From: Opitutales bacterium
Lineage (GTDB): Bacteria > Verrucomicrobiota > Verrucomicrobiia > Opitutales > JBHJGM01
Assembly (NCBI GenBank): GCA_050331815.1
Contig: JBHJGM010000004.1
Location: forward strand, 138,494-202,493
DNA: 64,000 bases
Direction: 5' to 3'
The notes beneath the pieces are model-generated. The model was not told the DNA's origin. It saw nothing but the letters and a program-made list of their open reading frames with translations, and searched no databases. The position numbers were made by a program, and so were the translations under genes. Shown one piece after another: positions 1 to 64,000 of the stretch. Every line of letters begins with the position of its first letter. Position 1 is the first letter of the stretch.

Positions 1-1
1 G

Positions 2-1087
2 GTGACCGCTTTTGAAGCCGAGGTCGCCGCGCTTATGGGCACGCCGCACGCCCTGGGCGTTTCCTCGGGCACCGATGCGCTCCTGCTTTCGCTGATGGCG
101 CTGGACATCGGCCCGCGCGATGAAGTGATCGTGCCTTCATTTTCATTTTTCGCTTCGGCAGGAGTTATCAGCCGCTCGGGTGCGACGCCGGTTTTCGCCG
201 ACGTCTGCCCCTATTGCTTCAACCTGCAACCCGACGACCTGGAGGCGCTCATCACCCCACGGACCAAGGCTCTGATGCCGGTGCACCTGTTCGGGCAGGC
301 GGCCGAGATGGATGAGCTGCAGGCCATTGCCCAGGCGCACAATCTCTTTGTGATTGAGGATGCCGCGCAGTCGCTCGGGGCGCGTTATCGGGGCCAGCCA
401 TTGGGCTCGCTGGGCACCTGCGCCGCGACCAGCTTTTACCCGTCGAAAAACCTCGGCGGCTTCGGTGACAGCGGCCTCTTTTGCACCAGCGACACCGCGT
501 TGTATGAAAAAGCCCGGGCCCTGCGCGTGCACGGGATGCAGCCGCGTTACCATCACTCGATGATCGGCGGCAACTTCCGCATGGACCCCGTGCAGGCGGC
601 GCTGTTGCGGGTCAAGCTGCCCTACCTGGCCAAGTACAACGCGCAACGCGCCGCGCATGCCGCCTATTACAATACTGAATTGGCTCAATTGCCCGGCGTC
701 GCGCTGACCGACAAGGACGCCTGTGGTGCAGCGGCCTGGCCTGCCGAGCCGGCCACGCATCTTCTGCTGCCGGTGGCGTATTCCTTCAACGACCACATCT
801 GGAATCAGTACACGATCCGCGTGCGCAAAGCCGCCGACGGCACCAACTGCCGCGACGCGCTGCACGCGCACCTGAAGTCCCTCGAAATCGGCTGCGATAT
901 CTACTACCCGATTCCTCTGCACCGTCAGCGGTGCTATGCAACCCTGCCTGACAGCGCACGCGCGTTACCCATCAGCGAGCAGCTCGCCGACGAGGTTCTC
1001 AGCCTGCCGGTTTACCCCGAACTCAGCCGCACGCAGCAGGATGCCGTCATCGCGGCAATAGCGGCGTTTCTGGAAAACAAGGCCTGA
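2..1087 (+). CDS. DegT/DnrJ/EryC1/StrS family PLP-dependent aminotransferase (5' end probably outside window)
   Basis: SSGTDAL, PVHLFGQ, IEDAAQSLG, SFYPSKNLGGFGDSG (PLP lysine), GGNFRMD and LSLPVYPEL motifs. Confidence 0.93.
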   Translation: MTAFEAEVAALMGTPHALGVSSGTDALLLSLMALDIGPRDEVIVPSFSFFASAGVISRSGATPVFADVCPYCFNLQPDDLEALITPRTKALMPVHLFGQAAEMDELQAIAQAHNLFVIEDAAQSLGARYRGQPLGSLGTCAATSFYPSKNLGGFGDSGLFCTSDTALYEKARALRVHGMQPRYHHSMIGGNFRMDPVQAALLRVKLPYLAKYNAQRAAHAAYYNTELAQLPGVALTDKDACGAAAWPAEPATHLLLPVAYSFNDHIWNQYTIRVRKAADGTNCRDALHAHLKSLEIGCDIYYPIPLHRQRCYATLPDSARALPISEQLADEVLSLPVYPELSRTQQDAVIAAIAAFLENKA

Positions 1088-1099
1088 GCGAAGCGGCTC

Positions 1100-2788
1100 C
1101 TAACGGTAGTCATCGACCCAGTCACGATCGGCCTGGGAAAATTTGTCCAGCGGCACGCGCACGTCTTGTCCGTTGGCCATGCGCAAGCGGACGATGTCCC
1201 CCTCGACCTCAAGCAACGCCGCTTGGATCTGGCGGGACGGATCCTCGGCACTGGTCCAGGCCCGCGCGGGGGCGAGCGGCTGCGGCGTGGAGCCGATGCT
1301 CGACGCGCCGGGCACGTACGTCTCGCCGACGAGCGTGACCATGCTCAGCGCGGGCATCGTGAAGCGGGCCTTGCCGCCGAGCACACCGACGCGTGCGACC
1401 TCCTCGAAGTCTTCTTCTTCGCTGGTGCGGTATTGGGTGAATTCGCTCAAATCACGAACTCCCTCTATTTCCAGCTCGATGTCGCGCTCCGTATTCTCCG
1501 GGTTGATCAAAACGACCGACAGCTGGCCGTCTTCCGGATGGCGGTAAGCACTGGCCATCACATGCTTGCCACTGGGCTTGGCCTCGATGCGCTTGGCCCC
1601 GCGCTCGATGGTCCGGGCAAAATGACGCACCGCATGACTTTTCTTGGTCATCGTGTGTCCGACCATGAGGTGATGCTTGCTGCCGTTGCCGGTATCTTCG
1701 TGGCCGGAGATCTGCCAGGGCACAAAGGCGGAGGCGTTTCCGTGCACAAAGCTGTTGTGGATAGCCGCGGCAACACCCTCCAACGGTGCGGGCCACTGGT
1801 GCAACCCGGTGCCGCCCTCGGTGATCCAGTAGGGCTTGCCGTCGTCTTCGATGCTCGCCCAAAACTCCGAAACCGAGCTGGCGGTGTTGTCCTCCAGCTG
1901 CCCGTCGACGTAGCCGTGTGTGGCCCAGATATCGAGGTGATCCATGGCGTCGCTGCCGCGGATGGCCGCCAGGTAGGGCGGGTTGCCATGCTCGAAATTG
2001 TGGCCGGTCATCGTTTCGGGGCCAAAGATGCGGATGTCGCTCAGGCCTGCGCGATCGAGTCCTTCACCCAGCAGGGCCACGATCTCCGCGTAATCCTCGG
2101 CGATCCAGACGTTGCTCTGAAACGGCTGCGAAAACATGACTTCGTTGCCCGGGCTGATCGCGCTCAGGGCCCCGCCTTCGCTTTCCCAGAGCTTGGCCAT
2201 CTCCACCAGCCACTTTACGAAGTGCGGGTAATGCTCCTTGGTCACGTAGTTCTGGGTGGTGCCGTAAGTCAGCGCCGAGATGCCTTGCTTGGGGCGCTGA
2301 CCGTTGCGAGGGATGGCCGGGTCGGCGTGTCCCTGGCCGTGGGCTTTCATCCAGCCCGGAGGCGACCAGACCGTGCCGATGATCATCATCTCCGGATTCA
2401 CCTGTTTGAGCTTCTGTGCAAACTCTATGAAGACGCGTGGACGGCCCGTACTCGCATCCAGGGAGAAGTTCTCGTGGCTGATTTCCTCCAGCGGCGTGGG
2501 GTTGGGCAGGCTGCCAAAACCCAGTTCGCAGCGCAGGATGTCCAGCCCCATGTCGTCCGCGTAGATTTTGGCCAGTTTCTCGTCGTAGTAAAGACCGGGG
2601 AACTGGCCCCAGCTGATCAGGCAGGTGCCGAATCCATCGATCGTCTGGAAGGTCTTGCCGGCGTCGATTTGAATCTCGGCTGTCTCGGCGGCGTGAACCG
2701 CCGGCCGCGTGGTTACCAGGGCCGTCGCGCCCACCAGAAGCGCGCCGGCGCAGGTTGAGGCAAAGTAACGAGTCGCAGGGGAATTCAT
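1100..2788 (-). CDS. Secreted GH30-family glycoside hydrolase with C-terminal SHD1-like domain
   Basis: Signal peptide ending AVHA; FQTIDGFG, TVWSPPGWMK, acid/base GNE, nucleophile WITEG; C-terminal RAWTSA...IQAALL...VRL...VPLDKFSQADRDWV; ATG at 2788 chosen over the longer ORF. Confidence 0.82.
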   Translation of the reverse strand: MNSPATRYFASTCAGALLVGATALVTTRPAVHAAETAEIQIDAGKTFQTIDGFGTCLISWGQFPGLYYDEKLAKIYADDMGLDILRCELGFGSLPNPTPLEEISHENFSLDASTGRPRVFIEFAQKLKQVNPEMMIIGTVWSPPGWMKAHGQGHADPAIPRNGQRPKQGISALTYGTTQNYVTKEHYPHFVKWLVEMAKLWESEGGALSAISPGNEVMFSQPFQSNVWIAEDYAEIVALLGEGLDRAGLSDIRIFGPETMTGHNFEHGNPPYLAAIRGSDAMDHLDIWATHGYVDGQLEDNTASSVSEFWASIEDDGKPYWITEGGTGLHQWPAPLEGVAAAIHNSFVHGNASAFVPWQISGHEDTGNGSKHHLMVGHTMTKKSHAVRHFARTIERGAKRIEAKPSGKHVMASAYRHPEDGQLSVVLINPENTERDIELEIEGVRDLSEFTQYRTSEEEDFEEVARVGVLGGKARFTMPALSMVTLVGETYVPGASSIGSTPQPLAPARAWTSAEDPSRQIQAALLEVEGDIVRLRMANGQDVRVPLDKFSQADRDWVDDYR

Positions 2789-2922
2789 GCATTCAGTATG
2801 AACGCCAGGGGTTCGCTGACAAGCCATCCCGGCGCGCGCCTGTGTTGCGAGTAATTCATGAATGAGCAACTAACCGCTTACGGTTAGCTTCCCTTAAATC
2901 CTTCAAAACGCCTGATTTCGGT

Positions 2923-2949
2923 TAAAGGTGCAGGGTTACCTAACGATTA
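2923..2949 (+). promoter_or_regulatory. Putative sigma-28-like promoter of the MCP gene
   Basis: TAAA-N15-AACGATTA versus consensus TAAA-N15-GCCGATAA, about 65 bp upstream of a chemoreceptor. Confidence 0.4.
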
Positions 2950-3013
2950 CAGATTTGTCTGCTGGAGTGCCCCCTGAAGGCTTCAGCACAGGTTGTTTGA
3001 TTTGGGATACATT

Positions 3014-5353
3014 ATGAAACTAAGCACGAAGATTACTCTGGGTTTCAGCGCGGTGGTGGGCCTGACGCTTGTTCTGGGAAGCATCGCCGTCGTTTCCATG
3101 AGTTCGGCGGGCGGCAAGGCCGAAACTATGAAGGATTCGTACCTGCCGGAAGTCGATGTCGCTAACCGCATCGAGCGCTACTCGTCCGCCGCGATGTTCG
3201 ATCTGCGTGGCTATGGATTTACTGGTGAGGACAAATTTCTGCGTCAGGGACGCAGCTATCTGGCCGAGACGGCCAAAGCCCTGGATGAGGCCCTGGCGCT
3301 GGCCCGCGAACGCGACCTGCAGGGTCTGGCCAAATCCGCGCAGGAGGCCAAGGACGCCCTGCAAGCCTATCGTGGCGAAGTCGAAGAGACCGTACGTATC
3401 AACCAGTCGATGGACGCCAAGCGGCTGAGCATGGATGCCGCAGCGGCCACCTTTACCGAATCCGCCCAAAAGTTTCTGGAAGGCCAGGAAGCGGCGCTGA
3501 AAAGCGATTTGGCCGCGCGCCAGGCCAAAATCAACCTGGTTGTCAAAATCATCGAGAACGCCTCGGAGGCGCGTGTGCTCAATTTCAAGGCCCAGGCCAG
3601 CGGCGATTTGCGCAGCCTGGATCAGGCCGTCAAGCGCATGGAAGGCATCGATTCCCTGTGCGGTCTGCTCAAGGACAAGATGCGCGTGCAGGCAGACCTT
3701 GACGGCGTGGCGGCAATTCTGGACGCCTCGGGCACCTACGCGGGTGCTCTAAATCAATTCCGTGCGGGCCTCGCCCAGAAACTGGCCCAGGACGACCCCC
3801 GCCTGCGCCAGGCGCGCGAACGCATGGATGCCAGCGCGGGCGCCCTGATGCAGCAGTGTCGCACGCTCTTGCAGGCTCAAAACGACGCCCTCACGCAGGA
3901 CATCAGCGAGCGCACTTCGAAGATCCGTTACGGCTCGGACATCCTCAACTTGGGCAACGAAACCCGCATCGCGAATTTCAAGGCGCAGGCGTTGCGCGAC
4001 CCGGAAATCCTCCAGCAGGGCCTGGAGAACTTTGACATCATCGCGCGCAGGTATGAGCAGCTCAAGCGCATCACCCGCCTGGAAAAGGACATCGCGCTGA
4101 TCACTGAGAAAGAGCAGGCTGGCAACCGCTACCAAACACAGATGCAGGGCTTTCTTGCAGACTGGAGTCGCCTGCGGGAATTGAACGTCCAGCGCGTGGT
4201 GACCAGTTCCAAAATGGTCGAGGCGGCGCAGACCACCGCGGCCAACGCCATGGAGAACCTCAATTCCAAAGCGGGAGAGGTTGATAGCGCTCTGCAGGCC
4301 GGTTCTGGCGTGGTGATTGGCGGCGTGGTGGCCGCGTTGATCACCAGCGTGGTGCTGGGTTATTTCATTGTCAGTAGCATCAGCAAGGCCGTGCGCCGCA
4401 TCGCCGGCGACTTGCGCGACTCCAGTAGCCAGGTCACCTCGGCGGCCGGGCAGGTTTCCTCCGGGGCGCAGGACATGGCCAACGGCGCTTCCGAACAGGC
4501 CGCCGGCATCGAAGAAACCTCTTCCTCCTTGGAAGAGCTGAGTTCGATGACCCACCAGAATTCCGAAAACGCCGGCAAGGCCAGCACCCTGATGGGCGAA
4601 AATTCGCGCCTGGTCGAAGAGGTCAACGCCTCCATGGCCAGCCTCACGCGGCAGATGGCCGAAATCTCCGAGGCCAGCGACGAGATGCAGAAAATCATCA
4701 AGACGATCGACGAGATCGCCTTTCAAACGAACCTGCTGGCGCTGAACGCCGCCGTCGAAGCAGCTCGCGCGGGCGAAGCCGGAGCCGGGTTTGCGGTGGT
4801 TGCCGACGAAGTGCGCAGCCTGGCCATGCGTGCCGCCGAGGCCGCCCAGAACACCTCCACGCTCATCGAGACATCCGTGACGAAAATCGGCAACGGCAGC
4901 GAAGTGGTCGAGCGCACCAACGAGGTCTTTGTCCGCGTTGAAGAAGGCGCGCGCCAGGCCGTCGAGCTGGTTGAACAGATTTCCACTGCCTCGCGCGAAC
5001 AGGCCGCCGGTCTCGATCAGATCAACAAGGCCATCGCCGACATGGACAAGGTCACCCAGCACACCGCCTCCGGAGCCGAGGAATCCGCTTCCGCCGCGCA
5101 GGAGTTGGCGAGTCAGGCCGACAAGATGTTCGGCTTCGTCAAGGTGCTGGTGGAACTGGTTGACGGACTCTCTGGCGTCAAGGCGATGGAGGCACGCATT
5201 GCCGGTTCCGGAGGTGGCGGGCCCGCGGTGATCCGTCCCGCCCACACGCCGTCAAAACAGGCACCGGTTGCCGCTGGAGGCGAGGGCCACGACGGGTTTT
5301 TCCTGACCGACGCCCAGCCCGATGACTCGGACACCCAAGTGATTACGCGTTAG
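3014..5353 (+). CDS. Methyl-accepting chemotaxis protein
   Basis: Two TM helices flanking a large periplasmic region; [37 protein letters not shown] signalling hairpin. Confidence 0.96.
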
Positions 5354-5376
5354 GCTGAGCCTCCGCAGCCACTTTC

Positions 5377-5412
5377 AAGCCCGGTCTTCCCGCAGCGGTG
5401 ACCGGGCTTTTT
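5377..5412 (+). terminator. Rho-independent terminator after MCP
   Basis: AAGCCCGGTC...GACCGGGCTT stem followed by T-run. Confidence 0.8.
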
Positions 5413-5574
5413 CGTAGGGTGAGACCCGGGCAATTGTTACAGCCAGGTGTCGAAAGAGGCTTGTGTGTGGCTACGCAAAGATTAGTATGTTGGGTTTCTT
5501 AAAAAGGAAATTTCGGTTTCCAGAAACCCTTGAACGCGCCCGTCCCTGCTGCGCGGGGCCTTGCGCCGCCTCCG

Positions 5575-5964
5575 ATGCCTACCAACCGAGTCAACTCGTT
5601 TCTGGCCCTTGCGGTGCCAGACAATTCGCAGCCCGAAGCGGTTGCCTACCGCACGGAACTCGCCTCGCGGACCGATGGTTCGCGCGAGTGCCGTTTGTCC
5701 GTCCTGAGCGGTTTCTGCCTGTCGTCCTTTGAGGGCTTCGACCGCGCGCTGGGGGAGATCGCCGCTGCGCGCCCGCAGCAAACCGTCATCAACCTGACGG
5801 AAATGCCCAACCCGCCGGCCTACCTGGTGCACCTGCTGGATACCTTCATCGTGGCCCTCAAGCGCAACGGGGGAAAGGTGACGATGCTGCTCCCGGCCTA
5901 CGGCGACCGCGTGCTGTTTACGAAGACCGGCTCGCGTCCGCCCTTCGATTTCAGCGCCTGTTGA
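5575..5964 (+). CDS. Small STAS-like (anti-sigma antagonist-like) protein
   Basis: Pattern FDRALGEI...QTVINLTEM...LLDTFIVALKRNGGKVTM resembles a STAS fold; start uncertain. Confidence 0.5.
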   Translation: MPTNRVNSFLALAVPDNSQPEAVAYRTELASRTDGSRECRLSVLSGFCLSSFEGFDRALGEIAAARPQQTVINLTEMPNPPAYLVHLLDTFIVALKRNGGKVTMLLPAYGDRVLFTKTGSRPPFDFSAC

Positions 5965-6175
5965 AGCCCTGCCTTGCGCCCGGGGCTGCGGCGGGTGCCT
6001 GGCTCCGTGATGGTAAGATAAACCCGGCTGGCGCTTGAGGTTGCCCGCCCTGCGCGGGGCTTTGTCTCATGCGCGGGAGAGTTCATGTCGCGACGCCGGG
6101 GCTTGCCTCACCCGGGTCGGTCGGACCAAATAGCGTCCTTTGTCTTGGATACTGCATAACTTTTAAGGACGATCG

Positions 6176-7678
6176 ATGGCTGCTAAACCCAGAAACATTC
6201 TCTTCATCACCGCCGATGAAATGCGTGGCGATGCGCCTTCCTTCATGGGCAACCCCGATTGCCAAATGCCGCGGCTGGATGCGCTCGCCGCTCGTGGCAG
6301 CGTTCTTGAAAAGCACTTTTGCGTCTTCCCCAAGTGCGTGCCCAGCCGCGTCTCGATGCATACGGGTCGCTACACGCATACCGAGGGATACCGCTCCGTG
6401 ATGGGTGACAACCACATGCCCCGAGGTCAGCCGAACATGCTGGAGCAACTGCGTGAGGCGCACGGTTACGAGACCTGCATGTTTGGCCTGAATCACGTGT
6501 TTGAAAGCGACTGGTTCTACGGCGACAACGAACCCTTCCAGGGTGCGGTGGATTACCACTCGTTCATCAATGGCCCCTTGCGCGAGATGGCCATGCAGCC
6601 GCGCACGTATCCGCCGCGCGACCCGCAGGGCCCGCCCGTGCTGGAGGAACTGGATGTCGATTACGGGGGTTGCGCCACCGGTACGAAGGAAGGCTTTCTC
6701 GACGAAAACCGTTGTGACCAGGCCATCCATTATCTGGCAAATCTGCGCAACCCGGACAAGCCCTTCTTCCTGCAGCTGAACATCAGCAAGCCGCACCCCA
6801 TTTACGAGGTCTGCGAGCCGTATTACTCGATGTACGACCGGGCCGCGCTGACGCCCTTCCCGCACGAACTTCCCCAAAACGCGCCCCTGCCGCTACGGGC
6901 TCAGCGTACACATCGCCTCGGTGAGACGGTTTCCGAGGAAGTGTTGCGCGAGCTGCAGGCGGTGTACTACGGCATGTGCAGCTTTGTGGACCACCACATT
7001 GGGCGCGTCTTGGACTGCCTGCAGCAGCAGGGCCTCGAAGACGAAACGCTGGTCATCTTTACCTCCGACCACGGCGACTTTGCGGGCCAGTACGGCATTA
7101 ACGAAAAGTGGGACACAATGATGACGGATTGCCTCCTGCACGTGCCCTTTGTCATCGCCGGGCCTGGCATCCCGGAAGGAAAGCGCTTTGGCGCGTTGAC
7201 CGAGCAGGTTGACCTGCCCGCGACCTGGTTCGAGTACCTGGGCCTGGAAAATCAGGACCCGCACTGGCACTGGCACGGAGAAAGTCTTTTGCCGGTGCTG
7301 GAGGGGCAGCCAGGCAAGGGGGCGGTCTTTGCTGATGGCGGCCACGAAGCACCGATGCGCGCGCGGTTTGACCGGCCCGCCTGGGAGGAGAAGGGTGGAC
7401 GCCGCATCAAAGCTACCGGCGGCAAACAGCTCACCTATCAGGAGGCGCCCGATGCCATGGCCCGCGCTAAAATGATCCGTACCCAGGAATGGAAACTGGT
7501 GGTGCGTGAAATCGGCGGCAACGAGCTTTACCACCTGACCGAGGATCGCTGGGAGTTGAAGAACCTCTACGGTCAACCGGGCACCGAGTCCATCACGCTC
7601 GAGTTGCAGCGAGGCTTGCTCGAATGGTGCCTGCGTACCGATACCGATCGCCCCTACATTCAGAATGTCGGAGCCTAA
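6176..7678 (+). CDS. Formylglycine-dependent sulfatase, no signal peptide
   Basis: NILFITADE, CVPSR...TGRY signature, IFTSDHGD, PFFL...KPH. Confidence 0.93.
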   Translation: MAAKPRNILFITADEMRGDAPSFMGNPDCQMPRLDALAARGSVLEKHFCVFPKCVPSRVSMHTGRYTHTEGYRSVMGDNHMPRGQPNMLEQLREAHGYETCMFGLNHVFESDWFYGDNEPFQGAVDYHSFINGPLREMAMQPRTYPPRDPQGPPVLEELDVDYGGCATGTKEGFLDENRCDQAIHYLANLRNPDKPFFLQLNISKPHPIYEVCEPYYSMYDRAALTPFPHELPQNAPLPLRAQRTHRLGETVSEEVLRELQAVYYGMCSFVDHHIGRVLDCLQQQGLEDETLVIFTSDHGDFAGQYGINEKWDTMMTDCLLHVPFVIAGPGIPEGKRFGALTEQVDLPATWFEYLGLENQDPHWHWHGESLLPVLEGQPGKGAVFADGGHEAPMRARFDRPAWEEKGGRRIKATGGKQLTYQEAPDAMARAKMIRTQEWKLVVREIGGNELYHLTEDRWELKNLYGQPGTESITLELQRGLLEWCLRTDTDRPYIQNVGA

Positions 7679-7765
7679 GCGACGCACCCGTCTGCGAATG
7701 TTTCCGGGTGGGGGCGGGCCTGGCTCCACGCTTGCGGCGGCGGACAAGGCAACCATGTTCGAAGC

Positions 7766-8302
7766 ATGGCCAGTTCCGTCCTGATTCTCTTTGCGCACCC
7801 GGCGTACGAACGCTCCCGCGCCCAGCGAGCCTTGTTGAAAGGGCTGCAGGGACTGGAGGGCGTCCAGGTGCACGATTTGTATGAGGCCTATCCGGACTTT
7901 GCCATCGACGTGCCCCGCGAACAGAAACTGCTGGAAGCGCACGCGACGGTCATTTTTCAGTTTCCCATGTTTTGGTACTCCACCCCGGCAATTCTCAAAG
8001 AATGGCAGGACCTGGTGCTGGAGCACGGCTGGGCCTACGGCACCGGCGGGAACGCCCTGCAGGGTAAGCGCTTCGTCTGCGCCACCAGTACCGGGGGCGG
8101 GCTGCAAAGCTACACAGCCACTGGTGGCAACCGCCATACCATCGCGCAGCTGCTGCGCCCGCTGGAGCAGACCGCCTATCTGTGTGGGATGCAGCCGCAA
8201 GAGCCCTTCGTAGTTTACGGCACGCACAATCTGACGGATGCCGAACTGAAAGAAGCCGCCGCTCGCTACCGCGCGCTGCTGGAAGGCTGGTCCGGCGCAT
8301 GA
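7766..8302 (+). CDS. kefF: KefF/KefG-type NAD(P)H oxidoreductase (flavodoxin_2 fold)
   Basis: LFAHP, HDLYEAYPDF, QFPMFWYSTPAILKEWQD, GWAYG; overlaps the kefC start (ATGA). Confidence 0.88.
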   Translation: MASSVLILFAHPAYERSRAQRALLKGLQGLEGVQVHDLYEAYPDFAIDVPREQKLLEAHATVIFQFPMFWYSTPAILKEWQDLVLEHGWAYGTGGNALQGKRFVCATSTGGGLQSYTATGGNRHTIAQLLRPLEQTAYLCGMQPQEPFVVYGTHNLTDAELKEAAARYRALLEGWSGA

Positions 8303-10359
8303 ACGCCTTGCTGCAACAGGCCTTTGTGCTGCTTTTGACCGCGATCATCGCGGTGCCGCTGTCGCGGCGTTTCGGGCTGAGTTCGGTACTGGGCTATCTG
8401 GTGGCAGGAATTTTCATTGGTCCCTACGTGCTGGGGTTCATCGGCGGGGCCAAGGGCGCGGAGTTGATGCACATCGCCGAGTTTGGCGTCGTCATGATGC
8501 TCTTTCTCATCGGCCTGGAGGTTGACCTGAGCAAGCTCTGGCGGCTGCGCGGCGCCATTTTTGGCGCGGGCGGCGGACAGGTAACGGTGACCACGGGGAT
8601 CATCGGCGGCGGGGCCTACCTGTTTGGTTTGCCGTGGCAAACCTCGCTGGCCTTCGGCTTCATTCTGGCGCTTTCCTCGACGGCCATCGCCCTGCAAACG
8701 CTCGCGGAGAAAAACCAGCTGACCAGCCCAGGCGGACAAAAGGCCTTTGCGGTATTGCTCTTTCAGGACATCGCGGTGATCCCCGCCCTCGCGCTGCTGC
8801 CCCTGCTGGCGGTGGACCCCGCGCCCAAAAACGAGGCAGCGCCCGCGCCCGAAGCCATTGAGGCCTTCATCGACAATGCCGAACCCGCCTACCTTGTCGC
8901 GGCCGGCGCGCCGGTGGACGAAGGCCACGACGTTGAGGGCCACGACGGCCACGCAGCGATGGACACTGCGATCAAGCAACTGCCCGGCTGGGCGCAGGTG
9001 TGCGTGACGCTGGCGGCGTTGGCAGCGCTGGTGTTCATCGGGCCGCGGATCGCCCGCGGCGTCTTTTTGGTGGTGGCCTCGCTGCAGATTCGCGAGCTCT
9101 TCACGGCGGCGGCGTTGCTCCTGGTTATCGCGGTTTCTTTGCTGATGCTGCTCTTGGGCTTGAGCCCGGCGCTCGGTGCGTTTTTGGCTGGCGTCGTCTT
9201 GGCCGGTTCGGAGTTCCGGCACGAGATCGAGGCCGATATCGAACCCTTCAAGGGGCTGCTGCTCGGGCTGTTTTTCATCGCCGTGGGCGCAGGCATGAAC
9301 CTCTCCCTCTTTACCGAGACCCCGCTCTCCATCCTCGCGCTGGCGCTCATGCTGACCGTCGGCAAGGCGTTGATCATCTACCCCATCGGCAAGCTCTACC
9401 GGCTGCACCCGCAGCAAAACGCGCTGTTCTCCGTCTCGCTGGGGCAGGGGGGAGAGTTTGCGTTTGTGCTGGGGGCCTTTGCGTTGAGCCAAGGCGTCTT
9501 TCAGCCGGGCCTGGCAAATATTCTGCAGATGTCCGTCGCGGTCTCGATGGCGATCAGTCCCTTCCTTTTCCTGCTGAACGATCGCTGGCTGCAAAAGAAA
9601 CTCTGCGTGGCGACCGCGCCGGAATCCACCGGCGACGCCATTGAGGAGAGCAATCCGGTCATTATCGCCGGATTTGGACGCTTCGGGCACATCATCGGGC
9701 GTATCCTTCGCTCGTACGGCGTGGGCGCGACCGTTCTCGACAATGACGCCTCCCATGTGGAGTTGTTGCGCAAACTCGGCCTGAAAGTCTACTTTGGCGA
9801 CGCGGCGCGCTTCGACATGCTGGAGGCTGCCGGAGCGGGCAAGGCGCGGCTGCTGGTCGCCGCCCTGGACAGTCCCGAGATGAATCTGCGCGTTGTCCAG
9901 ACGGCCCGGAAACATTTTCCGCACCTGCGGATTCTGGCCCGCGCGCATGGGCGGCAAGAGGCTTATCAGGTGCTCGACGCGGGCGTGAACGATGTCTACC
10001 GCGAGACGCTCGACACCTCGCTGAAGCTCTCCGGCGACATCCTGAAAATTCTCGGGCATCGGGCCCTCGCCGTGGAGCGCGCCCTGATCGCATTTCGCCG
10101 ACACGATGAACGGGTCGTGCGCGAGATGGCCGGCTACGCCGGAGATACTCAGGAGTACATTCGCGAGGCGCGGGCGCGTATTGAAGAGGTGGACCTGCTC
10201 TTCCGCTCGGACCGCCAGGGTGACCCGCTATCGGGCCAGATGGCGGCCTGGGATACCGCCTCGCTGATTCACGATCCGGCCATCGGTGCCAGTGCCGACG
10301 CCAAGTCCGCAGCCAAGGCAAAAGAGGCGCCGGGGTCCGCGCACTCTGAGCAATTTTAA
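8299..10359 (+). CDS. kefC: KefB/KefC-type CPA2 K+ efflux antiporter with KTN/TrkA-N domain
   Basis: AEFGVVMMLFLIGLE, LSSTAIAL, LLFQDIAVIP, IEPFKGLLLGLFF, QGGEFAFV, IIAGFGRFG. Confidence 0.92.
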   Translation: MNALLQQAFVLLLTAIIAVPLSRRFGLSSVLGYLVAGIFIGPYVLGFIGGAKGAELMHIAEFGVVMMLFLIGLEVDLSKLWRLRGAIFGAGGGQVTVTTGIIGGGAYLFGLPWQTSLAFGFILALSSTAIALQTLAEKNQLTSPGGQKAFAVLLFQDIAVIPALALLPLLAVDPAPKNEAAPAPEAIEAFIDNAEPAYLVAAGAPVDEGHDVEGHDGHAAMDTAIKQLPGWAQVCVTLAALAALVFIGPRIARGVFLVVASLQIRELFTAAALLLVIAVSLLMLLLGLSPALGAFLAGVVLAGSEFRHEIEADIEPFKGLLLGLFFIAVGAGMNLSLFTETPLSILALALMLTVGKALIIYPIGKLYRLHPQQNALFSVSLGQGGEFAFVLGAFALSQGVFQPGLANILQMSVAVSMAISPFLFLLNDRWLQKKLCVATAPESTGDAIEESNPVIIAGFGRFGHIIGRILRSYGVGATVLDNDASHVELLRKLGLKVYFGDAARFDMLEAAGAGKARLLVAALDSPEMNLRVVQTARKHFPHLRILARAHGRQEAYQVLDAGVNDVYRETLDTSLKLSGDILKILGHRALAVERALIAFRRHDERVVREMAGYAGDTQEYIREARARIEEVDLLFRSDRQGDPLSGQMAAWDTASLIHDPAIGASADAKSAAKAKEAPGSAHSEQF

Positions 10360-10379
10360 ACGGCTCGCGACGCGCGAAC

Positions 10380-10703
10380 TCAGGCGTCGGTGCGGGTGGC
10401 CGGCTGCTTTTCGGCGGACTCCGCGCGGGGCGTTGCGGTGCTCTCAGGGGCCGGTTGTGCGAGCTCGGCCTTGCGGCGATTTTCTTCCGCAGCAGCCCGC
10501 TCGGCCTCATTCAGACCGTCGCGGATGTTTTCCTCAACCTCGCTGGAGGCCTTTTTAAACTCCTTGATCGACTTGGCTACGCCGCGCGCCAGCTCAGGTA
10601 GCTTCTTGGGACCAAAAATCAGCAGGACCACCGCGAGGATGATCACCACCTCCCAAATGCCGGGCGTCCACATGGCCAGGGTCGTAAAGGCTTCGTATGC
10701 CAT
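10380..10703 (-). CDS. tatA: Twin-arginine translocase TatA/E subunit
   Basis: GIWEVVIILAVVLLIFGPKKLPELARGVAKSIKEFKK. Confidence 0.93.
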   Translation of the reverse strand: MAYEAFTTLAMWTPGIWEVVIILAVVLLIFGPKKLPELARGVAKSIKEFKKASSEVEENIRDGLNEAERAAAEENRRKAELAQPAPESTATPRAESAEKQPATRTDA

Positions 10704-10981
10704 GATTTGCACAATAGATGCGAAATCGACGGAAGTAAAGGCGCTCCTGCGCAGCCCTCATGCAGGCATTTTGCGCAACTCCCGCTTTTTGGATGCCTCC
10801 GATCCCTCCCGTTCAAAGCGTCTCAGCTTAGCGGCCTTCTGTTTCATAATGCCGTCTCAGCATTCTGAAGGATTCACCCCACCGATAAGCGGTTGCGAGG
10901 CTCAACCTGCTTCCGCGTAAAGTCCTGTTCTCCTGTCTAATTTCTCTGTGCCCTCTATATCCTCCCGTTCAAATTCAAGCT

Positions 10982-11410
10982 TCATTCGGGGAGGCGTTCG
11001 CCGGGTTCGGGCAGAGGGGCCGAGCCGGGGATGTAGACCGGATGGCCCGGGCGGGGACGGCCTTGTTCCACGCTCAGGCCCAGCGAGGTGCCGCGGCGCA
11101 GCCCCGCCGGCAGCAGCACCGCGCTCATTTGCCCGCGAAAGTCGACCGCCACCAGCGAGCCGTTGATCGCCAGTGAGGCCGAATCGAGCACAACCACCGC
11201 TTGCCTATTTTCCGGCCCCACCCAGACGATTTCGCCGACGCGCACCGAGGCGCGAGGTTTGAACGGGTCGAAGGCGTTTGCCTCCGGTGATGAGGGAGCT
11301 TCAGCAGGCGCGTCGCTGCGGCAGGCAGTCAGACTGGCGCTGACTACTGCCACAAAGAAAACGACAGCCCGTTGCCGGACTGCCGTGAAAAGTTTTCGGG
11401 ACGCACGCAC
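10982..11410 (-). CDS. Hypothetical lipoprotein
   Basis: Lipobox-like SLTAC after a hydrophobic stretch; co-oriented downstream of rpoD; start uncertain. Confidence 0.6.
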   Translation of the reverse strand: MRASRKLFTAVRQRAVVFFVAVVSASLTACRSDAPAEAPSSPEANAFDPFKPRASVRVGEIVWVGPENRQAVVVLDSASLAINGSLVAVDFRGQMSAVLLPAGLRRGTSLGLSVEQGRPRPGHPVYIPGSAPLPEPGERLPE

Positions 11411-11481
11411 GCCTTCGAGGCCAGGTCAGCGAGATTGCTGGCAGCCAGATGCACACACCGCCAGCATTGCTTGCCCGGTCC

Positions 11482-13221
11482 TTATTCGCCGTTGCGCTTG
11501 AAGTTTTCGAAGCCCGGGCCGCTGGTGTCGTACTCGCCTTCGAAGAAACCATGCAACTGGCGGATGCGGGTGGGGTGGCGCATTTTGCGCAGGGCCTTAG
11601 CCTCAATTTGGCGGATACGTTCGCGGGTGACGTTGAACATGCGGCCGACCTCTTCAAGCGTGCGACTGTAGCCATCCTGCAGGCCAAAGCGGAAGGAGAG
11701 CACCCGGCGCTCGCGCTCGGTCAGCGAGTCGAGCACGTCCATGATCTTTTCGCGCAGAAGGCTGTAGGCGGTCATGTCGTAGGGATTTTCCGCGCCCTTG
11801 TCTTCGATGAAGTCGCCAAAGTTTGTGTCGTCGCTGTCGCCCACCGGGCTTTGCAGCGAGATGGGCTGCTGAGCCATTTTCATGATGGCCTGCACACGCT
11901 CGACGGGCATCTGCATCTCCTCGGCGACTTCCTCGGGGGTCGGCTCGTGCCCGAGCTCTTGCAGGAGCATCTTTTGCACCTGCATGACCTTGTTGAGGGT
12001 TTCGATCATGTGCACAGGAATGCGGATGGTGCGCGCCTGGTCGGCGATCGAGCGGGTGATGGCCTGGCGGATCCACCAGGTCGCGTATGTGGAAAACTTG
12101 TAGCCGCGGCGGTACTCGAATTTCTCAACCGCCTTCATCAAGCCCATGTTGCCCTCTTGAATCAGGTCGAGGAACGAGAGGCCGCGGTTGGTGTACTTTT
12201 TGGCAATGGAGATCACCAGACGCAAGTTGGACTCGACCATCTCGGTCTTGGCGCGGTGGGCAGCGCGCACGCTCTTGCGCGTCTCGCGGATGAGTTCGAG
12301 CAGTTCGCGCGGGTCCATGCGGTAACGCAGGGCGTAGGCGTCGAGCTCCTTCTGGATGGCTTCCGGATTGAGGCGGCGGCGGGTGGTGCCCACGCGCTTG
12401 AGCAGCTCCTGATTGTCGACCAGGCGCTCAATTTTGCGAAACTCCGGCGAGAGTGCGTCGAGAAACTCCTCGAACACCTTCAGCTTGAAGCAGAACTTTT
12501 TGTAGATCGGCTTGAGCTGGGCCTCGTACTTTTTGAAGCGCGTGGTGGAGCGCTTGCGGTTGGTCTCATTGGAGGCGTTGCCGATATCGCTCCAGGCTTT
12601 TTCGAGGCGCTGCTCGATTTTTTCAGCGGCTTCCAGGTGCTTGGGCAGGTTCTTGAAAAAGTTTTCCCGGCTATCGACTTTTTTATCGAGCACAACCCGG
12701 TCAAAGCGCTCCTCGCGATTGATCAGCTTGCGCGCCAGTTCGATTTGAAAGGCGTTGGTGATGCCAACGGAAAAGAGCGTGTCCAAAGCCGCCTGTTCGG
12801 CTTTTTCGATGCGCTTGGAGATGGCCACCTCCTGCTCGCGCGTGAGCAACGGCACCTGGCCCATCTGCTTCAGATACATGCGTACCGGGTCGTCCAGAAT
12901 GTCGGCCTGGGCGGTGCGGGCCTGCTGCTCCTCGTTTTCTTCGAGCCGGGCCTTGTAGTTGGCCACTTCTTCAGCGTCGAGGATGTCGATCTCGAGGTTT
13001 TCGAGAATGTTGACGATGTTCTCGATCTCCTCGGGGTGATTGACGCTTTCGGGCAGCTCCTTGTTGATGTCCTGCACCGTCAAGTAACCCTGCTCCTTGG
13101 CGAGGCGGATCAGGTGACGAATCTTATCGTTGAGCTTACCCTGGCCGACGGCGTCAGCACTTTCGGCCTTGGCGGCGACTTTGGGTTGGGCGGCGGGTTT
13201 GGTTGCCTGTTTTACAGCCAT
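11482..13221 (-). CDS. rpoD: Primary sigma factor RpoD
   Basis: Region 1.1, [47 protein letters not shown]...[13 protein letters not shown]. Confidence 0.98.
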
Positions 13222-13238
13222 ATGAGTGGAAGGGACGA

Positions 13239-15107
13239 TCAGGTTGAAATCAGGTCGGATGACGGGGAGATTTGGGGAAATTCGCTGGCCAGAGAACGCA
13301 GACGTCGGCGCTCGCCGTACAGGCTGGCTAGTTGCTCGGGTTGGACCTCAGGGGTATTTACGATGAGACCCTCCACGCGGCGACGCTCATTATCGAGGGC
13401 GTGCGTGTACAGTCGGCGCAAACAGCGGTTGGCCGCGTCAACAGGGTCTTCGATTTGGAGCTCAAGGGACAAAAGACGATAAAGTAGTTGTTTAGGTTTG
13501 GATTCCTCCATCGAATTGGCGAGAGACTCCTGTCCATTCCACTGATTGTTGCGCATCAATGAGAGTGCCGATAACCAGAGGGCGGCTTCGGGTGAGTCTT
13601 CTGTAAGCCAATCAGGATCAAGGACCTCCGCGATGAATGGGACAAGGTGGTCGTGCCGTATGCACAGGAATAAAAGTTCGGACGCAGCGGTTGTCAACTT
13701 CCCGCCGGAAAAACCCTGAGTTTTGGGCCGATTTTCATTGACAGTACCCCGGGAAACCTTCCCTTGCTGCCGTGACCATTCCTGCTCAGCGATGTGCTGC
13801 TCCACGCGCAGCAGCGCGGCGGCTTCGCTGAGGTTGGCCTGCGCCGCGAGAACGGAATCACATTCGCGAAGAACCTCGATAATGCGGCCCAGGGCCTCAC
13901 TTTTTTCGCGGGGAGAGGCGGCCAGCGGCTCGGGAAGCCATTCGCGCACGCAGACATCCATCGCCGAGAGCGAATTCTCCCGCAACGCTTCCACGGCTTC
14001 GGACCCCTTTTCCAGTAGCAGTGAATCCGGGTCGGCGCCCTCGGGCAGGGGGATGAAGCGCAGTTCCAGCCCGGCTTTGAAAGCGAGGGGCAGGGCGCGT
14101 ACGGCGGCGCGGCGGCCGGCAGCATCCCCATCCAGAAAAACGCGAACCTGCGGCGTGTAGCGGGCCATCAGGGCGAGTTGCTCGGCGGTAATCGCGGTGC
14201 CCTGCGGCGCCACCGCGGTTGCCAGTCCGTGCTCCCAGCAGCGGATCGCATCCAGTTGACCTTCCACCAGGAGAAAGTGCGCGCTGGCGTCCTTCACGTG
14301 GGTGCGCGCCCGCTCCAGGCCAAACAGCACGTGGCTTTTGCGAAAGAGCGGCGTCTCGGGCGAGTTGATATACTTGCCAGGCGGGTCGTCTTCGGGGGTG
14401 ACACCCTCCAACTGGCGCGCCGTGAAGGCGATCACGCGCCCCTGCACATCGCGGATGGGGATCATCAGTCGCCCCCGGAAGCGCGGGCGCAGGGTTCGCG
14501 GGTTCGAATCCCGGCCACGTGGCTCGTAAAAGAGGCCGCTCTCCTCGATGGCCGCCGGTGTGAATTCCGCGCGCAGCAGCCGCTCAACGAGCCTGCCGCC
14601 GTCGGGAGGCGCGAAGCCGATCGCATACTTTTTGGCCACCTCCAGATCGAAACGGCGGCGCTGTGTCCAGTATTCGCGGACTTGGTCGGCCGGCGCTTTT
14701 TCGGCCAGCAGGCACTCGTGAAAATATGCTGCCGCAGCTTCGTGAATGGCGAACAACTCCTTGCGCCGCGAGGCGCGCTGACCGGCGTTGGCCCCGCCGC
14801 CTTCCCCGGCCTCATACTCGAGGGGAATGTTGAAGCGCGCGCTGAGGGCCTCGACCGCTTCGTAAAAGCTCAGGTTTTCCTGCTTTTGCACGAAGTCGAA
14901 GAGATCGCCCCCCTGGCTTGTGCTGAAGCAGTAGTAAAAGCCCTTGTCCGGATGGACGTTGAAGGAGGGAGTCTTCTCGCTGGAAAAGGGTGAGAGGCCC
15001 AGCCAGCGGTTGCCCACGCGCTTCAGCTGCACATGCGCCGAGACCACGTCGACGATGTTCACCTGGGCGCGAATCGCTTCAATACTGCTTTGCTTGATGC
15101 GCGGCAT
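13239..15107 (-). CDS. dnaG: DNA primase
   Basis: N-terminal Zn-finger-like region (GLSPF..EKTPSF..YYCFS), [30 protein letters not shown] and LDGDAAG; directly upstream of rpoD. Confidence 0.97.
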
Positions 15108-15286
15108 GCTCCCCGAAAATCCTCCTGCGATACCAGTGGCCCAAACGCGTCGGGAGTTCCCTCAATCTCCCGTGCGTGCCCCGATTTGTGGCGCACAGCT
15201 TACCCGCCTGCGGGCTTACGGAAAGCGCAAAGGCCGATTGCGAATCGAATGTGAATAACCCGCACGCACAGCGGTAGCCACTGTAC

Positions 15287-15325
15287 AAAAAAGCGCCGCT
15301 TCCCCGTGCTAGAAAGAAGCGGCGC
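15287..15325 (-). terminator. Rho-independent terminator after the VWA gene
   Basis: GCGCCGCTTC/GAAGCGGCGC stem with A6 on the + strand (U-tract on -). Confidence 0.7.
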
Positions 15326-15371
15326 CGTCGAAGCTCGTCAGGCTCATTCTGGCGACGAACCACCTGAAAAA

Positions 15372-16706
15372 TCAGTTTGAGTCGATCGTTTGCTGGTTGC
15401 GCACCTGGTAGGATTCCGTGCGCAGGGATTTGCGCGCTTCCTTATCCATGCCGTCGGCGGCGACTGCTTCCGTCTGCGAACCGAACAGACTGTTAAAATC
15501 AGCCAGCGCCGCATCCTGGATTTCTTCGTTCAGCGTGGCATTTGCCTGCACACGCGCGCGCAGTAATTCGCTGGCATCGGCTGCGCGGCCCGCATCGAAC
15601 AACGCGATGGCGCGGTCCTGATCGTCCGCCGTTTCGTTGAAGGCTATCTGGCGCACGACCTCCGGATTGACCGAGGCGGCGATGGCGGCCATGTCGTCCG
15701 AAGCGCGCACGTGCGCCAACGTGGTCACCTGAATGCGGCGGCTGTCGTTGGCGAGCGAGTCGTAGGCGACGGAAACCTCGCCAACCATTGCCAGCGCCCC
15801 GGACGTATGCGCCGGCAACGCCACCTCAACCAGCGCGTACTTTTCCTGCTCGGCATACAGTTGGTTGATGTCGATGGAAACGCGGTTGCCGGCGATTTCG
15901 CCCTCGGAGAGATGCACCTGTATGGTGGCGTTGGTGCCGACGACATTCAACACATCGCCAATCTCGCTTTCGAAGATGCCGGCCAGTTCGGTGGGCTTGG
16001 AGGCAAAGTAGGCGTTACCCTGCCCGGCGGCGGAAAGGCGCGTCATCAAGTCCTCGTTGTAATCGATGCCCAGACCGATGGTGCTGACTGAGATAGCCTC
16101 GTCGGCCAGTTCACGACCCAGCCGTGCGAAGTCCGTTGGTTTGCTTGGGCCGGAGTTGGCCAGGCCATCCGAAAGCAGGATCATTCGGTCAAAGCGTTCA
16201 GCGGTGCGGTACTCAGCGCTCTGGGCGGCGGCCAGTTGCAGCCCGGCGTAAATGTTGGTATTGCCGCGCGATTGCAGGCGGGCGATGGCCTGGCTGGCCC
16301 GGGCGCGGTCGAGTAGCCCGCTGGGGTAGACGACGGTGGCCTCGTGGTCATAAGCCACGATAGTCAGCCGATCGTTGTGACTGAGACGCTCGATGGCTTC
16401 GAGGGCACCCTGGCGCGCGGCGGCGATTTTCTCACCGCCCATCGAGCCCGAGCGGTCGATCACCAGCGCGAGGTTGACGGGCGGGCGATCGCCGGCGCTC
16501 CCAAGTTTTTTAGGGTTCAGACCCACATTCAAGATAACGGTTTCCGGCTGAGCGGCTGGTATCAGCGCATAGTCAAAGTCGACGGTCACGTCGACGTCCT
16601 CGGGCAGCAGAGCCGCCTGACTGGAAGGGATGCTTTGCAGCGCGGCCAGCGAAAGGCAGATGCCGGCCAAGGCGCCGCGCACACAAAATGGCGCGGGTGT
16701 TTTCAT
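15372..16706 (-). CDS. Secreted von Willebrand factor A domain protein
   Basis: Signal peptide; MIDAS DRSGSM, GNTNI, LLSDGLAN. Confidence 0.9.
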   Translation of the reverse strand: MKTPAPFCVRGALAGICLSLAALQSIPSSQAALLPEDVDVTVDFDYALIPAAQPETVILNVGLNPKKLGSAGDRPPVNLALVIDRSGSMGGEKIAAARQGALEAIERLSHNDRLTIVAYDHEATVVYPSGLLDRARASQAIARLQSRGNTNIYAGLQLAAAQSAEYRTAERFDRMILLSDGLANSGPSKPTDFARLGRELADEAISVSTIGLGIDYNEDLMTRLSAAGQGNAYFASKPTELAGIFESEIGDVLNVVGTNATIQVHLSEGEIAGNRVSIDINQLYAEQEKYALVEVALPAHTSGALAMVGEVSVAYDSLANDSRRIQVTTLAHVRASDDMAAIAASVNPEVVRQIAFNETADDQDRAIALFDAGRAADASELLRARVQANATLNEEIQDAALADFNSLFGSQTEAVAADGMDKEARKSLRTESYQVRNQQTIDSN

Positions 16707-16822
16707 GGGTTGGTTGCCTCCGATGAGAAGGGTTTTTCGTTCAGGTGACGGCACCGACTGGCACCGCCTTTTGCCCATGAATACGCGCCGCCGCACGCTT
16801 TCTTAGAAAGCGTCTACGAAGC

Positions 16823-18508
16823 CTACGGCAGCAGGCGCTCGATGGCTTGCTCGGCTTCGCTGCGCTTGGGATGTCCGGGCCCGGCCTGCTCGAGAAACTG
16901 GTTGTAATAGTAGACTGCGCTGCGGGCGTCGTGCTCGATGTCGCGCACGGCGTTGGCCAGTAAAAAAGTCACCTCGGGGCTGTCCGGAAACTGCGCACTG
17001 GCAGCCTTGATCTGATCCAGCAGGCGTTTCTCCGGGTAGAGGCGGCGCGCGATTTCGAGCTGGTGGAGCTTGTAGGATACGTTGTTAGGTTCGAGCCGCT
17101 GCGACTCCAGCGCCATCATCTCGGCGGCGCGAAACTGCCCGTCGGCCAGGTAGCTCTGGCTCAGGCGGTGCCAGAGGATTGCGTCGTCGGGCTGCTCGGC
17201 GAGTGCGGAGCGGTAGAGTCGAATGGCCAGCGGAAAGTTGCCGTCGAGACGGGCCTCGGTGGCGCCTTCGACAAGGTTGTTGATCCGGACCGAGCGGACG
17301 GTGTCCGGGTCGGTGCGCACGTCGTAGATGACGGCCCCAACGGTAGCTTCGCCCGCGGGGGGCGGCAACAGGCTTTCGGGCGGCACCTCGGCGATCTGCG
17401 TGATAGCCACCCCGCCGCCGGAGCTGGCGTCGTCGGTTGCATCCGTGGCCACGACGACAGTTTCTGGCTCAACAGTCTGAATCGGCTCGGAGGTGTCGGC
17501 CTCCTTGTCATCGAGGGCGACGATGGCGGCGGCGGGCAAAACGGCTTCAATTTCAGAGGATCCGGTGGGGTTGTCGACGGGGGTGTTTGCGTTTTGGGCA
17601 ACGGCGGCGGCCGCGGCGGCCGCGGGATCCGCGGGTCCAGCTTCCGTGTCGGCGGTTGCTCCGTCGCCTGCGTTGGAGGCGGCCACGGCGACCGCTCCGG
17701 CCCCCGGGTCACGCCAGGCCGTGTAGGCGTCGGCCACGTCGGCATAGCGGCTGGACGGGTCGACCTGGAGGCCGTCGAGATTGGCCTGGCTCAGGAAAGC
17801 CTGGGAGGTGTCGTAGTCGCCCTCGATGGCGGCGATCAAGGCCAGTCCAGCCAGGGACTGCCGCGCCTGCGCGCCTTCCTTGGGCTCGGAAGCATCGTAG
17901 GCCTGTTTGTAGAGTTTCCTGGCCTGGAGGGTCTGCTCGTTTTCCAGATGCAGGCCCGCCAGGATCAAGCCATCGTTGACGTTGGTGGGGCCGGTCGGTC
18001 CGAGGGCCCGCTCAAAGGAAAAGAGCGCCGAAGCAACGTTCCCGCGGTCCAGCTGCACCTCGGAAAGCGTGCGCCAGGCCTGGCGGTCATTGGGCTGCAG
18101 TTGCAGGTAGCTTTCGTAGTTGCGCGAAGCGCCGGCGAGGTCGCCCGCCAGCAGGTAAGCCGAGGCAGCTTCCAGGCGCAGGCGCGCCGGGTCTTCCTGC
18201 AAACGCGCGGCGGCGGCAAACTGGTCTGCGGCCTTGCCCGCCTCGCCCATTTCGAGGAATATTTCTGCCAGACGTTCCCGCGGCCCCGGACGGTCGGAAA
18301 ACTGCTCAATGACGGGAGTAAGCTCGGCCACCGCCTCCTCATATTTACCTATGACGCGAAACTCTTCGGCTCGTTTCAGTGCTTGCGCCACGATGGCGTC
18401 GGCGTTGGCTGGATCCTCGGCGGGCGCTCCGCCGCCGCAGCCGGCAAGCCACAAAACTGTCAGCGCAAGCAGCGCCAGGCGTGCGTAAGTGCGATGCAAC
18501 TCCCTCAT
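16823..18508 (-). CDS. TPR-repeat lipoprotein
   Basis: LAGC lipobox; N- and C-terminal TPR blocks separated by an Ala/Asp/Pro-rich linker. Confidence 0.85.
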   Translation of the reverse strand: MRELHRTYARLALLALTVLWLAGCGGGAPAEDPANADAIVAQALKRAEEFRVIGKYEEAVAELTPVIEQFSDRPGPRERLAEIFLEMGEAGKAADQFAAAARLQEDPARLRLEAASAYLLAGDLAGASRNYESYLQLQPNDRQAWRTLSEVQLDRGNVASALFSFERALGPTGPTNVNDGLILAGLHLENEQTLQARKLYKQAYDASEPKEGAQARQSLAGLALIAAIEGDYDTSQAFLSQANLDGLQVDPSSRYADVADAYTAWRDPGAGAVAVAASNAGDGATADTEAGPADPAAAAAAAVAQNANTPVDNPTGSSEIEAVLPAAAIVALDDKEADTSEPIQTVEPETVVVATDATDDASSGGGVAITQIAEVPPESLLPPPAGEATVGAVIYDVRTDPDTVRSVRINNLVEGATEARLDGNFPLAIRLYRSALAEQPDDAILWHRLSQSYLADGQFRAAEMMALESQRLEPNNVSYKLHQLEIARRLYPEKRLLDQIKAASAQFPDSPEVTFLLANAVRDIEHDARSAVYYYNQFLEQAGPGHPKRSEAEQAIERLLP

Positions 18509-18575
18509 GAATCAACTGTTATAAACGGTAGCGAGTCCGTTTTGCGAAGTAAAGCGGATAGCCAGATTGACTAGG

Positions 18576-19631
18576 ATGTTCCATCGATTTACGCGCACTG
18601 CCGGACTTTGTCTGAGCCTGCTGGCCACGCTGCCGGCGGGGCTCTGGGCGCAGTCCGACGATGCCACGGTTGGGCGTCCGCAAGTCCTCTGGGAGTATCC
18701 GCTGAGCGATTTTTCCCAGGACGATTACATCCGTGGCGTCGAGGAGTTGATCCAGCGCTACGAGGAAACCAGCGGCGAGTTGCTCGTGCCCGGAGATAAA
18801 GGCCGGGTCGGCCTGAAGGTGTACACGCATTCGGGCCTGGGCATGTCCACCTCCAAGGAACTCGTGCGGGCGGTGGCGGCGGCCATGCTGCGGCGCGGCT
18901 ATACGCGAGACGACATCTGGATCGTCGACGAAGGCGAGTTTCAGCTGCGTCAGTCCGGCTTTCTGCCGCCGCTGACCCAGGGAGGCTGGCGCTTCGAGGG
19001 GATGCCGGTCCTCGCGCTGGACACGCGCCAGTACTACGACGACCGCTGGTATTACGACAGCCCGCTGGCCTCGCGCGCGCCACGGTTGGCCCGGCGGCTC
19101 AGCGACGGCCGGCTGACCGAGCCCGACGACATGACCGACGAGGAACGCCGCAGCTACCTGCCGGTGCCGCTGTTGCTCGAAGTGGATTTTTGGATCAACC
19201 TGCCGGTCTTCCTAAACGCGCCCGCGTTAGGCGTCAGCGGCGCACTGGCCAACGCCACGGTTTGGAACGTCGACAACGCGCAGCGCTTTTTGTCTTCAAG
19301 CGCGACCGGACCGATCGCCGTGGCCGAGATGGCCGCCATCCCCGAACTCCAGGAGAGTTGGATTTTTTCCATCGCCAGTCTCGAGTACTACCAGTTTGCT
19401 GGCGGGCCCGTTTTTAACGCCAACTACTCCGGCACCGCGGATGCCCTCTGGCTTTCCTCCAACCCGGTCCTCATGGACTACCTCATGTACCTGCGGATCA
19501 ATCGTCACCGTGAAAACCGGGGTCTGCCGCTGATCCAGCCCGTGCCGCCAATGCTGGCCTACTGTCGCAGCCTGGGCATTGGTGACGAACGCCTCGACGA
19601 AACTAAGCGCATCCGCCTGGAGCGGCGCTAA
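18576..19631 (+). CDS. Exported DUF362-like protein
   Basis: Signal peptide; RVGLKV...T.KELVRAV and VDFWINLPV...GVSGAL.N pattern. Confidence 0.6.
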   Translation: MFHRFTRTAGLCLSLLATLPAGLWAQSDDATVGRPQVLWEYPLSDFSQDDYIRGVEELIQRYEETSGELLVPGDKGRVGLKVYTHSGLGMSTSKELVRAVAAAMLRRGYTRDDIWIVDEGEFQLRQSGFLPPLTQGGWRFEGMPVLALDTRQYYDDRWYYDSPLASRAPRLARRLSDGRLTEPDDMTDEERRSYLPVPLLLEVDFWINLPVFLNAPALGVSGALANATVWNVDNAQRFLSSSATGPIAVAEMAAIPELQESWIFSIASLEYYQFAGGPVFNANYSGTADALWLSSNPVLMDYLMYLRINRHRENRGLPLIQPVPPMLAYCRSLGIGDERLDETKRIRLERR

Positions 19632-19726
19632 TTAAGGACCGCGGTGCCGGCTTAAGCGGCTTGCCAGCGCACCCGTGGGCCGCTGTCTTCCGTTTGCAAC
19701 GCTGCGGATTCCTATTAAATGCGCCC

Positions 19727-21436
19727 TTAGGAAAGCTGCGCGCTGGAGCGGTCGCGCTCGACCAGCTTTTCGAGTTCCAGTTCGGCGTCCTGATAACCTT
19801 GCGCCGAAGCCCGCTCAAACCACGCAATCGCCTTTTCGCGGTCGGCTTCGATGCCTTCGCCGTGCAGGAGCATCAAGGCCAGGTTGTACTGCGCCACGGC
19901 CAAGCCCTGCTCCGCCGCCTTGCGGTACCAGGCAACGGCCTCAGCATCATTGCGGCGCACACCGTCGCCATTGTCGTACGCGAGGGCCACGCGATTTTGC
20001 GCGGTGGCGCGTCCCTGTCGTGCGGCCTTCAGGTACCAGTCGAAGGCGACTTGCAGGTCTTTTTCGACCACCCAGCCGTTGGCGTAAAAATCGGCGACGC
20101 TCTCCTGGGCGGAGGCGTGCGCACGCTCGGCGGCCTGGCGGTACCACTTCAGGGCGACTTTCAAGTCATCGGGCACGCCGTAGCCATTTTGGTACATCCA
20201 GCCGGTGTTATCCATCCCGATGACGTTGCCGGCTTCGGCAGCTTTGAGAAACCAGTGTGCGGCAGCTGCGTCGTTGGGGTCCACGCCCAGGCCGTTGAGA
20301 TAAAAAATGCCGACCTGATTCATGCAGGCACCGTGGCCCAGCGTTGCACCCTTGCGATACCAGTCGAGCGCCTGCTCAAGATTGACCGCCGGGCCCCGGC
20401 CTTTTTGGTAGGCGGCACCCACTTGAGCGATCGCGTCGACATCACCCGCCTCGGCGGCCTGCAGAAAATATTCAAAGGCACGGTCGGGCTCCGGTGGATC
20501 CAACTCTGTGTACAAAAGCGCCAGATTGTACTGGGCGGTGGACTCGCCTTGCTCCGCCGCCTGCTGATACCAATACAGGGCCTTTTCGGTATCCTTGGCC
20601 ACGCCCTGTCCTCGCTCGTAGGCATAGCCGAGGTTGTTCTGGGCGCGAGCGTGTCCGGACAACGCCGCCTTGCGGTACCAGTACACGGCCTTCTCGAAGT
20701 CCTGAGGGACACCCTCGCCACGTTCGTAGCGGTAGCCCACAGCGTTTTGGGCGCGGGCAATCCCAGCTTGAGCCGCCCTCAGGTAAAATTCGCTGGCCCG
20801 TGGCGGGTCCGCCTCGACACCTTTGCCGTTTTCGTAGGCCCAGCCCAAGTTGTACAGCGCCAGTGGCAGATTGTGCTCGGCAGCCTGACGAACGAGCGAG
20901 ACCCCGAGGACCGGGTCCGCGGCTGCGACTTCACCCTGCAGGTGCAGCAGCCCCAGGTTGTTGAAAGCGGTCGGCACGCCCGCTTCGACCGCTTTTTCGT
21001 ACCAGGTAACCGCTAGAGTGAGGTCTTGGGCCACGCCCGCGCCGTCGGCGTACAAGGATGCCAGGTAGGTTTGCGCCTGGGCATCGCCGGATTCGGAATG
21101 CGAGCGAAGCAGCGACGCATCCTGCCGGTTGAAGGCATCGGTCAGCCGGGCCTGGTGGTTCTCGCGAGGACTGGTCCGCTGGATAAATTCGGCCCATGGA
21201 TTGATCGCGGGATTGGCCTGGTTGGCGGGCCTGCGCGTGAGCAGGTGGTAGCTCAGGCCGATCGACGCCGCCAAAATGTACAGCGAAAGGAGCACCTTCC
21301 ACAGGTCCGCGCCTTTTTTGCGCGTTCGCCTGGAGGCAGTCTGGCGGGGCGTGTCTTCCGGAAGTGGGGGAGGTACCTCGAGCACGGTTGGATGCGGGCA
21401 ATGCGTGGCGACAAGGGGGTGAGGTTTGTCCGCCAC
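19727..21436 (-). CDS. Membrane-anchored Sel1-like repeat protein
   Basis: One TM helix followed by roughly a dozen AQxxLGxxYxxGxGVxxDxxxAxxWYxKAA repeats. Confidence 0.93.
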   Translation of the reverse strand: MADKPHPLVATHCPHPTVLEVPPPLPEDTPRQTASRRTRKKGADLWKVLLSLYILAASIGLSYHLLTRRPANQANPAINPWAEFIQRTSPRENHQARLTDAFNRQDASLLRSHSESGDAQAQTYLASLYADGAGVAQDLTLAVTWYEKAVEAGVPTAFNNLGLLHLQGEVAAADPVLGVSLVRQAAEHNLPLALYNLGWAYENGKGVEADPPRASEFYLRAAQAGIARAQNAVGYRYERGEGVPQDFEKAVYWYRKAALSGHARAQNNLGYAYERGQGVAKDTEKALYWYQQAAEQGESTAQYNLALLYTELDPPEPDRAFEYFLQAAEAGDVDAIAQVGAAYQKGRGPAVNLEQALDWYRKGATLGHGACMNQVGIFYLNGLGVDPNDAAAAHWFLKAAEAGNVIGMDNTGWMYQNGYGVPDDLKVALKWYRQAAERAHASAQESVADFYANGWVVEKDLQVAFDWYLKAARQGRATAQNRVALAYDNGDGVRRNDAEAVAWYRKAAEQGLAVAQYNLALMLLHGEGIEADREKAIAWFERASAQGYQDAELELEKLVERDRSSAQLS

Positions 21437-21619
21437 TTTAGGTTAGGTGCTGAAGAATTTAGCAATCTTCGTGCAAATTGCGAGCCTACAAATTGCCAGC
21501 GCAGTCACTACCAGGCATACCTTGGATGCCGCTGCGGCGCGCCTGTTTTTGAGCCCCAGCTAAAGAGTTTTAGAAATCGAGGTTGCCAACCACCGCCGAA
21601 GCCTTACCTGTTGGAGCTC

Positions 21620-21994
<375 letters not shown>

Positions 21995-22060
21995 GCACAG
22001 GCTTGAAAGAACTGGCCGCAAGCCAGCCGGTGGCCGTCCGATAGATTCAGAGGCTGCGGG

Positions 22061-23419
22061 ATGCGTCTGGATCGTTACATCGCCAAAAAACGGGTCATCG
22101 ACCTCGAAAGCAACGACCTACGCGGTGCGCTCAGGGAACTGCTGCACGTCTGCGCGCTCGATAAAATCGAAGACTATGACGAGGAGCAGGCGCTCGATGA
22201 GCTGGTCGCGCGCGAGCAAACGATGACGACCTATCTGGGCAACGGCGTCGCCCTGCCCCACCTGCGGCTGCAGCTCAACCGCCCCTACATTTTCGCGATC
22301 GGGCGCTGTCCCAACGGGCTCGATTTCGAGGGCCAGGAAGAGTACCGCGAGATGCGCGTCATCCTGCTCCTGCTCGCGCGCGAAAACGAAAAAAGCTACC
22401 TCAACGTGCTCGCCTCGCTGGCGCGCATTTTTCAGGAGCAGAACACGCTCAACCGGCTGTTGCACGCAGAGGATCTCGAAGTCTTCCGCGATCAGGTCAA
22501 CCGCGCCTTCAGCGGCGGTGACGGCCAGACCAAATCCAAAGACAACAAGTTCAACCGCCTCATCTTGCGCGAAGCCGGCAAAATTGCCCGCGGAGCCAAT
22601 TGCACCACGGTGCTGATTTTTGGTGACACCTTTGCCGGCGGTATCGACCTGGGCAACGTGTTCGGCGATCTGAAGACCGTCCTCGTCACCCAGAGCGCCG
22701 CCGACGCTAACATCGAGAACCGCTCCGTCACGGCGGCCCTGCCCGTGCGCTCGTTTTCCAACAACCGCCTCTCGCAGCTGCGCAGCGCCGTGCTCATCGG
22801 GCTGACCCGCAACATCTTCAAGCACAACGAGCGGCTGCTCTGCGTGGGCGGCATCCCCCAGAGCAATCAGTTCGACCTGATCGTGGTGGTCGACGTCGAG
22901 CGCGAGTTTCAGTCCATTTTCACACGCCAGACCGATGTGCTGCCCGAGGATGTCCGCCCCGAAACGCTTGAGCGCCTGCTGGGTATCGCCACCGAACTGG
23001 CGGTCGAAGGCCGCGAGGGGCGGCCCGTGGGCGCGCTCTTCGTGCTGGGCGACAGCGAAAACGTCCGGCCCTACACCAAGCAGCTCGTGCTCAACCCGTT
23101 TTTTGGCTACAAGGACGAGGATCGTAACATCCTCAACCCTTTCATGGACGAGACCGTCAAGGAGCTGTCGTCCATCGATGGCGCGTTCATTGTGCGTGGC
23201 GACGGCGTGCTCGAAAGCGCGGGGGCGTTGATCCACGCGCCTGACTACACCCACACGCTGCCGAGCGGGCTGGGTTCGCGACACGCCGCGGCGGCCGCCA
23301 TCTCCCTGGCTACGGACGCGGTGGCCCTGGTCGTCTCCGCCAGCAATGGACAGGTCTCGCTCTTTCGGCGCGGCCAGCTCCTGCCCGTCATCGAGCGCAA
23401 CGTCGGCCGCAATTTGTAG
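22061..23419 (+). CDS. PTS EIIA(Ntr/Fru-type) - diadenylate cyclase (DAC/DisA_N, CdaZ-like) fusion
   Basis: N-term RE..MTTYLGNGVALPH; C-term EGREGRPVGALFVLGD, LNPF, KELSSIDGAF, GLGSRHAAAA. Confidence 0.88.
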   Translation: MRLDRYIAKKRVIDLESNDLRGALRELLHVCALDKIEDYDEEQALDELVAREQTMTTYLGNGVALPHLRLQLNRPYIFAIGRCPNGLDFEGQEEYREMRVILLLLARENEKSYLNVLASLARIFQEQNTLNRLLHAEDLEVFRDQVNRAFSGGDGQTKSKDNKFNRLILREAGKIARGANCTTVLIFGDTFAGGIDLGNVFGDLKTVLVTQSAADANIENRSVTAALPVRSFSNNRLSQLRSAVLIGLTRNIFKHNERLLCVGGIPQSNQFDLIVVVDVEREFQSIFTRQTDVLPEDVRPETLERLLGIATELAVEGREGRPVGALFVLGDSENVRPYTKQLVLNPFFGYKDEDRNILNPFMDETVKELSSIDGAFIVRGDGVLESAGALIHAPDYTHTLPSGLGSRHAAAAAISLATDAVALVVSASNGQVSLFRRGQLLPVIERNVGRNL

Positions 23420-23617
23420 CTGCGGCGAGTCCAGCAATGCCTGGTGCTTAGTACTGGGTGTTGAAGGCATCAACGGATCGAGGCCTCACATAGGTCCCTG
23501 CTTCACTACTTACCAGGGACGAAGTACTAAGAACGAGTCACCCATCCAAAAACCAGCCTTGCCTCATCACGCCTCTGAGTGCATGTTCTATACTATAACC
23601 ACAAAGAAATTTCAGCC

Positions 23618-23791
23618 ATGCCACGCGACGTCGTTATTTTGGAATGTTCGGAAGCCCGGGGTGAAGGTAAGCCGCCCTCGCGCTACATCACCGATCGCAA
23701 CAAGAAGTTGATGCAGGACAAGGTGGAGAAGAAAAAGTACAATCCCCACCTCAAGCGGCATACGCTGCACAAAGAGATACGCGGCAAGTAG
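23618..23791 (+). CDS. rpmG: 50S ribosomal protein L33 (lacks the four-Cys zinc motif)
   Basis: [10 protein letters not shown]...RYIT..NKK...[16 protein letters not shown]. Confidence 0.95.
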
Positions 23792-23822
23792 CCGCCAGCG
23801 GCTTTTAAGCTTTTCTCAATCT

Positions 23823-23850
23823 GCCCCGCACCTCACTGCCGGGGCTTTTT
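23823..23850 (+). terminator. Rho-independent terminator after rpmG
   Basis: GCCCCG...CGGGGC followed by TTTTT. Confidence 0.7.
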
Positions 23851-23877
23851 GTTTGGACGGTAGCGATTCCCGCCAGG

Positions 23878-24183
23878 TCAGGAGGAGGCCGCACGCGGCG
23901 CTTCTGCGGGACCGCGTCCGTTGCCGACTTTGCCGCTCATAACCGAAGAGGTGCGCGACAACGGGCCCGCCGTTCCACGACGTCGCGCGCGCCAATTCTC
24001 GCGGTGGTTACGTATCCAATCCAGCAGGGCGCGTTCGAAACCTATGTCGTAACCGGCCTTTTCCGACTCGAGCCACTTGTGACGCAGGATTTCCTCACGT
24101 TCGGCGAGGAATTCCTGGTACAGGCTCGAGCGCTGGATAAAGTCCTTGCGAGCGGGAGATGGCTTCTGTTCCGGGGGCTTCAT
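23878..24183 (-). CDS. DUF4032-like small protein
   Basis: SSLYQEFLAEREEILRHKWLESEKAGYDIGFERALLDW motif typical of Verrucomicrobia. Confidence 0.8.
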   Translation of the reverse strand: MKPPEQKPSPARKDFIQRSSLYQEFLAEREEILRHKWLESEKAGYDIGFERALLDWIRNHRENWRARRRGTAGPLSRTSSVMSGKVGNGRGPAEAPRAASS

Positions 24184-24350
24184 GAGGCCGGGGCCTGACT
24201 GGGGTCGGGTCAGGCGGAAGGCTCGAAGATCAAGTTCGCGCGTATTCAAGCATTACCGAACGGAATGTAAAGCAATTCCGATATTTGATTGGATATCTAA
24301 GCAGTGCCGCTAATTCGGCATATGGCAACACCTTGCGGCATTTTGCACGT

Positions 24351-25430
24351 TTAGCGGCGCAAACGCTTCAGCAGGCCTTCCGCCATGCGCACAAACGCCC
24401 GAGCCGCCGTGGACTCCGGGTGACTCAGCACAATCGGCAGGCCGTTGTCCGAGCCGATGCGTATGCGCTCATCAAGCGGGACCTGTCCTAAAAAGTCCGT
24501 TTCGAGCGCTTCAGCCGTGCGCTGGCCGCCGCCCGAGCCGAACAACGCCCGCCGCGAGCCGTCCGCCTCCTCCAGATAACTCATGTTCTCGGCCACCCCA
24601 AGCAGCGGCACGTTGACCTTGCCAAACATCATGGCCCCGCGCCGGGCCACGTTGACCGCCGCTGCCTGCGGAGTGGTGACAATCACCGCCCCATCCAGCG
24701 GAATGGTCTGCACCAGCGAGAGTTGCGCATCGCCCGTGCCTGGCGGCAAATCCACCACGAGCACCTCCAGCGGGCCCCAATTCACGTTGCTGGCAAATTG
24801 TTGAATGGTCTTCATGATCATCGGCCCGCGCCAGACCACCGGCGTTTCCTCATCGATCAACAGCCCCATCGACATCACCCGGATATCAAAATTCTGCAGC
24901 GGCTGGATGCGGTTATTCTCGACAGTGGGCTGATCGTTGAGCCCTAGCATCAAGGGCACTGATGGTCCGTAAATGTCACAATCCATGACCCCGACGGACT
25001 GCCGCCGGTTCTCCGCCGCGAGGACTTTGTCCAGCGCGCAGGCAAGGTTGGTGGCGAAGGTGGATTTACCCACACCGCCCTTACCGCTGGCCACGGCGAT
25101 TTTGAATCGAACCTGCGCCAGTGGGTCGCCCGAGGTCTCCCCGCCGCCCTGGCCCTGGTTTTGCCCGCCTCCGGGAGGTGCCTTCGCCGCACTGACCTTT
25201 ACGGAGACATCCACCGCCTCAACCCCGTCGAGCGCCTGCAGCGCGGCCTCCGCCGCTTGCTGAATCTGGCGGGGGATGCGCGGGTCGGCGGTAGTCAGCG
25301 ACAGACTGACCGACACGTTGCCACCGTCCACGCGGGCGTTTTCAAGCAGGCCAAACGAGACAATGTCACGGCTGAAGCCGGGATACTTGACCTGCTTCAA
25401 GGCGGCTTCGACTGAGGCTTCGGTAACCAT
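24351..25430 (-). CDS. apbC: Mrp/NBP35 Fe-S cluster carrier ATPase
   Basis: N-terminal YPGFSRDIVSFG; SGKGGVGKST, DCDIYGPS, WRGPM, VDLPPGTGDAQL. Confidence 0.95.
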   Translation of the reverse strand: MVTEASVEAALKQVKYPGFSRDIVSFGLLENARVDGGNVSVSLSLTTADPRIPRQIQQAAEAALQALDGVEAVDVSVKVSAAKAPPGGGQNQGQGGGETSGDPLAQVRFKIAVASGKGGVGKSTFATNLACALDKVLAAENRRQSVGVMDCDIYGPSVPLMLGLNDQPTVENNRIQPLQNFDIRVMSMGLLIDEETPVVWRGPMIMKTIQQFASNVNWGPLEVLVVDLPPGTGDAQLSLVQTIPLDGAVIVTTPQAAAVNVARRGAMMFGKVNVPLLGVAENMSYLEEADGSRRALFGSGGGQRTAEALETDFLGQVPLDERIRIGSDNGLPIVLSHPESTAARAFVRMAEGLLKRLRR

Positions 25431-25533
25431 AAACGCGTCATGTTTGACGGGTTCGAAGGCGGGTTCAACGCTCGCCGGTGCTTTCGGTCAAAGTTTTTCG
25501 CCGTTGCCTGCCAGGGCCGGCGACTGTTATCCC

Positions 25534-26790
25534 ATGATGCATATGTCAGGGAGGACACGCCGCTTTGGCTTTCGAGAATGGTTGGGGATGCTGCTCGCGT
25601 TGGCGAGTGCGAGTGCGGGGTCTGCCCAGGATCGCTCCAACCCGTTGATTCTGCCCCCGGCGGTGCGCGAGGCGCAGGCTGGCAAACACTTCAAGGTAGC
25701 GGTGACCTCCACGGACGGGCGCATGGCGCAGTTGCTGCGTTCGGCCTTCAGCGCGCACGGCGGCTTTACCGTGGTTGAGGCCCCGGAGGCGCAGTTCACC
25801 TTTCGCATCGACCCGGGCGCCGATAACCGGGCCGCGCTGCGGATTTTCTCCGGGCAGCCTCCCCAGCTGTTGCACGAGGAATCCTTTCGGGCGGATTCGG
25901 CAGTGCGGGCCGTGCTGCGTGCCGCCGATCGATCGGTGGAGCGCACCCTCGGCCTGCCGGGGTTTTTCGCCGGGGAGTTACTCTTTACCTCGGACCGTGC
26001 CGGGGGCGGCAAGACCGATGTCTATCGCAGCGATCTCTTTTTCCAGTCGGTGCGCCAGGTCACGCGGGATGGCTCCGTCGCGCTGACGCCGCGCTGGTCG
26101 CCCGACGGGCAATCGGTGCTGTACACCAGCTACCATCGCTCGGGCTTTCCGGATGTTTTCAAGGTGACCCTGGCGACCGGTCGCCGCGAAGTCTTTGCGG
26201 CCTACAAGGGCACCAACCAGGGCGCAGCCTTTAGCCCGGACGGGCGCACAGTGGCGATGATCCTCTCGGCCCCGGGCAACCCCGAGCTCTACATCGCGCA
26301 GTCCACCGGGCAAAACCTGAAACGCTTGACCGAGAACGCCTCCATCGAGCAGTCGCCCACCTGGTCTCCTGACGGGCAGCGGCTGGCCTACGTCAGCGAC
26401 CGGCTGGGCGGGCCGCAGCTGTACGTCATGGGGCTGGAGTCGCGGCAGGAGCGCCGGATACCCACCAATATTTCCGGTTATTGCGCCGAGCCCGCCTGGA
26501 ATCCGCTCGACCCGACCCGGCTCCTCTTCACGGGCGCCACCTCCGGCAGTTATCAAATCGGGCTTTTTGACTTCCAGACCGCCAAGGCGCGCTTTTTGAC
26601 GAAAGGCCCGGGCGACAGCGTGGAAGCCACCTGGACCAACGACGGGCGGCATGCGGTTTTCACCCGGCGCTCCGGCGACGGCCAGACCAAGCGCCTCTTC
26701 CTGCTGGACACGCTCACCGGCAAGACTACGGCTCTGCACAGTGCCCGTTTTGGCAACGCCTCCCAGCCCGCCTTTGCCTACCGACCGTGA
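25534..26790 (+). CDS. tolB: TolB-like beta-propeller protein
   Basis: Signal peptide; PD40 repeats WSPDG/FSPDG, GNPELY, YVSDRLGGPQLY. Confidence 0.85.
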   Translation: MMHMSGRTRRFGFREWLGMLLALASASAGSAQDRSNPLILPPAVREAQAGKHFKVAVTSTDGRMAQLLRSAFSAHGGFTVVEAPEAQFTFRIDPGADNRAALRIFSGQPPQLLHEESFRADSAVRAVLRAADRSVERTLGLPGFFAGELLFTSDRAGGGKTDVYRSDLFFQSVRQVTRDGSVALTPRWSPDGQSVLYTSYHRSGFPDVFKVTLATGRREVFAAYKGTNQGAAFSPDGRTVAMILSAPGNPELYIAQSTGQNLKRLTENASIEQSPTWSPDGQRLAYVSDRLGGPQLYVMGLESRQERRIPTNISGYCAEPAWNPLDPTRLLFTGATSGSYQIGLFDFQTAKARFLTKGPGDSVEATWTNDGRHAVFTRRSGDGQTKRLFLLDTLTGKTTALHSARFGNASQPAFAYRP

Positions 26791-27344
26791 CTGGCGCGCC
26801 TGAGCCTGAAAGCCCGCGCCCACACCCGCCCCGGCTGTACCACGTGAGTGAAGCGCCGGGTCTGCGGCATTTCACCCCTCGCGGGCCTCAAGCTTCCGCC
26901 CCGATTCGGGAACCCATTGTGTGGGCGATTTCCGAATTTATGTTGTCAAACTACCTGTTTCCGCGCGATTGCCCGAGGATTTGCATTCGCGTTGGAACGA
27001 ACACTACGAAAGCGGATCGGGAGCGGTTTTTTACCCCGGGAAGCTCGCTGAATGTCGCCATCATTTGCTTCGATTGGTTGGAGCTACTGCACACCTGTCG
27101 GCTGTTCGGCTACAGTATGCCTCTAGATACTTTCGAAGAGATCGATGCCAACGCAGGCTATTATGCCTCGAAGCAAGCGATTGTGGCAGAGAGCTGCGAA
27201 GTATGGGCGGACTTACCAACGTTATTGGCTCAACGGGGCGTTGAACTACGCGTTGTCGACCAACTAAAGCCGATTGCCAGAGAAGTTGCCGCGTCCAGCT
27301 TGCGCTTCAGTATCATCCGTTTGCGTGATGCGCAGGTGGCTTAA
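26787..27344 (+). CDS. Conserved hypothetical protein (DUF6886-like)
   Basis: LYHVSE.P...F.PR, VWAI, NYLFPRDCPRI, AGYY; overlaps the tolB stop (GTGA). Confidence 0.65.
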   Translation: MTGAPEPESPRPHPPRLYHVSEAPGLRHFTPRGPQASAPIREPIVWAISEFMLSNYLFPRDCPRICIRVGTNTTKADRERFFTPGSSLNVAIICFDWLELLHTCRLFGYSMPLDTFEEIDANAGYYASKQAIVAESCEVWADLPTLLAQRGVELRVVDQLKPIAREVAASSLRFSIIRLRDAQVA

Positions 27345-27407
27345 ACAAGCCGCATCGCACCACATAAGCGCTGAATGAAATGCGGCGCAGGTTATGCTGA
27401 GCGCAGA

Positions 27408-28733
27408 CTACGGCCGGAAGGCCATGTCGGGAAAGGGTAGGGTGCGCTGCCAGAGTTCCTCGCCTTGGGAATCCTTCACCATGATCACAATCGAGCGGGC
27501 ATCTTCGGCACCCTCAAAGCGCAGCAGGGCGTAGTGGCGCTGCTCCATGGTGGTGCCCGGCACGCGGAAGAAATTCAGGTCGCGCTCGATGTCGTCGGTG
27601 TTGCCGGTCAGCGTGCCGAGCGTCAGTTCGTAAATGTCGGGCGCGTTGCGGCGGACGACCTTGGTCAGCTCCCCGTAGCGCTTGCCGCCGGTTAAAAAGA
27701 GTACGCCGCTTATTTTGTATTGGGAGATCGCATCAAGCAGTCGCGCCCGTTCGTTGGGGGCGGCGGTCAGGTGGCGCGGTGACTCGGCCGGATTGAGAAT
27801 CGGTGAGCCCATGCAAATGACCTTAAAACGCGCGGGGCTGGCGCGCAGGGCGGTGATCAGCCATTCAATCTGGGCCTTGCCTAGCACCTGACGCTGGCTT
27901 TCCAGTTCCGAGGTCAGGTCGCGGTGGGTGCGATCGTCGAGCAGGAAAAACTCCGCGTCGGACCAGCGGATGACCGTGGCGAGGTTATTCAGCCCGGCGA
28001 CGCCGTCGGTGGGGTTGGGCCAAAACAGCCGGAAGGTGCGCAGGCTTTCGGGCTGGTTCCAGAAGTGGCGATCACTCAGTGGTGGGCCGAAGTCCGTCTC
28101 GCCGATCAGCCCGGCGTGGCCGAGCGAGCGGTAGGCAGTCTGAGCTTCGGGCAGGGCGCGGTTGTGCGTATAACGAGCGGTAATGCCGTAAAAGCTGCCC
28201 CAATCGGCTTCGCGCAACTGCAGACTGCTCCCCAGCCAGAGCATCCAAGCCGGATTTTCGCCCGCGATTGTCTCGAAGACCGCGTAGTCACCACCGGGCG
28301 TGCGAAAGGCCGGGTCGTAAGCCTTTTCGTTGACATAGTGCGAGCCGGCCACGGCGATCTGAAAGTCGGGCGGAGGGCGCGTCCCGCGAAAGGCTTCCGG
28401 CGTGCTAAAATTGAAGGGGAGGCCGCTGGCCGTGCCGTCGATAAATACCTGCCCCTGGTAACGGGTGCCGGGGCTGAGCGGCCCAAGCGTCAGGATCGCG
28501 GTGTGTGCGTTTTCGGGGCGGGTTTGTACGGTGGCCGTAGCCTGTGGAGGCGCCGAACCGACGGTTTGTTTAAAGCGGATTTGCGTATCGGCTGCCGTAT
28601 CGGTCTGTAGCCAGACGCGCACCTGCCGCATCTCCGGCACCCCGAGCATCGGGCCGGCCACGATGCTGGCCCCGCGCAAACCGACGGCGAGCAGCGCGGG
28701 CAGCAGGCAGGTCAATAGAGTCTTCGTAAACAT
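27408..28733 (-). CDS. PhoD-family alkaline phosphatase homologue with degenerate active site
   Basis: Signal peptide, GPML...VWLQT, LREADW, RYTHNR.LPE, FFLLDDR, LGKAQIEWL; metal-ligand motifs substituted. Confidence 0.82.
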   Translation of the reverse strand: MFTKTLLTCLLPALLAVGLRGASIVAGPMLGVPEMRQVRVWLQTDTAADTQIRFKQTVGSAPPQATATVQTRPENAHTAILTLGPLSPGTRYQGQVFIDGTASGLPFNFSTPEAFRGTRPPPDFQIAVAGSHYVNEKAYDPAFRTPGGDYAVFETIAGENPAWMLWLGSSLQLREADWGSFYGITARYTHNRALPEAQTAYRSLGHAGLIGETDFGPPLSDRHFWNQPESLRTFRLFWPNPTDGVAGLNNLATVIRWSDAEFFLLDDRTHRDLTSELESQRQVLGKAQIEWLITALRASPARFKVICMGSPILNPAESPRHLTAAPNERARLLDAISQYKISGVLFLTGGKRYGELTKVVRRNAPDIYELTLGTLTGNTDDIERDLNFFRVPGTTMEQRHYALLRFEGAEDARSIVIMVKDSQGEELWQRTLPFPDMAFRP

Positions 28734-28945
28734 CGGGCAGGGGTTTGCGAACCGACGGCAGCTCCGCGTTTTATCCGAATCCACCGTTTCAGCAGGAAAG
28801 AACGGCTGTCCGCGCGTTTACTCAAGGCCCAATTGCGAACGCACGCGCGTTATCATCGCATTACCTAACCCCCTGCACAAGCTTGTCGCATCCCTTAGCC
28901 TCCAAACGTAGCCCGGTGCGCTTTGCTTCGGACGGGTGTGACGCG

Positions 28946-29650
28946 CTAGTCGTTGTCCGGGTGGCGACGCGTTTCTTCGCGGCACTCGTTCATGGTGCGC
29001 AGCCAGATTTCGCGCAGGTCGAACAGGACAACCTGTGCCTCGCGGACGAGAAACGCATTGGCCTTGGAGGAACCCACCGGGATCTCGTGTATTAACTCGA
29101 GCGATTGATTCAGCGAGCAGAGCGCGTTTTTCAGGTGGCAAACGGTCAGGCTGTAATCGCCCAGATCGAGCGAATTGATTGCGAGGACCGCGTGCATTTC
29201 CCCGCGGTGCAGCGATTGGCAGAGCTTCCATGCCAAAAGCGGGCTGACCAGCTTCTGGTGGGCGGTCACGTAATGCTCCCAGATGGCGTGCAGATGTTGG
29301 TAAAGCGCCTGCGTGGCGATAAAGACCGGGTGCTTGTGGATCGTGTAGGGGTCGGTGTCGTCGAGGTCGCTGGTGTCCTCGGACTCGCTCCCATCGCTAT
29401 CCCCGGAGGTATCGTCTTCCGCGCCGTCGGCATCGGACGGGCACCAGTCTTCGCCGTCCCAGCCCATCAAGACCGCCACTTCGTCGAGGTGATCTGGACG
29501 TGCTTTCAGGCGGTGGTAGTGCCCCAGATAACGCCCAGTTTCGTCATTGTGGGCCTTCAGATAGCGCTGCCAGTCAAACTCGTTCCAGGAAAGTTCTCCC
29601 CGATCGTCCCAGTCGCCGTCGGAGAATGGATCGTAGTCAAAACCGCTCAT
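28946..29650 (-). CDS. Hypothetical protein with acidic linker
   Basis: Long ORF with genome-like codon usage; WNEFDWQRYL N-terminus, D/E/S-rich middle, helical C-terminus. Confidence 0.7.
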   Translation of the reverse strand: MSGFDYDPFSDGDWDDRGELSWNEFDWQRYLKAHNDETGRYLGHYHRLKARPDHLDEVAVLMGWDGEDWCPSDADGAEDDTSGDSDGSESEDTSDLDDTDPYTIHKHPVFIATQALYQHLHAIWEHYVTAHQKLVSPLLAWKLCQSLHRGEMHAVLAINSLDLGDYSLTVCHLKNALCSLNQSLELIHEIPVGSSKANAFLVREAQVVLFDLREIWLRTMNECREETRRHPDND

Positions 29651-29828
29651 AGGACGCACCCCCAAATTGGGTGTTGGCCTTGTGGAAGAAGGATCCTTGC
29701 CAACTTAGAGAACGATGCCTGATAGGTTTCCAAAAAACAACCTCAATGTGCAGCTTTTTCCTCGCAGGGTCGCTTCCGCAGCGGAAAATTCTTGCTCCCA
29801 AAGCCCTTGGCAGGGAACGCTCGCGGTT

Positions 29829-30125
29829 GTGGAAAACCCGTCACAGGAACGCTTTCAGACACGCGATATCTGGTTCTCAGGCCGGGTGCAAGGTGTTGGA
29901 TTTCGGTATATGACTTCGCAGCTTGCGCGGGGATATGAAATTCGCGGTACGGTCAGAAATCTTGCCGATGGGCGTGTGCATTTGCGCGCACAGGGCACGC
30001 CGGAAGAAATTGACGCCTTCTTTGCGGCCATTCGGGAAGAAATGGCCGCGCTTATCCGCTCGGACGAAGTGGCGATGGTCGAAGCTCCCGCTGAGCAACT
30101 GGTCGGCTTTCGCATTGTCCAGTGA
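29829..30125 (+). CDS. acyP: Acylphosphatase
   Basis: GRVQGVGFRY and GTVRNLADGRV; GTG start inferred. Confidence 0.9.
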   Translation: MENPSQERFQTRDIWFSGRVQGVGFRYMTSQLARGYEIRGTVRNLADGRVHLRAQGTPEEIDAFFAAIREEMAALIRSDEVAMVEAPAEQLVGFRIVQ

Positions 30126-30155
30126 CAACCTTTTGAGAAAACGCCTGCTACACGG

Positions 30156-31097
30156 ATGAGTGACCCGGCCGTCAACATCATCGACCTGACCAAGGATTTC
30201 TCCATCGGTATCCGCGGGGTCAAACTGCGCGCGGTGGAAAACCTGAGCCTGACCGTGCCCGAAGGCCAGATTTTTGGTCTGCTCGGGCCGAACGGTTCGG
30301 GCAAAAGCACCACGTTGAAAGTCATCCTGGGCCTGCTGGAGCCAAGCGCGGGCACCTGCGCAATCTTCGGCGTAGCCAGCCACTCGATCGAGGCGCGCCG
30401 CCAGGTGGGATTTTTGCCAGAGGCCCCGTACTTTTACCGCTACCTGTCCGGGCGCGAGATGGTGCGCTTTTATGCGCGCATCAGCGGGGTGCCCCGGGGC
30501 GAGATCGACGCGCGCACCGACGACGTCATCCGCCTGGTTGGCATGGAGAGCGCCGCCAAACGGCGCGTGGGCACCTACTCCAAGGGGATGCTTCAGCGTA
30601 TCGGGCTGGCGCAAGCGCTCGTGCACGACCCCCGGCTGGTGATTCTCGACGAGCCGACGGCCGGGGTCGATCCGATCGGTTCCGCGGCAATCGCCGAGAT
30701 CGTGCGCTCGCTCAAGGCCCGGGGCAAGACGGTGCTTTTGTGCTCGCACCTGCTGGCCCAGGTCGAGGATATCTGCGATGAGGTGGCCATCCTCAATCGC
30801 GGGCAGCACGTGCTCTCGGGCAAGGTCGACGAACTGCTGCAGGCGCGCGATCTGCGCTCGCTGGTGGTGCGCGGCTTCGATGAGTCCCGGCACCGCCCGG
30901 ACCTTGAGCAATGGCTGCAAGCCCAGGGCATCGAGCTGCAGGAAGTGGCCTCGCCGCGGATCAGCCTCGACCGCCTGTTCCTGCAAAAGGTGGGCGCGTC
31001 CACCGAGGGCAGCTCCGGCGTGGTGCCCAGCGACAACCTCTCCAAAGGCAAGGATTCCGGCGCAGCTGCTGCGGAAACGGAGGCCCCTGGAAAATGA
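30156..31097 (+). CDS. ABC-2-type transporter ATP-binding protein
   Basis: GPNGSGKST, YSKGMLQRIG, ILDEPT, SH. Confidence 0.95.
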   Translation: MSDPAVNIIDLTKDFSIGIRGVKLRAVENLSLTVPEGQIFGLLGPNGSGKSTTLKVILGLLEPSAGTCAIFGVASHSIEARRQVGFLPEAPYFYRYLSGREMVRFYARISGVPRGEIDARTDDVIRLVGMESAAKRRVGTYSKGMLQRIGLAQALVHDPRLVILDEPTAGVDPIGSAAIAEIVRSLKARGKTVLLCSHLLAQVEDICDEVAILNRGQHVLSGKVDELLQARDLRSLVVRGFDESRHRPDLEQWLQAQGIELQEVASPRISLDRLFLQKVGASTEGSSGVVPSDNLSKGKDSGAAAAETEAPGK

Positions 31098-31966
31098 GTA
31101 CCTCGCTGCAGACCCTGTGGACGATCGGCGCGAACACCTTTCGCGAGGCGGTGCGGCAGCGCTTCTTTGCCTTTTTGATCGTGCTTGCGCTGGGACTGGT
31201 CGGCAGCTCGCTGTTTTTTGCCCGCTTTGATTTCGGCAATCAGCAGATCAAGTTCGTCGCCGACTTTGGCTTCGGCGCGATCCTGCTTTTTGGAACGATC
31301 CTGGCGGTCGTCATGGCCGCGCAACTGCTCTACAGCGAAATCGATAACCGCACTGCGCTGACCATGCTGGCCAAGCCGGTGCGGCGCTGGGAATTCATCG
31401 TGGGCAAATGGCTGGGGTTGCTCCTGTTGCTGGCGGTTTTTTGCGGGGCAATGTTTTTGATCCTCACCCTCATGCTGTATCAGCGCGAAGTTGCGTTGAT
31501 CGAGGCGGCGGAGGCGGCCGTGGGGCGGGCAGCCCTGCTCGAAAGCGACACGCCTTTCGCCGACGGTGGGCTCGTCTCTTACAGTGGGCTGGCCCTGTTC
31601 GCTTTGCTGCAGTGGCTGCGTTTGTGCCTGCTGGCGGCGCTGACCATTTTTATCGGAGCTTTCTCCGGCACAAATCTCTACACGGTGGTCGTCGGCTTTT
31701 TCGCCACGCTGATTTGCCAGTTGCAGTACATCGCCGCCGACGGTGTCGCGCAGACCGAAAACATTTTCCTGAAGGCCTTCACCTTTGTCTTCAGCCGCGT
31801 CTTTCCCAACCTGCAGCTTTTCAACGTGGGCGATGTGCTGGTCTTTCCCTTCACGGCGAGTGAACCACTGGGAGTGGCACCGTCGGAAATCATCGGTGTC
31901 TCGCTGCTGTATACCGCGGTTTTTCTGGGCCTGGCGGTCTATGCCTTCCGCAAGCGCGAGATCTAA
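31094..31966 (+). CDS. ABC-2-type permease
   Basis: TFREAVRQ, EIDNRT..TMLAKPVRRWEFIVGKW; multiple TMs; ATGA overlap with the ATPase. Confidence 0.9.
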   Translation: MSTSLQTLWTIGANTFREAVRQRFFAFLIVLALGLVGSSLFFARFDFGNQQIKFVADFGFGAILLFGTILAVVMAAQLLYSEIDNRTALTMLAKPVRRWEFIVGKWLGLLLLLAVFCGAMFLILTLMLYQREVALIEAAEAAVGRAALLESDTPFADGGLVSYSGLALFALLQWLRLCLLAALTIFIGAFSGTNLYTVVVGFFATLICQLQYIAADGVAQTENIFLKAFTFVFSRVFPNLQLFNVGDVLVFPFTASEPLGVAPSEIIGVSLLYTAVFLGLAVYAFRKREI

Positions 31967-31983
31967 GGACTTTTTTGATCCCC

Positions 31984-32814
31984 ATGTCCTGGCTGGAGCC
32001 CAACGCCCCCCTGATGCGCGGCCTGCGACTGACCGCCGTCTCGCTGGCGGTGCTCTTTCTGACCGGTCTGCTGGCTTACCCTCTGGAGCGCGGTGCCTGG
32101 AAACGTGTCTCGGCCAACCTCAATGAACTACGGGTTGAAGAGGTCGAGAGCGCGCTGGGGCAGGGAGTGATTCTGGGGGTGCTGGGTGGCTTCCGCACGC
32201 TGATGGCCGACCTACTCTTCATCCGGATGTACACCCACTGGGAGAAGAAGGAATGGACCAAGGTCGAGGCGCTCATGCCTGTGCTTACTTCGGTGGACCC
32301 GCGCTCGCTGTATTTTTGGATCAACGCCAACCGCATCGTGGCCTACGACATCCCGGTGATGCGCATTCGCGAGATCAACGCCGGCTTCAAGCGTGCCGGC
32401 AGCGACCGCGTGCTCACACCAGAAGAGGAGCAGGCCATCCACGCCGAACAGGGCCTCAAGGCCATCGACAGTCTTCAGCAGGGGCTGACGTATCATCCGG
32501 ACGAATCGACACTGATGCAGGACATTGCCTCGACTTACCTCAACAAGGTGGGCGACGTGGAAAAAGCCGCCGAATGGTACCTGCGGGCCTGGCAGACGCC
32601 GACCCGCCGCTACTACCAGGCGCGCTTGCATGCCCAACTGGTTTACAACCTGGGGCGGGTTCAGGAGGCGCTGGATTTTCTGATCGCCCACTACCGCGAA
32701 ATCCCCAAGGACGCGCCGTACGCCCGCGCCTCCGTTGTGCTGGAGCGTATCCGCGAGATGGAGGACGAGCTGGGCCTGCCGGAGTCCGAGCGCTTTCAGC
32801 CGGACGCCCCGTAG
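31984..32814 (+). CDS. Membrane-anchored TPR-like protein (PilG/XapA-like) of the ABC operon
   Basis: N-terminal TM; LGGFRTLMADLLFI...LTSVDP..LYFW; TPR-like helices. Confidence 0.6.
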   Translation: MSWLEPNAPLMRGLRLTAVSLAVLFLTGLLAYPLERGAWKRVSANLNELRVEEVESALGQGVILGVLGGFRTLMADLLFIRMYTHWEKKEWTKVEALMPVLTSVDPRSLYFWINANRIVAYDIPVMRIREINAGFKRAGSDRVLTPEEEQAIHAEQGLKAIDSLQQGLTYHPDESTLMQDIASTYLNKVGDVEKAAEWYLRAWQTPTRRYYQARLHAQLVYNLGRVQEALDFLIAHYREIPKDAPYARASVVLERIREMEDELGLPESERFQPDAP

Positions 32815-32921
32815 CGCCCAAGCTTGCGCCTATTCAAATGCCTGGCCGCCATCTGCAGGGCCAGGCTTTCCAGCTTAAAAACACGCTTCTGCGTGATTGT
32901 CGCGGCGTCTTTGGCCAGGCC

Positions 32922-32962
32922 AAAAATAGAAACCCGCGAGTCGTCGAAACAACTCGCGGGTT
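32922..32962 (-). terminator. Terminator between convergent genes
   Basis: AACCCGCGAGT/ACTCGCGGGTT stem; A-rich flank gives a U-tract on the - strand. Confidence 0.75.
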
Positions 32963-33033
32963 CATCCAACACCTGACGAAATCGTCAATCCAATCAATAT
33001 TTCTTCAGCTCTAAAAAGTATACACCGGGCGGG

Positions 33034-33801
33034 TTAGGCCGATTGGGTGAAGCGGCGTCGGGCAAGGCCCAGAGCCAGGGCGATGCCGCCGAAAATCAAA
33101 GCGTAGGTGGACGGCTCCGGCACGACGCCGTAAAGCTCATCGATTTCGGTAATGGCGACTTGGGACTCATCACTGCCAGCCTGGATGCCAAAGTCCTTCG
33201 TGACGAAGAAGGCGGTAATCGGGTCGAAGGTATCGCTGTCGCTAAGTTGCTCTTCGCTGTCACTGGCAAAAACGCTCAGGCTGGTAACGCCGGAGAGGTC
33301 GGTCTCGATGATCAACTCAGAGACGACCGCCTCGTTGTCGAGGCCGCTGGCGTCGAAGCCAGGGGTCGGCGAAAAGGCCAGGGAGGCGGCGTTGACCGCG
33401 CCATCCAGCACCATAACTGAGTAGCGCAGGGTCGAGTTTTCCGCGCCAGGTGCGCCGGCGAGGTCCATGCCGTCAACCAGAATGCGAATACCGGCGAAGT
33501 TGGTGCCGGTGTCTTCAACAGCGAGGACGGAAAAATCGTTGATGTCGGGGGCGGTGGCCGCGGGCGATCCTTGAACGGTAAAGTCTTTCAGTTGCAGGGT
33601 GATGCCGCCGACGGTGATATTCAGGACGCCTTCGCCAGCTTCGAGGTCGGCAACTTCGATTTCGGTGCCTGCAGTAATCACGCCGGCGGAAGGACCGCCG
33701 ATGACTTCGCTGGCGATCGTACTGATCTGGGCCGTGGCTGCGCTGGCGAGCATCAGGAAGGCCGTGGCGCCCGCCAGGATGGGGCCAAAATGGGTGCTCA
33801 T
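33034..33801 (-). CDS. PEP-CTERM sorting domain protein (acidic)
   Basis: Signal peptide; VPEPSTYALIFGGIALALGLARRR. Confidence 0.93.
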   Translation of the reverse strand: MSTHFGPILAGATAFLMLASAATAQISTIASEVIGGPSAGVITAGTEIEVADLEAGEGVLNITVGGITLQLKDFTVQGSPAATAPDINDFSVLAVEDTGTNFAGIRILVDGMDLAGAPGAENSTLRYSVMVLDGAVNAASLAFSPTPGFDASGLDNEAVVSELIIETDLSGVTSLSVFASDSEEQLSDSDTFDPITAFFVTKDFGIQAGSDESQVAITEIDELYGVVPEPSTYALIFGGIALALGLARRRFTQSA

Positions 33802-33879
33802 TGGGTGATTGGGATGTGGGATGATTTAGGGTGTCGGGTGGTTGGGATAGGAAAGGATATGTTTGCCAAACACGCTAGG

Positions 33880-34659
33880 CTAAGCGCGTCGGCGGCTCAG
33901 GCGGCGTTTCAGCAGGCCCAGCACAAGGACAAAGCTGCCGAAAAGTGCGGCGGCCTGGGCAGGCTCAGGGATTTCGCTCTGAAACTGGTAGGCCTGGATG
34001 AAGGCGCTCAGGTGAGCGGTGCCCGTGGGGTCGCCTTCTTCAAATATAAAAGATGTAGAGGCAGAAGCACTGTCCGAAACACGGATCGTCTGTTGCGGGA
34101 AGAAGGTGGCCGAATCCAGCAGGTCATCGACGTTCGCGTCGGGTGCATGCTGTTCGGATCGAAGCGCGGCAACTGGCGTACTATCAACAATAGTGCCGTC
34201 TTCGAAAACAAGGTCACCCTCGATAAGCTTGTCGAGTCTGGTTCCTCCAAGACCGTTTACGGAAGTACCGTCGAGAAACTGGGTGGCACCGGAGACAAAG
34301 CCCTCTTCGACAGAAACTGTGTAGGCAAATGAGCTGCTAGCCACAACATCTAAAAAGCTGCTGGCAATCAGATCGTTGAGCACGAAGCTGAGCCCCAGTT
34401 GTCCGGTCGGTACAAAAGTCCCCACCACAACTGAGACCTCATCGAAAGCCGACGAAGCAAGTCCAAAATCCGAGAAGTTGTCAAAGGTCACCGACAGGCC
34501 CGAGTCGGGGTCGGTAACAGTGATCGAAAGGGTAGAGCTGAGCTGCTGGACGGTCTGTCCGGGCAGGGGCTGAAAGATGCTGGCCTGAGCTGAGGTGGCG
34601 ACAAGGCTCAGACCTGAGAATGTGAGGGCGGCAAGCCCGCGACGAAGCGTAGCGGTCAT
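33880..34659 (-). CDS. PEP-CTERM sorting domain protein
   Basis: Signal peptide ending AQA; IPEPAQAAALFGSFVLVLGLLKRR. Confidence 0.9.
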   Translation of the reverse strand: MTATLRRGLAALTFSGLSLVATSAQASIFQPLPGQTVQQLSSTLSITVTDPDSGLSVTFDNFSDFGLASSAFDEVSVVVGTFVPTGQLGLSFVLNDLIASSFLDVVASSSFAYTVSVEEGFVSGATQFLDGTSVNGLGGTRLDKLIEGDLVFEDGTIVDSTPVAALRSEQHAPDANVDDLLDSATFFPQQTIRVSDSASASTSFIFEEGDPTGTAHLSAFIQAYQFQSEIPEPAQAAALFGSFVLVLGLLKRRLSRRRA

Positions 34660-34938
34660 GAAGACGGTCTGCTGGAGGGTGCGTAGGGTGGTGTGCCTTA
34701 CGAGACCGTTGCCCACGAAAACCGAGCAGCGCAAAGCCGCCAGGATGCGTAAACAGGGTGTGTAAGGGTGACTGTACTGAGGATAACTAAAGAACAGCGC
34801 CTGAAGGTCACTTGGGGTGAACGCTCAGACTGGGATGATTTGATGATGTTGAGCTTATGACTATTTTGAGTCAAGCCCGCAAAGCCCTTCAGTACGGGAT
34901 TTTATGTTACATTTGTGGGTCAAACCCGGATCGCACCA

Positions 34939-36858
34939 CTATGGTTTCTCTTCAGGGGGGCTCAGGGAACGCTCCAAATCTTCTAACTCGTTGCTGACCA
35001 GGCGGTACTCGTTCAGGAGCGCATCCGCGAGCTCCTGCAGCGCCACAGCCTCGGCAGTCTCGGCCTCTGATTCCAGACGTGTACACAGATCGTGCAGCCG
35101 GCTGGCCCCCAGCAGCAGCGAATTGGACTTCAGTGAGTGGGCCAGGCGCGCGACAGTCTTACGTTCATCGCGTTCGAGCGCGCGCTGCAGCGAGCCCAAC
35201 AGATTGGGGCTCATCTCCAGAAACAGACTGATAGCTTGCGTTATAAACGCTTCCTGATCATCGCCTTCCATCACTCGCTCCAATTCACGCAATGAGATGT
35301 GCTGGTAGGCACGCTTCGTCGGTTTTGGACGCCGTGCAGGCGTTTTCGGCACGGGTTCGGGCAGGTCCGGCGCGGTCTGAGAAGGCTCTGGCGCGCGCCC
35401 GATGGCGTCGGCAATGGTTTGATGGAGGACGCGCAGGTCGATCGGTTTTGTCACATAAGCCACAAAACCCAAACGCTGACTTTCCTGTCGGTCGTGCGGG
35501 CTGGTCCCCGCCGAAAGGGCGATCAGAACCGGCTTCTGGCGCTGAAAGGCGGGCAACTCCCGCAGGCGCTCGACGAGGGCGAAACCGTCGAGATCTGGGA
35601 GCACCTTGTCGATCAATCCGACGTCGAAGCGGGTTTGCTCCAAAGCCGAGACCGCTTCGCGGGCACTGCTGGCCACCGTCACAGTGTAACCCAGCTTTTC
35701 CAGTTGTCGGGAGGTCAGGCGCTGATTGAGCGGATTGTCCTCTACCAGCAGCACGTTGACTGGTGCCGTGGTGGGTTCAGCATGTGCCGCCGGCGGTCCC
35801 TCGAGCACTTCGACCGGCAGCCGCAGCTCAAACCGGCTGCCCTTGCCCACGGCGCTCTCGACCGAGAGCTGCGCCCCGAGAGCATCGGCCCACTTTTGTG
35901 CAATGGACAGCCCCAAGCCCGAGCCCACGGCGGTGAGATTGCCCTCACCCTGCTCAAACGGCTCGAAGATGGCAGCGAGTTCCTTGGCGGGGATGCCCGG
36001 GCCGGTGTCACTGACGTCAACCCGCAGAATTGAGCGGCCGGCATCTTCGTCCTGAAACCGCGCGTTGAGGCTGACGCGTCCACGCCCGGTGAATTTGATG
36101 CCGTTGGCCAGCAGGTTGACCAGAATCTGCCGGGTGCGCATGGCGTCTGTGCGCACCCGCGTGGGCACATCCAGACCAACGCTCAGGACCAGATCGAGCT
36201 CCTTGGCCTCGGCTAGCGGGCGCACCATCTCGATGGTCTGCTCCAACAGCGGGCGCACCTCCACCGCGTTCGCATCCAGCGGCGCATGCCCGCTCTCGAA
36301 GCGGGACAGGTCCAGCACATCGTTGACGAGGTCGAGCAGAAAGCGGCTCTGCTGCTCCAGGCTCTGGACCAGGCGGTCGGCTTCCTCGCGCTCGGGCGCC
36401 TCGGCGATCAACTGCGCCAGCCCCAGAATGGCGTTGAGCGGGGTACGCAGTTCGTGGGTGGCCTGGGCCAGAAAACGGCTTTGTTCGGCGAGTTTACGCC
36501 GCAGCGAATCGATTTCGGCGCGCAGCTGGGCGAGTTCCTTGCCGTTGGTGGGGGCAAGCTCCGGAGCGGCGGGTGCGTGCGCTACCGAAGGTTCAGCTGG
36601 TATTGCGCTTGGTGTTGCCGGTGCTGGAGGCGTCGCCGTTGGGGAGGTGGTGGGCCTTGACCGGGCCTGAGCCATGCGCAACTGGTCGTTCTCGTCCTGA
36701 AGCGCTTGCTGGGAAACGATGAGCGAATCGATCAGATCGAGTTGCGCGCGCAGCTGCCCGGAGAGCGTCAAAGCCAGCTCCAGGGACGAAGGCCGGGCAG
36801 ATGTCGCAGCCGAGGATCGGCCTGCGTGCGCCGGCTGCAGCCGCTTGCGTCGTTTCAC
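34939..36858 (-). CDS. Soluble hybrid histidine kinase (HisKA-HATPase-REC-Hpt)
   Basis: HELRTPLNAI, QILVNLLANGIKFT, DTGPGI, GSGLGL, VEDN...IDKVLP...KP, AHSLKS; start uncertain (GTG 36858, or up to 36957). Confidence 0.92.
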   Translation of the reverse strand: MKRRKRLQPAHAGRSSAATSARPSSLELALTLSGQLRAQLDLIDSLIVSQQALQDENDQLRMAQARSRPTTSPTATPPAPATPSAIPAEPSVAHAPAAPELAPTNGKELAQLRAEIDSLRRKLAEQSRFLAQATHELRTPLNAILGLAQLIAEAPEREEADRLVQSLEQQSRFLLDLVNDVLDLSRFESGHAPLDANAVEVRPLLEQTIEMVRPLAEAKELDLVLSVGLDVPTRVRTDAMRTRQILVNLLANGIKFTGRGRVSLNARFQDEDAGRSILRVDVSDTGPGIPAKELAAIFEPFEQGEGNLTAVGSGLGLSIAQKWADALGAQLSVESAVGKGSRFELRLPVEVLEGPPAAHAEPTTAPVNVLLVEDNPLNQRLTSRQLEKLGYTVTVASSAREAVSALEQTRFDVGLIDKVLPDLDGFALVERLRELPAFQRQKPVLIALSAGTSPHDRQESQRLGFVAYVTKPIDLRVLHQTIADAIGRAPEPSQTAPDLPEPVPKTPARRPKPTKRAYQHISLRELERVMEGDDQEAFITQAISLFLEMSPNLLGSLQRALERDERKTVARLAHSLKSNSLLLGASRLHDLCTRLESEAETAEAVALQELADALLNEYRLVSNELEDLERSLSPPEEKP

Positions 36859-37144
36859 AGCAGGGTAGACCGCGGGTAGGGCGGCCCGAGAACAGATCAG
36901 GAGAGAGGTGAATATATGGAAACGCCGGTGGGTGCGACGGTTCCCGGGGAAGAACAAATTACGTCTATAATTAGTGACAACATCAAGGCTTTTTCAAACG
37001 CGCCTACAGGAAAAATCATAATATACCGAATTAGTTGTATGTGAACGACACACGCTGTGAAGGATAGTGCCGATCACGAGCTTTTTCGCTTTACGGCGCT
37101 TGAGAAAACGGGCATTTTTCTCGGTTTCCACTTATCGCAGTCAG

Positions 37145-37336
37145 ATGCAAAAGACCAAAAAATCCATCGCCAAGCGCTTCAAGATCACCGGCTCGGGCAA
37201 GTTGATGCGCCGCACGCCGGGCCGTCGGCACCTGCTGCGTAACAAAACCTCGCGCCAGCTGCGCACCTCCCGCCCCGACAAGAGCGTAGGCCACGGCCAG
37301 ACCAAGCAGGCCATGCGCGGCTTGCCGCACGCCTAG
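37145..37336 (+). CDS. rpmI: 50S ribosomal protein L35
   Basis: [19 protein letters not shown]...RHLL. Confidence 0.96.
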
Positions 37337-37437
37337 TCTGTCGCGCGTGCGCGTGAGACACCCTTTATCTGCTAACCTGCTGAGTCCGGGCGAAATCGAT
37401 CGCAGGCGGCCCGCTCAGCCAACGCCACTGAATCAAC

Positions 37438-37818
37438 ATGCCTCGAGTTAAAAACGCAGTCTACACCAAGGCCCGCCGCAAGCGCACGCTGCAGCGCGCC
37501 AAGGGTTATTTTGGCAACAAGTCGCGCCTGTACCGCTACGCGAAGGACGCGGTCTCGCGCTCGGGTCAATTTGCCTACCGTGACCGGCGCAAGAAAAAGT
37601 CGGAGTTTCGTCAGCTTTGGATCGTCCGGATCAACGCCGCTTGCCGCGCCCACGGAATGGCCTACAGCCGCTTCATGGATGGGCTGAATAAGGCCGGCAT
37701 CGAACTCGACCGCAAGGCCCTTAGCGAGTTAGCCATCCACGACGAAACGGCCTTTGCCGGTCTGGTTGAGAAGGCGCGCGAGGCGCTGAAGTCGGCCCCG
37801 GCAGAAGCTACCGCCTAG
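37438..37818 (+). CDS. rplT: 50S ribosomal protein L20
   Basis: MPRVK...AKGYFG...[21 protein letters not shown]. Confidence 0.98.
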
Positions 37819-38018
37819 CACTTCTTTAGGATAACGCGCGGTTCTGGGCGCGATGAGCAACCTTGGGCAAGGCCCAGCAACGGGCTGGCTAAGTCCCGGC
37901 GGTTTGCCTGTTAAATTTATTGAGCCCGAGCGGGAACGGCCTTGCCGCTTGCGGGTAGCTTCGTTTTGCTGGCGCGTTTTTAGCGGACCCGTCGGCGGGT
38001 CCCAACCCGTACAGGCTG

Positions 38019-39077
38019 ATGCAGGAGACTCTGGAAGCGATCGTTGTGGAAGCGCGCGAAGGCGCGGGCGCATTGCAAACGCGTCCTGATTTCGAGACGT
38101 TCAAGGCGCGCTTCGTCGGGCCCAAGGGACAATTGACACAAGTCTCCAAGGGCATGGGCAAGGTGCCGAAGGAGGAGCGCCCTATCCTTGGCAAAAAGAT
38201 CAATGAGACCAAACAGGCGCTTGAAGCCATCCTCTCCGAAACGCTGCAGCGGATCGAAACCGCCGAGCAGGCGGCCAAGCTGGGCCCGCCGGTGGACCCG
38301 ACCCTGCCTTGTCCGGAGCCGGCGGCGGGCTTGCGTCATCCGCTTAGCCTGATGCGGCAGCGCTTCGTGCAAGCCTTTCGCAAGGTGGGTTACACGGTGG
38401 CCGAAGGCCCCGCGATCGACACTGACTGGTTTTGCTTCGACGCGCTGAACACCCCCGAGGACCACCCGGCGCGCGACGCGCAGGACACGCTTTACCTGCC
38501 GCCGGCCCTGAAGATGGGCAACGTGCCCAAGCGCGCGGACGAACCTTATCTGTTACGCACGCACACCTCCACCGTCCAGATCCGAACCATGCTGGCGGAG
38601 CCGCCGCCGCTGCGCATTATCTCACCGGGCGCGGCCTTTCGGCGGGACACGGTCGACGCCACTCACTCGGCGAATTTTCATCAGGTAGAAGGGCTTTGTG
38701 TCGACCGCGATGTGTCGGTTGTCGATCTGCGGGCAATCCTCGATTTTATGGTGCACGAACTGATCGGCCCGGAAGTCGAAACGCGGCTGCGCCCGAGCTT
38801 TTTCCCGTTCACCGAGCCCAGCTTCGAACTGGATATCCGCTCGCCGAACTTGGGTAAGCTCTCCAACCGCTGGATCGAGATGGGCGGTTGCGGGCTGGTC
38901 GATCCGAACGTTTTTGAAGCGGTGGGCTATGATCCGGAGGCGTGGCGCGGCTTCGCCTTTGGGATGGGTCTGGAGCGCCTGACCATGCTGCTCTACGCCA
39001 TCGACGACATCCGCTACTTCTACGCCAATGATCTGCGCTTTTTGCGGCAGTTTGGGGGAGGGGGAGTGAGGAGTTAG
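38019..39077 (+). CDS. pheS: Phenylalanine-tRNA ligase alpha subunit
   Basis: FDALNTPEDHPAR, LLRTHTS, FHQVEG, RPSFFPFTEPS, GFAFGMGLER. Confidence 0.98.
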   Translation: MQETLEAIVVEAREGAGALQTRPDFETFKARFVGPKGQLTQVSKGMGKVPKEERPILGKKINETKQALEAILSETLQRIETAEQAAKLGPPVDPTLPCPEPAAGLRHPLSLMRQRFVQAFRKVGYTVAEGPAIDTDWFCFDALNTPEDHPARDAQDTLYLPPALKMGNVPKRADEPYLLRTHTSTVQIRTMLAEPPPLRIISPGAAFRRDTVDATHSANFHQVEGLCVDRDVSVVDLRAILDFMVHELIGPEVETRLRPSFFPFTEPSFELDIRSPNLGKLSNRWIEMGGCGLVDPNVFEAVGYDPEAWRGFAFGMGLERLTMLLYAIDDIRYFYANDLRFLRQFGGGGVRS

Positions 39078-39144
39078 CTCTAGTTGTTTTGATGCGCAAT
39101 GATTTTCGAAGATAGAATTCTGGCTTCTGTTCCCAAAAAAAACT

Positions 39145-41592
39145 ATGAAACTTTCGCTCAACTGGCTCAAACGCTACCTGCCTGACCTGGAGGCTACGCC
39201 CGAGGAACTCGAGCGTGTGTTGCCGATGATCGGGCTTGAGGTCGATGCGGTGGAGCACTTCGGTTTGCCGCCCATCGAAAATCTCGTGGTGGGTGAGGTG
39301 CTCTCACGCGAGCAGCATCCCAATGCCGATCGGCTGGGTGTGTGCCAGGTGGATGCGGGCGAGGGCGCGCCTCGGCAAATCGTCTGCGGCGCCACGAATT
39401 ACAAGGTGGGCGACCGCGTACCGGTGGCCCTGCCGGGTGCGGTGCTGCCCGGCGATTTCAAGATTAAGAAGAGCAAGCTGCGCGGGGTGGAATCTGCGGG
39501 TATGCTGTGCAGCGCCAAGGAACTGGGCCTGGGGGACGATCACGCCGGGTTGCTGATCCTGGACGCGCACCCCGCGGTGGGCACGCCGCTGAACGATATT
39601 TTTAAAGAGACCGACGTCGTCTTTGATGCCGAGGTGACGGCGAATCGCGGCGATTACCTGAGCCATCGTGGGGTCGCCCGCGAGTTGGCCGCCTGGTACG
39701 CGCTGGATTTTGTCGAGACGTCGACTGCGGTAACCGCCGCGCGTAGCGCGCAGCCGACTGGCGAATCGCTGCTCAGAGACCTGCGCCTGGAAACGCCCGC
39801 CTGTCCCTATTACCTGGCCTGGTGTGTTCAGGGCGTGAAGATTGGCCCCAGCCCGAAGTGGCTCCAGCAGGACTTGCAGCGCGTGGGTCTGCGCCCAATC
39901 AGCAACGTGGTCGACATCACCAACTGGATTTTGATGGACCTCGGCCAGCCGCTGCACGCCTTCGATGCGAAGAAAATCGGCGGCGAGACGATTGTCGTAC
40001 GTCAGGCCAGGGAGGGCGAAACCATCACCACGCTCGACGAAAAAAAGCGCACGCTTTCGCCCGAGATGATGGTGATTGCCGATGCCGAAAAGCCGCTCGT
40101 GATCGCCGGCGTGATGGGCAGCCTCGATGCCGAAGTGGACGCGGGCACCACCGATATCGTGCTGGAGGTTGCCTGGTTTGACCCGGGATCCGTTCGGGCG
40201 ACTTCGCGACGGCTGGCGCTCTCGTCGGACAGTTCGCAGCGCTTCAGTCGCAACGTCGACCCGCAGTTTGCGGCGGTGGCGGCGCGCCGGGCCATCGACC
40301 TGATTCTCGAAGTCGCGGGCGGCACGCTGGCCGGGCCGGAGATCGCCGTGGGCACACCTCCGCGCGGCGAAACCATCGTCGAGGTCTCGGGCGATTACAT
40401 TCGCAGCGTATCCGGTTTTCCAATACCGGACGCGGAGATCGAAGGCATTTTTCAACGCCTGCACTTTGGCTTGGAGCCGCGCGGTTCGGGCCAGTGGCAA
40501 GTTACCGTGCCCAGCGCCAAGTGGGAGGTGACACGTCCCGTCGACCTGGCCGAGGAAGTCATCCGTCTGCACGGGGCTGACAGGATTCCGCAGCGCCTGG
40601 TCCATAGCGTGGGCCTGCCGCGCGAGGACGCGCCGTTGGCCCGGTTTAACGAAGCGGTGTCCGACTACCTGGTTGGGCAGGATTTCGTAGAGTGCGTGCA
40701 CTATACGCTGCGGCCCGGCGATGAAAGCGAGCGCTGGTTTGGTGAAGCACAGGCACCTTTTCTGCGTCTGGACAGCCCGTTGACCAGTGAGCAAAGCCAT
40801 CTGCGTTCAAGCCTGCTGCCGGGGCTGCTCGATGCCCTCGCGCTGAACTTGAACAACGGTAACGACGTGCGGCGGCTCTTCGAATGCGGGCGGGTGTACC
40901 GCGCGCACGCCGGGGAGGTGTTCGAGCTGGCTTCGGCTGGATTTGTTTTGTTGCAGGTGCCCTCCGTGCGGGGTTGGCAGCCGGTGCCCCCGGCGGATTT
41001 CTATACGGCCAAAGCCCACGCCGCGCAGCTCTTCGCCCTTGGTGGTGTCGCCCTGGACGATTCGCAAATCGAGCGCATCGACGACTGGCCGCAGGTGCAA
41101 AGCGGGCACGGGGCGCGTGTGTACGCGTGGCCTCAGGAGGGCTTCGGCGGCTGGTTCGGGCGGGTGAGTTTCGACATGCTCAAGGCCTGGGACATCGACC
41201 AGCCAGTGCTTTTTGGGGAAGTGTCCTTCTTGCCGGAGAAACTGGGCGCCCTGCTGGACGCCCCGCTGGTGCCGTTTCGCGGCTTTAGCAGCTTTCCGCC
41301 CTCGACCCGTGACGTGGCCCTGGTGGTCGACGCCGCGCTGCCTGCTGATTCGGTGCGGCGCACGGTGGTCACGGCGGCCCAGGCGGCCTGCGGCGACGCG
41401 TTTGCACTGGAACAGGTCAGTGTCTTCGACGTGTTTTCGGGTCTGGGTTTGCCTGATGGCAAGAAGAGTCTCGCCTTTGGCATTACCTTTCGATCCGATG
41501 AGCGCACGCTCAAGGACGACGAAATCGCCGCCGCCTTCGACCAGACGCTGCAGCGCCTGCAGCAGGAACCGGGCTTTGCGATCCGCCGCTGA
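39145..41592 (+). CDS. pheT: Phenylalanine-tRNA ligase beta subunit
   Basis: SLNWL, HPNADRL, IVCGA, RGVESAGMLCS, DLAEEV, C-terminal anticodon-binding RDVA...KSLAF. Confidence 0.97.
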   Translation: MKLSLNWLKRYLPDLEATPEELERVLPMIGLEVDAVEHFGLPPIENLVVGEVLSREQHPNADRLGVCQVDAGEGAPRQIVCGATNYKVGDRVPVALPGAVLPGDFKIKKSKLRGVESAGMLCSAKELGLGDDHAGLLILDAHPAVGTPLNDIFKETDVVFDAEVTANRGDYLSHRGVARELAAWYALDFVETSTAVTAARSAQPTGESLLRDLRLETPACPYYLAWCVQGVKIGPSPKWLQQDLQRVGLRPISNVVDITNWILMDLGQPLHAFDAKKIGGETIVVRQAREGETITTLDEKKRTLSPEMMVIADAEKPLVIAGVMGSLDAEVDAGTTDIVLEVAWFDPGSVRATSRRLALSSDSSQRFSRNVDPQFAAVAARRAIDLILEVAGGTLAGPEIAVGTPPRGETIVEVSGDYIRSVSGFPIPDAEIEGIFQRLHFGLEPRGSGQWQVTVPSAKWEVTRPVDLAEEVIRLHGADRIPQRLVHSVGLPREDAPLARFNEAVSDYLVGQDFVECVHYTLRPGDESERWFGEAQAPFLRLDSPLTSEQSHLRSSLLPGLLDALALNLNNGNDVRRLFECGRVYRAHAGEVFELASAGFVLLQVPSVRGWQPVPPADFYTAKAHAAQLFALGGVALDDSQIERIDDWPQVQSGHGARVYAWPQEGFGGWFGRVSFDMLKAWDIDQPVLFGEVSFLPEKLGALLDAPLVPFRGFSSFPPSTRDVALVVDAALPADSVRRTVVTAAQAACGDAFALEQVSVFDVFSGLGLPDGKKSLAFGITFRSDERTLKDDEIAAAFDQTLQRLQQEPGFAIRR

Positions 41593-41633
41593 GGCAAAAT
41601 TGGCGAAGCGCTCACGCACGACAGAATCCAAAT

Positions 41634-41924
41634 ATGGAGACGCACATCGACATCGACTACGTGGCGCGGCTGGCGCGCATCGCGCTGACGCCCGAAGAGA
41701 AGGCGAAGTTTGGCGCGCAACTGGGACAGGTGCTGGAGCATTTCGAGAAGTTAGAAGCTGTGGACGTCTCCAACGTCGAGCCGATGGCCCACGCCTTTCC
41801 GGTGGTCAACGTGCTCGACGCCGATGTGCCCGCGCAGCCCTTCACGCCTGAGGAGGCGCTGCGTAACGCACCCGCCGCCCGCGAAAATCAGATCGTCGTG
41901 CCCAAGGTCGTCGACGATGCCTGA
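41634..41924 (+). CDS. gatC: Asp/Glu-tRNA amidotransferase subunit C
   Basis: YVARLARI...NAP....IVVPKV. Confidence 0.95.
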   Translation: METHIDIDYVARLARIALTPEEKAKFGAQLGQVLEHFEKLEAVDVSNVEPMAHAFPVVNVLDADVPAQPFTPEEALRNAPAARENQIVVPKVVDDA

Positions 41925-41944
41925 GCCCACGCCAGGAGGTTGCC

Positions 41945-43420
41945 GTGTCCGCTGAGATGCACCTGAAGACCGCTGCCGAACTCTCCGCGCTGCTGGAGGC
42001 CGGGGAGACCACCGCCGCCGGGCTGATGGAGGCGCTGATTACGCGTACCGAAAAAGTGGATACACAGGTGCGCGCTTTCAATTCGCGTGACGATGCCGAC
42101 GCGCTCAAGCAGGCCAAGGCCTCGGACGAGCGGCGTGCCGCCGGTGCCGCTTTGGGTCCGCTGGACGGCATCCCCGTCTCCATCAAAGATGTGATTTCGG
42201 TCAAGGGGCAAGCACTCACGGCCTCGAGCAAAATTCTTTCGCGGTATGTTTCGCCGTATGACGCCCACGTGATCGAGCGGCTCAAAGCAGGTGGCGCGGT
42301 CATCTGGGGGCGGCTGAATCTGGACGAATTTGCGATGGGCTCCTCGACGGAGAACAGCGCCACGCACACCACCCGCAACCCCTGGGACACCGAGCGTGTG
42401 CCCGGCGGTTCCTCGGGGGGCAGCGCCGCTGCGGTTGCCGCGGGTGAGGTGCCGCTCACGCTGGGCAGTGATACCGGCGGCTCGATCCGCCAGCCCGCCG
42501 CGCTTTGCGGTGTGGTGGGGCTCAAGCCGACCTATGGTCTGGTCAGCCGCTACGGCCTGGCGGCGTTTGCGTCTTCGCTCGATCAGATTGGGCCCTTCGC
42601 GCGCAGCATCGAGGATAGTGCCTTGTTGCTGCAGGCCATCGCCGGACACGACACGCGCGATTCGACCTCGATCAAGACCGAACTGCCCGATTACCGCGCG
42701 GCGCTCAGCGAAAAAAAAGGCCCCTGGACGCTAGGCGTGCCCAAGGAGTTTTTCATCGATGGGCTGGACCCGGAGGTTGCGCAGGCGGTACGGGCGGCCG
42801 TTGACTGGTATGCGGACGAGGGCTGCACCATCAAGGAGATCAGCCTGCCGCACACCGATCTTTCGGTGCCGGTCTACTATATTGTGGCGACGGCGGAGGC
42901 GTCCTCAAACCTGGCACGCTACGACGGCATTCGTTACACCCGCCGCGCCGAAAAGGCGGCCAGCGGGGTTGATTTGTTTTTCCAGTCGCGGGCCGAGGGC
43001 TTTGGCGAAGAGGTCAAGCGCCGCATCATCCTGGGCACCTACGTATTGTCCAGCGGCTATTACGATGCGTTTTATCTGCGCGCGCAGAAAGTGCGCAGCC
43101 TCATCCGCGCGGACTTTATGAAGGCCTTCGACGACGCGGGTGTGGATGCCGTCATCGGGCCCACCTCGCCCACGCCGGCCTTCAAGATTGGCGAAAAGGC
43201 GGACAACCCGCTGCAGATGTACCTCTCAGACATTTTTACCATTTCCACAAACCTGGCCGGGCTGCCAGGCTTGTCCTTGCCGTGCGGCTTCAGCGAGACG
43301 CCTAAGCTGCCTATCGGCCTGCAATTGATCGGCCAGCCCTTCAAGGAGGCGGACCTGCTGGCCATCGCCCATGCCTATGAGCAGGCGCATGGCTGGAGCC
43401 GCGAAAAGCCCGCCGTGTAA
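41945..43420 (+). CDS. gatA: Asp/Glu-tRNA amidotransferase subunit A
   Basis: NLDEFAMGSSTE, GGSSGGSA, GSDTGGSIRQP, EVKRRIILGT. Confidence 0.97.
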   Translation: MSAEMHLKTAAELSALLEAGETTAAGLMEALITRTEKVDTQVRAFNSRDDADALKQAKASDERRAAGAALGPLDGIPVSIKDVISVKGQALTASSKILSRYVSPYDAHVIERLKAGGAVIWGRLNLDEFAMGSSTENSATHTTRNPWDTERVPGGSSGGSAAAVAAGEVPLTLGSDTGGSIRQPAALCGVVGLKPTYGLVSRYGLAAFASSLDQIGPFARSIEDSALLLQAIAGHDTRDSTSIKTELPDYRAALSEKKGPWTLGVPKEFFIDGLDPEVAQAVRAAVDWYADEGCTIKEISLPHTDLSVPVYYIVATAEASSNLARYDGIRYTRRAEKAASGVDLFFQSRAEGFGEEVKRRIILGTYVLSSGYYDAFYLRAQKVRSLIRADFMKAFDDAGVDAVIGPTSPTPAFKIGEKADNPLQMYLSDIFTISTNLAGLPGLSLPCGFSETPKLPIGLQLIGQPFKEADLLAIAHAYEQAHGWSREKPAV

Positions 43421-43633
43421 TGCCTGGCTTAAACAGATTCAGCCGAAACCACAGAATCAGTAGTCAGAGATGACAGGAGTGAGTAAACAGGATCTTGCCG
43501 TGCGTGTGAATGCACTCGGTGGGGAAGTACATCGTCTTACACCTTGCCCCTTTCAGAGGCGTTTTTTGAATGCTGTCTGAGCCCCTTTTTATGCGCACCT
43601 TGTTCATCGGATTTTGATAGGGCTTATTCTCGC

Positions 43634-45100
43634 ATGGAATACGAAGCGGTCATCGGGTTGGAAGTGCACGTGCAGGTAAAGACACGTTCGAAGATGTTCA
43701 CGCGCGCGCCATACGCCTTTGGCCAGGCGCCCAACACGCTCACCAATCCGGTGGTGATGGGCCTGCCGGGGGCGCTACCGGTGCTCAACGAGGAGGCGAT
43801 CCGCCAGGTGGCGCGCATGGGCCTGCTCTTCGGCTGCACCATCGCCGAACGTTGCAAGTGGGATCGCAAAAACTATTTTTATCCCGATAGCCCGAAGAAC
43901 TACCAAATCTCCCAATACGACCAGCCCTTATGCCTGGGGGGCGAAGTTGAGATCGAGTTGCCGGCGCAGTCGCGCAACGTGATGGGAAGCCATCGGATGG
44001 TGCAACTCACGCGCATCCATCTGGAAGAAGACGTCGGCAAGCTCACGCACTTTCCCAACGACAGCCTCGTGGATTACAACCGGGCCGGTGCCGCCCTCGC
44101 CGAGATGGTGACTGAGCCCGATCTGCACAACTCCGAGGAGGTGGTCGCCTTCCTCAATGCCCTGCGCGTGGACCTGTTCAACGCGGGCATCTCCGACTGC
44201 GACATGGAGAAGGGGCAGTTGCGCTGCGACGCCAATATCTCCGTGCGGCCCAGGGGCAGCGATGTCTTGAATACCCGCACCGAGATGAAAAACCTCAACT
44301 CGGTCTCGGCGGTCAAGGCCAGCGTCGACTACGAGATCAAGCGCCAGATCCGCGTCTATCAGGAGGGCGGGAAGGTTGCCCAGGAAACCCGGCGATGGAA
44401 CCCCGAAACCGGCCACACCTCCTCACTTCGGGGCAAGGAAGAGGCGCACGACTACCGCTACTTTCCCGACCCCGACCTGATGCCCGTCGAGCTGCCGCGC
44501 GAGACTGTCGAGGCGCTCCAGGCGCAGCTGCCTGAAAAGCTCTTTGACTGCCAGCGGCGCTTTATGGAGCAGTTCGGCCTGCCGTACACGGTAACCTCGG
44601 TGATTTGTCCGAATCGCGAGCTGGTGGATTTTTTTGAGGCGGCGGTCGAAGCTCACGACAACCCGGCCGCGCTGGCCAATCTTGTCGCCAACGATCTGCT
44701 GCGCGAGTTGTCCGCCGGTCGCGAGGATGGGCAAGGGTCCCTGCCGCTGGAACGCTGCCCCATCCGCCCGGAGCAACTGGCTGGGCTGGTCCGGCTGATC
44801 GACGAGGGCGCGCTTTCAAAGCAGATCGCCAAGGAGGTCTTTGTCGAGATGTTCCAGACCGGGCAGGACGCCGCGGCGATCGTCGAAGCCAAGGGGCTCA
44901 AGCAAACCTCCGACGCGGGCGAGTTGGAAAAACTCTGTCTGGAGGCCATCGAGGCCAATCCTAAAGCCGCGGAGGAATTTCGCTTCGGCAAGGAAAAGGC
45001 GATCAACGCGCTCAAAGGCAAAGTCATGAAGGCAACCCGCGGCCAGGCCAATCCCGAGGTGGTGGACCAGACGCTGCGCACGCTGCTGTCCGCCGGCTAA
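43634..45100 (+). CDS. gatB: Asp/Glu-tRNA amidotransferase subunit B
   Basis: IGLEVHVQ, RKNYFYPD, HLEEDVGK, RCDANIS, YRYFPDPDL. Confidence 0.98.
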   Translation: MEYEAVIGLEVHVQVKTRSKMFTRAPYAFGQAPNTLTNPVVMGLPGALPVLNEEAIRQVARMGLLFGCTIAERCKWDRKNYFYPDSPKNYQISQYDQPLCLGGEVEIELPAQSRNVMGSHRMVQLTRIHLEEDVGKLTHFPNDSLVDYNRAGAALAEMVTEPDLHNSEEVVAFLNALRVDLFNAGISDCDMEKGQLRCDANISVRPRGSDVLNTRTEMKNLNSVSAVKASVDYEIKRQIRVYQEGGKVAQETRRWNPETGHTSSLRGKEEAHDYRYFPDPDLMPVELPRETVEALQAQLPEKLFDCQRRFMEQFGLPYTVTSVICPNRELVDFFEAAVEAHDNPAALANLVANDLLRELSAGREDGQGSLPLERCPIRPEQLAGLVRLIDEGALSKQIAKEVFVEMFQTGQDAAAIVEAKGLKQTSDAGELEKLCLEAIEANPKAAEEFRFGKEKAINALKGKVMKATRGQANPEVVDQTLRTLLSAG

Positions 45101-45446
45101 TCCAGCGGCGCGATTGCCCGCAGATGCTGAAAAATTTGTGGGAAAATTCCCTAGGGTGTTTTACGGATGAACCGGCTCGTTCGGGGCGTGTACTGCCTGG
45201 CTGGATACAGCCAATGTCCTTGCCAGTGCGTGGCTTCGGCGTTGTTGAAAACGCGAATACAAGAGCGTTGAAAGCCGTAAAGGGCTTTGCTGATGCGGGC
45301 TGGGCGCGATCGGCGCGAACGCAGCGCTTGCCAAATGCCCTAGGCAAGTTTACTGTCTTTTTGTCGTTAAACAGTGCAACCCGCGCGGGTAAGACCCCTG
45401 CCCAGCGCCACCCCCACACGCCGGTTTCGGCCCCCCCCTCACATCC

Positions 45447-45908
45447 ATGCCCAACCCAACTTTTTCCGAGGTCATTGACCAGATTCGTGCAGCCGACCCA
45501 CGCTACGCTCCCGGTGCGTACCACTTCGTGCGGCAGGCGCTGGACTACACGCTGAAGCGTCCCGAGCGTCAGAACGCCGACGGCACCTCGAAGCACGTCA
45601 GCGGACAGGAACTGCTGGAAGGCATTCGCGAGTACGCGCTCGATCAGTACGGCCCGATGTCCATGGTCCTCCTGCACGATTGGGGGTTGAATCGCTGTGA
45701 AGACTTCGGCGAGATTGTTTTCAATCTCGTCGACTTCGGTGTGCTGGGCAAAACCGACAACGACCGGCGCGAAGACTTCGCGGGCGGTTATGCTTTCAGC
45801 GATGCCTTTCTGGCTCCCTTCGAGCCGGTCGTGCGCTCTCGCGAGGCGCAGAATCGCCTGGAAAGCGATGCTTCCGAGACTTCCTTGCAGGAACAGCCGC
45901 GAAACTGA
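45447..45908 (+). CDS. Planctomycete/Verrucomicrobia conserved protein (Minf_1886-like)
   Basis: DPRY...AY.FV..AL, HVSGQEL, GPM...L..WG....DFGEIVFNLV. Confidence 0.82.
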   Translation: MPNPTFSEVIDQIRAADPRYAPGAYHFVRQALDYTLKRPERQNADGTSKHVSGQELLEGIREYALDQYGPMSMVLLHDWGLNRCEDFGEIVFNLVDFGVLGKTDNDRREDFAGGYAFSDAFLAPFEPVVRSREAQNRLESDASETSLQEQPRN

Positions 45909-45979
45909 TTTCCGGAAAAAGCCCCCCGGGCGACATTTTCGGTTTGCGGGGTTGATCTCTTTTCAGCCCGTAGCGAGGT

Positions 45980-48574
45980 TTGGGCGTGCCCGAATCATCC
46001 GTTGTTACTGCGCCCCTGCGAAGACCCGCTGGAGACGAAGCCCTGCTGGAGCGCATCTTGGAAGAAGATGTCGAGCGCATCCAGTTTGAGAACGGCCTGA
46101 CCGTCGTCCTGAAGGAAGACGCCTCGGCAGGGCTGGCTTCGGTGCAGGCGTGGGTACGCACCGGCAGTATTCACGAGGGCCCGCTGGTTGGCTCGGGCCT
46201 GTCGCATTACCTCGAGCACATGCTTTTCAAGGGTACGCACAAACGCGCCTGCCACCAGATCAGCGAAGACATCCATTCCTTCGGCGGCTACGTGAATGCC
46301 TACACCAGCTTTGATCGCACCGTGTACTACATCGAGTGTCCGGGTGAATCCGTGGAGGACGCCGTGGAAATCCTGGGCGACATGGTCCTACGGGCACGTC
46401 TAAGTGACGAGGATGCGCAGACCGAGCGCGAAGTGATCCTGCGCGAAATCGACATGGGTATCGACGACCCCGACCGCCGCCTCTCGCAGACCCTCTTCGC
46501 CACGGCGTTTCGCCAGCATCCGTATCGGCATCCTGTCATCGGCCATCGCGAGCTTTTCAAGCAGGTCTCGCCCGAGCAGTTGCGCGCCTATTACCGGGCG
46601 CGCTACACGCCGTCGAACATCACGGTGGTCGTGGTGGGCAACTTCGACCGCGACAGCCTGCTGGAATCGCTCAAGGCGCACTTTGAGTTTAATGCGAGTC
46701 CGCCGATGGCCCCGGTCTACATCCCCCCGGAGCCCGAGCAGCTTTCCCACCGCGAAACCCGTGCCGATGGCGACGTCTCTATCGTGCGTGGCGGGGTCGC
46801 CTTTGCCATTCCCAACCTGCGCCACCCCGACAGCCCGGCGCTCGATCTGCTCTCATCGATTCTCGGCAATGGCAACAGCTCGATCCTTTGGCAGCGCCTG
46901 CGCGAGGAGCGTAAACTGGTCCACCACATCGACACGCTCAGCTGGAATCCCGGAGAGTTTGGGCTCTTCTGGATTCAGTATGTCTGCGATCCGGGTCGCC
47001 GGCGCGAGGTGGAAGACGCGCTCTTTGAGGAACTGGGCAAGGTGGCCATGGAGGGCATCGCTCCCGATAAGCTGCGCAAGGCGCGGCGTCAGGCCCTGGT
47101 TGGCGAGATCAACGCGCGCAAGACGGTTTCCGGCCAGGCCTCTCGCCTGGGCATGGCCGAGGTTGTGGTGGGTGATCTGGATTATTCGCGCATCTATTTC
47201 AAGCGGCTCGCGAAAATCCAGCCGGAGGATCTGGTGCGCGTGCTCGAACACTACCTTGCGCCCGACCGTCGCATCGCCGTCTCTCTCGAGCCGAAAGGCC
47301 AACTCGCCCCGGCTCCCAAGCGCGGTGTGCGTGGCAAGGCGCTGGAGTTTGAGGAGATTGTTTTGAACAACGGCACACGCATGCTGCTGCAGCCGGATTC
47401 GCGTTTGCCCAAGATTCACGTGCGCATGGCCAGCTTTGGCGGACCGCTGTACGAAGCGCCCGAGGAGCGTGGGCTGACCCAGTTGCTAGCCACCTTGCTC
47501 ACCCGCGACACGGCGGAGCTGTCCGCGCTTGAAGTGGCCGAGACCATCGAGGCCATCGGCGGCAGCTTTTCGGATTTTTGTGGCAACAATGCCTTTGGGG
47601 GCGCGATGGAAGGCCTTTCCGACGACTTCGAGATCCTGCTGCGTCTGTTGCGCTCGAGCGTCTACGATCGTATCACCCATCCGGATACGTTCGAACTTGA
47701 GCGGCGAGCCCAGATCGCCGAAATCCAGGAGGAGGCCGACGAGATTGTCGACTTCGGCCGACGTAAGCTGCGGGAGATCTTCTACGGTGCGCACCCGTTT
47801 GGCTGTCCGTCCATTGGTACCATCGAGGCGCTCGAAGCGGCCACTCCGGCCTCCGTCGATGCCATGGGCGCACGTCTGTTGCGCCCGGAAAACCGTATTT
47901 TCGCCGCCACTGGCGATTTCGAGCGCAACCACCTGCTCGACGTCATCGGGCCCTTTTTTGAGGAAGCGCCTCGGAGCGATTTCAAGCCGGTGGAAGCCCC
48001 TTTTGAGGCGGTGGCCCAAACCGGGCGGGTCGACCTGCCGATGGACCGCCAACAATCGGTGGTCTTTCTGGCCTTTCCCGACTGTGGGGTCACGCACGCC
48101 GATGCGACCGTGGGCGAGGTGGCCGACGAGATTTTCAGCGGCATGTCCAGCGCGTTGTTCCGGCGGGTGCGCGAGGAAAAAGGCATGGCCTACTTTGTGG
48201 GGGCCGCACGCCTGCAGGGCATCGACCAGGGCATGTTCTATCTATACGCCGGCACCCATCCAGACATGGTGGACGCGGTGCTGGAAGAGATGCACGGCGA
48301 ATTGCAGCGGCTGCGCACGGCGGCCATCACGCCCGAGGAGTTGAAGCGTTGCCAGACTCGGCTCAAAGCCCAGAAGCGCATGAGCCTGCAAAGCCCGAGC
48401 GCGCGGGCAATGGACGGCGTGCTCAACGCGCTATACGGGCTGCCTGTCAACGCCGTTAACAGCTACCCCGAGCGGGTCGATGCGGTCACCGTCGACGCGT
48501 TGGCTGCGTTTGGCACCACCTGGCTCAAGCCTGAGCACTCGCTGACCCTCGTTGTCGGACCCTCCGGCAGCTGA
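45980..48574 (+). CDS. M16 (pitrilysin-like) zinc metallopeptidase, two-module
   Basis: Inverted zinc motif HYLEHMLFKGT, NAYTSFDRTVY; second module lacks HxxEH. Confidence 0.93.
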   Translation: MGVPESSVVTAPLRRPAGDEALLERILEEDVERIQFENGLTVVLKEDASAGLASVQAWVRTGSIHEGPLVGSGLSHYLEHMLFKGTHKRACHQISEDIHSFGGYVNAYTSFDRTVYYIECPGESVEDAVEILGDMVLRARLSDEDAQTEREVILREIDMGIDDPDRRLSQTLFATAFRQHPYRHPVIGHRELFKQVSPEQLRAYYRARYTPSNITVVVVGNFDRDSLLESLKAHFEFNASPPMAPVYIPPEPEQLSHRETRADGDVSIVRGGVAFAIPNLRHPDSPALDLLSSILGNGNSSILWQRLREERKLVHHIDTLSWNPGEFGLFWIQYVCDPGRRREVEDALFEELGKVAMEGIAPDKLRKARRQALVGEINARKTVSGQASRLGMAEVVVGDLDYSRIYFKRLAKIQPEDLVRVLEHYLAPDRRIAVSLEPKGQLAPAPKRGVRGKALEFEEIVLNNGTRMLLQPDSRLPKIHVRMASFGGPLYEAPEERGLTQLLATLLTRDTAELSALEVAETIEAIGGSFSDFCGNNAFGGAMEGLSDDFEILLRLLRSSVYDRITHPDTFELERRAQIAEIQEEADEIVDFGRRKLREIFYGAHPFGCPSIGTIEALEAATPASVDAMGARLLRPENRIFAATGDFERNHLLDVIGPFFEEAPRSDFKPVEAPFEAVAQTGRVDLPMDRQQSVVFLAFPDCGVTHADATVGEVADEIFSGMSSALFRRVREEKGMAYFVGAARLQGIDQGMFYLYAGTHPDMVDAVLEEMHGELQRLRTAAITPEELKRCQTRLKAQKRMSLQSPSARAMDGVLNALYGLPVNAVNSYPERVDAVTVDALAAFGTTWLKPEHSLTLVVGPSGS

Positions 48575-48629
48575 GCTGGCTGGTGCATGCGATCGCCAGC
48601 GCGCACTTCAGTAGCTGCAACAGCGCTCC

Positions 48630-49616
48630 TTAAGCGGGGGCGGCAGGCTCCACCGTTGTCGGTAACCCCGCCACGCGCTTTCGGTGCAGGCGGGTGAGCA
48701 GTCCCTTGCCAGGAGCCAGCGCCCAGGCGGCCAGAAAGACCAGGCCTGTCACCACGGCGATCATGCCCGAGGTGCTGGTGCCCGCGAATCCGGTCCAGGC
48801 CGGCTCGAATTGCCGCACCAGTGTATTGATCCATTCGGGTACGAGCAGCGCCAGCACGTGACCCAGCGCCGCGGACACAATACCCACCCCCGCGCTGATC
48901 CAGAGCATGCGCGACAGGCGGTCGGTCAGCAAAGAGGCGGTTGCCGCCGGCACGATCAGCATCGCAATCACAATGATGCTGCCCACCACCTCAAAGGCGG
49001 CGACTGTGGTGACGGCTACCATTGTCATCAACAGGTAGTGCATGAAGCCGGCGTGAATGCCCATCGAGGTGGCCAGGGCCGGGTCGAACGAGCTGAGGCG
49101 CAATTCTTTGAAGAGCGCCAGAATGATCCCGAGGTTCAGCAGCAGGACCGCTCCCAGCACGACCGCCGCGCGCGGCACCGCCAGCACGGAGTTACCCAGG
49201 TCCAGCCGCCAAAACGTATCGGCGTACGTCCACTCGATCGCCCCGTAGAGTACGCAGATGGGGTCGAGGTCGACGTGGTCGGCCGCCTGTACGATCAAGA
49301 GCAAGCCCAAGGCGAACAGCGTGGTGAACACAATCCCCATGGAGGCCCCGCGGTCGACCCGGCCCCAGGTACTGATCGCCTGGACAAACACCGCGGTCAG
49401 CACGCCAACGATCGCCGCACCCACAAACATGGTCAGGCTGGAACGACTGCCCGAAATCAGAAACGCCAGTGCCAGACCCGGCAAAACCGCGTGGCTGATG
49501 GCGTCGCCCATCAGGCTCATCTGCCGCAGCACCAGAAAGCAGCCCGGCAGGGCGCAAGCCACTGCGCACAGCGCCCCCACGATGACAATCCAGGTATCGT
49601 CGACCAGCCAGTTCAT
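48630..49616 (-). CDS. Mn/Zn/Fe ABC transporter permease (TroD-like)
   Basis: GDAISHAVLPG, FKELRLSSFDP, VAAFEVVGSI. Confidence 0.93.
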   Translation of the reverse strand: MNWLVDDTWIVIVGALCAVACALPGCFLVLRQMSLMGDAISHAVLPGLALAFLISGSRSSLTMFVGAAIVGVLTAVFVQAISTWGRVDRGASMGIVFTTLFALGLLLIVQAADHVDLDPICVLYGAIEWTYADTFWRLDLGNSVLAVPRAAVVLGAVLLLNLGIILALFKELRLSSFDPALATSMGIHAGFMHYLLMTMVAVTTVAAFEVVGSIIVIAMLIVPAATASLLTDRLSRMLWISAGVGIVSAALGHVLALLVPEWINTLVRQFEPAWTGFAGTSTSGMIAVVTGLVFLAAWALAPGKGLLTRLHRKRVAGLPTTVEPAAPA

Positions 49617-51085
49617 ACCGAGGTGCCTCCTTCGGTGGCCAGGCGGTGCGGGCTGCCCGGCACCTCGCTGTTGGGCCAGCGCGCCTGCACCTGTTCCTCC
49701 AAGGCCTGCACCATCTCCGGGCTGAGCACGTGCTCCACAGCGTCGGCGTCACGGTCGACGTGGGCGGGCGCAACATCCGCATGGGTGATCAGATAGAGCT
49801 CCCACAGGCGGTGGTTGCGCGTGGTGCGGGCTGCCTCGCCAAAGCCGGCCTCCGACAGTTGCAACGCCTCGCCGGTGCTGCGCTCAATGTGATCCTCGCG
49901 CCGGGCGGCCTCGATCAACTGGCGCAGGCGCTTCGGTGTCCACGAGCGCAGGGGATGCACCTCGGCCAACGGTACGGGGCGGTTGCAAATCGGCTCGCCA
50001 CCGGCCCGTGCGCGTGACTCCAGCACCTCGTACACGGCCCGCAGCAGGTGTTGCCGACCGACTTTGCGGCGCAGTTGGCGCTGGCGTATCCACTGCCTCA
50101 ATACACCGCGAGCGGGTCCAAAAACCAGACTCAGCCCAAACACCCCCGCCGCCGCCAGCACGATCACCGCACCCGCCGGCATGTCTTCGAGCAGCGCGCT
50201 GGCCGCAGCCCCGACCCAGCCGCTGATTCCGCCGATCACGCCCGCCAGCACCAGCATGGTCCGCAGATCATTGGTCCAGAAACGCGCGGCCGCCGCCGGC
50301 GTGATCAGAAACGCGATGATGAGGATCAGGCCCACGGCCCGCAGACCGACCACCGTCACCGCCGCCACCAGCAGCATCAGCAGCGCATCCAGGATGGAGA
50401 CCGGCATCCCCTGGGCGCTCGCAAAACCTTCGTCGAAGGCCAGCAGGGTGAACTCCTTCAGCAGCAACAGCGAGCCGGCTACGGCCAACACGCCGACCGA
50501 TGCGATCAGCACGAAATCATCGAAGACAATGGAGGCCGCCTTCCCGTAGATGAAACTTTCCAGGCCCGCCGCGCTGGCCCCGGGCAGCGTCTGCACCATC
50601 CCCAGCAGCGCCACGCCCAGTCCGAAGAAAACGCTCAACACAATGCCCATGGCGGCATCGTCCTTAATCCGCGTGGTGGCGCGTATGGCCATCACCAATC
50701 CCACGCCGCACAGTCCGCTGATCGCCGCCCCCGCCAGCAGCCCGGCCAGATTTTTTCCCTCCGCGCCAAAGGCCACCAGCAGCAAAAAAGCCAGCGCGAT
50801 GCCCGGCAGACACGCGTGCGAAAGCGCGTCGCCCATCAACGAGCGTTTGCGCAGTAGCAGAAAGCTTCCCGTCAGCCCCGAGGCGATGCCCAGGATGAAA
50901 GTGCTGAGGACGACCAGCCGCGTGTTGTGGTTGGCCAGTGATAGCACCTCCCACGTTTCCTCTAGGGTTGGCAGGGTGACGCGGCCATCGATAAGCGAGC
51001 CTGCCGCCTGCGTCGGTGCGCTAAACAGGCACAGCCAAAGAAGCCCAAGTAGCGTGACCCGGACTCCGCTTGAGCAGCGTTTCAC
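49613..51085 (-). CDS. Metal ABC permease (TroC-like) fused to a C-terminal DtxR-type repressor domain
   Basis: GDALSHACLPG, KEFTLLAFD; C-term RNHRLWELYL...HVDRDADAVEHVL; GTG start overlaps the ATPase stop. Confidence 0.88.
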   Translation of the reverse strand: MKRCSSGVRVTLLGLLWLCLFSAPTQAAGSLIDGRVTLPTLEETWEVLSLANHNTRLVVLSTFILGIASGLTGSFLLLRKRSLMGDALSHACLPGIALAFLLLVAFGAEGKNLAGLLAGAAISGLCGVGLVMAIRATTRIKDDAAMGIVLSVFFGLGVALLGMVQTLPGASAAGLESFIYGKAASIVFDDFVLIASVGVLAVAGSLLLLKEFTLLAFDEGFASAQGMPVSILDALLMLLVAAVTVVGLRAVGLILIIAFLITPAAAARFWTNDLRTMLVLAGVIGGISGWVGAAASALLEDMPAGAVIVLAAAGVFGLSLVFGPARGVLRQWIRQRQLRRKVGRQHLLRAVYEVLESRARAGGEPICNRPVPLAEVHPLRSWTPKRLRQLIEAARREDHIERSTGEALQLSEAGFGEAARTTRNHRLWELYLITHADVAPAHVDRDADAVEHVLSPEMVQALEEQVQARWPNSEVPGSPHRLATEGGTSV

Positions 51086-51900
51086 GAAGCCCGCCCGGCC
51101 GTCTTGAGCGCCTGTCCGGCCTCCTCCAGCAGCGTCAGCTTGCCGCCGTAGGTAGCCTTCAAATTCTCGCGGGTAAAGACCTCCGCGGTGGGCCCGGCGG
51201 CGACCACGCGCAGGTTCAAAAGGATCAGCCAGTCGAAGTACTGCTGCACCGTGGCTAGGTCGTGGTGGACAACCAGGCAAGTGCGTCCTTTCTCCCGCAG
51301 TTCCTGCAACAAAGTGACGATCGCACGCTCGGTTGCGGCGTCTACCGCGGCGAAGGGCTCGTCCATGAAGTAGACCTGGGCATCCTGAGCGAGGGCGCGC
51401 GCCAGAAAGACGCGCTGCTGCTGCCCCCCGGAGAGCTGGCTGATCTGCCGGTCGGCGAGGTGACCGATCCCGACGCGTTCCAGTGCTTCCCGGGCGGCCT
51501 CTCGGTGCGGGCGACCCACCGGGCGCAGCCAGCCGATCTTGCCATACAAACCCATCGCAACCACATCCAGCGCGCTGACCGGAAAGTCCCAATCGACGCT
51601 TTCCCGCTGCGGCACGTAGCCTACCAGCGAGCGCTGGCGACGGTATGGTTTGCCGTAAATGCGCACATCTCCGGAGGCCTTAGGCACCAGGTCCAGGCAG
51701 GCCTTGATCAGGGTGCTTTTGCCCGCGCCGTTGGGCCCAACGATACCGACCAGTTTGCCTTCGGGCACGTCCAGGTCGATGTCCCAGAGAACCGGCTTGC
51801 GCTGGTAGGCGACGGTCAGGTCGTCGATGGCCAGCGGAAAGGAGGCGTCGTGCGTGGCGGCTTCTGCAGCCGGAGAAAGGGAAGGTAGGTTCAGCGTCAT
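51082..51900 (-). CDS. Metal ABC transporter ATP-binding protein (TroB-like)
   Basis: GPNGAGKST, YVPQRESVDWDFP, LSGGQQQR, MDEPF, VHHDL. Confidence 0.95.
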   Translation of the reverse strand: MTLNLPSLSPAAEAATHDASFPLAIDDLTVAYQRKPVLWDIDLDVPEGKLVGIVGPNGAGKSTLIKACLDLVPKASGDVRIYGKPYRRQRSLVGYVPQRESVDWDFPVSALDVVAMGLYGKIGWLRPVGRPHREAAREALERVGIGHLADRQISQLSGGQQQRVFLARALAQDAQVYFMDEPFAAVDAATERAIVTLLQELREKGRTCLVVHHDLATVQQYFDWLILLNLRVVAAGPTAEVFTRENLKATYGGKLTLLEEAGQALKTAGRAS

Positions 51901-51909
51901 GGGTGCGTC

Positions 51910-52908
51910 CTAGTCGATGGCAGCGATGGCGGTTTCGCTCAGTTTGCCCTGGAAGCCCAGGCGGGGCGCATCGCCGCCAAGAGCCCGGGCGATGGTCGTC
52001 ACATTGTGGTCGATCATGCCGACGTAGGTGCCTTCGTAGGTGCCGGCCGGCCCCATCGCATCGGAAAACAGTTGCCCGCCGACTTCCACTCGATGCCCGC
52101 GGGCGGCGGCCCCCTCGATCAACGCGCGCACGTTGCGGTCGGCCACCGAGCTTTCCACAAAGACCGCCGGGATTTTTCGCGCCACGAGAAAGTCGACCAG
52201 TTTTTCGATATCGCGGACGCCTGCTTCGGACTCTGTGCTTAGCCCCTGGATGCCGTGGACCTCCAAACCGTAGGCGCGCCCCATGTAGCCGAACGCATCG
52301 TGCGCGGACACCAGCACGCGCTGCCCTTCTGGAATCGAGGCCAGGGTCTGCCGCGCGTAGGTGTCGAGTTCGGCCAGCGTGGCCTGATAGGCATCAGCGT
52401 TGGCTGTGTAAGCGTCTGCGTGGGCGGGGTCGAAGTCGCTTAGGCTGTCGCGGACAACGGCCACCGCGCGCTTCCAGCCGGTAACATCCATCCACACGTG
52501 CGGATCATAATGCGCCTCGGCATCGGCCAACACATAATCGCCCTGCTCCAGAATGGCCTCGGTCACCGCGAAGACCGGCTTGCCCTCGCGGGCCATCTTC
52601 ACAAGCACGTCGCCCATCTTTCCTTCCAGCAGCAGGCCGTTGTAAAAAATAACGTCCGCCTGGGTCAGCGAGACCACGTCGGCGCGCGTGGGTTTGTACA
52701 GGTGGGGGTCCACGCCTTCGCCGATAATGCCGTGCACCTGCGCCTGTTCCCCGGCGACCTGCCGCACAATGTCGGCCACCATGCCGACGGTGGTCGTCAC
52801 CGCGTAGGGGTACTCCGCTGGACCGTCCGCAGCCGTTTGCTTCTGGGTGCAGCCCGCCAACGCCAGCCCTGCGGCCATGGTTATGATGTGTATTAGCCCA
52901 AGTCGCAT
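51910..52908 (-). CDS. Metal-binding lipoprotein (TroA/cluster A-I)
   Basis: LAGC lipobox; DPHLY, DPHVW, HDAF, FSDAMG ligand motifs. Confidence 0.95.
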   Translation of the reverse strand: MRLGLIHIITMAAGLALAGCTQKQTAADGPAEYPYAVTTTVGMVADIVRQVAGEQAQVHGIIGEGVDPHLYKPTRADVVSLTQADVIFYNGLLLEGKMGDVLVKMAREGKPVFAVTEAILEQGDYVLADAEAHYDPHVWMDVTGWKRAVAVVRDSLSDFDPAHADAYTANADAYQATLAELDTYARQTLASIPEGQRVLVSAHDAFGYMGRAYGLEVHGIQGLSTESEAGVRDIEKLVDFLVARKIPAVFVESSVADRNVRALIEGAAARGHRVEVGGQLFSDAMGPAGTYEGTYVGMIDHNVTTIARALGGDAPRLGFQGKLSETAIAAID

Positions 52909-52924
52909 CTTTGAATTATCAAAG
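52909..52924. promoter_or_regulatory. Palindromic operator 1 (CTTTGA-ATTA-TCAAAG)
   Basis: Perfect 6-bp inverted arms abutting the troA-like start codon. Confidence 0.75.
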
Positions 52925-52975
52925 TCGACGGACTGAGTTGCTGAGTCAAGTGAAATTTGAGGTGGCCAGCGAAAC

Positions 52976-52993
52976 ACTTTGACAACTCAAAGT
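52976..52993. promoter_or_regulatory. Palindromic operator 2 (ACTTTGA-CAAC-TCAAAGT)
   Basis: Perfect 7-bp inverted arms with the same 4-nt spacer, just upstream of the regulator's SD. Confidence 0.78.
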
Positions 52994-53007
52994 AGAGAGG
53001 GTAGGAA

Positions 53008-53702
53008 ATGCCGAAACCCTGAGCAGCATCACCAGCACTGTCGAAAACTACCTCAAGGCCATCTGGAGCCTCAGTGAGGACACCCACTCGCCTTCGCCCG
53101 AGCTCGTGCCGCTGGGCCGGCTTTCGGAGCGGCTTCAGGTCACGCCGGGCACCGTCACCACCATGATGCGCCACCTGCAGCAACGTGGGCTGGTCGACTA
53201 TCAACCGCGTCGCGGGGTCTCGCTGACGGATCTAGGGCGCGCGGAGGCGGTCAAGGTGCTGCGGCGGCATCGCATCATCGAGCTCTTTCTGGTGCGGGTG
53301 ATGCGCCTTGATTGGGCCGATGTGCACCCCGAGGCTGAGGCGCTCGAGCACGCCGTTTCCGACATCCTCCTGGAGCGCATGGACGAGATGCTCGGACGCC
53401 CCACGCACGACCCCCACGGCGACCCCATCCCCGACGCCACCGGCGAGCTGCCCGCAGAGCGCGCACGGCCCCTGTCCGAATGCGAGCCCGGTAAGTACAG
53501 GATGGTGCGTGTTCTCGGCAACGACGCCCCCTTTTTGAACTGGTTGACCGAACGCGGATTCAAGCCTGGCAGCCGCTTCAGTATCGACACCCTCGACCCC
53601 CAAGGCGGCACACTGACCCTCAAGCGTGCCCGCCCGCAAAAAACCGAGCACACCCTCAGCCTTGATGCCGCGCGCAACCTCCTCGTGGAGGAAGCCCTGT
53701 AA
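53008..53702 (+). CDS. DtxR/MntR/TroR-family metal-dependent repressor with FeoA-like C-terminus; start anomalous (frameshift after codon 4, or CTG start at 53019)
   Basis: In-frame STVENYLKAIW upstream of the ORF-track start; HTH VTPGTVTTM; RRHRIIELFL, EAEALEHAVS, DPHGDPIP. Confidence 0.88.
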
Positions 53703-53773
53703 ACGCACTGGCTGCATTGGCCTTGCGAAAGCGGCGCGCGGCCTAAAAGCTAAAAAATTCCATGCCCATCCAG

Positions 53774-53860
53774 GCCCGGGTGGCGGAACTGGCAGACGCA
53801 CTGGACTTAGGATCCAGTGAGCTTCGGCTCGTGCGGGTTCGAGTCCCGCCCCGGGCACCA
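53774..53860 (+). tRNA. tRNA-Leu (anticodon TAG)
   Basis: GCCCGGG/CCCGGGC acceptor stem, D-loop TGGCAGA, anticodon arm CTGGA-CTTAGGA-TCCAG, long variable arm, GGTTCGAGTCC, encoded CCA. Confidence 0.97.
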
Positions 53861-53894
53861 CCCGTTCGTTAATTGCAACACCTCCCGTATTCGC

Positions 53895-54305
53895 ATGAAA
53901 CGCCGAAAACGCATGCAGTTTTGGGGCCGCGATGAGAATGATGATTCGCTCGTGTGCGAAATTGAACGCGGGGAAAAAACCGCGACCGTCTGCAAAGCCG
54001 ATACATACAACGACACCGATGGCGACTACGACGATGGGGGCTGCGAAGTCGGTGAATTGGTGGATGTTTATGACCTGAAGAAAAACCTCAGATGCACCAT
54101 AGAGATCACCGCTGTCTACCGGGTGAACTGGTCCGAGATTCCGGAGAAACTGTGGCGTGGCGAAGCCTGCAGGAGCGCGCAACACTTTAAGGATGCCCAC
54201 ATCGCCTGCTGGCCGGAGTACGACATCACCGACGATTTTGAAATGATGGCCACCCACTTCAATCTGATCGAAGTGCATGGACCTCCCAAAGAAATGCGTG
54301 AGTGA
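53895..54305 (+). CDS. ASCH domain protein
   Basis: L...I..GEKTAT, VG..V.V.D....RC.IEIT.V....W....GE; start 53895 or 53913. Confidence 0.82.
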   Translation: MKRRKRMQFWGRDENDDSLVCEIERGEKTATVCKADTYNDTDGDYDDGGCEVGELVDVYDLKKNLRCTIEITAVYRVNWSEIPEKLWRGEACRSAQHFKDAHIACWPEYDITDDFEMMATHFNLIEVHGPPKEMRE

Positions 54306-54738
54306 GTCTCGCGCGGCTTTGTTTGTTCTGACGATGGGGTAACAGGCCGCGAAAAAATTGTCGCCCCTTGTAATCTTCGCCGGCCTCGGTGCGTACTGGG
54401 CTGTGTAAACCACCAAAAAACCACACACAGCCATGAAACGACGGATTTTCGACGCGCTCTTTTCGACTGATTGAGCCGTTGAGTGACCAGGGGCGATTCG
54501 CAAATGGTGAAGGGCAGGGCCCTTCTGGCGAAAAACCGCATGGGTCCAAGTACACCTGACATACGGGCACGTGCACGCATAAAATAGTGTAGGACAGTGG
54601 GTTGTGAAGTGCGGTTTTATTTACCGCGATGTAACAGAGTTGGCCTGTCCGTTACACCCGAAACGGAAGTTTTACCCTAGGGTGCTTGCCCACAGAGGGC
54701 TCGGGTCTAGCCTCATCCACGTCATCCGATCACCTGAT

Positions 54739-54912
54739 ATGCAACCTATCGACTTCAACATCATCTCTGTCCTGATGGATCTGCGGACAGGCCTGATGGA
54801 GACGGTCACCTTAATGCCGGGCCCGGCGGTTTACGCCTTGATCGCCGGCTTCATCATCATCGTACCTGGCCTGTTCCGGCGCCGTTTTCGCAGGTATATC
54901 TCCATCCATTAG
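54739..54912 (+). CDS. 57-aa membrane micro-protein resembling a stand-alone PEP-CTERM signal
   Basis: MPGPAVYALIAGFIIIVPGLFRRRFRRY; promoter/leader shared with the next gene; own terminator. Confidence 0.6.
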   Translation: MQPIDFNIISVLMDLRTGLMETVTLMPGPAVYALIAGFIIIVPGLFRRRFRRYISIH

Positions 54913-54959
54913 CCACCTAAACGACCGGGCTCAATCACCTCGGTCTATTGCCCGTAGCC

Positions 54960-54996
54960 AAAGGGTGTCTGTCTCAGCGGAGGCAGGCACCCTTTT
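54960..54996 (+). terminator. Rho-independent terminator after the micro-ORF
   Basis: AAAGGGTGTCTGTCTC-AGCG-GAGGCAGGCACCCTTTT. Confidence 0.8.
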
Positions 54997-55201
54997 GCGT
55001 TGGTGAGCAACACCAGTAATGGATGCATAAACACCTGCCAGCCAATGGCTTTGTCACCTCAAAAGGAATCCCCATTTTCAGGAAAGTGTAACACACGCGT
55101 CACTTCTTTAACCACGATTTAACGCTAGGGTGATTGCCTGCAGTTCCGTGAGAACCCATTATTCCATGCATCCAACCGTCCACACCATCCAATCACCTGT
55201 C

Positions 55202-56086
55202 ATGCACCAATCACACTCTCGCCGGAGCCGGCTACGGCTTGGGGCTGGGCTCGCATGCGCCCTGCTCCTGCCTTGTGCCCTCACGGCCCAATCGTTTCTT
55301 CAAAATGCCCAGGGCTTTTCCGTCCTGGTTGAAAACAATCTGAACAACCTGAACAACTCCACCATCTTCGGCCTGACCGGGGTCGGTGGAAACATCTCCG
55401 GCAACAACTCATCCCTCGGCTCGGGCTTGTCTGGCTCCGAATCGCCGCTGCAACTGGGCGGCATCAACAACGCAAACAACTTCACGTTCCTAGGTAGCGG
55501 TGCGATCATCGCTCCGGTCACGCCGATTACGGACCTCTTCAACACCGGTCCGAACGCGCTCGATCAAGCTTCGATGGATCTGGTGGCGCTCGGCGGCACC
55601 GTTGTGACGCCCAGCGGCGGCGCGCTCACCTTCGCCGGCGGCGCGGGCCAAAACGTCTTCGAAGTCGATCTCAACGACTTCAACAACAACAACACGCTCA
55701 ACATCTTCGTACCCACCGCGAGCGACAGCGTCATCATCAACGTGGTCAATTCCGGGGCCTCTGCCAACATCCAGAACAAGACCTTCAACCTGACCGGCGC
55801 GGCCACCGCCGAAAACGTCCTGCTGAATTTCGCAGGCGGTTTTGCCGAAGTCGTCAACATCGGGGGCGTCATCCCGGCCACCATCCTGGCACCGGACTCC
55901 GACGCGGTAAACCTGAACAACTCGAACATCGGTGGGCAGTTGATCGTTGAGCAGATCAACAACGCCAACGGCACGATGTTCGTAGGTACGGCCTTCGTTC
56001 CGGAGCCTTCGACCTATGCGGCCATCTTTGGCGGGGTGGTCTTCGTGCTCGCCATCGGACGCCGGCTTTTCTTGCGCCGCTACTAG
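55202..56086 (+). CDS. Choice-of-anchor-A-like PEP-CTERM protein (Asn-rich)
   Basis: Signal peptide; NVFEV, SVIINV, ENVLLNF, ATILAP, GGQLIV; VPEPSTYAAIFGG...RR. Confidence 0.85.
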   Translation: MHQSHSRRSRLRLGAGLACALLLPCALTAQSFLQNAQGFSVLVENNLNNLNNSTIFGLTGVGGNISGNNSSLGSGLSGSESPLQLGGINNANNFTFLGSGAIIAPVTPITDLFNTGPNALDQASMDLVALGGTVVTPSGGALTFAGGAGQNVFEVDLNDFNNNNTLNIFVPTASDSVIINVVNSGASANIQNKTFNLTGAATAENVLLNFAGGFAEVVNIGGVIPATILAPDSDAVNLNNSNIGGQLIVEQINNANGTMFVGTAFVPEPSTYAAIFGGVVFVLAIGRRLFLRRY

Positions 56087-56138
56087 CCACGCAGCGCATT
56101 TTTATCATCATCTCGTCACTGTTACGCCTGCGCTTGCC

Positions 56139-56174
56139 AAGGGGGCGGTCCCATACCGGGGCCGCCTCTTTTTT
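56139..56174 (+). terminator. Rho-independent terminator
   Basis: AAGGGGGCGGTCCC...GGGGCCGCCTCTT followed by T-run. Confidence 0.8.
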
Positions 56175-56288
56175 ATGGCGGCGCTTCCATGCACGGCGCT
56201 GCGGGCTTGTCAGCGGCAGGCGGCGTCCGCGTAGTAGAACCTGCACACCGCCCCTTGTATTTGACCCATCGACCGACGGCTTACGGTT

Positions 56289-57791
56289 ATGCGCATTCTC
56301 TACATCGATATCGACTCGCTTCGCCCCGACCACCTCGGCTGTTACGGCTACCACCGCGACACCAGCCCCAACATCGACCGCATTGCGGCTCAGGGGGTGC
56401 GCTTTACCAACTGCTATACGCCCGACGCGCCCTGCCTGCCTTCGCGCACGGCGCTTTTTGCTGGGCGCACGGGCTTCCACACCGGGGTGGTGAACCACGG
56501 TGGCGTGGCTGGTCAGCCGTTCATCGAGGGGCCCGAGCGTGCCTTTCGCGATCGTTTTGGCATGACCAGCTTCATCGCGGCGCTTAAAAACCACGGCCTG
56601 CACACCTGCACGCTCAGCCCCTTTGGCGAGCGCCACAGCGCCTGGCACTGGTACGCCGGTTTCAACGAAGTGCACAATCCCGGCAAGGGCGGCATGGAAA
56701 ACGCCGACGAGGTCTCGCCCCTGGCCGTGGATTGGATTCAGCGCAACGCCGCCCAGAAAAAAGACTGGTTTCTGCACATGAATTTCTGGGATCCGCACAC
56801 CCCGTACCGTGTCCCCCTCGACTTTGGTGACCCCTTCCAGGACGAGCCCATCCCCGACTGGCTGACCGAAGCGGTCCGCGCCGACCACTGGAGCCGCCCC
56901 GGTCCGCACTCGGCCCGGGAAGTTCTGGGCTGGGACCCCGACCGCTCCTGGCCACCGCGCGAAGATCGCGAGCAGCGCTTTCCCCGCCAGCCGGGCGAAA
57001 TTCCCTCCATGGCCGCGGTGCGGCAGATGTTCGACGGCTACGACACCGGGGTGCGCTACGCTGATGCCCACCTTGGGAAGGTACTCGAGGCTCTGGAGCA
57101 GGCCGGCGTCCTCGAGGATACCTGGATCATTCTCTCGGCCGATCACGGCGAGAACCTCGGCGAACTCAACATCTACGGAGATCACCAAACCGCCGACCAG
57201 ATTACTTGCAACATCCCCATGATCGTCAAGATGCCCGGCGTGACCGACGCGCAGGCAGGCCGGGTCGATGCTAGCCTCATTTACCATTTCGATGTGGCAG
57301 CCACCGTAATGGAACTGCTCGGCATCGAGGCCCAGCCCCATTGGGATGGCCTATCCTTCGCCGAAAACCTGAAATCCGAGTCCGAGGCGGCCCTGCGTGA
57401 CACCGTCGTCGTCTCCCAAAACGCCTGGAGCTGCCAGCGCGGCGTCCGCTGGGACCACTGGATGCTGGTGCGCTCCTATCACGAGGGTTATCACGGCTTC
57501 CCGGATTTGATGCTGTTTGACCTGGCCAACGATCCGCACGAACAGCACAACCTGGCCGAAAGTCATCCGGAGGTGGTCGGGGAGGGGCTCAAACGCCTCG
57601 ACGCCTGGGTCACCGACCAGTTAAAAACCGCGACCGATGCCATCGATCCGATGCAGACCGTGCTGGCAGAGGGCGGGGCGTTTCACACCCGCGGGATGCT
57701 GCCCACTTATCTGGAGCGTCTGCGCGCCACGGATCGGGGACAATGGGCCGACTGGCTGACCGAAAAGCATCCAGACGAAGCAAACGTCTAA
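56289..57791 (+). CDS. Formylglycine-dependent sulfatase, no signal peptide
   Basis: IDIDSLRPDHLGCYGY, CLPSR..L..GR, WDPHTPY, SADHGE. Confidence 0.93.
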   Translation: MRILYIDIDSLRPDHLGCYGYHRDTSPNIDRIAAQGVRFTNCYTPDAPCLPSRTALFAGRTGFHTGVVNHGGVAGQPFIEGPERAFRDRFGMTSFIAALKNHGLHTCTLSPFGERHSAWHWYAGFNEVHNPGKGGMENADEVSPLAVDWIQRNAAQKKDWFLHMNFWDPHTPYRVPLDFGDPFQDEPIPDWLTEAVRADHWSRPGPHSAREVLGWDPDRSWPPREDREQRFPRQPGEIPSMAAVRQMFDGYDTGVRYADAHLGKVLEALEQAGVLEDTWIILSADHGENLGELNIYGDHQTADQITCNIPMIVKMPGVTDAQAGRVDASLIYHFDVAATVMELLGIEAQPHWDGLSFAENLKSESEAALRDTVVVSQNAWSCQRGVRWDHWMLVRSYHEGYHGFPDLMLFDLANDPHEQHNLAESHPEVVGEGLKRLDAWVTDQLKTATDAIDPMQTVLAEGGAFHTRGMLPTYLERLRATDRGQWADWLTEKHPDEANV

Positions 57792-58034
57792 CGTGGGTAC
57801 CTAACTTACTGCATTTAAAGCGCTTATAGTCAGGATAAGCGCGGCTTGCAGGTGTCGGCGCATAGGGTTGAACCCTTAGCTGCGCCCTCGGTGAGTCCCT
57901 GATCCCTATGGAGATCAGCGGAAATTTCTGGAAAACCTAGGACTTTTAAGGTTTTGTGTAGTCACTTTTGCGGGACCTTCTCGCAAGGGCTTCCCCCGAG
58001 TCTTCTGATTAAAACCCCTGAACATTTCCTGACC

Positions 58035-58691
58035 ATGCGTCTGTCTGTTTTCCTGATTGCAACGAGCGCGCTCGTGTCCCTGAGCGCCAACGCGGCCATC
58101 ACCGGCATGTCCGGCCAGATGGCTTTCGACGAAACCCCCGGTTCCTACGAGGATACCGATGTCATCATGGCTTTTGACGAGCAGCAGCACGTCAAGCTGA
58201 AGAAGCACCTCAAGGTCGACTGGGAACTCTCCCCGGCTTTCGACGGCAACCTGAACAACAAGATTGCCGAGGGCCTGCACGTTTCCAGCCACTACTTCTA
58301 CCTGAAGACTGAAGGCTGCTTTAGCTCGGAAAACGCCTGGGGCCACGCCGACTTCGATGGCAAAATCCTCGGCGTCATCTTCAGCAAGCACAAGATGAAC
58401 AAGGCTGTTGAGCACGTAGGCCTGCAGGACATCGATTATCCCGGAGGCCTTTTCTCGGGCTCGAGCAGCCTGACCCAGGACGATATCCAAATCACCGACA
58501 ACGGCTACGGCGCCACTATGAAGATGAACGTGCACCGCATCTTCTGCGTCGGCGGTTATGATGCCATGCGCGTCATCACCCACGCCACCAAGGGCACCGT
58601 CATTCCAGAGCCCTCCACCTGGGCTTTCCTCGCCGGCTTTGGCGGCTTCCTTGGCCTGAGCCTGCGTCGCCGTCACCGCAAAAATGCCTAA
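58035..58691 (+). CDS. PEP-CTERM protein, paralogue 1 (Lys/His-rich)
   Basis: Signal peptide; IPEPSTWAFLAGFGG...RRRHRK. Confidence 0.92.
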   Translation: MRLSVFLIATSALVSLSANAAITGMSGQMAFDETPGSYEDTDVIMAFDEQQHVKLKKHLKVDWELSPAFDGNLNNKIAEGLHVSSHYFYLKTEGCFSSENAWGHADFDGKILGVIFSKHKMNKAVEHVGLQDIDYPGGLFSGSSSLTQDDIQITDNGYGATMKMNVHRIFCVGGYDAMRVITHATKGTVIPEPSTWAFLAGFGGFLGLSLRRRHRKNA

Positions 58692-58818
58692 GGCACGGAG
58701 AATTTGATTTTCAGGGCCGCCCGCGCTTGCGCATGCAGCGCGGGCGGCTGCCTGCCCCAAAAACTTTCCCCACCCAATCCTCTCGCATCCCCACCAAACC
58801 ACCCAGCGCTCTCTGCTC

Positions 58819-59484
58819 ATGAAACTATCTGCCTCGAAAATTATTTTCGCCTCCACGCTGCTGCCGATTGCAGCCATGGGCACCATCCTCGAGAAATCGG
58901 GCCAGTTGCAGTACGACCTGACCCCAGGGACGTACGAAGTCAGCGGCGCGATTCTGGCCTTCGACGAGCAACAGGACTTTCTGCTGACCGAGGATCTCCT
59001 CGTGGACCAGGAAATGGCCCCGGCCTGGGACGGCCTCGAGGACGGCAAGATCGCCGCGGGCACCTACGTCAGTAGCCACTACTTTTACCTGAAGGACGAC
59101 AGCTATTTCGGCCTGACCAGCGCCAGCGGCAGCGTCACCTTTGATGGCCTGATTCTGGGCGTGATTTATCAGACGCCCCAAGTCTGGGCCAGCGATGCGA
59201 TCCTCGGGCTGGACGGCGTGGCCTATCCGGAGCATGGCATCGGCGGTTCGAGCACCTTCTGGCAGGACGCCGCCGAAATGAATACCGACCCCAACGGGCT
59301 GACCCTGAACATGCACGTGAACCGGTACTTTGGCACCGGCGGCTACGATGCGCTGCGCGTCATCACCCTTTCCAACAAAAGTGTTTCCCTGCCCGAACCC
59401 TCCACCTGGGCCTTCCTGGGCGGCTTTCTCGCGCTGGTGGGCGTGTCTGTCTGGCGCAAGCGCCGTGCGCAACGCGCGGCCTGA
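58819..59484 (+). CDS. PEP-CTERM protein, paralogue 2 (acidic)
   Basis: Signal peptide; LPEPSTWAFLGGF...RKRR; shares AFDEQQ, VSSHYFYLK and GGYDA.RVIT with paralogue 1. Confidence 0.92.
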   Translation: MKLSASKIIFASTLLPIAAMGTILEKSGQLQYDLTPGTYEVSGAILAFDEQQDFLLTEDLLVDQEMAPAWDGLEDGKIAAGTYVSSHYFYLKDDSYFGLTSASGSVTFDGLILGVIYQTPQVWASDAILGLDGVAYPEHGIGGSSTFWQDAAEMNTDPNGLTLNMHVNRYFGTGGYDALRVITLSNKSVSLPEPSTWAFLGGFLALVGVSVWRKRRAQRAA

Positions 59485-59758
59485 ACGTGGTTTGTCAACG
59501 AGAGCCTGTAGCCTACATCACCTCATCCCTGCCGAATCCCTCCAACACAGCATCCCGACCTGCGGGCTCTCCTCCTGTAGTCAAAGCCGTCCCCAGCACA
59601 TGCGGGGGCGGTTTTGCTTTGGTAGGGTGAGACGGACCCCGAAAAACGGCACCGCAGCGCGCCCCCGAGCATAGGCTACTTCGTGGGTTGCTATCCGCTC
59701 AGCAGCTGGATTCGCCCACGCCGAACAGGCGGCGGGGTTGCAGGCTGGCGGCGAAGGT

Positions 59759-60382
59759 TTAGCGGTCCAGGCAAACAACCTGAACGCCCGGGCCGTGCAC
59801 GCCCTCAATCAAGATGCCTTCGACGTCGGCAGTCTTGGAGGGGCCGGTCGCCCAGATGACTGAGGGGTCGTCGCCCAGCTGGGTCACTGCGACGTCGACG
59901 TATTCGACGAGATCCTCAGGATGGAGCAGGGCGATGTGCGTCCAGGGTGCCAGCGCGGCCAGGCGGGCCGAGGTGATCTTGTCCTTAAGGACGACGGTAC
60001 CGGTCTCGGCGATGGCGCCGGCGGCACGGGTGATGCCGAACTGGTACTCATCGACTTTCGCTACCGAAAACTCGGTTTCGAATTCGATGCCATCAAAGTT
60101 GCCCGTGTTGCGCAGGCGTTCGGCCAGGAAGGGGTCGCAATAGCCGAACACCAGCTTTTCGGTGCGCATCCAGTTGGCCAGCTCGGCGAGGTCGTCAACC
60201 GGCGTGCCATTAACCTGCCGCAGGCGGAAAGCAAAAACGTCCCAGGGGCTACCTAGGTCGGGATTGATCGCCATACGCGTCAGTGACGTATCCCATTCGG
60301 GATACGCGGTGAGTCGTTCAGCGGGAATGGGATGCAGCGCTTCGCGAATCGAGCGCAAGATTTGTGCACGATCGTCAGACAT
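59759..60382 (-). CDS. lutC: LutC/YkgG (LUD domain) protein
   Basis: GIT.A..AIAETGT, P..HIA, TGPSKTADVEGILIEGVHGP. Confidence 0.9.
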   Translation of the reverse strand: MSDDRAQILRSIREALHPIPAERLTAYPEWDTSLTRMAINPDLGSPWDVFAFRLRQVNGTPVDDLAELANWMRTEKLVFGYCDPFLAERLRNTGNFDGIEFETEFSVAKVDEYQFGITRAAGAIAETGTVVLKDKITSARLAALAPWTHIALLHPEDLVEYVDVAVTQLGDDPSVIWATGPSKTADVEGILIEGVHGPGVQVVCLDR

Positions 60383-60579
60383 TTCAGGGGGAAGACGACA
60401 GGATTTAGACCGGCAGGCTCGCAATTGTCACAGAAAAGGCAAGGAAGGAATATACATCTTCTTTAGAAAAACCGCTAATGACGGTTTTACCAGTGTGAGA
60501 GCGTTGCTGCCGTAAAAGAAAACGGTGCGCCGTGACCCAGGAAGGAGCCGGTTCAAGCAGGTTTGCCGGGTGCTTTGCT

Positions 60580-62160
60580 TCAGGCGGCAGGGGTCTTGGT
60601 GCCGTTTGTTTTGGCGTCTTTGCCGGTCTCCCCCTGAGTCCCGTTCGCAGCGGGCGTGTTGGCATCGATGGCAGCCGCTTGTGCCTTATTAGCGTCTTTG
60701 GCAGAGGCAGCATCTTTTGCAGAGGCTTCAGCTTCGGAGTGGCGCTTTTTGAGCCAGGAGCGGAATTGGCCCCCTTGCCACTTGGGCAGATGACGGACCG
60801 ACTGCCAGGCCCCGGCCGCTGGTACAATATTGAGGAGCCCGTGCGGGGTTACGTTGAGGGCGTGGCCCATTTTGAGGGCGTTGCGCCAGGCCCAGGGCTG
60901 GCTGGCAAGCATCCCAAACATGCCCATGGGCGGTGTTCCAGCCATGGCCTGGCTGGCCCCCTCGCGCTTGCCCCGGTCGCGCAGGCGCAGGAGCAGATCG
61001 GGAATCGGTATGTTGACGGGGCACACCTCGTTGCAGGCCCCGCACAGCGAGGACGCCTTGGGCAGGTCGGCCATTTCCGGAAACTTGGGGCCGGCCAGCA
61101 GTGGGCTGAGGACGGCACCGACCGGGCCCGGATAGACGGCGCGGTAGGCATGACCGCTGGCCGCGCGGTAAACCGGGCAGACGTTGAGGCAGGCACCGCA
61201 GCGGATGCAGCGCAAAATCTCGCGGCAGCTGCTGGCGAGGACTTCGGTGCGGCGGTTGTCGAGAAAGATGACGTGCATCTGCTCGGGCCCGTGGGGCTGG
61301 CCTTGATCGCGGGGCCCGTTGATAAACTGGTTGTAGACCGTGAGTTGCTGGCCGGTGCCGGAGCGCCCAATCAGGCTGGTGAGCAGGCCGAGGTCCTTGT
61401 CAGTGGGGACCAGCTTTTCGATGCCGACGATGGCGATGTGTATCGGCGTAGCGGCCATGCAGAAGCGGGCGTTGCCTTCGTTGGTCACGATGGCGATGCG
61501 GCCGCTTTCGGCGGAGACGAAATTGGCCCCGGTCATGCCAACGTCGGCTTCCAGGTATTTGCGGCGCAGATGGTGACGGGCGCGCTGGGTGATCGTCTGC
61601 GGGTCGTCGTTGTAGGCGCCGAGCCCTTCACGCTCGAAACTGCGGGCGATCTGCCGTCGGTTCTTATGGATGATCGGCTTGACGATGTGCGAGGGGTGGT
61701 CGTGGTCGATCTGGATGATGAACTCGCCCAGGTCGGTCTCCACGCTCTCGATGCCCTGCTTTTCGAGGAATTCGCCCAGGTGGATTTCCTCGCTGACCAT
61801 ACTCTTGGACTTCACGAGCTTGGTCGCCTTGTTCTGGCGAAAAATATCGAGAACGATCTGATTGGCGCGGTCGGCGTCGCGGGCGAAGTGCACCTGCGCG
61901 CCGTTTTTGATCAGGGCGGCTTCGGCCTGCTCCAGGTAACGGTCGAGGTGCTCCAGGGTGTGCTGCTTGATCAGTCCGGCGGTTTCGCGCAGACGGTCCG
62001 AGTAGCCTGGAAAGTCGCGCTCGAGCACAGAGTAACGCAGCTCGCTGGTTTTTTTGGAGCCGTCGTAAACCGATTCCGCCACCTCGCTGTCGAGGGTGGC
62101 GGCGTAGCGATCGATGTTTTGCGAAGTCTTGAGCACGGGGTCTTTCGGATAGAATAGCAC
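60580..62160 (-). CDS. lutB: LutB/LldF Fe-S subunit of lactate utilisation complex
   Basis: VKSKSMVSEE, ETDLGEFI, PSHIV.P, TNEGNA, CIRCGACLNVCP, SSLCGACNEVCP; start uncertain. Confidence 0.92.
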   Translation of the reverse strand: MLFYPKDPVLKTSQNIDRYAATLDSEVAESVYDGSKKTSELRYSVLERDFPGYSDRLRETAGLIKQHTLEHLDRYLEQAEAALIKNGAQVHFARDADRANQIVLDIFRQNKATKLVKSKSMVSEEIHLGEFLEKQGIESVETDLGEFIIQIDHDHPSHIVKPIIHKNRRQIARSFEREGLGAYNDDPQTITQRARHHLRRKYLEADVGMTGANFVSAESGRIAIVTNEGNARFCMAATPIHIAIVGIEKLVPTDKDLGLLTSLIGRSGTGQQLTVYNQFINGPRDQGQPHGPEQMHVIFLDNRRTEVLASSCREILRCIRCGACLNVCPVYRAASGHAYRAVYPGPVGAVLSPLLAGPKFPEMADLPKASSLCGACNEVCPVNIPIPDLLLRLRDRGKREGASQAMAGTPPMGMFGMLASQPWAWRNALKMGHALNVTPHGLLNIVPAAGAWQSVRHLPKWQGGQFRSWLKKRHSEAEASAKDAASAKDANKAQAAAIDANTPAANGTQGETGKDAKTNGTKTPAA

Positions 62161-62207
62161 GCAGTGGGCGGAAATTTCCAGCCCGCTTGGACGATTGCCA
62201 GAAGCGG

Positions 62208-62747
62208 CTAACTCATGGTCTTGAGCACCCAGGGAATGATTTTGCCGCGTTCGGAGCGAGAGATCTTCTCCATGGCGTTATCGGCCATGGTGACGAATTC
62301 CTCGAGGTCGTTGATGACCTTGTTGAAGCTCTGGGCCTCGCGGCTGCGGAGGCTGCCGGTGCGCTGCTGGCAGTCGCGGAGGGTTTCCAGCGCGGGTTCG
62401 ATTTCGCGGCGCTTGCGCTCGCGCACGATGATGCAAAACATCTTCCAGACGTCTTTTTCGGCCTCGAAGAACTCGCGACGTTCACCCCGGCGGGTCATGC
62501 GGCGGACGAGGCCCCAGCCGACGAGCTCGCGGAGGTTGGTGTTGGCGTTGCCGCGGCTGATGCGCAGCTCGTCCATGACGGAGTCGGTGTCCATCGGTTC
62601 GGGTGAGGCCATCAAGAGCGCATGAATCTGCGCCATGGTGCGGTTGATGCCCCAGGCACCGCCCATGGCACCCCACTGGGCGATAAAGGCGTCTTTGGCA
62701 TCGTTGAGTTCGGTTTGGGTCTTGGAAGTGGATGTGGCGGTGGCCAT
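62208..62747 (-). CDS. GbsR/MarR-family transcriptional regulator
   Basis: FIAQWGAMGGAWGINRTMAQIHALL, ISRGNAN.NLR.L..WGLV, GERREFF.AEKD.W. Confidence 0.9.
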   Translation of the reverse strand: MATATSTSKTQTELNDAKDAFIAQWGAMGGAWGINRTMAQIHALLMASPEPMDTDSVMDELRISRGNANTNLRELVGWGLVRRMTRRGERREFFEAEKDVWKMFCIIVRERKRREIEPALETLRDCQQRTGSLRSREAQSFNKVINDLEEFVTMADNAMEKISRSERGKIIPWVLKTMS

Positions 62748-62749
62748 AG

Positions 62750-62767
62750 TTTCAATATTTATTGAAA
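62750..62767. promoter_or_regulatory. Palindromic operator TTTCAATA-TT-TATTGAAA
   Basis: Perfect 8-bp AT-rich arms 2 bp upstream of the regulator ATG. Confidence 0.75.
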
Positions 62768-62881
62768 ACGATGAGCTTTCAGAACTGACCTGGCAAGGTT
62801 GCATTGGTGAAATTGCTGAAACAATCACCCGAACAGAGCTGGTGGCTTGCCAGGTCGGGGGCTTCGGCGTGAAGTCTTGGC

Positions 62882-63982
62882 GTGCCGGCGACGCAGACAG
62901 TCGATTTTTGTATCCTTGGGGGCGGGATTGCCGGCACAGTGCTGGCGCTGGAGTTGGAAGCACGGGGCAGCCGGGTGCGGTTAATCGACGCGGGGGAACC
63001 GGACAAGACAGCATCGCGGGTGGCGGCGGGCATCCTCAACCCCGTGACCGGCAAGCGGCTGGTCAAAAGCTGGCGGGCGGCAGAACTGCTGGCAGCGGCC
63101 CGGCAATGGTATCCGCGGATGGAGGCGCGGCTGGGAGCTTCGTTTTTTCGGTCGATAGAGATTCAGCGCATGTACCGCGACGCGTCGGAAATTCATCGCT
63201 GGCAAAAGCGCCAGGGCGACCCGGAGTACCGGGCTTTTTTGGGGGAGGCCACGGCGGCAGGTGGGCTGCACCCGGCGTTGCAGGACAGGCATGGAAGCTT
63301 TTCGATCACTCAGGCGGCAGTGCTGGAAACCGAGGATTTCTTGGAAGCGGCGCACCGCTACCTGCGCGATGCGCATGTGCTCCAGCACGCGGCGATGCCC
63401 TACGCCGAGGTCAAGCCGGGGGCGGCGACTGTTTCCTGGAAAAATCTGCGAGCGGGTTGTCTGATTTTTTGCGAGGGCTGGCGGCTGGGCACAAACCCCT
63501 GGTTTGACTGGGTGCCCCTGGAGCCGGCCAAGGGCGAAGTGCTGGAGGTGGAAACCTCGCTGGAGTTGCCGCCCAAAGTGTTTAACCGCGAAAAGTGGCT
63601 GTTGCCTCTGGAGAACGGGCGCTTGCGGCTGGGCTCGACCTGGGCTTGGGAGCACCTCGACACGCCGCCTTCGCCGCAGGGGCGCACGGCATTACTGGCG
63701 GGCCTGCGGGCCATGGTCGACCTGCCGGAAACAGCGCCACGGGTTGTGCGTCACCGCGCGGGGGTGCGCCCGGCGAGCAAGGACCGGCTGCCGGTGGTAG
63801 GGCGGCATCCCGAGCATCGCTGCCTGGCTGTTATGAATGGCCTGGGCTCGAAGGGAACCTTGTACGCGCCTTTTCTGGCGGGCCGTCTGGCGGACCAACT
63901 CATCGATGAAATGGCGCTTCCGGAAGCCGTCGAGGTGCGTCGCTATGCTCAACGTATCGAAAAAACGGATATCCCTCGCTAA
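62882..63982 (+). CDS. FAD-dependent oxidoreductase (DAO/glycine-oxidase/MnmC-C-like)
   Basis: ILGGGIAG, ASRVAAGILNPVTG, KGEVL, AGVRP..KDRLPVVG, NGLGSKG. Confidence 0.9.
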   Translation: MPATQTVDFCILGGGIAGTVLALELEARGSRVRLIDAGEPDKTASRVAAGILNPVTGKRLVKSWRAAELLAAARQWYPRMEARLGASFFRSIEIQRMYRDASEIHRWQKRQGDPEYRAFLGEATAAGGLHPALQDRHGSFSITQAAVLETEDFLEAAHRYLRDAHVLQHAAMPYAEVKPGAATVSWKNLRAGCLIFCEGWRLGTNPWFDWVPLEPAKGEVLEVETSLELPPKVFNREKWLLPLENGRLRLGSTWAWEHLDTPPSPQGRTALLAGLRAMVDLPETAPRVVRHRAGVRPASKDRLPVVGRHPEHRCLAVMNGLGSKGTLYAPFLAGRLADQLIDEMALPEAVEVRRYAQRIEKTDIPR

Positions 63983-64000
63983 TGGAAAAGCGCCTGACCG

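Follow-up and report, generated by a model that had tools for sequence, protein, structure and literature searches.

An Opitutales fusion of a PTS EIIA domain with a DacZ-type diadenylate cyclase, a candidate phosphorelay-controlled c-di-AMP synthase

Introduction

The control of c-di-AMP synthesis is poorly understood, model bacteria included. The window analyzed here, a stretch of 64,000 nucleotides from the genome of an Opitutales bacterium, contains a gene whose product appears to join an EIIA domain of the phosphotransferase system (PTS) to a diadenylate cyclase. Is this protein a c-di-AMP synthase, and does the PTS set its activity? An earlier note, made from the nucleotide letters and their open reading frames, had proposed that both are so and that two logics of K+ control are fused in one polypeptide. 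Here we report what domain models, a structure prediction, residue conservation, the distribution of the family and the gene content of the genome say about that proposal.

Domain architecture and predicted fold

The gene is a single open reading frame in the window's ORF list; it begins with ATG and encodes 452 amino acids (Table 1). The three parts that the earlier note had described in one polypeptide, an EIIA domain, a DacZ-like middle and a DAC domain, were all recovered above the Pfam cut-offs when the HMM check was run: PTS_EIIA_2 (PF00359) with 75.7 bits against a cut-off of 27, DacZ_P (PF21755), immediately N-terminal of the DAC domain, with 59.9 bits against 27.4, and DAC (DAC/DisA_N, PF02457) with 74.1 bits against 27. 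DacZ_P, reportedly taken into Pfam from work of Galperin in 2023, is PK_C-like and is the presumed sensor domain of DacZ-type cyclases. The protein did not attain the NCBIfam equivalog cut-offs of haloarchaeal DacZ (NF041371; 102.3 bits against 430, over residues 217-441 only), PtsN (TIGR01419; 44.8 against 138.7) or fruA-IIA (50.7 against 103.5); it is thus related to all three families and orthologous to none. The GC content at its codon positions resembles that of the other genes in the window, with a GC3 of 0.84.

We built an AlphaFold2 model of the protein on an alignment of 89 sequences, with a mean pLDDT of 87.6 and a pTM of 0.65. At this pTM the packing of the domains against each other is not fixed by the model. 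The only disordered internal stretch, residues 153-160, is the linker between the EIIA and DacZ_P domains. Among structures in the PDB, the top Foldseek matches were EIIA-Ntr/PtsN proteins (3urr, 4gqx and 2a0j; target TM-score 0.80-0.81), followed by the catalytic domains of CdaA, DisA, CdaM and DacM; the DAC fold was predicted at high confidence and resembles the CdaA and DisA structures. A phmmer comparison also matched the EIIA domain to PtsN 3urr (E 7.2e-8). As had been noted before, there is no transmembrane helix. The most hydrophobic 19-mer (residues 409-427, Kyte-Doolittle 1.85) was considered as one and ruled out, as it forms a helix and a strand of the DAC core in the model.

Table 1. 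Coordinates of the features in the window, with the conservation of single residues.
Feature	Position	Strand	Evidence or conservation
nuoA (NADH-quinone oxidoreductase subunit A)	21638..21994	+	Pfam Oxidored_q4, 101.9 bits
EIIA-DacZ_P-DAC fusion gene, stop codon included	22061..23419	+	ORF; three Pfam domains; 2493 homologues
PTS_EIIA_2 domain, EIIA(Ntr/Fru/Mtl) type, residues 14-144	22100..22492	+	Pfam; phmmer; Foldseek
DacZ_P domain, residues 163-284	22547..22912	+	Pfam PF21755
DAC (diadenylate cyclase) catalytic domain, residues 314-439	23000..23377	+	Pfam; phmmer and Foldseek matches to CdaA, DisA and CdaM structures
His67 codon CAC, predicted phospho-acceptor	22259..22261	+	Alignment to PtsN GVAIPH; His in 78/85 representatives (Q 2, N 1, R 1, S 1; 2 rows without an aligned EIIA part)
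DGA motif, residues 373-375	23177..23185	+	Alignment to CdaA; conservation
RHA, residues 407-409, at the RHR position of CdaA/DisA	23279..23287	+	Alignment to CdaA GTRHRAA
R51			76/85 representatives
E52			81/85 representatives
P66			82/85 representatives
D373, G374, R407, H408			85/85 representatives each
A375			81/85 representatives
Residue following RH (Ala409 here)			A 44, T 15, Q 8, R 7 of 85 representatives

Conservation of the active-site residues

The phospho-acceptor histidine that had been placed in GVALPH is His67, and its CAC codon lies exactly where the earlier note had put it. It ends the G-x-A-x-P-H context expected around such a histidine, and in the alignment of GNGVALPHLRL with GEGVAIPHGRI of PtsN 3urr it falls on the PtsN histidine. 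The two catalytic motifs claimed for the DAC domain were likewise found in place, DGAFIVRG aligning with DGAVIIKG and GSRHAAAAAIS with GTRHRAALGIS of CdaA (6hvl/6hvn). A strict RHR motif, as seen in CdaA, is absent: R407 and H408 are present and the third residue is an alanine.

Among 25 homologues of 61-92% identity, P66, H67, R69, D373-G374-A375 and R407-H408-A409-A410 were invariant in all 25. For a wider view we counted residues in 85 representatives of 425-540 amino acids, taken from among 150 listed representatives of 50%-identity clusters, aligned by MAFFT and reaching down to ~28% identity (Table 1). The residue after RH varies across these representatives, so that RHA is the norm of the clade and no defect. 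Five of the 83 representatives whose EIIA part could be aligned have Q, N, R or S in the His67 column, and phosphorylation is thus dispensable in some lineages. Position 113 is a histidine in 53 of the 85 and a tyrosine here and in 16 representatives; in this clade Tyr113 takes the place of the second conserved active-site histidine of EIIA domains.

Distribution and origin of the family

A word-indexed search returned 2493 homologues at E<=0.001, and the best 120 of these were all three-domain proteins of 448-464 amino acids with names such as Opitutales, Puniceicoccaceae, Cerasicoccus, Coraliomargarita, Lentimonas and others; the fusion is therefore not a chance event. An exhaustive search found 4081 cluster representatives at E<=0.001, of which 319 reached E<=1e-30. 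The family profile was also run against 401 genomes of the phylum Verrucomicrobiota, where it found the full-length fusion in 79 of 81 Opitutales genomes, plus the window's own genome (E below 1e-120). The remaining orders of the class gave EIIA-sized matches only, and the rest of the phylum had the full-length fusion in few genomes (G004, G008, G104 and G386). In one genome (G223) the match covered the DacZ_P-DAC stretch only (profile positions 169-446), within an open frame of 840 amino acids. In the two Opitutales genomes where the fusion is missing, G192 and G273 (99% and 98% complete, respectively), no DAC domain of any kind occurs.

A profile of the distant branch extended the full-length relatives to Spirochaetota, Fibrobacterota, Kiritimatiellae, Planctomycetota (Brocadiia, Fuerstiella) and Hydrogenedentes MAGs. 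Nine loci of these distant groups were scanned, and all nine had PTS_EIIA_2 and DAC above the cut-offs; DacZ_P was above its cut-off in three, below it in two and not listed in four. Weak scores on PK_C were seen as well among related loci. DacZ_P-DAC proteins devoid of EIIA occur in Planctomycetota, Methylomirabilis and Thermodesulfobacteriota (3/3 scanned), and G138 and G309 hold them as additional paralogues.

To place the fused and unfused proteins we inferred an unrooted tree from the DacZ_P-DAC part by a quick maximum-likelihood run, with 116 rows (88 fused, 28 unfused); four N-terminally cut rows (P0127, P0218, P0252 and P0259) were removed before the fused label was counted. The label changes eight times on the tree, at least four of these changes being forced by well-supported branches, against a mean of 25.1 for shuffled labels. 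One group of the tree holds 22 of the 28 unfused rows, and some of the scattered others may be truncated gene calls. On an unrooted tree this can be read only as pointing to few origins of the fusion and mostly vertical inheritance. By these searches the EIIA-DAC family is large and old, and the gene in the window is an intact, ordinary orthologue that adds nothing past its many orthologues.

PTS and c-di-AMP genes of the genome

The genome that the window comes from (G000; 25 contigs, 3.17 Mb, 96.4% complete) has a single DAC domain and a single PTS_EIIA_2 domain, both within the fusion gene. A search of the genome for ptsI, ptsH and a c-di-AMP phosphodiesterase had been proposed, with a lack of EI and HPr as a ground for rejecting the idea, and all three were found. 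EI has 629 amino acids and scores 624.6 bits; its N, mobile and PEP-binding domains are present and a GAF domain is absent. HPr, of 99 amino acids, carries both of its phosphorylation sites, in GIHARPA (His25) and GKSIMG (Ser57), and these were invariant in 31 aligned HPr sequences. HprK/P, found as well, is complete with its N and C domains. The phosphodiesterase is of the PgpH type (7TMR-HDED, 7TM and HD) and lies in a phoH-pgpH-ybeY row.

Three EIIC permease families were searched for (PTS_EIIC, EII-Sor and EIIC-GAT) and none was found in the genome; neither were EIIA-man and PTS_EIIA_1. The chain from PEP to HPr is thus complete with a Ser-kinase brake, and the genome has no permease of the tested families. 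A genome search for the c-di-AMP riboswitch RF00379 and for DarA/PstA (PF06153) gave no match, and no CdaR/GlmM-type partners were identified for the fused cyclase. Paired TrkA_C (RCK_C) domains occur in three proteins, a Na_H_Exchanger-type antiporter, a CitMHS-type carrier and TrkA, which by analogy only are candidate c-di-AMP receptors.

Co-occurrence and gene neighborhood

HPr was found in 72 of the 73 fusion-bearing Opitutales genomes examined for it (the exception being G024) and the EI N-domain also in 72 of 73 (the exception being G198); both exceptional genomes are 98-99% complete. Outside the order, each of the five fusion-bearing genomes from other verrucomicrobial families has HPr and EI. 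Since nearly every sampled genome of the order has HPr and EI anyway, this co-occurrence is weak evidence for a link between fusion and PTS. Among the genomes without the fusion, G192 yet has HPr and EI, and G273 has EI and no HPr, which argues that the PTS has at least one further role.

Across 80 related loci, no gene for HPr, EI, HprK or PgpH lay within 3 kb of the fusion; the single exception seen is G386, where EI adjoins the fusion gene. In the window's genome HPr, EI and HprK are on contigs other than that of the fusion. The nearest upstream gene is nuoA, on the same strand and 66 bases away, and nothing resembling a terminator lies on the + strand in the intervening gap. It is directly upstream of the fusion in 10 of 12 related loci (~60% identity) and in 10 further verrucomicrobial loci. 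The two genes are possibly co-transcribed; the adjacency may also be simply conserved synteny. Among listed sequencing runs, the stretch occurred in four DNA runs of a single study and in no RNA run. This nuoA is the only one of the genome, and nuoB is on another contig.

Discussion

We conclude that the fusion protein is very probably a c-di-AMP synthase, and its predicted activity would make it the sole diadenylate cyclase of the cell, a soluble DacZ-type enzyme with an N-terminal PTS EIIA domain. Could the DAC domain instead be catalytically dead or form another product, leaving a PtsN-like regulator that acts through protein-protein contacts? The alanine where CdaA and DisA have the last arginine of RHR, and a DacZ equivalog score far below its cut-off, would fit such a protein. 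These are outweighed by the D, G, R and H of DGA and RH, present in every representative while the third RHR residue varies freely, and by the high-confidence DAC fold with its matches to CdaA and DisA structures. This is moreover the only DAC of a genome that retains a PgpH-type c-di-AMP phosphodiesterase, and both fusion-less Opitutales genomes have no DAC whatever. A dead or altered cyclase therefore strikes us as very improbable.

How the synthase would be controlled is a separate matter, on which we favor, with some reserve, phosphorylation of His67 through EI and HPr, thereby modulating c-di-AMP synthesis. EI would autophosphorylate from PEP and phosphorylate HPr on His25, from which the phosphoryl group would move onto His67 of the EIIA domain, and HprK/P, by phosphorylating Ser57 of HPr, could throttle this flux. 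The synthesis of c-di-AMP needs DAC domains that meet head-to-head. Phosphorylation or dephosphorylation of the EIIA domain may alter this pairing through the flexible linker and DacZ_P, and the pairing would in turn set the rate of synthesis. The product would be broken down by PgpH and would act on targets such as the transporters with RCK_C domains, which are putative targets here. With no PTS permease of the tested families and no other EIIA, the PTS looks like a pure signaling chain that ends at the cyclase. The effect may be positive or negative, and the physiological signal may be the PEP/pyruvate ratio or FBP/ATP via HprK.

The protein might also be a working synthase whose EIIA domain stands outside phosphotransfer and serves as a dimerization, ligand-binding or partner-binding module, with control exerted by a DacZ_P ligand or by expression. 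Lineages with another residue in the His67 column would fit this, as would the tyrosine in place of the second conserved histidine and the PTS genes being unlinked to the fusion. So would the EIIA-less DacZ_P-DAC proteins, mostly grouped on the tree and in two genomes present as paralogues, whose existence indicates that the cyclase core works without EIIA, and the genomes that retain EI, with or without HPr, and have no fusion. It is hard to account in this way for the retention of His67, P66, R51 and E52 at ~28-35% identity, for which phosphotransfer chemistry offers a reason, and the EI/HPr/HprK chain would be left with no terminal acceptor, there being no other EIIA and no EIIC of the three families in the genome. 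We hold an EIIA domain that is never phosphorylated to be rather unlikely.

Phosphorylation of His67 as the input could be taken further. The PTS of Opitutales (EI, HPr and HprK) would then be a dedicated c-di-AMP input, with the fusion replacing PtsN as the sole terminal phospho-acceptor, and PEP/pyruvate and the metabolites sensed by HprK would set c-di-AMP and hence K+ and osmolyte transport (the RCK_C cation/proton antiporter, TrkA and the CitMHS-type carrier). We offer this wider scheme tentatively, as a possibility about which we are more doubtful than hopeful. The link of the fusion to K+ is an analogy: the idea of two fused K+ logics draws only on what PtsN and c-di-AMP do elsewhere and on the three transport proteins with RCK_C (TrkA_C), putative c-di-AMP binders. 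As a whole, the interpretation given in the earlier note is plausible and partly supported.

What makes the protein worth pursuing is that an input domain of known chemistry (from PEP through EI and HPr to a histidine) is fused to a cyclase in a genome with seemingly no other terminal acceptor, and because of this the hypothesis can be tested with four purified proteins. If true, it would give a diadenylate cyclase a defined upstream signal and supply a reason why many PVC, Fibrobacterota and Spirochaetota bacteria retain a PTS devoid of sugar permeases. If the PTS is in addition a dedicated input, central carbon status would be wired directly to a second messenger known as an 'essential poison', and the proteobacterial PtsN and firmicute c-di-AMP routes to K+ control would be merged in one polypeptide. 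The interest attaches to the family as a whole, which has been catalogued before, and not to this single gene.

Comparison with known systems

Corrigan and Gruendling are said to have defined, in 2013, a DacD class of cyclases by an EIIA domain, in Opitutae. A class 'DacD' stands, under the names of Corrigan and Gruendling (2013), in the appendix tree legend of Braun et al. (2019; PMC6741144), and its representatives there are all from Opitutae/Verrucomicrobia: Lacunisphaera, Puniceicoccaceae, Coraliomargarita and an Opitutae bacterium. Taxon names of these listed representatives recur among the homologues of the fusion, and the genomes checked have the fusion as their sole or principal DAC; on these two grounds the gene is almost certainly a DacD member. 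A survey of DACs distinguishes 22 families (Galperin, 2023, as cited in PMC12901056), and gut Verrucomicrobiota make up most of the bacterial 'DacZ' hits in the latter paper, with 19 of 21 species. Our literature search found no functional study of any member of the EIIA-DAC family and no paper combining 'c-di-AMP' and 'EIIA domain'. The earlier note's guess that the architecture was catalogued and functionally uncharacterized thus agrees with the sources retrieved, as far as that search goes.

The DacZ and CdaZ proteins form one family, whose bacterial members share a PK_C-like N-terminal fold, and the DacZ of H. volcanii, with bacterial relatives on the same branch, synthesizes c-di-AMP in a Mn-dependent manner (PMC6741144). 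The fusion resembles archaeal DacZ/CdaZ (Haloferax volcanii, Methanocaldococcus jannaschii) in being soluble and in its core of DacZ_P (PK_C-like) and DAC. It differs from them in its extra N-terminal EIIA domain and in its neighborhood, which has nuoA upstream in place of mscS, and its low score on the haloarchaeal equivalog shows that it is not an orthologue. With CdaA, DisA, CdaS and CdaM it shares the DAC catalytic domain, including DGA and RH, whereas the regulatory modules differ: it has neither transmembrane helices nor a DNA-binding domain, and has RHA for RHR.

In proteobacteria, PtsN controls TrkA, KdpD and YcgO; the relation between YcgO and PtsN is also the subject of a 2026 preprint. 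The EIIA domain of the fusion has the same fold as EIIA(Ntr)/PtsN, with the phospho-histidine and the arginine of ARE conserved, and, as in PTS(Ntr), the PTS of this genome is without a permease of the families tested. In contrast to PTS(Ntr), its EI has no GAF domain, and in contrast to PtsN the second active-site histidine is Tyr113. The main difference is one of output: PtsN acts by binding partner proteins, whereas here the EIIA domain is fused to an enzyme.

Genomic context of the cyclase gene

The predicted c-di-AMP synthase gene, which encodes the EIIA-DAC fusion, lies directly downstream of nuoA. This nuoA is the only copy in the genome and is separated from the remaining nuo genes, with nuoB located on contig C9. 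nuoA was found immediately 5′ of the EIIA-DAC gene in ten of the twelve close loci (L018-L029), and the same adjacency recurs in ten more verrucomicrobial loci (L106, L107, L115, L122, L137, L138, L142, L144, L146 and L147). Co-transcription of the two genes is possible. Upstream of nuoA, a divergent gene encodes a Sel1-repeat protein of 569 aa, which has 11 copies of the repeat and begins with a hydrophobic segment in its N-terminal part.

Elsewhere in the window, a 659-aa ORF is an unusual permease-sensor fusion, in which the permease part is of the ABC-3 type. Its neighbours encode another ABC-3 permease, a binding protein of the ZnuA type and, with FeoA, a repressor of the DtxR family.

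Features in the window and in other contigs and genomes
Feature	Location	Strand
Kef-type cation/proton antiporter of 725 aa with Na_H_Exchanger and TrkA_N domains, 12 kb 5′ of the cyclase gene	window 8182-10359	+
Sel1-repeat protein	window 19727-21436	-
nuoA	window 21638-21994	+
Tyr113 codon of the cyclase gene	window 22397-22399	
ABC-3 metal-transport permease with C-terminal Fe_dep_repr_C (MntR/DtxR-type metal-binding) domain	window 49616-51592	-
Na_H_Exchanger protein (803 aa), two C-terminal TrkA_C (RCK_C) domains	own genome, C2:302217-304628	
DacZ_P-DAC gene	G138, C8:21896-22621	
DacZ_P-DAC gene	G309, C1:3446917-3447618	
Fusion gene with in-frame TAA	G333, C3:4219-5562	
EI gene and EIIA-DAC gene	G386, C162:9298-12700	

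Variation within the fusion family

The second conserved EIIA histidine is present in 53 of the 85 family representatives, while the window gene and its close relatives carry Tyr (residue 113), invariant in the alignment of 25 homologues. Two Opitutales genomes (G138, G309) encode, besides the fusion, a second DacZ_P-DAC protein, which has about 300 aa and lacks EIIA. The G333 fusion gene has one in-frame TAA inside an otherwise full-length match (E 3.8e-173) and may be a pseudogene or reflect a sequencing error. The sole PTS linkage seen was in G386, a verrucomicrobial genome of a different family, where a convergent EI gene adjoins the EIIA-DAC gene.

Cation transporters and a candidate target

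No TrkA_C domain was detected in the Kef-type antiporter of the window. CpaA of Staphylococcus aureus binds c-di-AMP. Escherichia coli YcgO is reported in a 2026 preprint to be inhibited by PtsN. The 803-aa antiporter-type protein recalls the architecture of both CpaA and YcgO, and would be the natural first candidate target.
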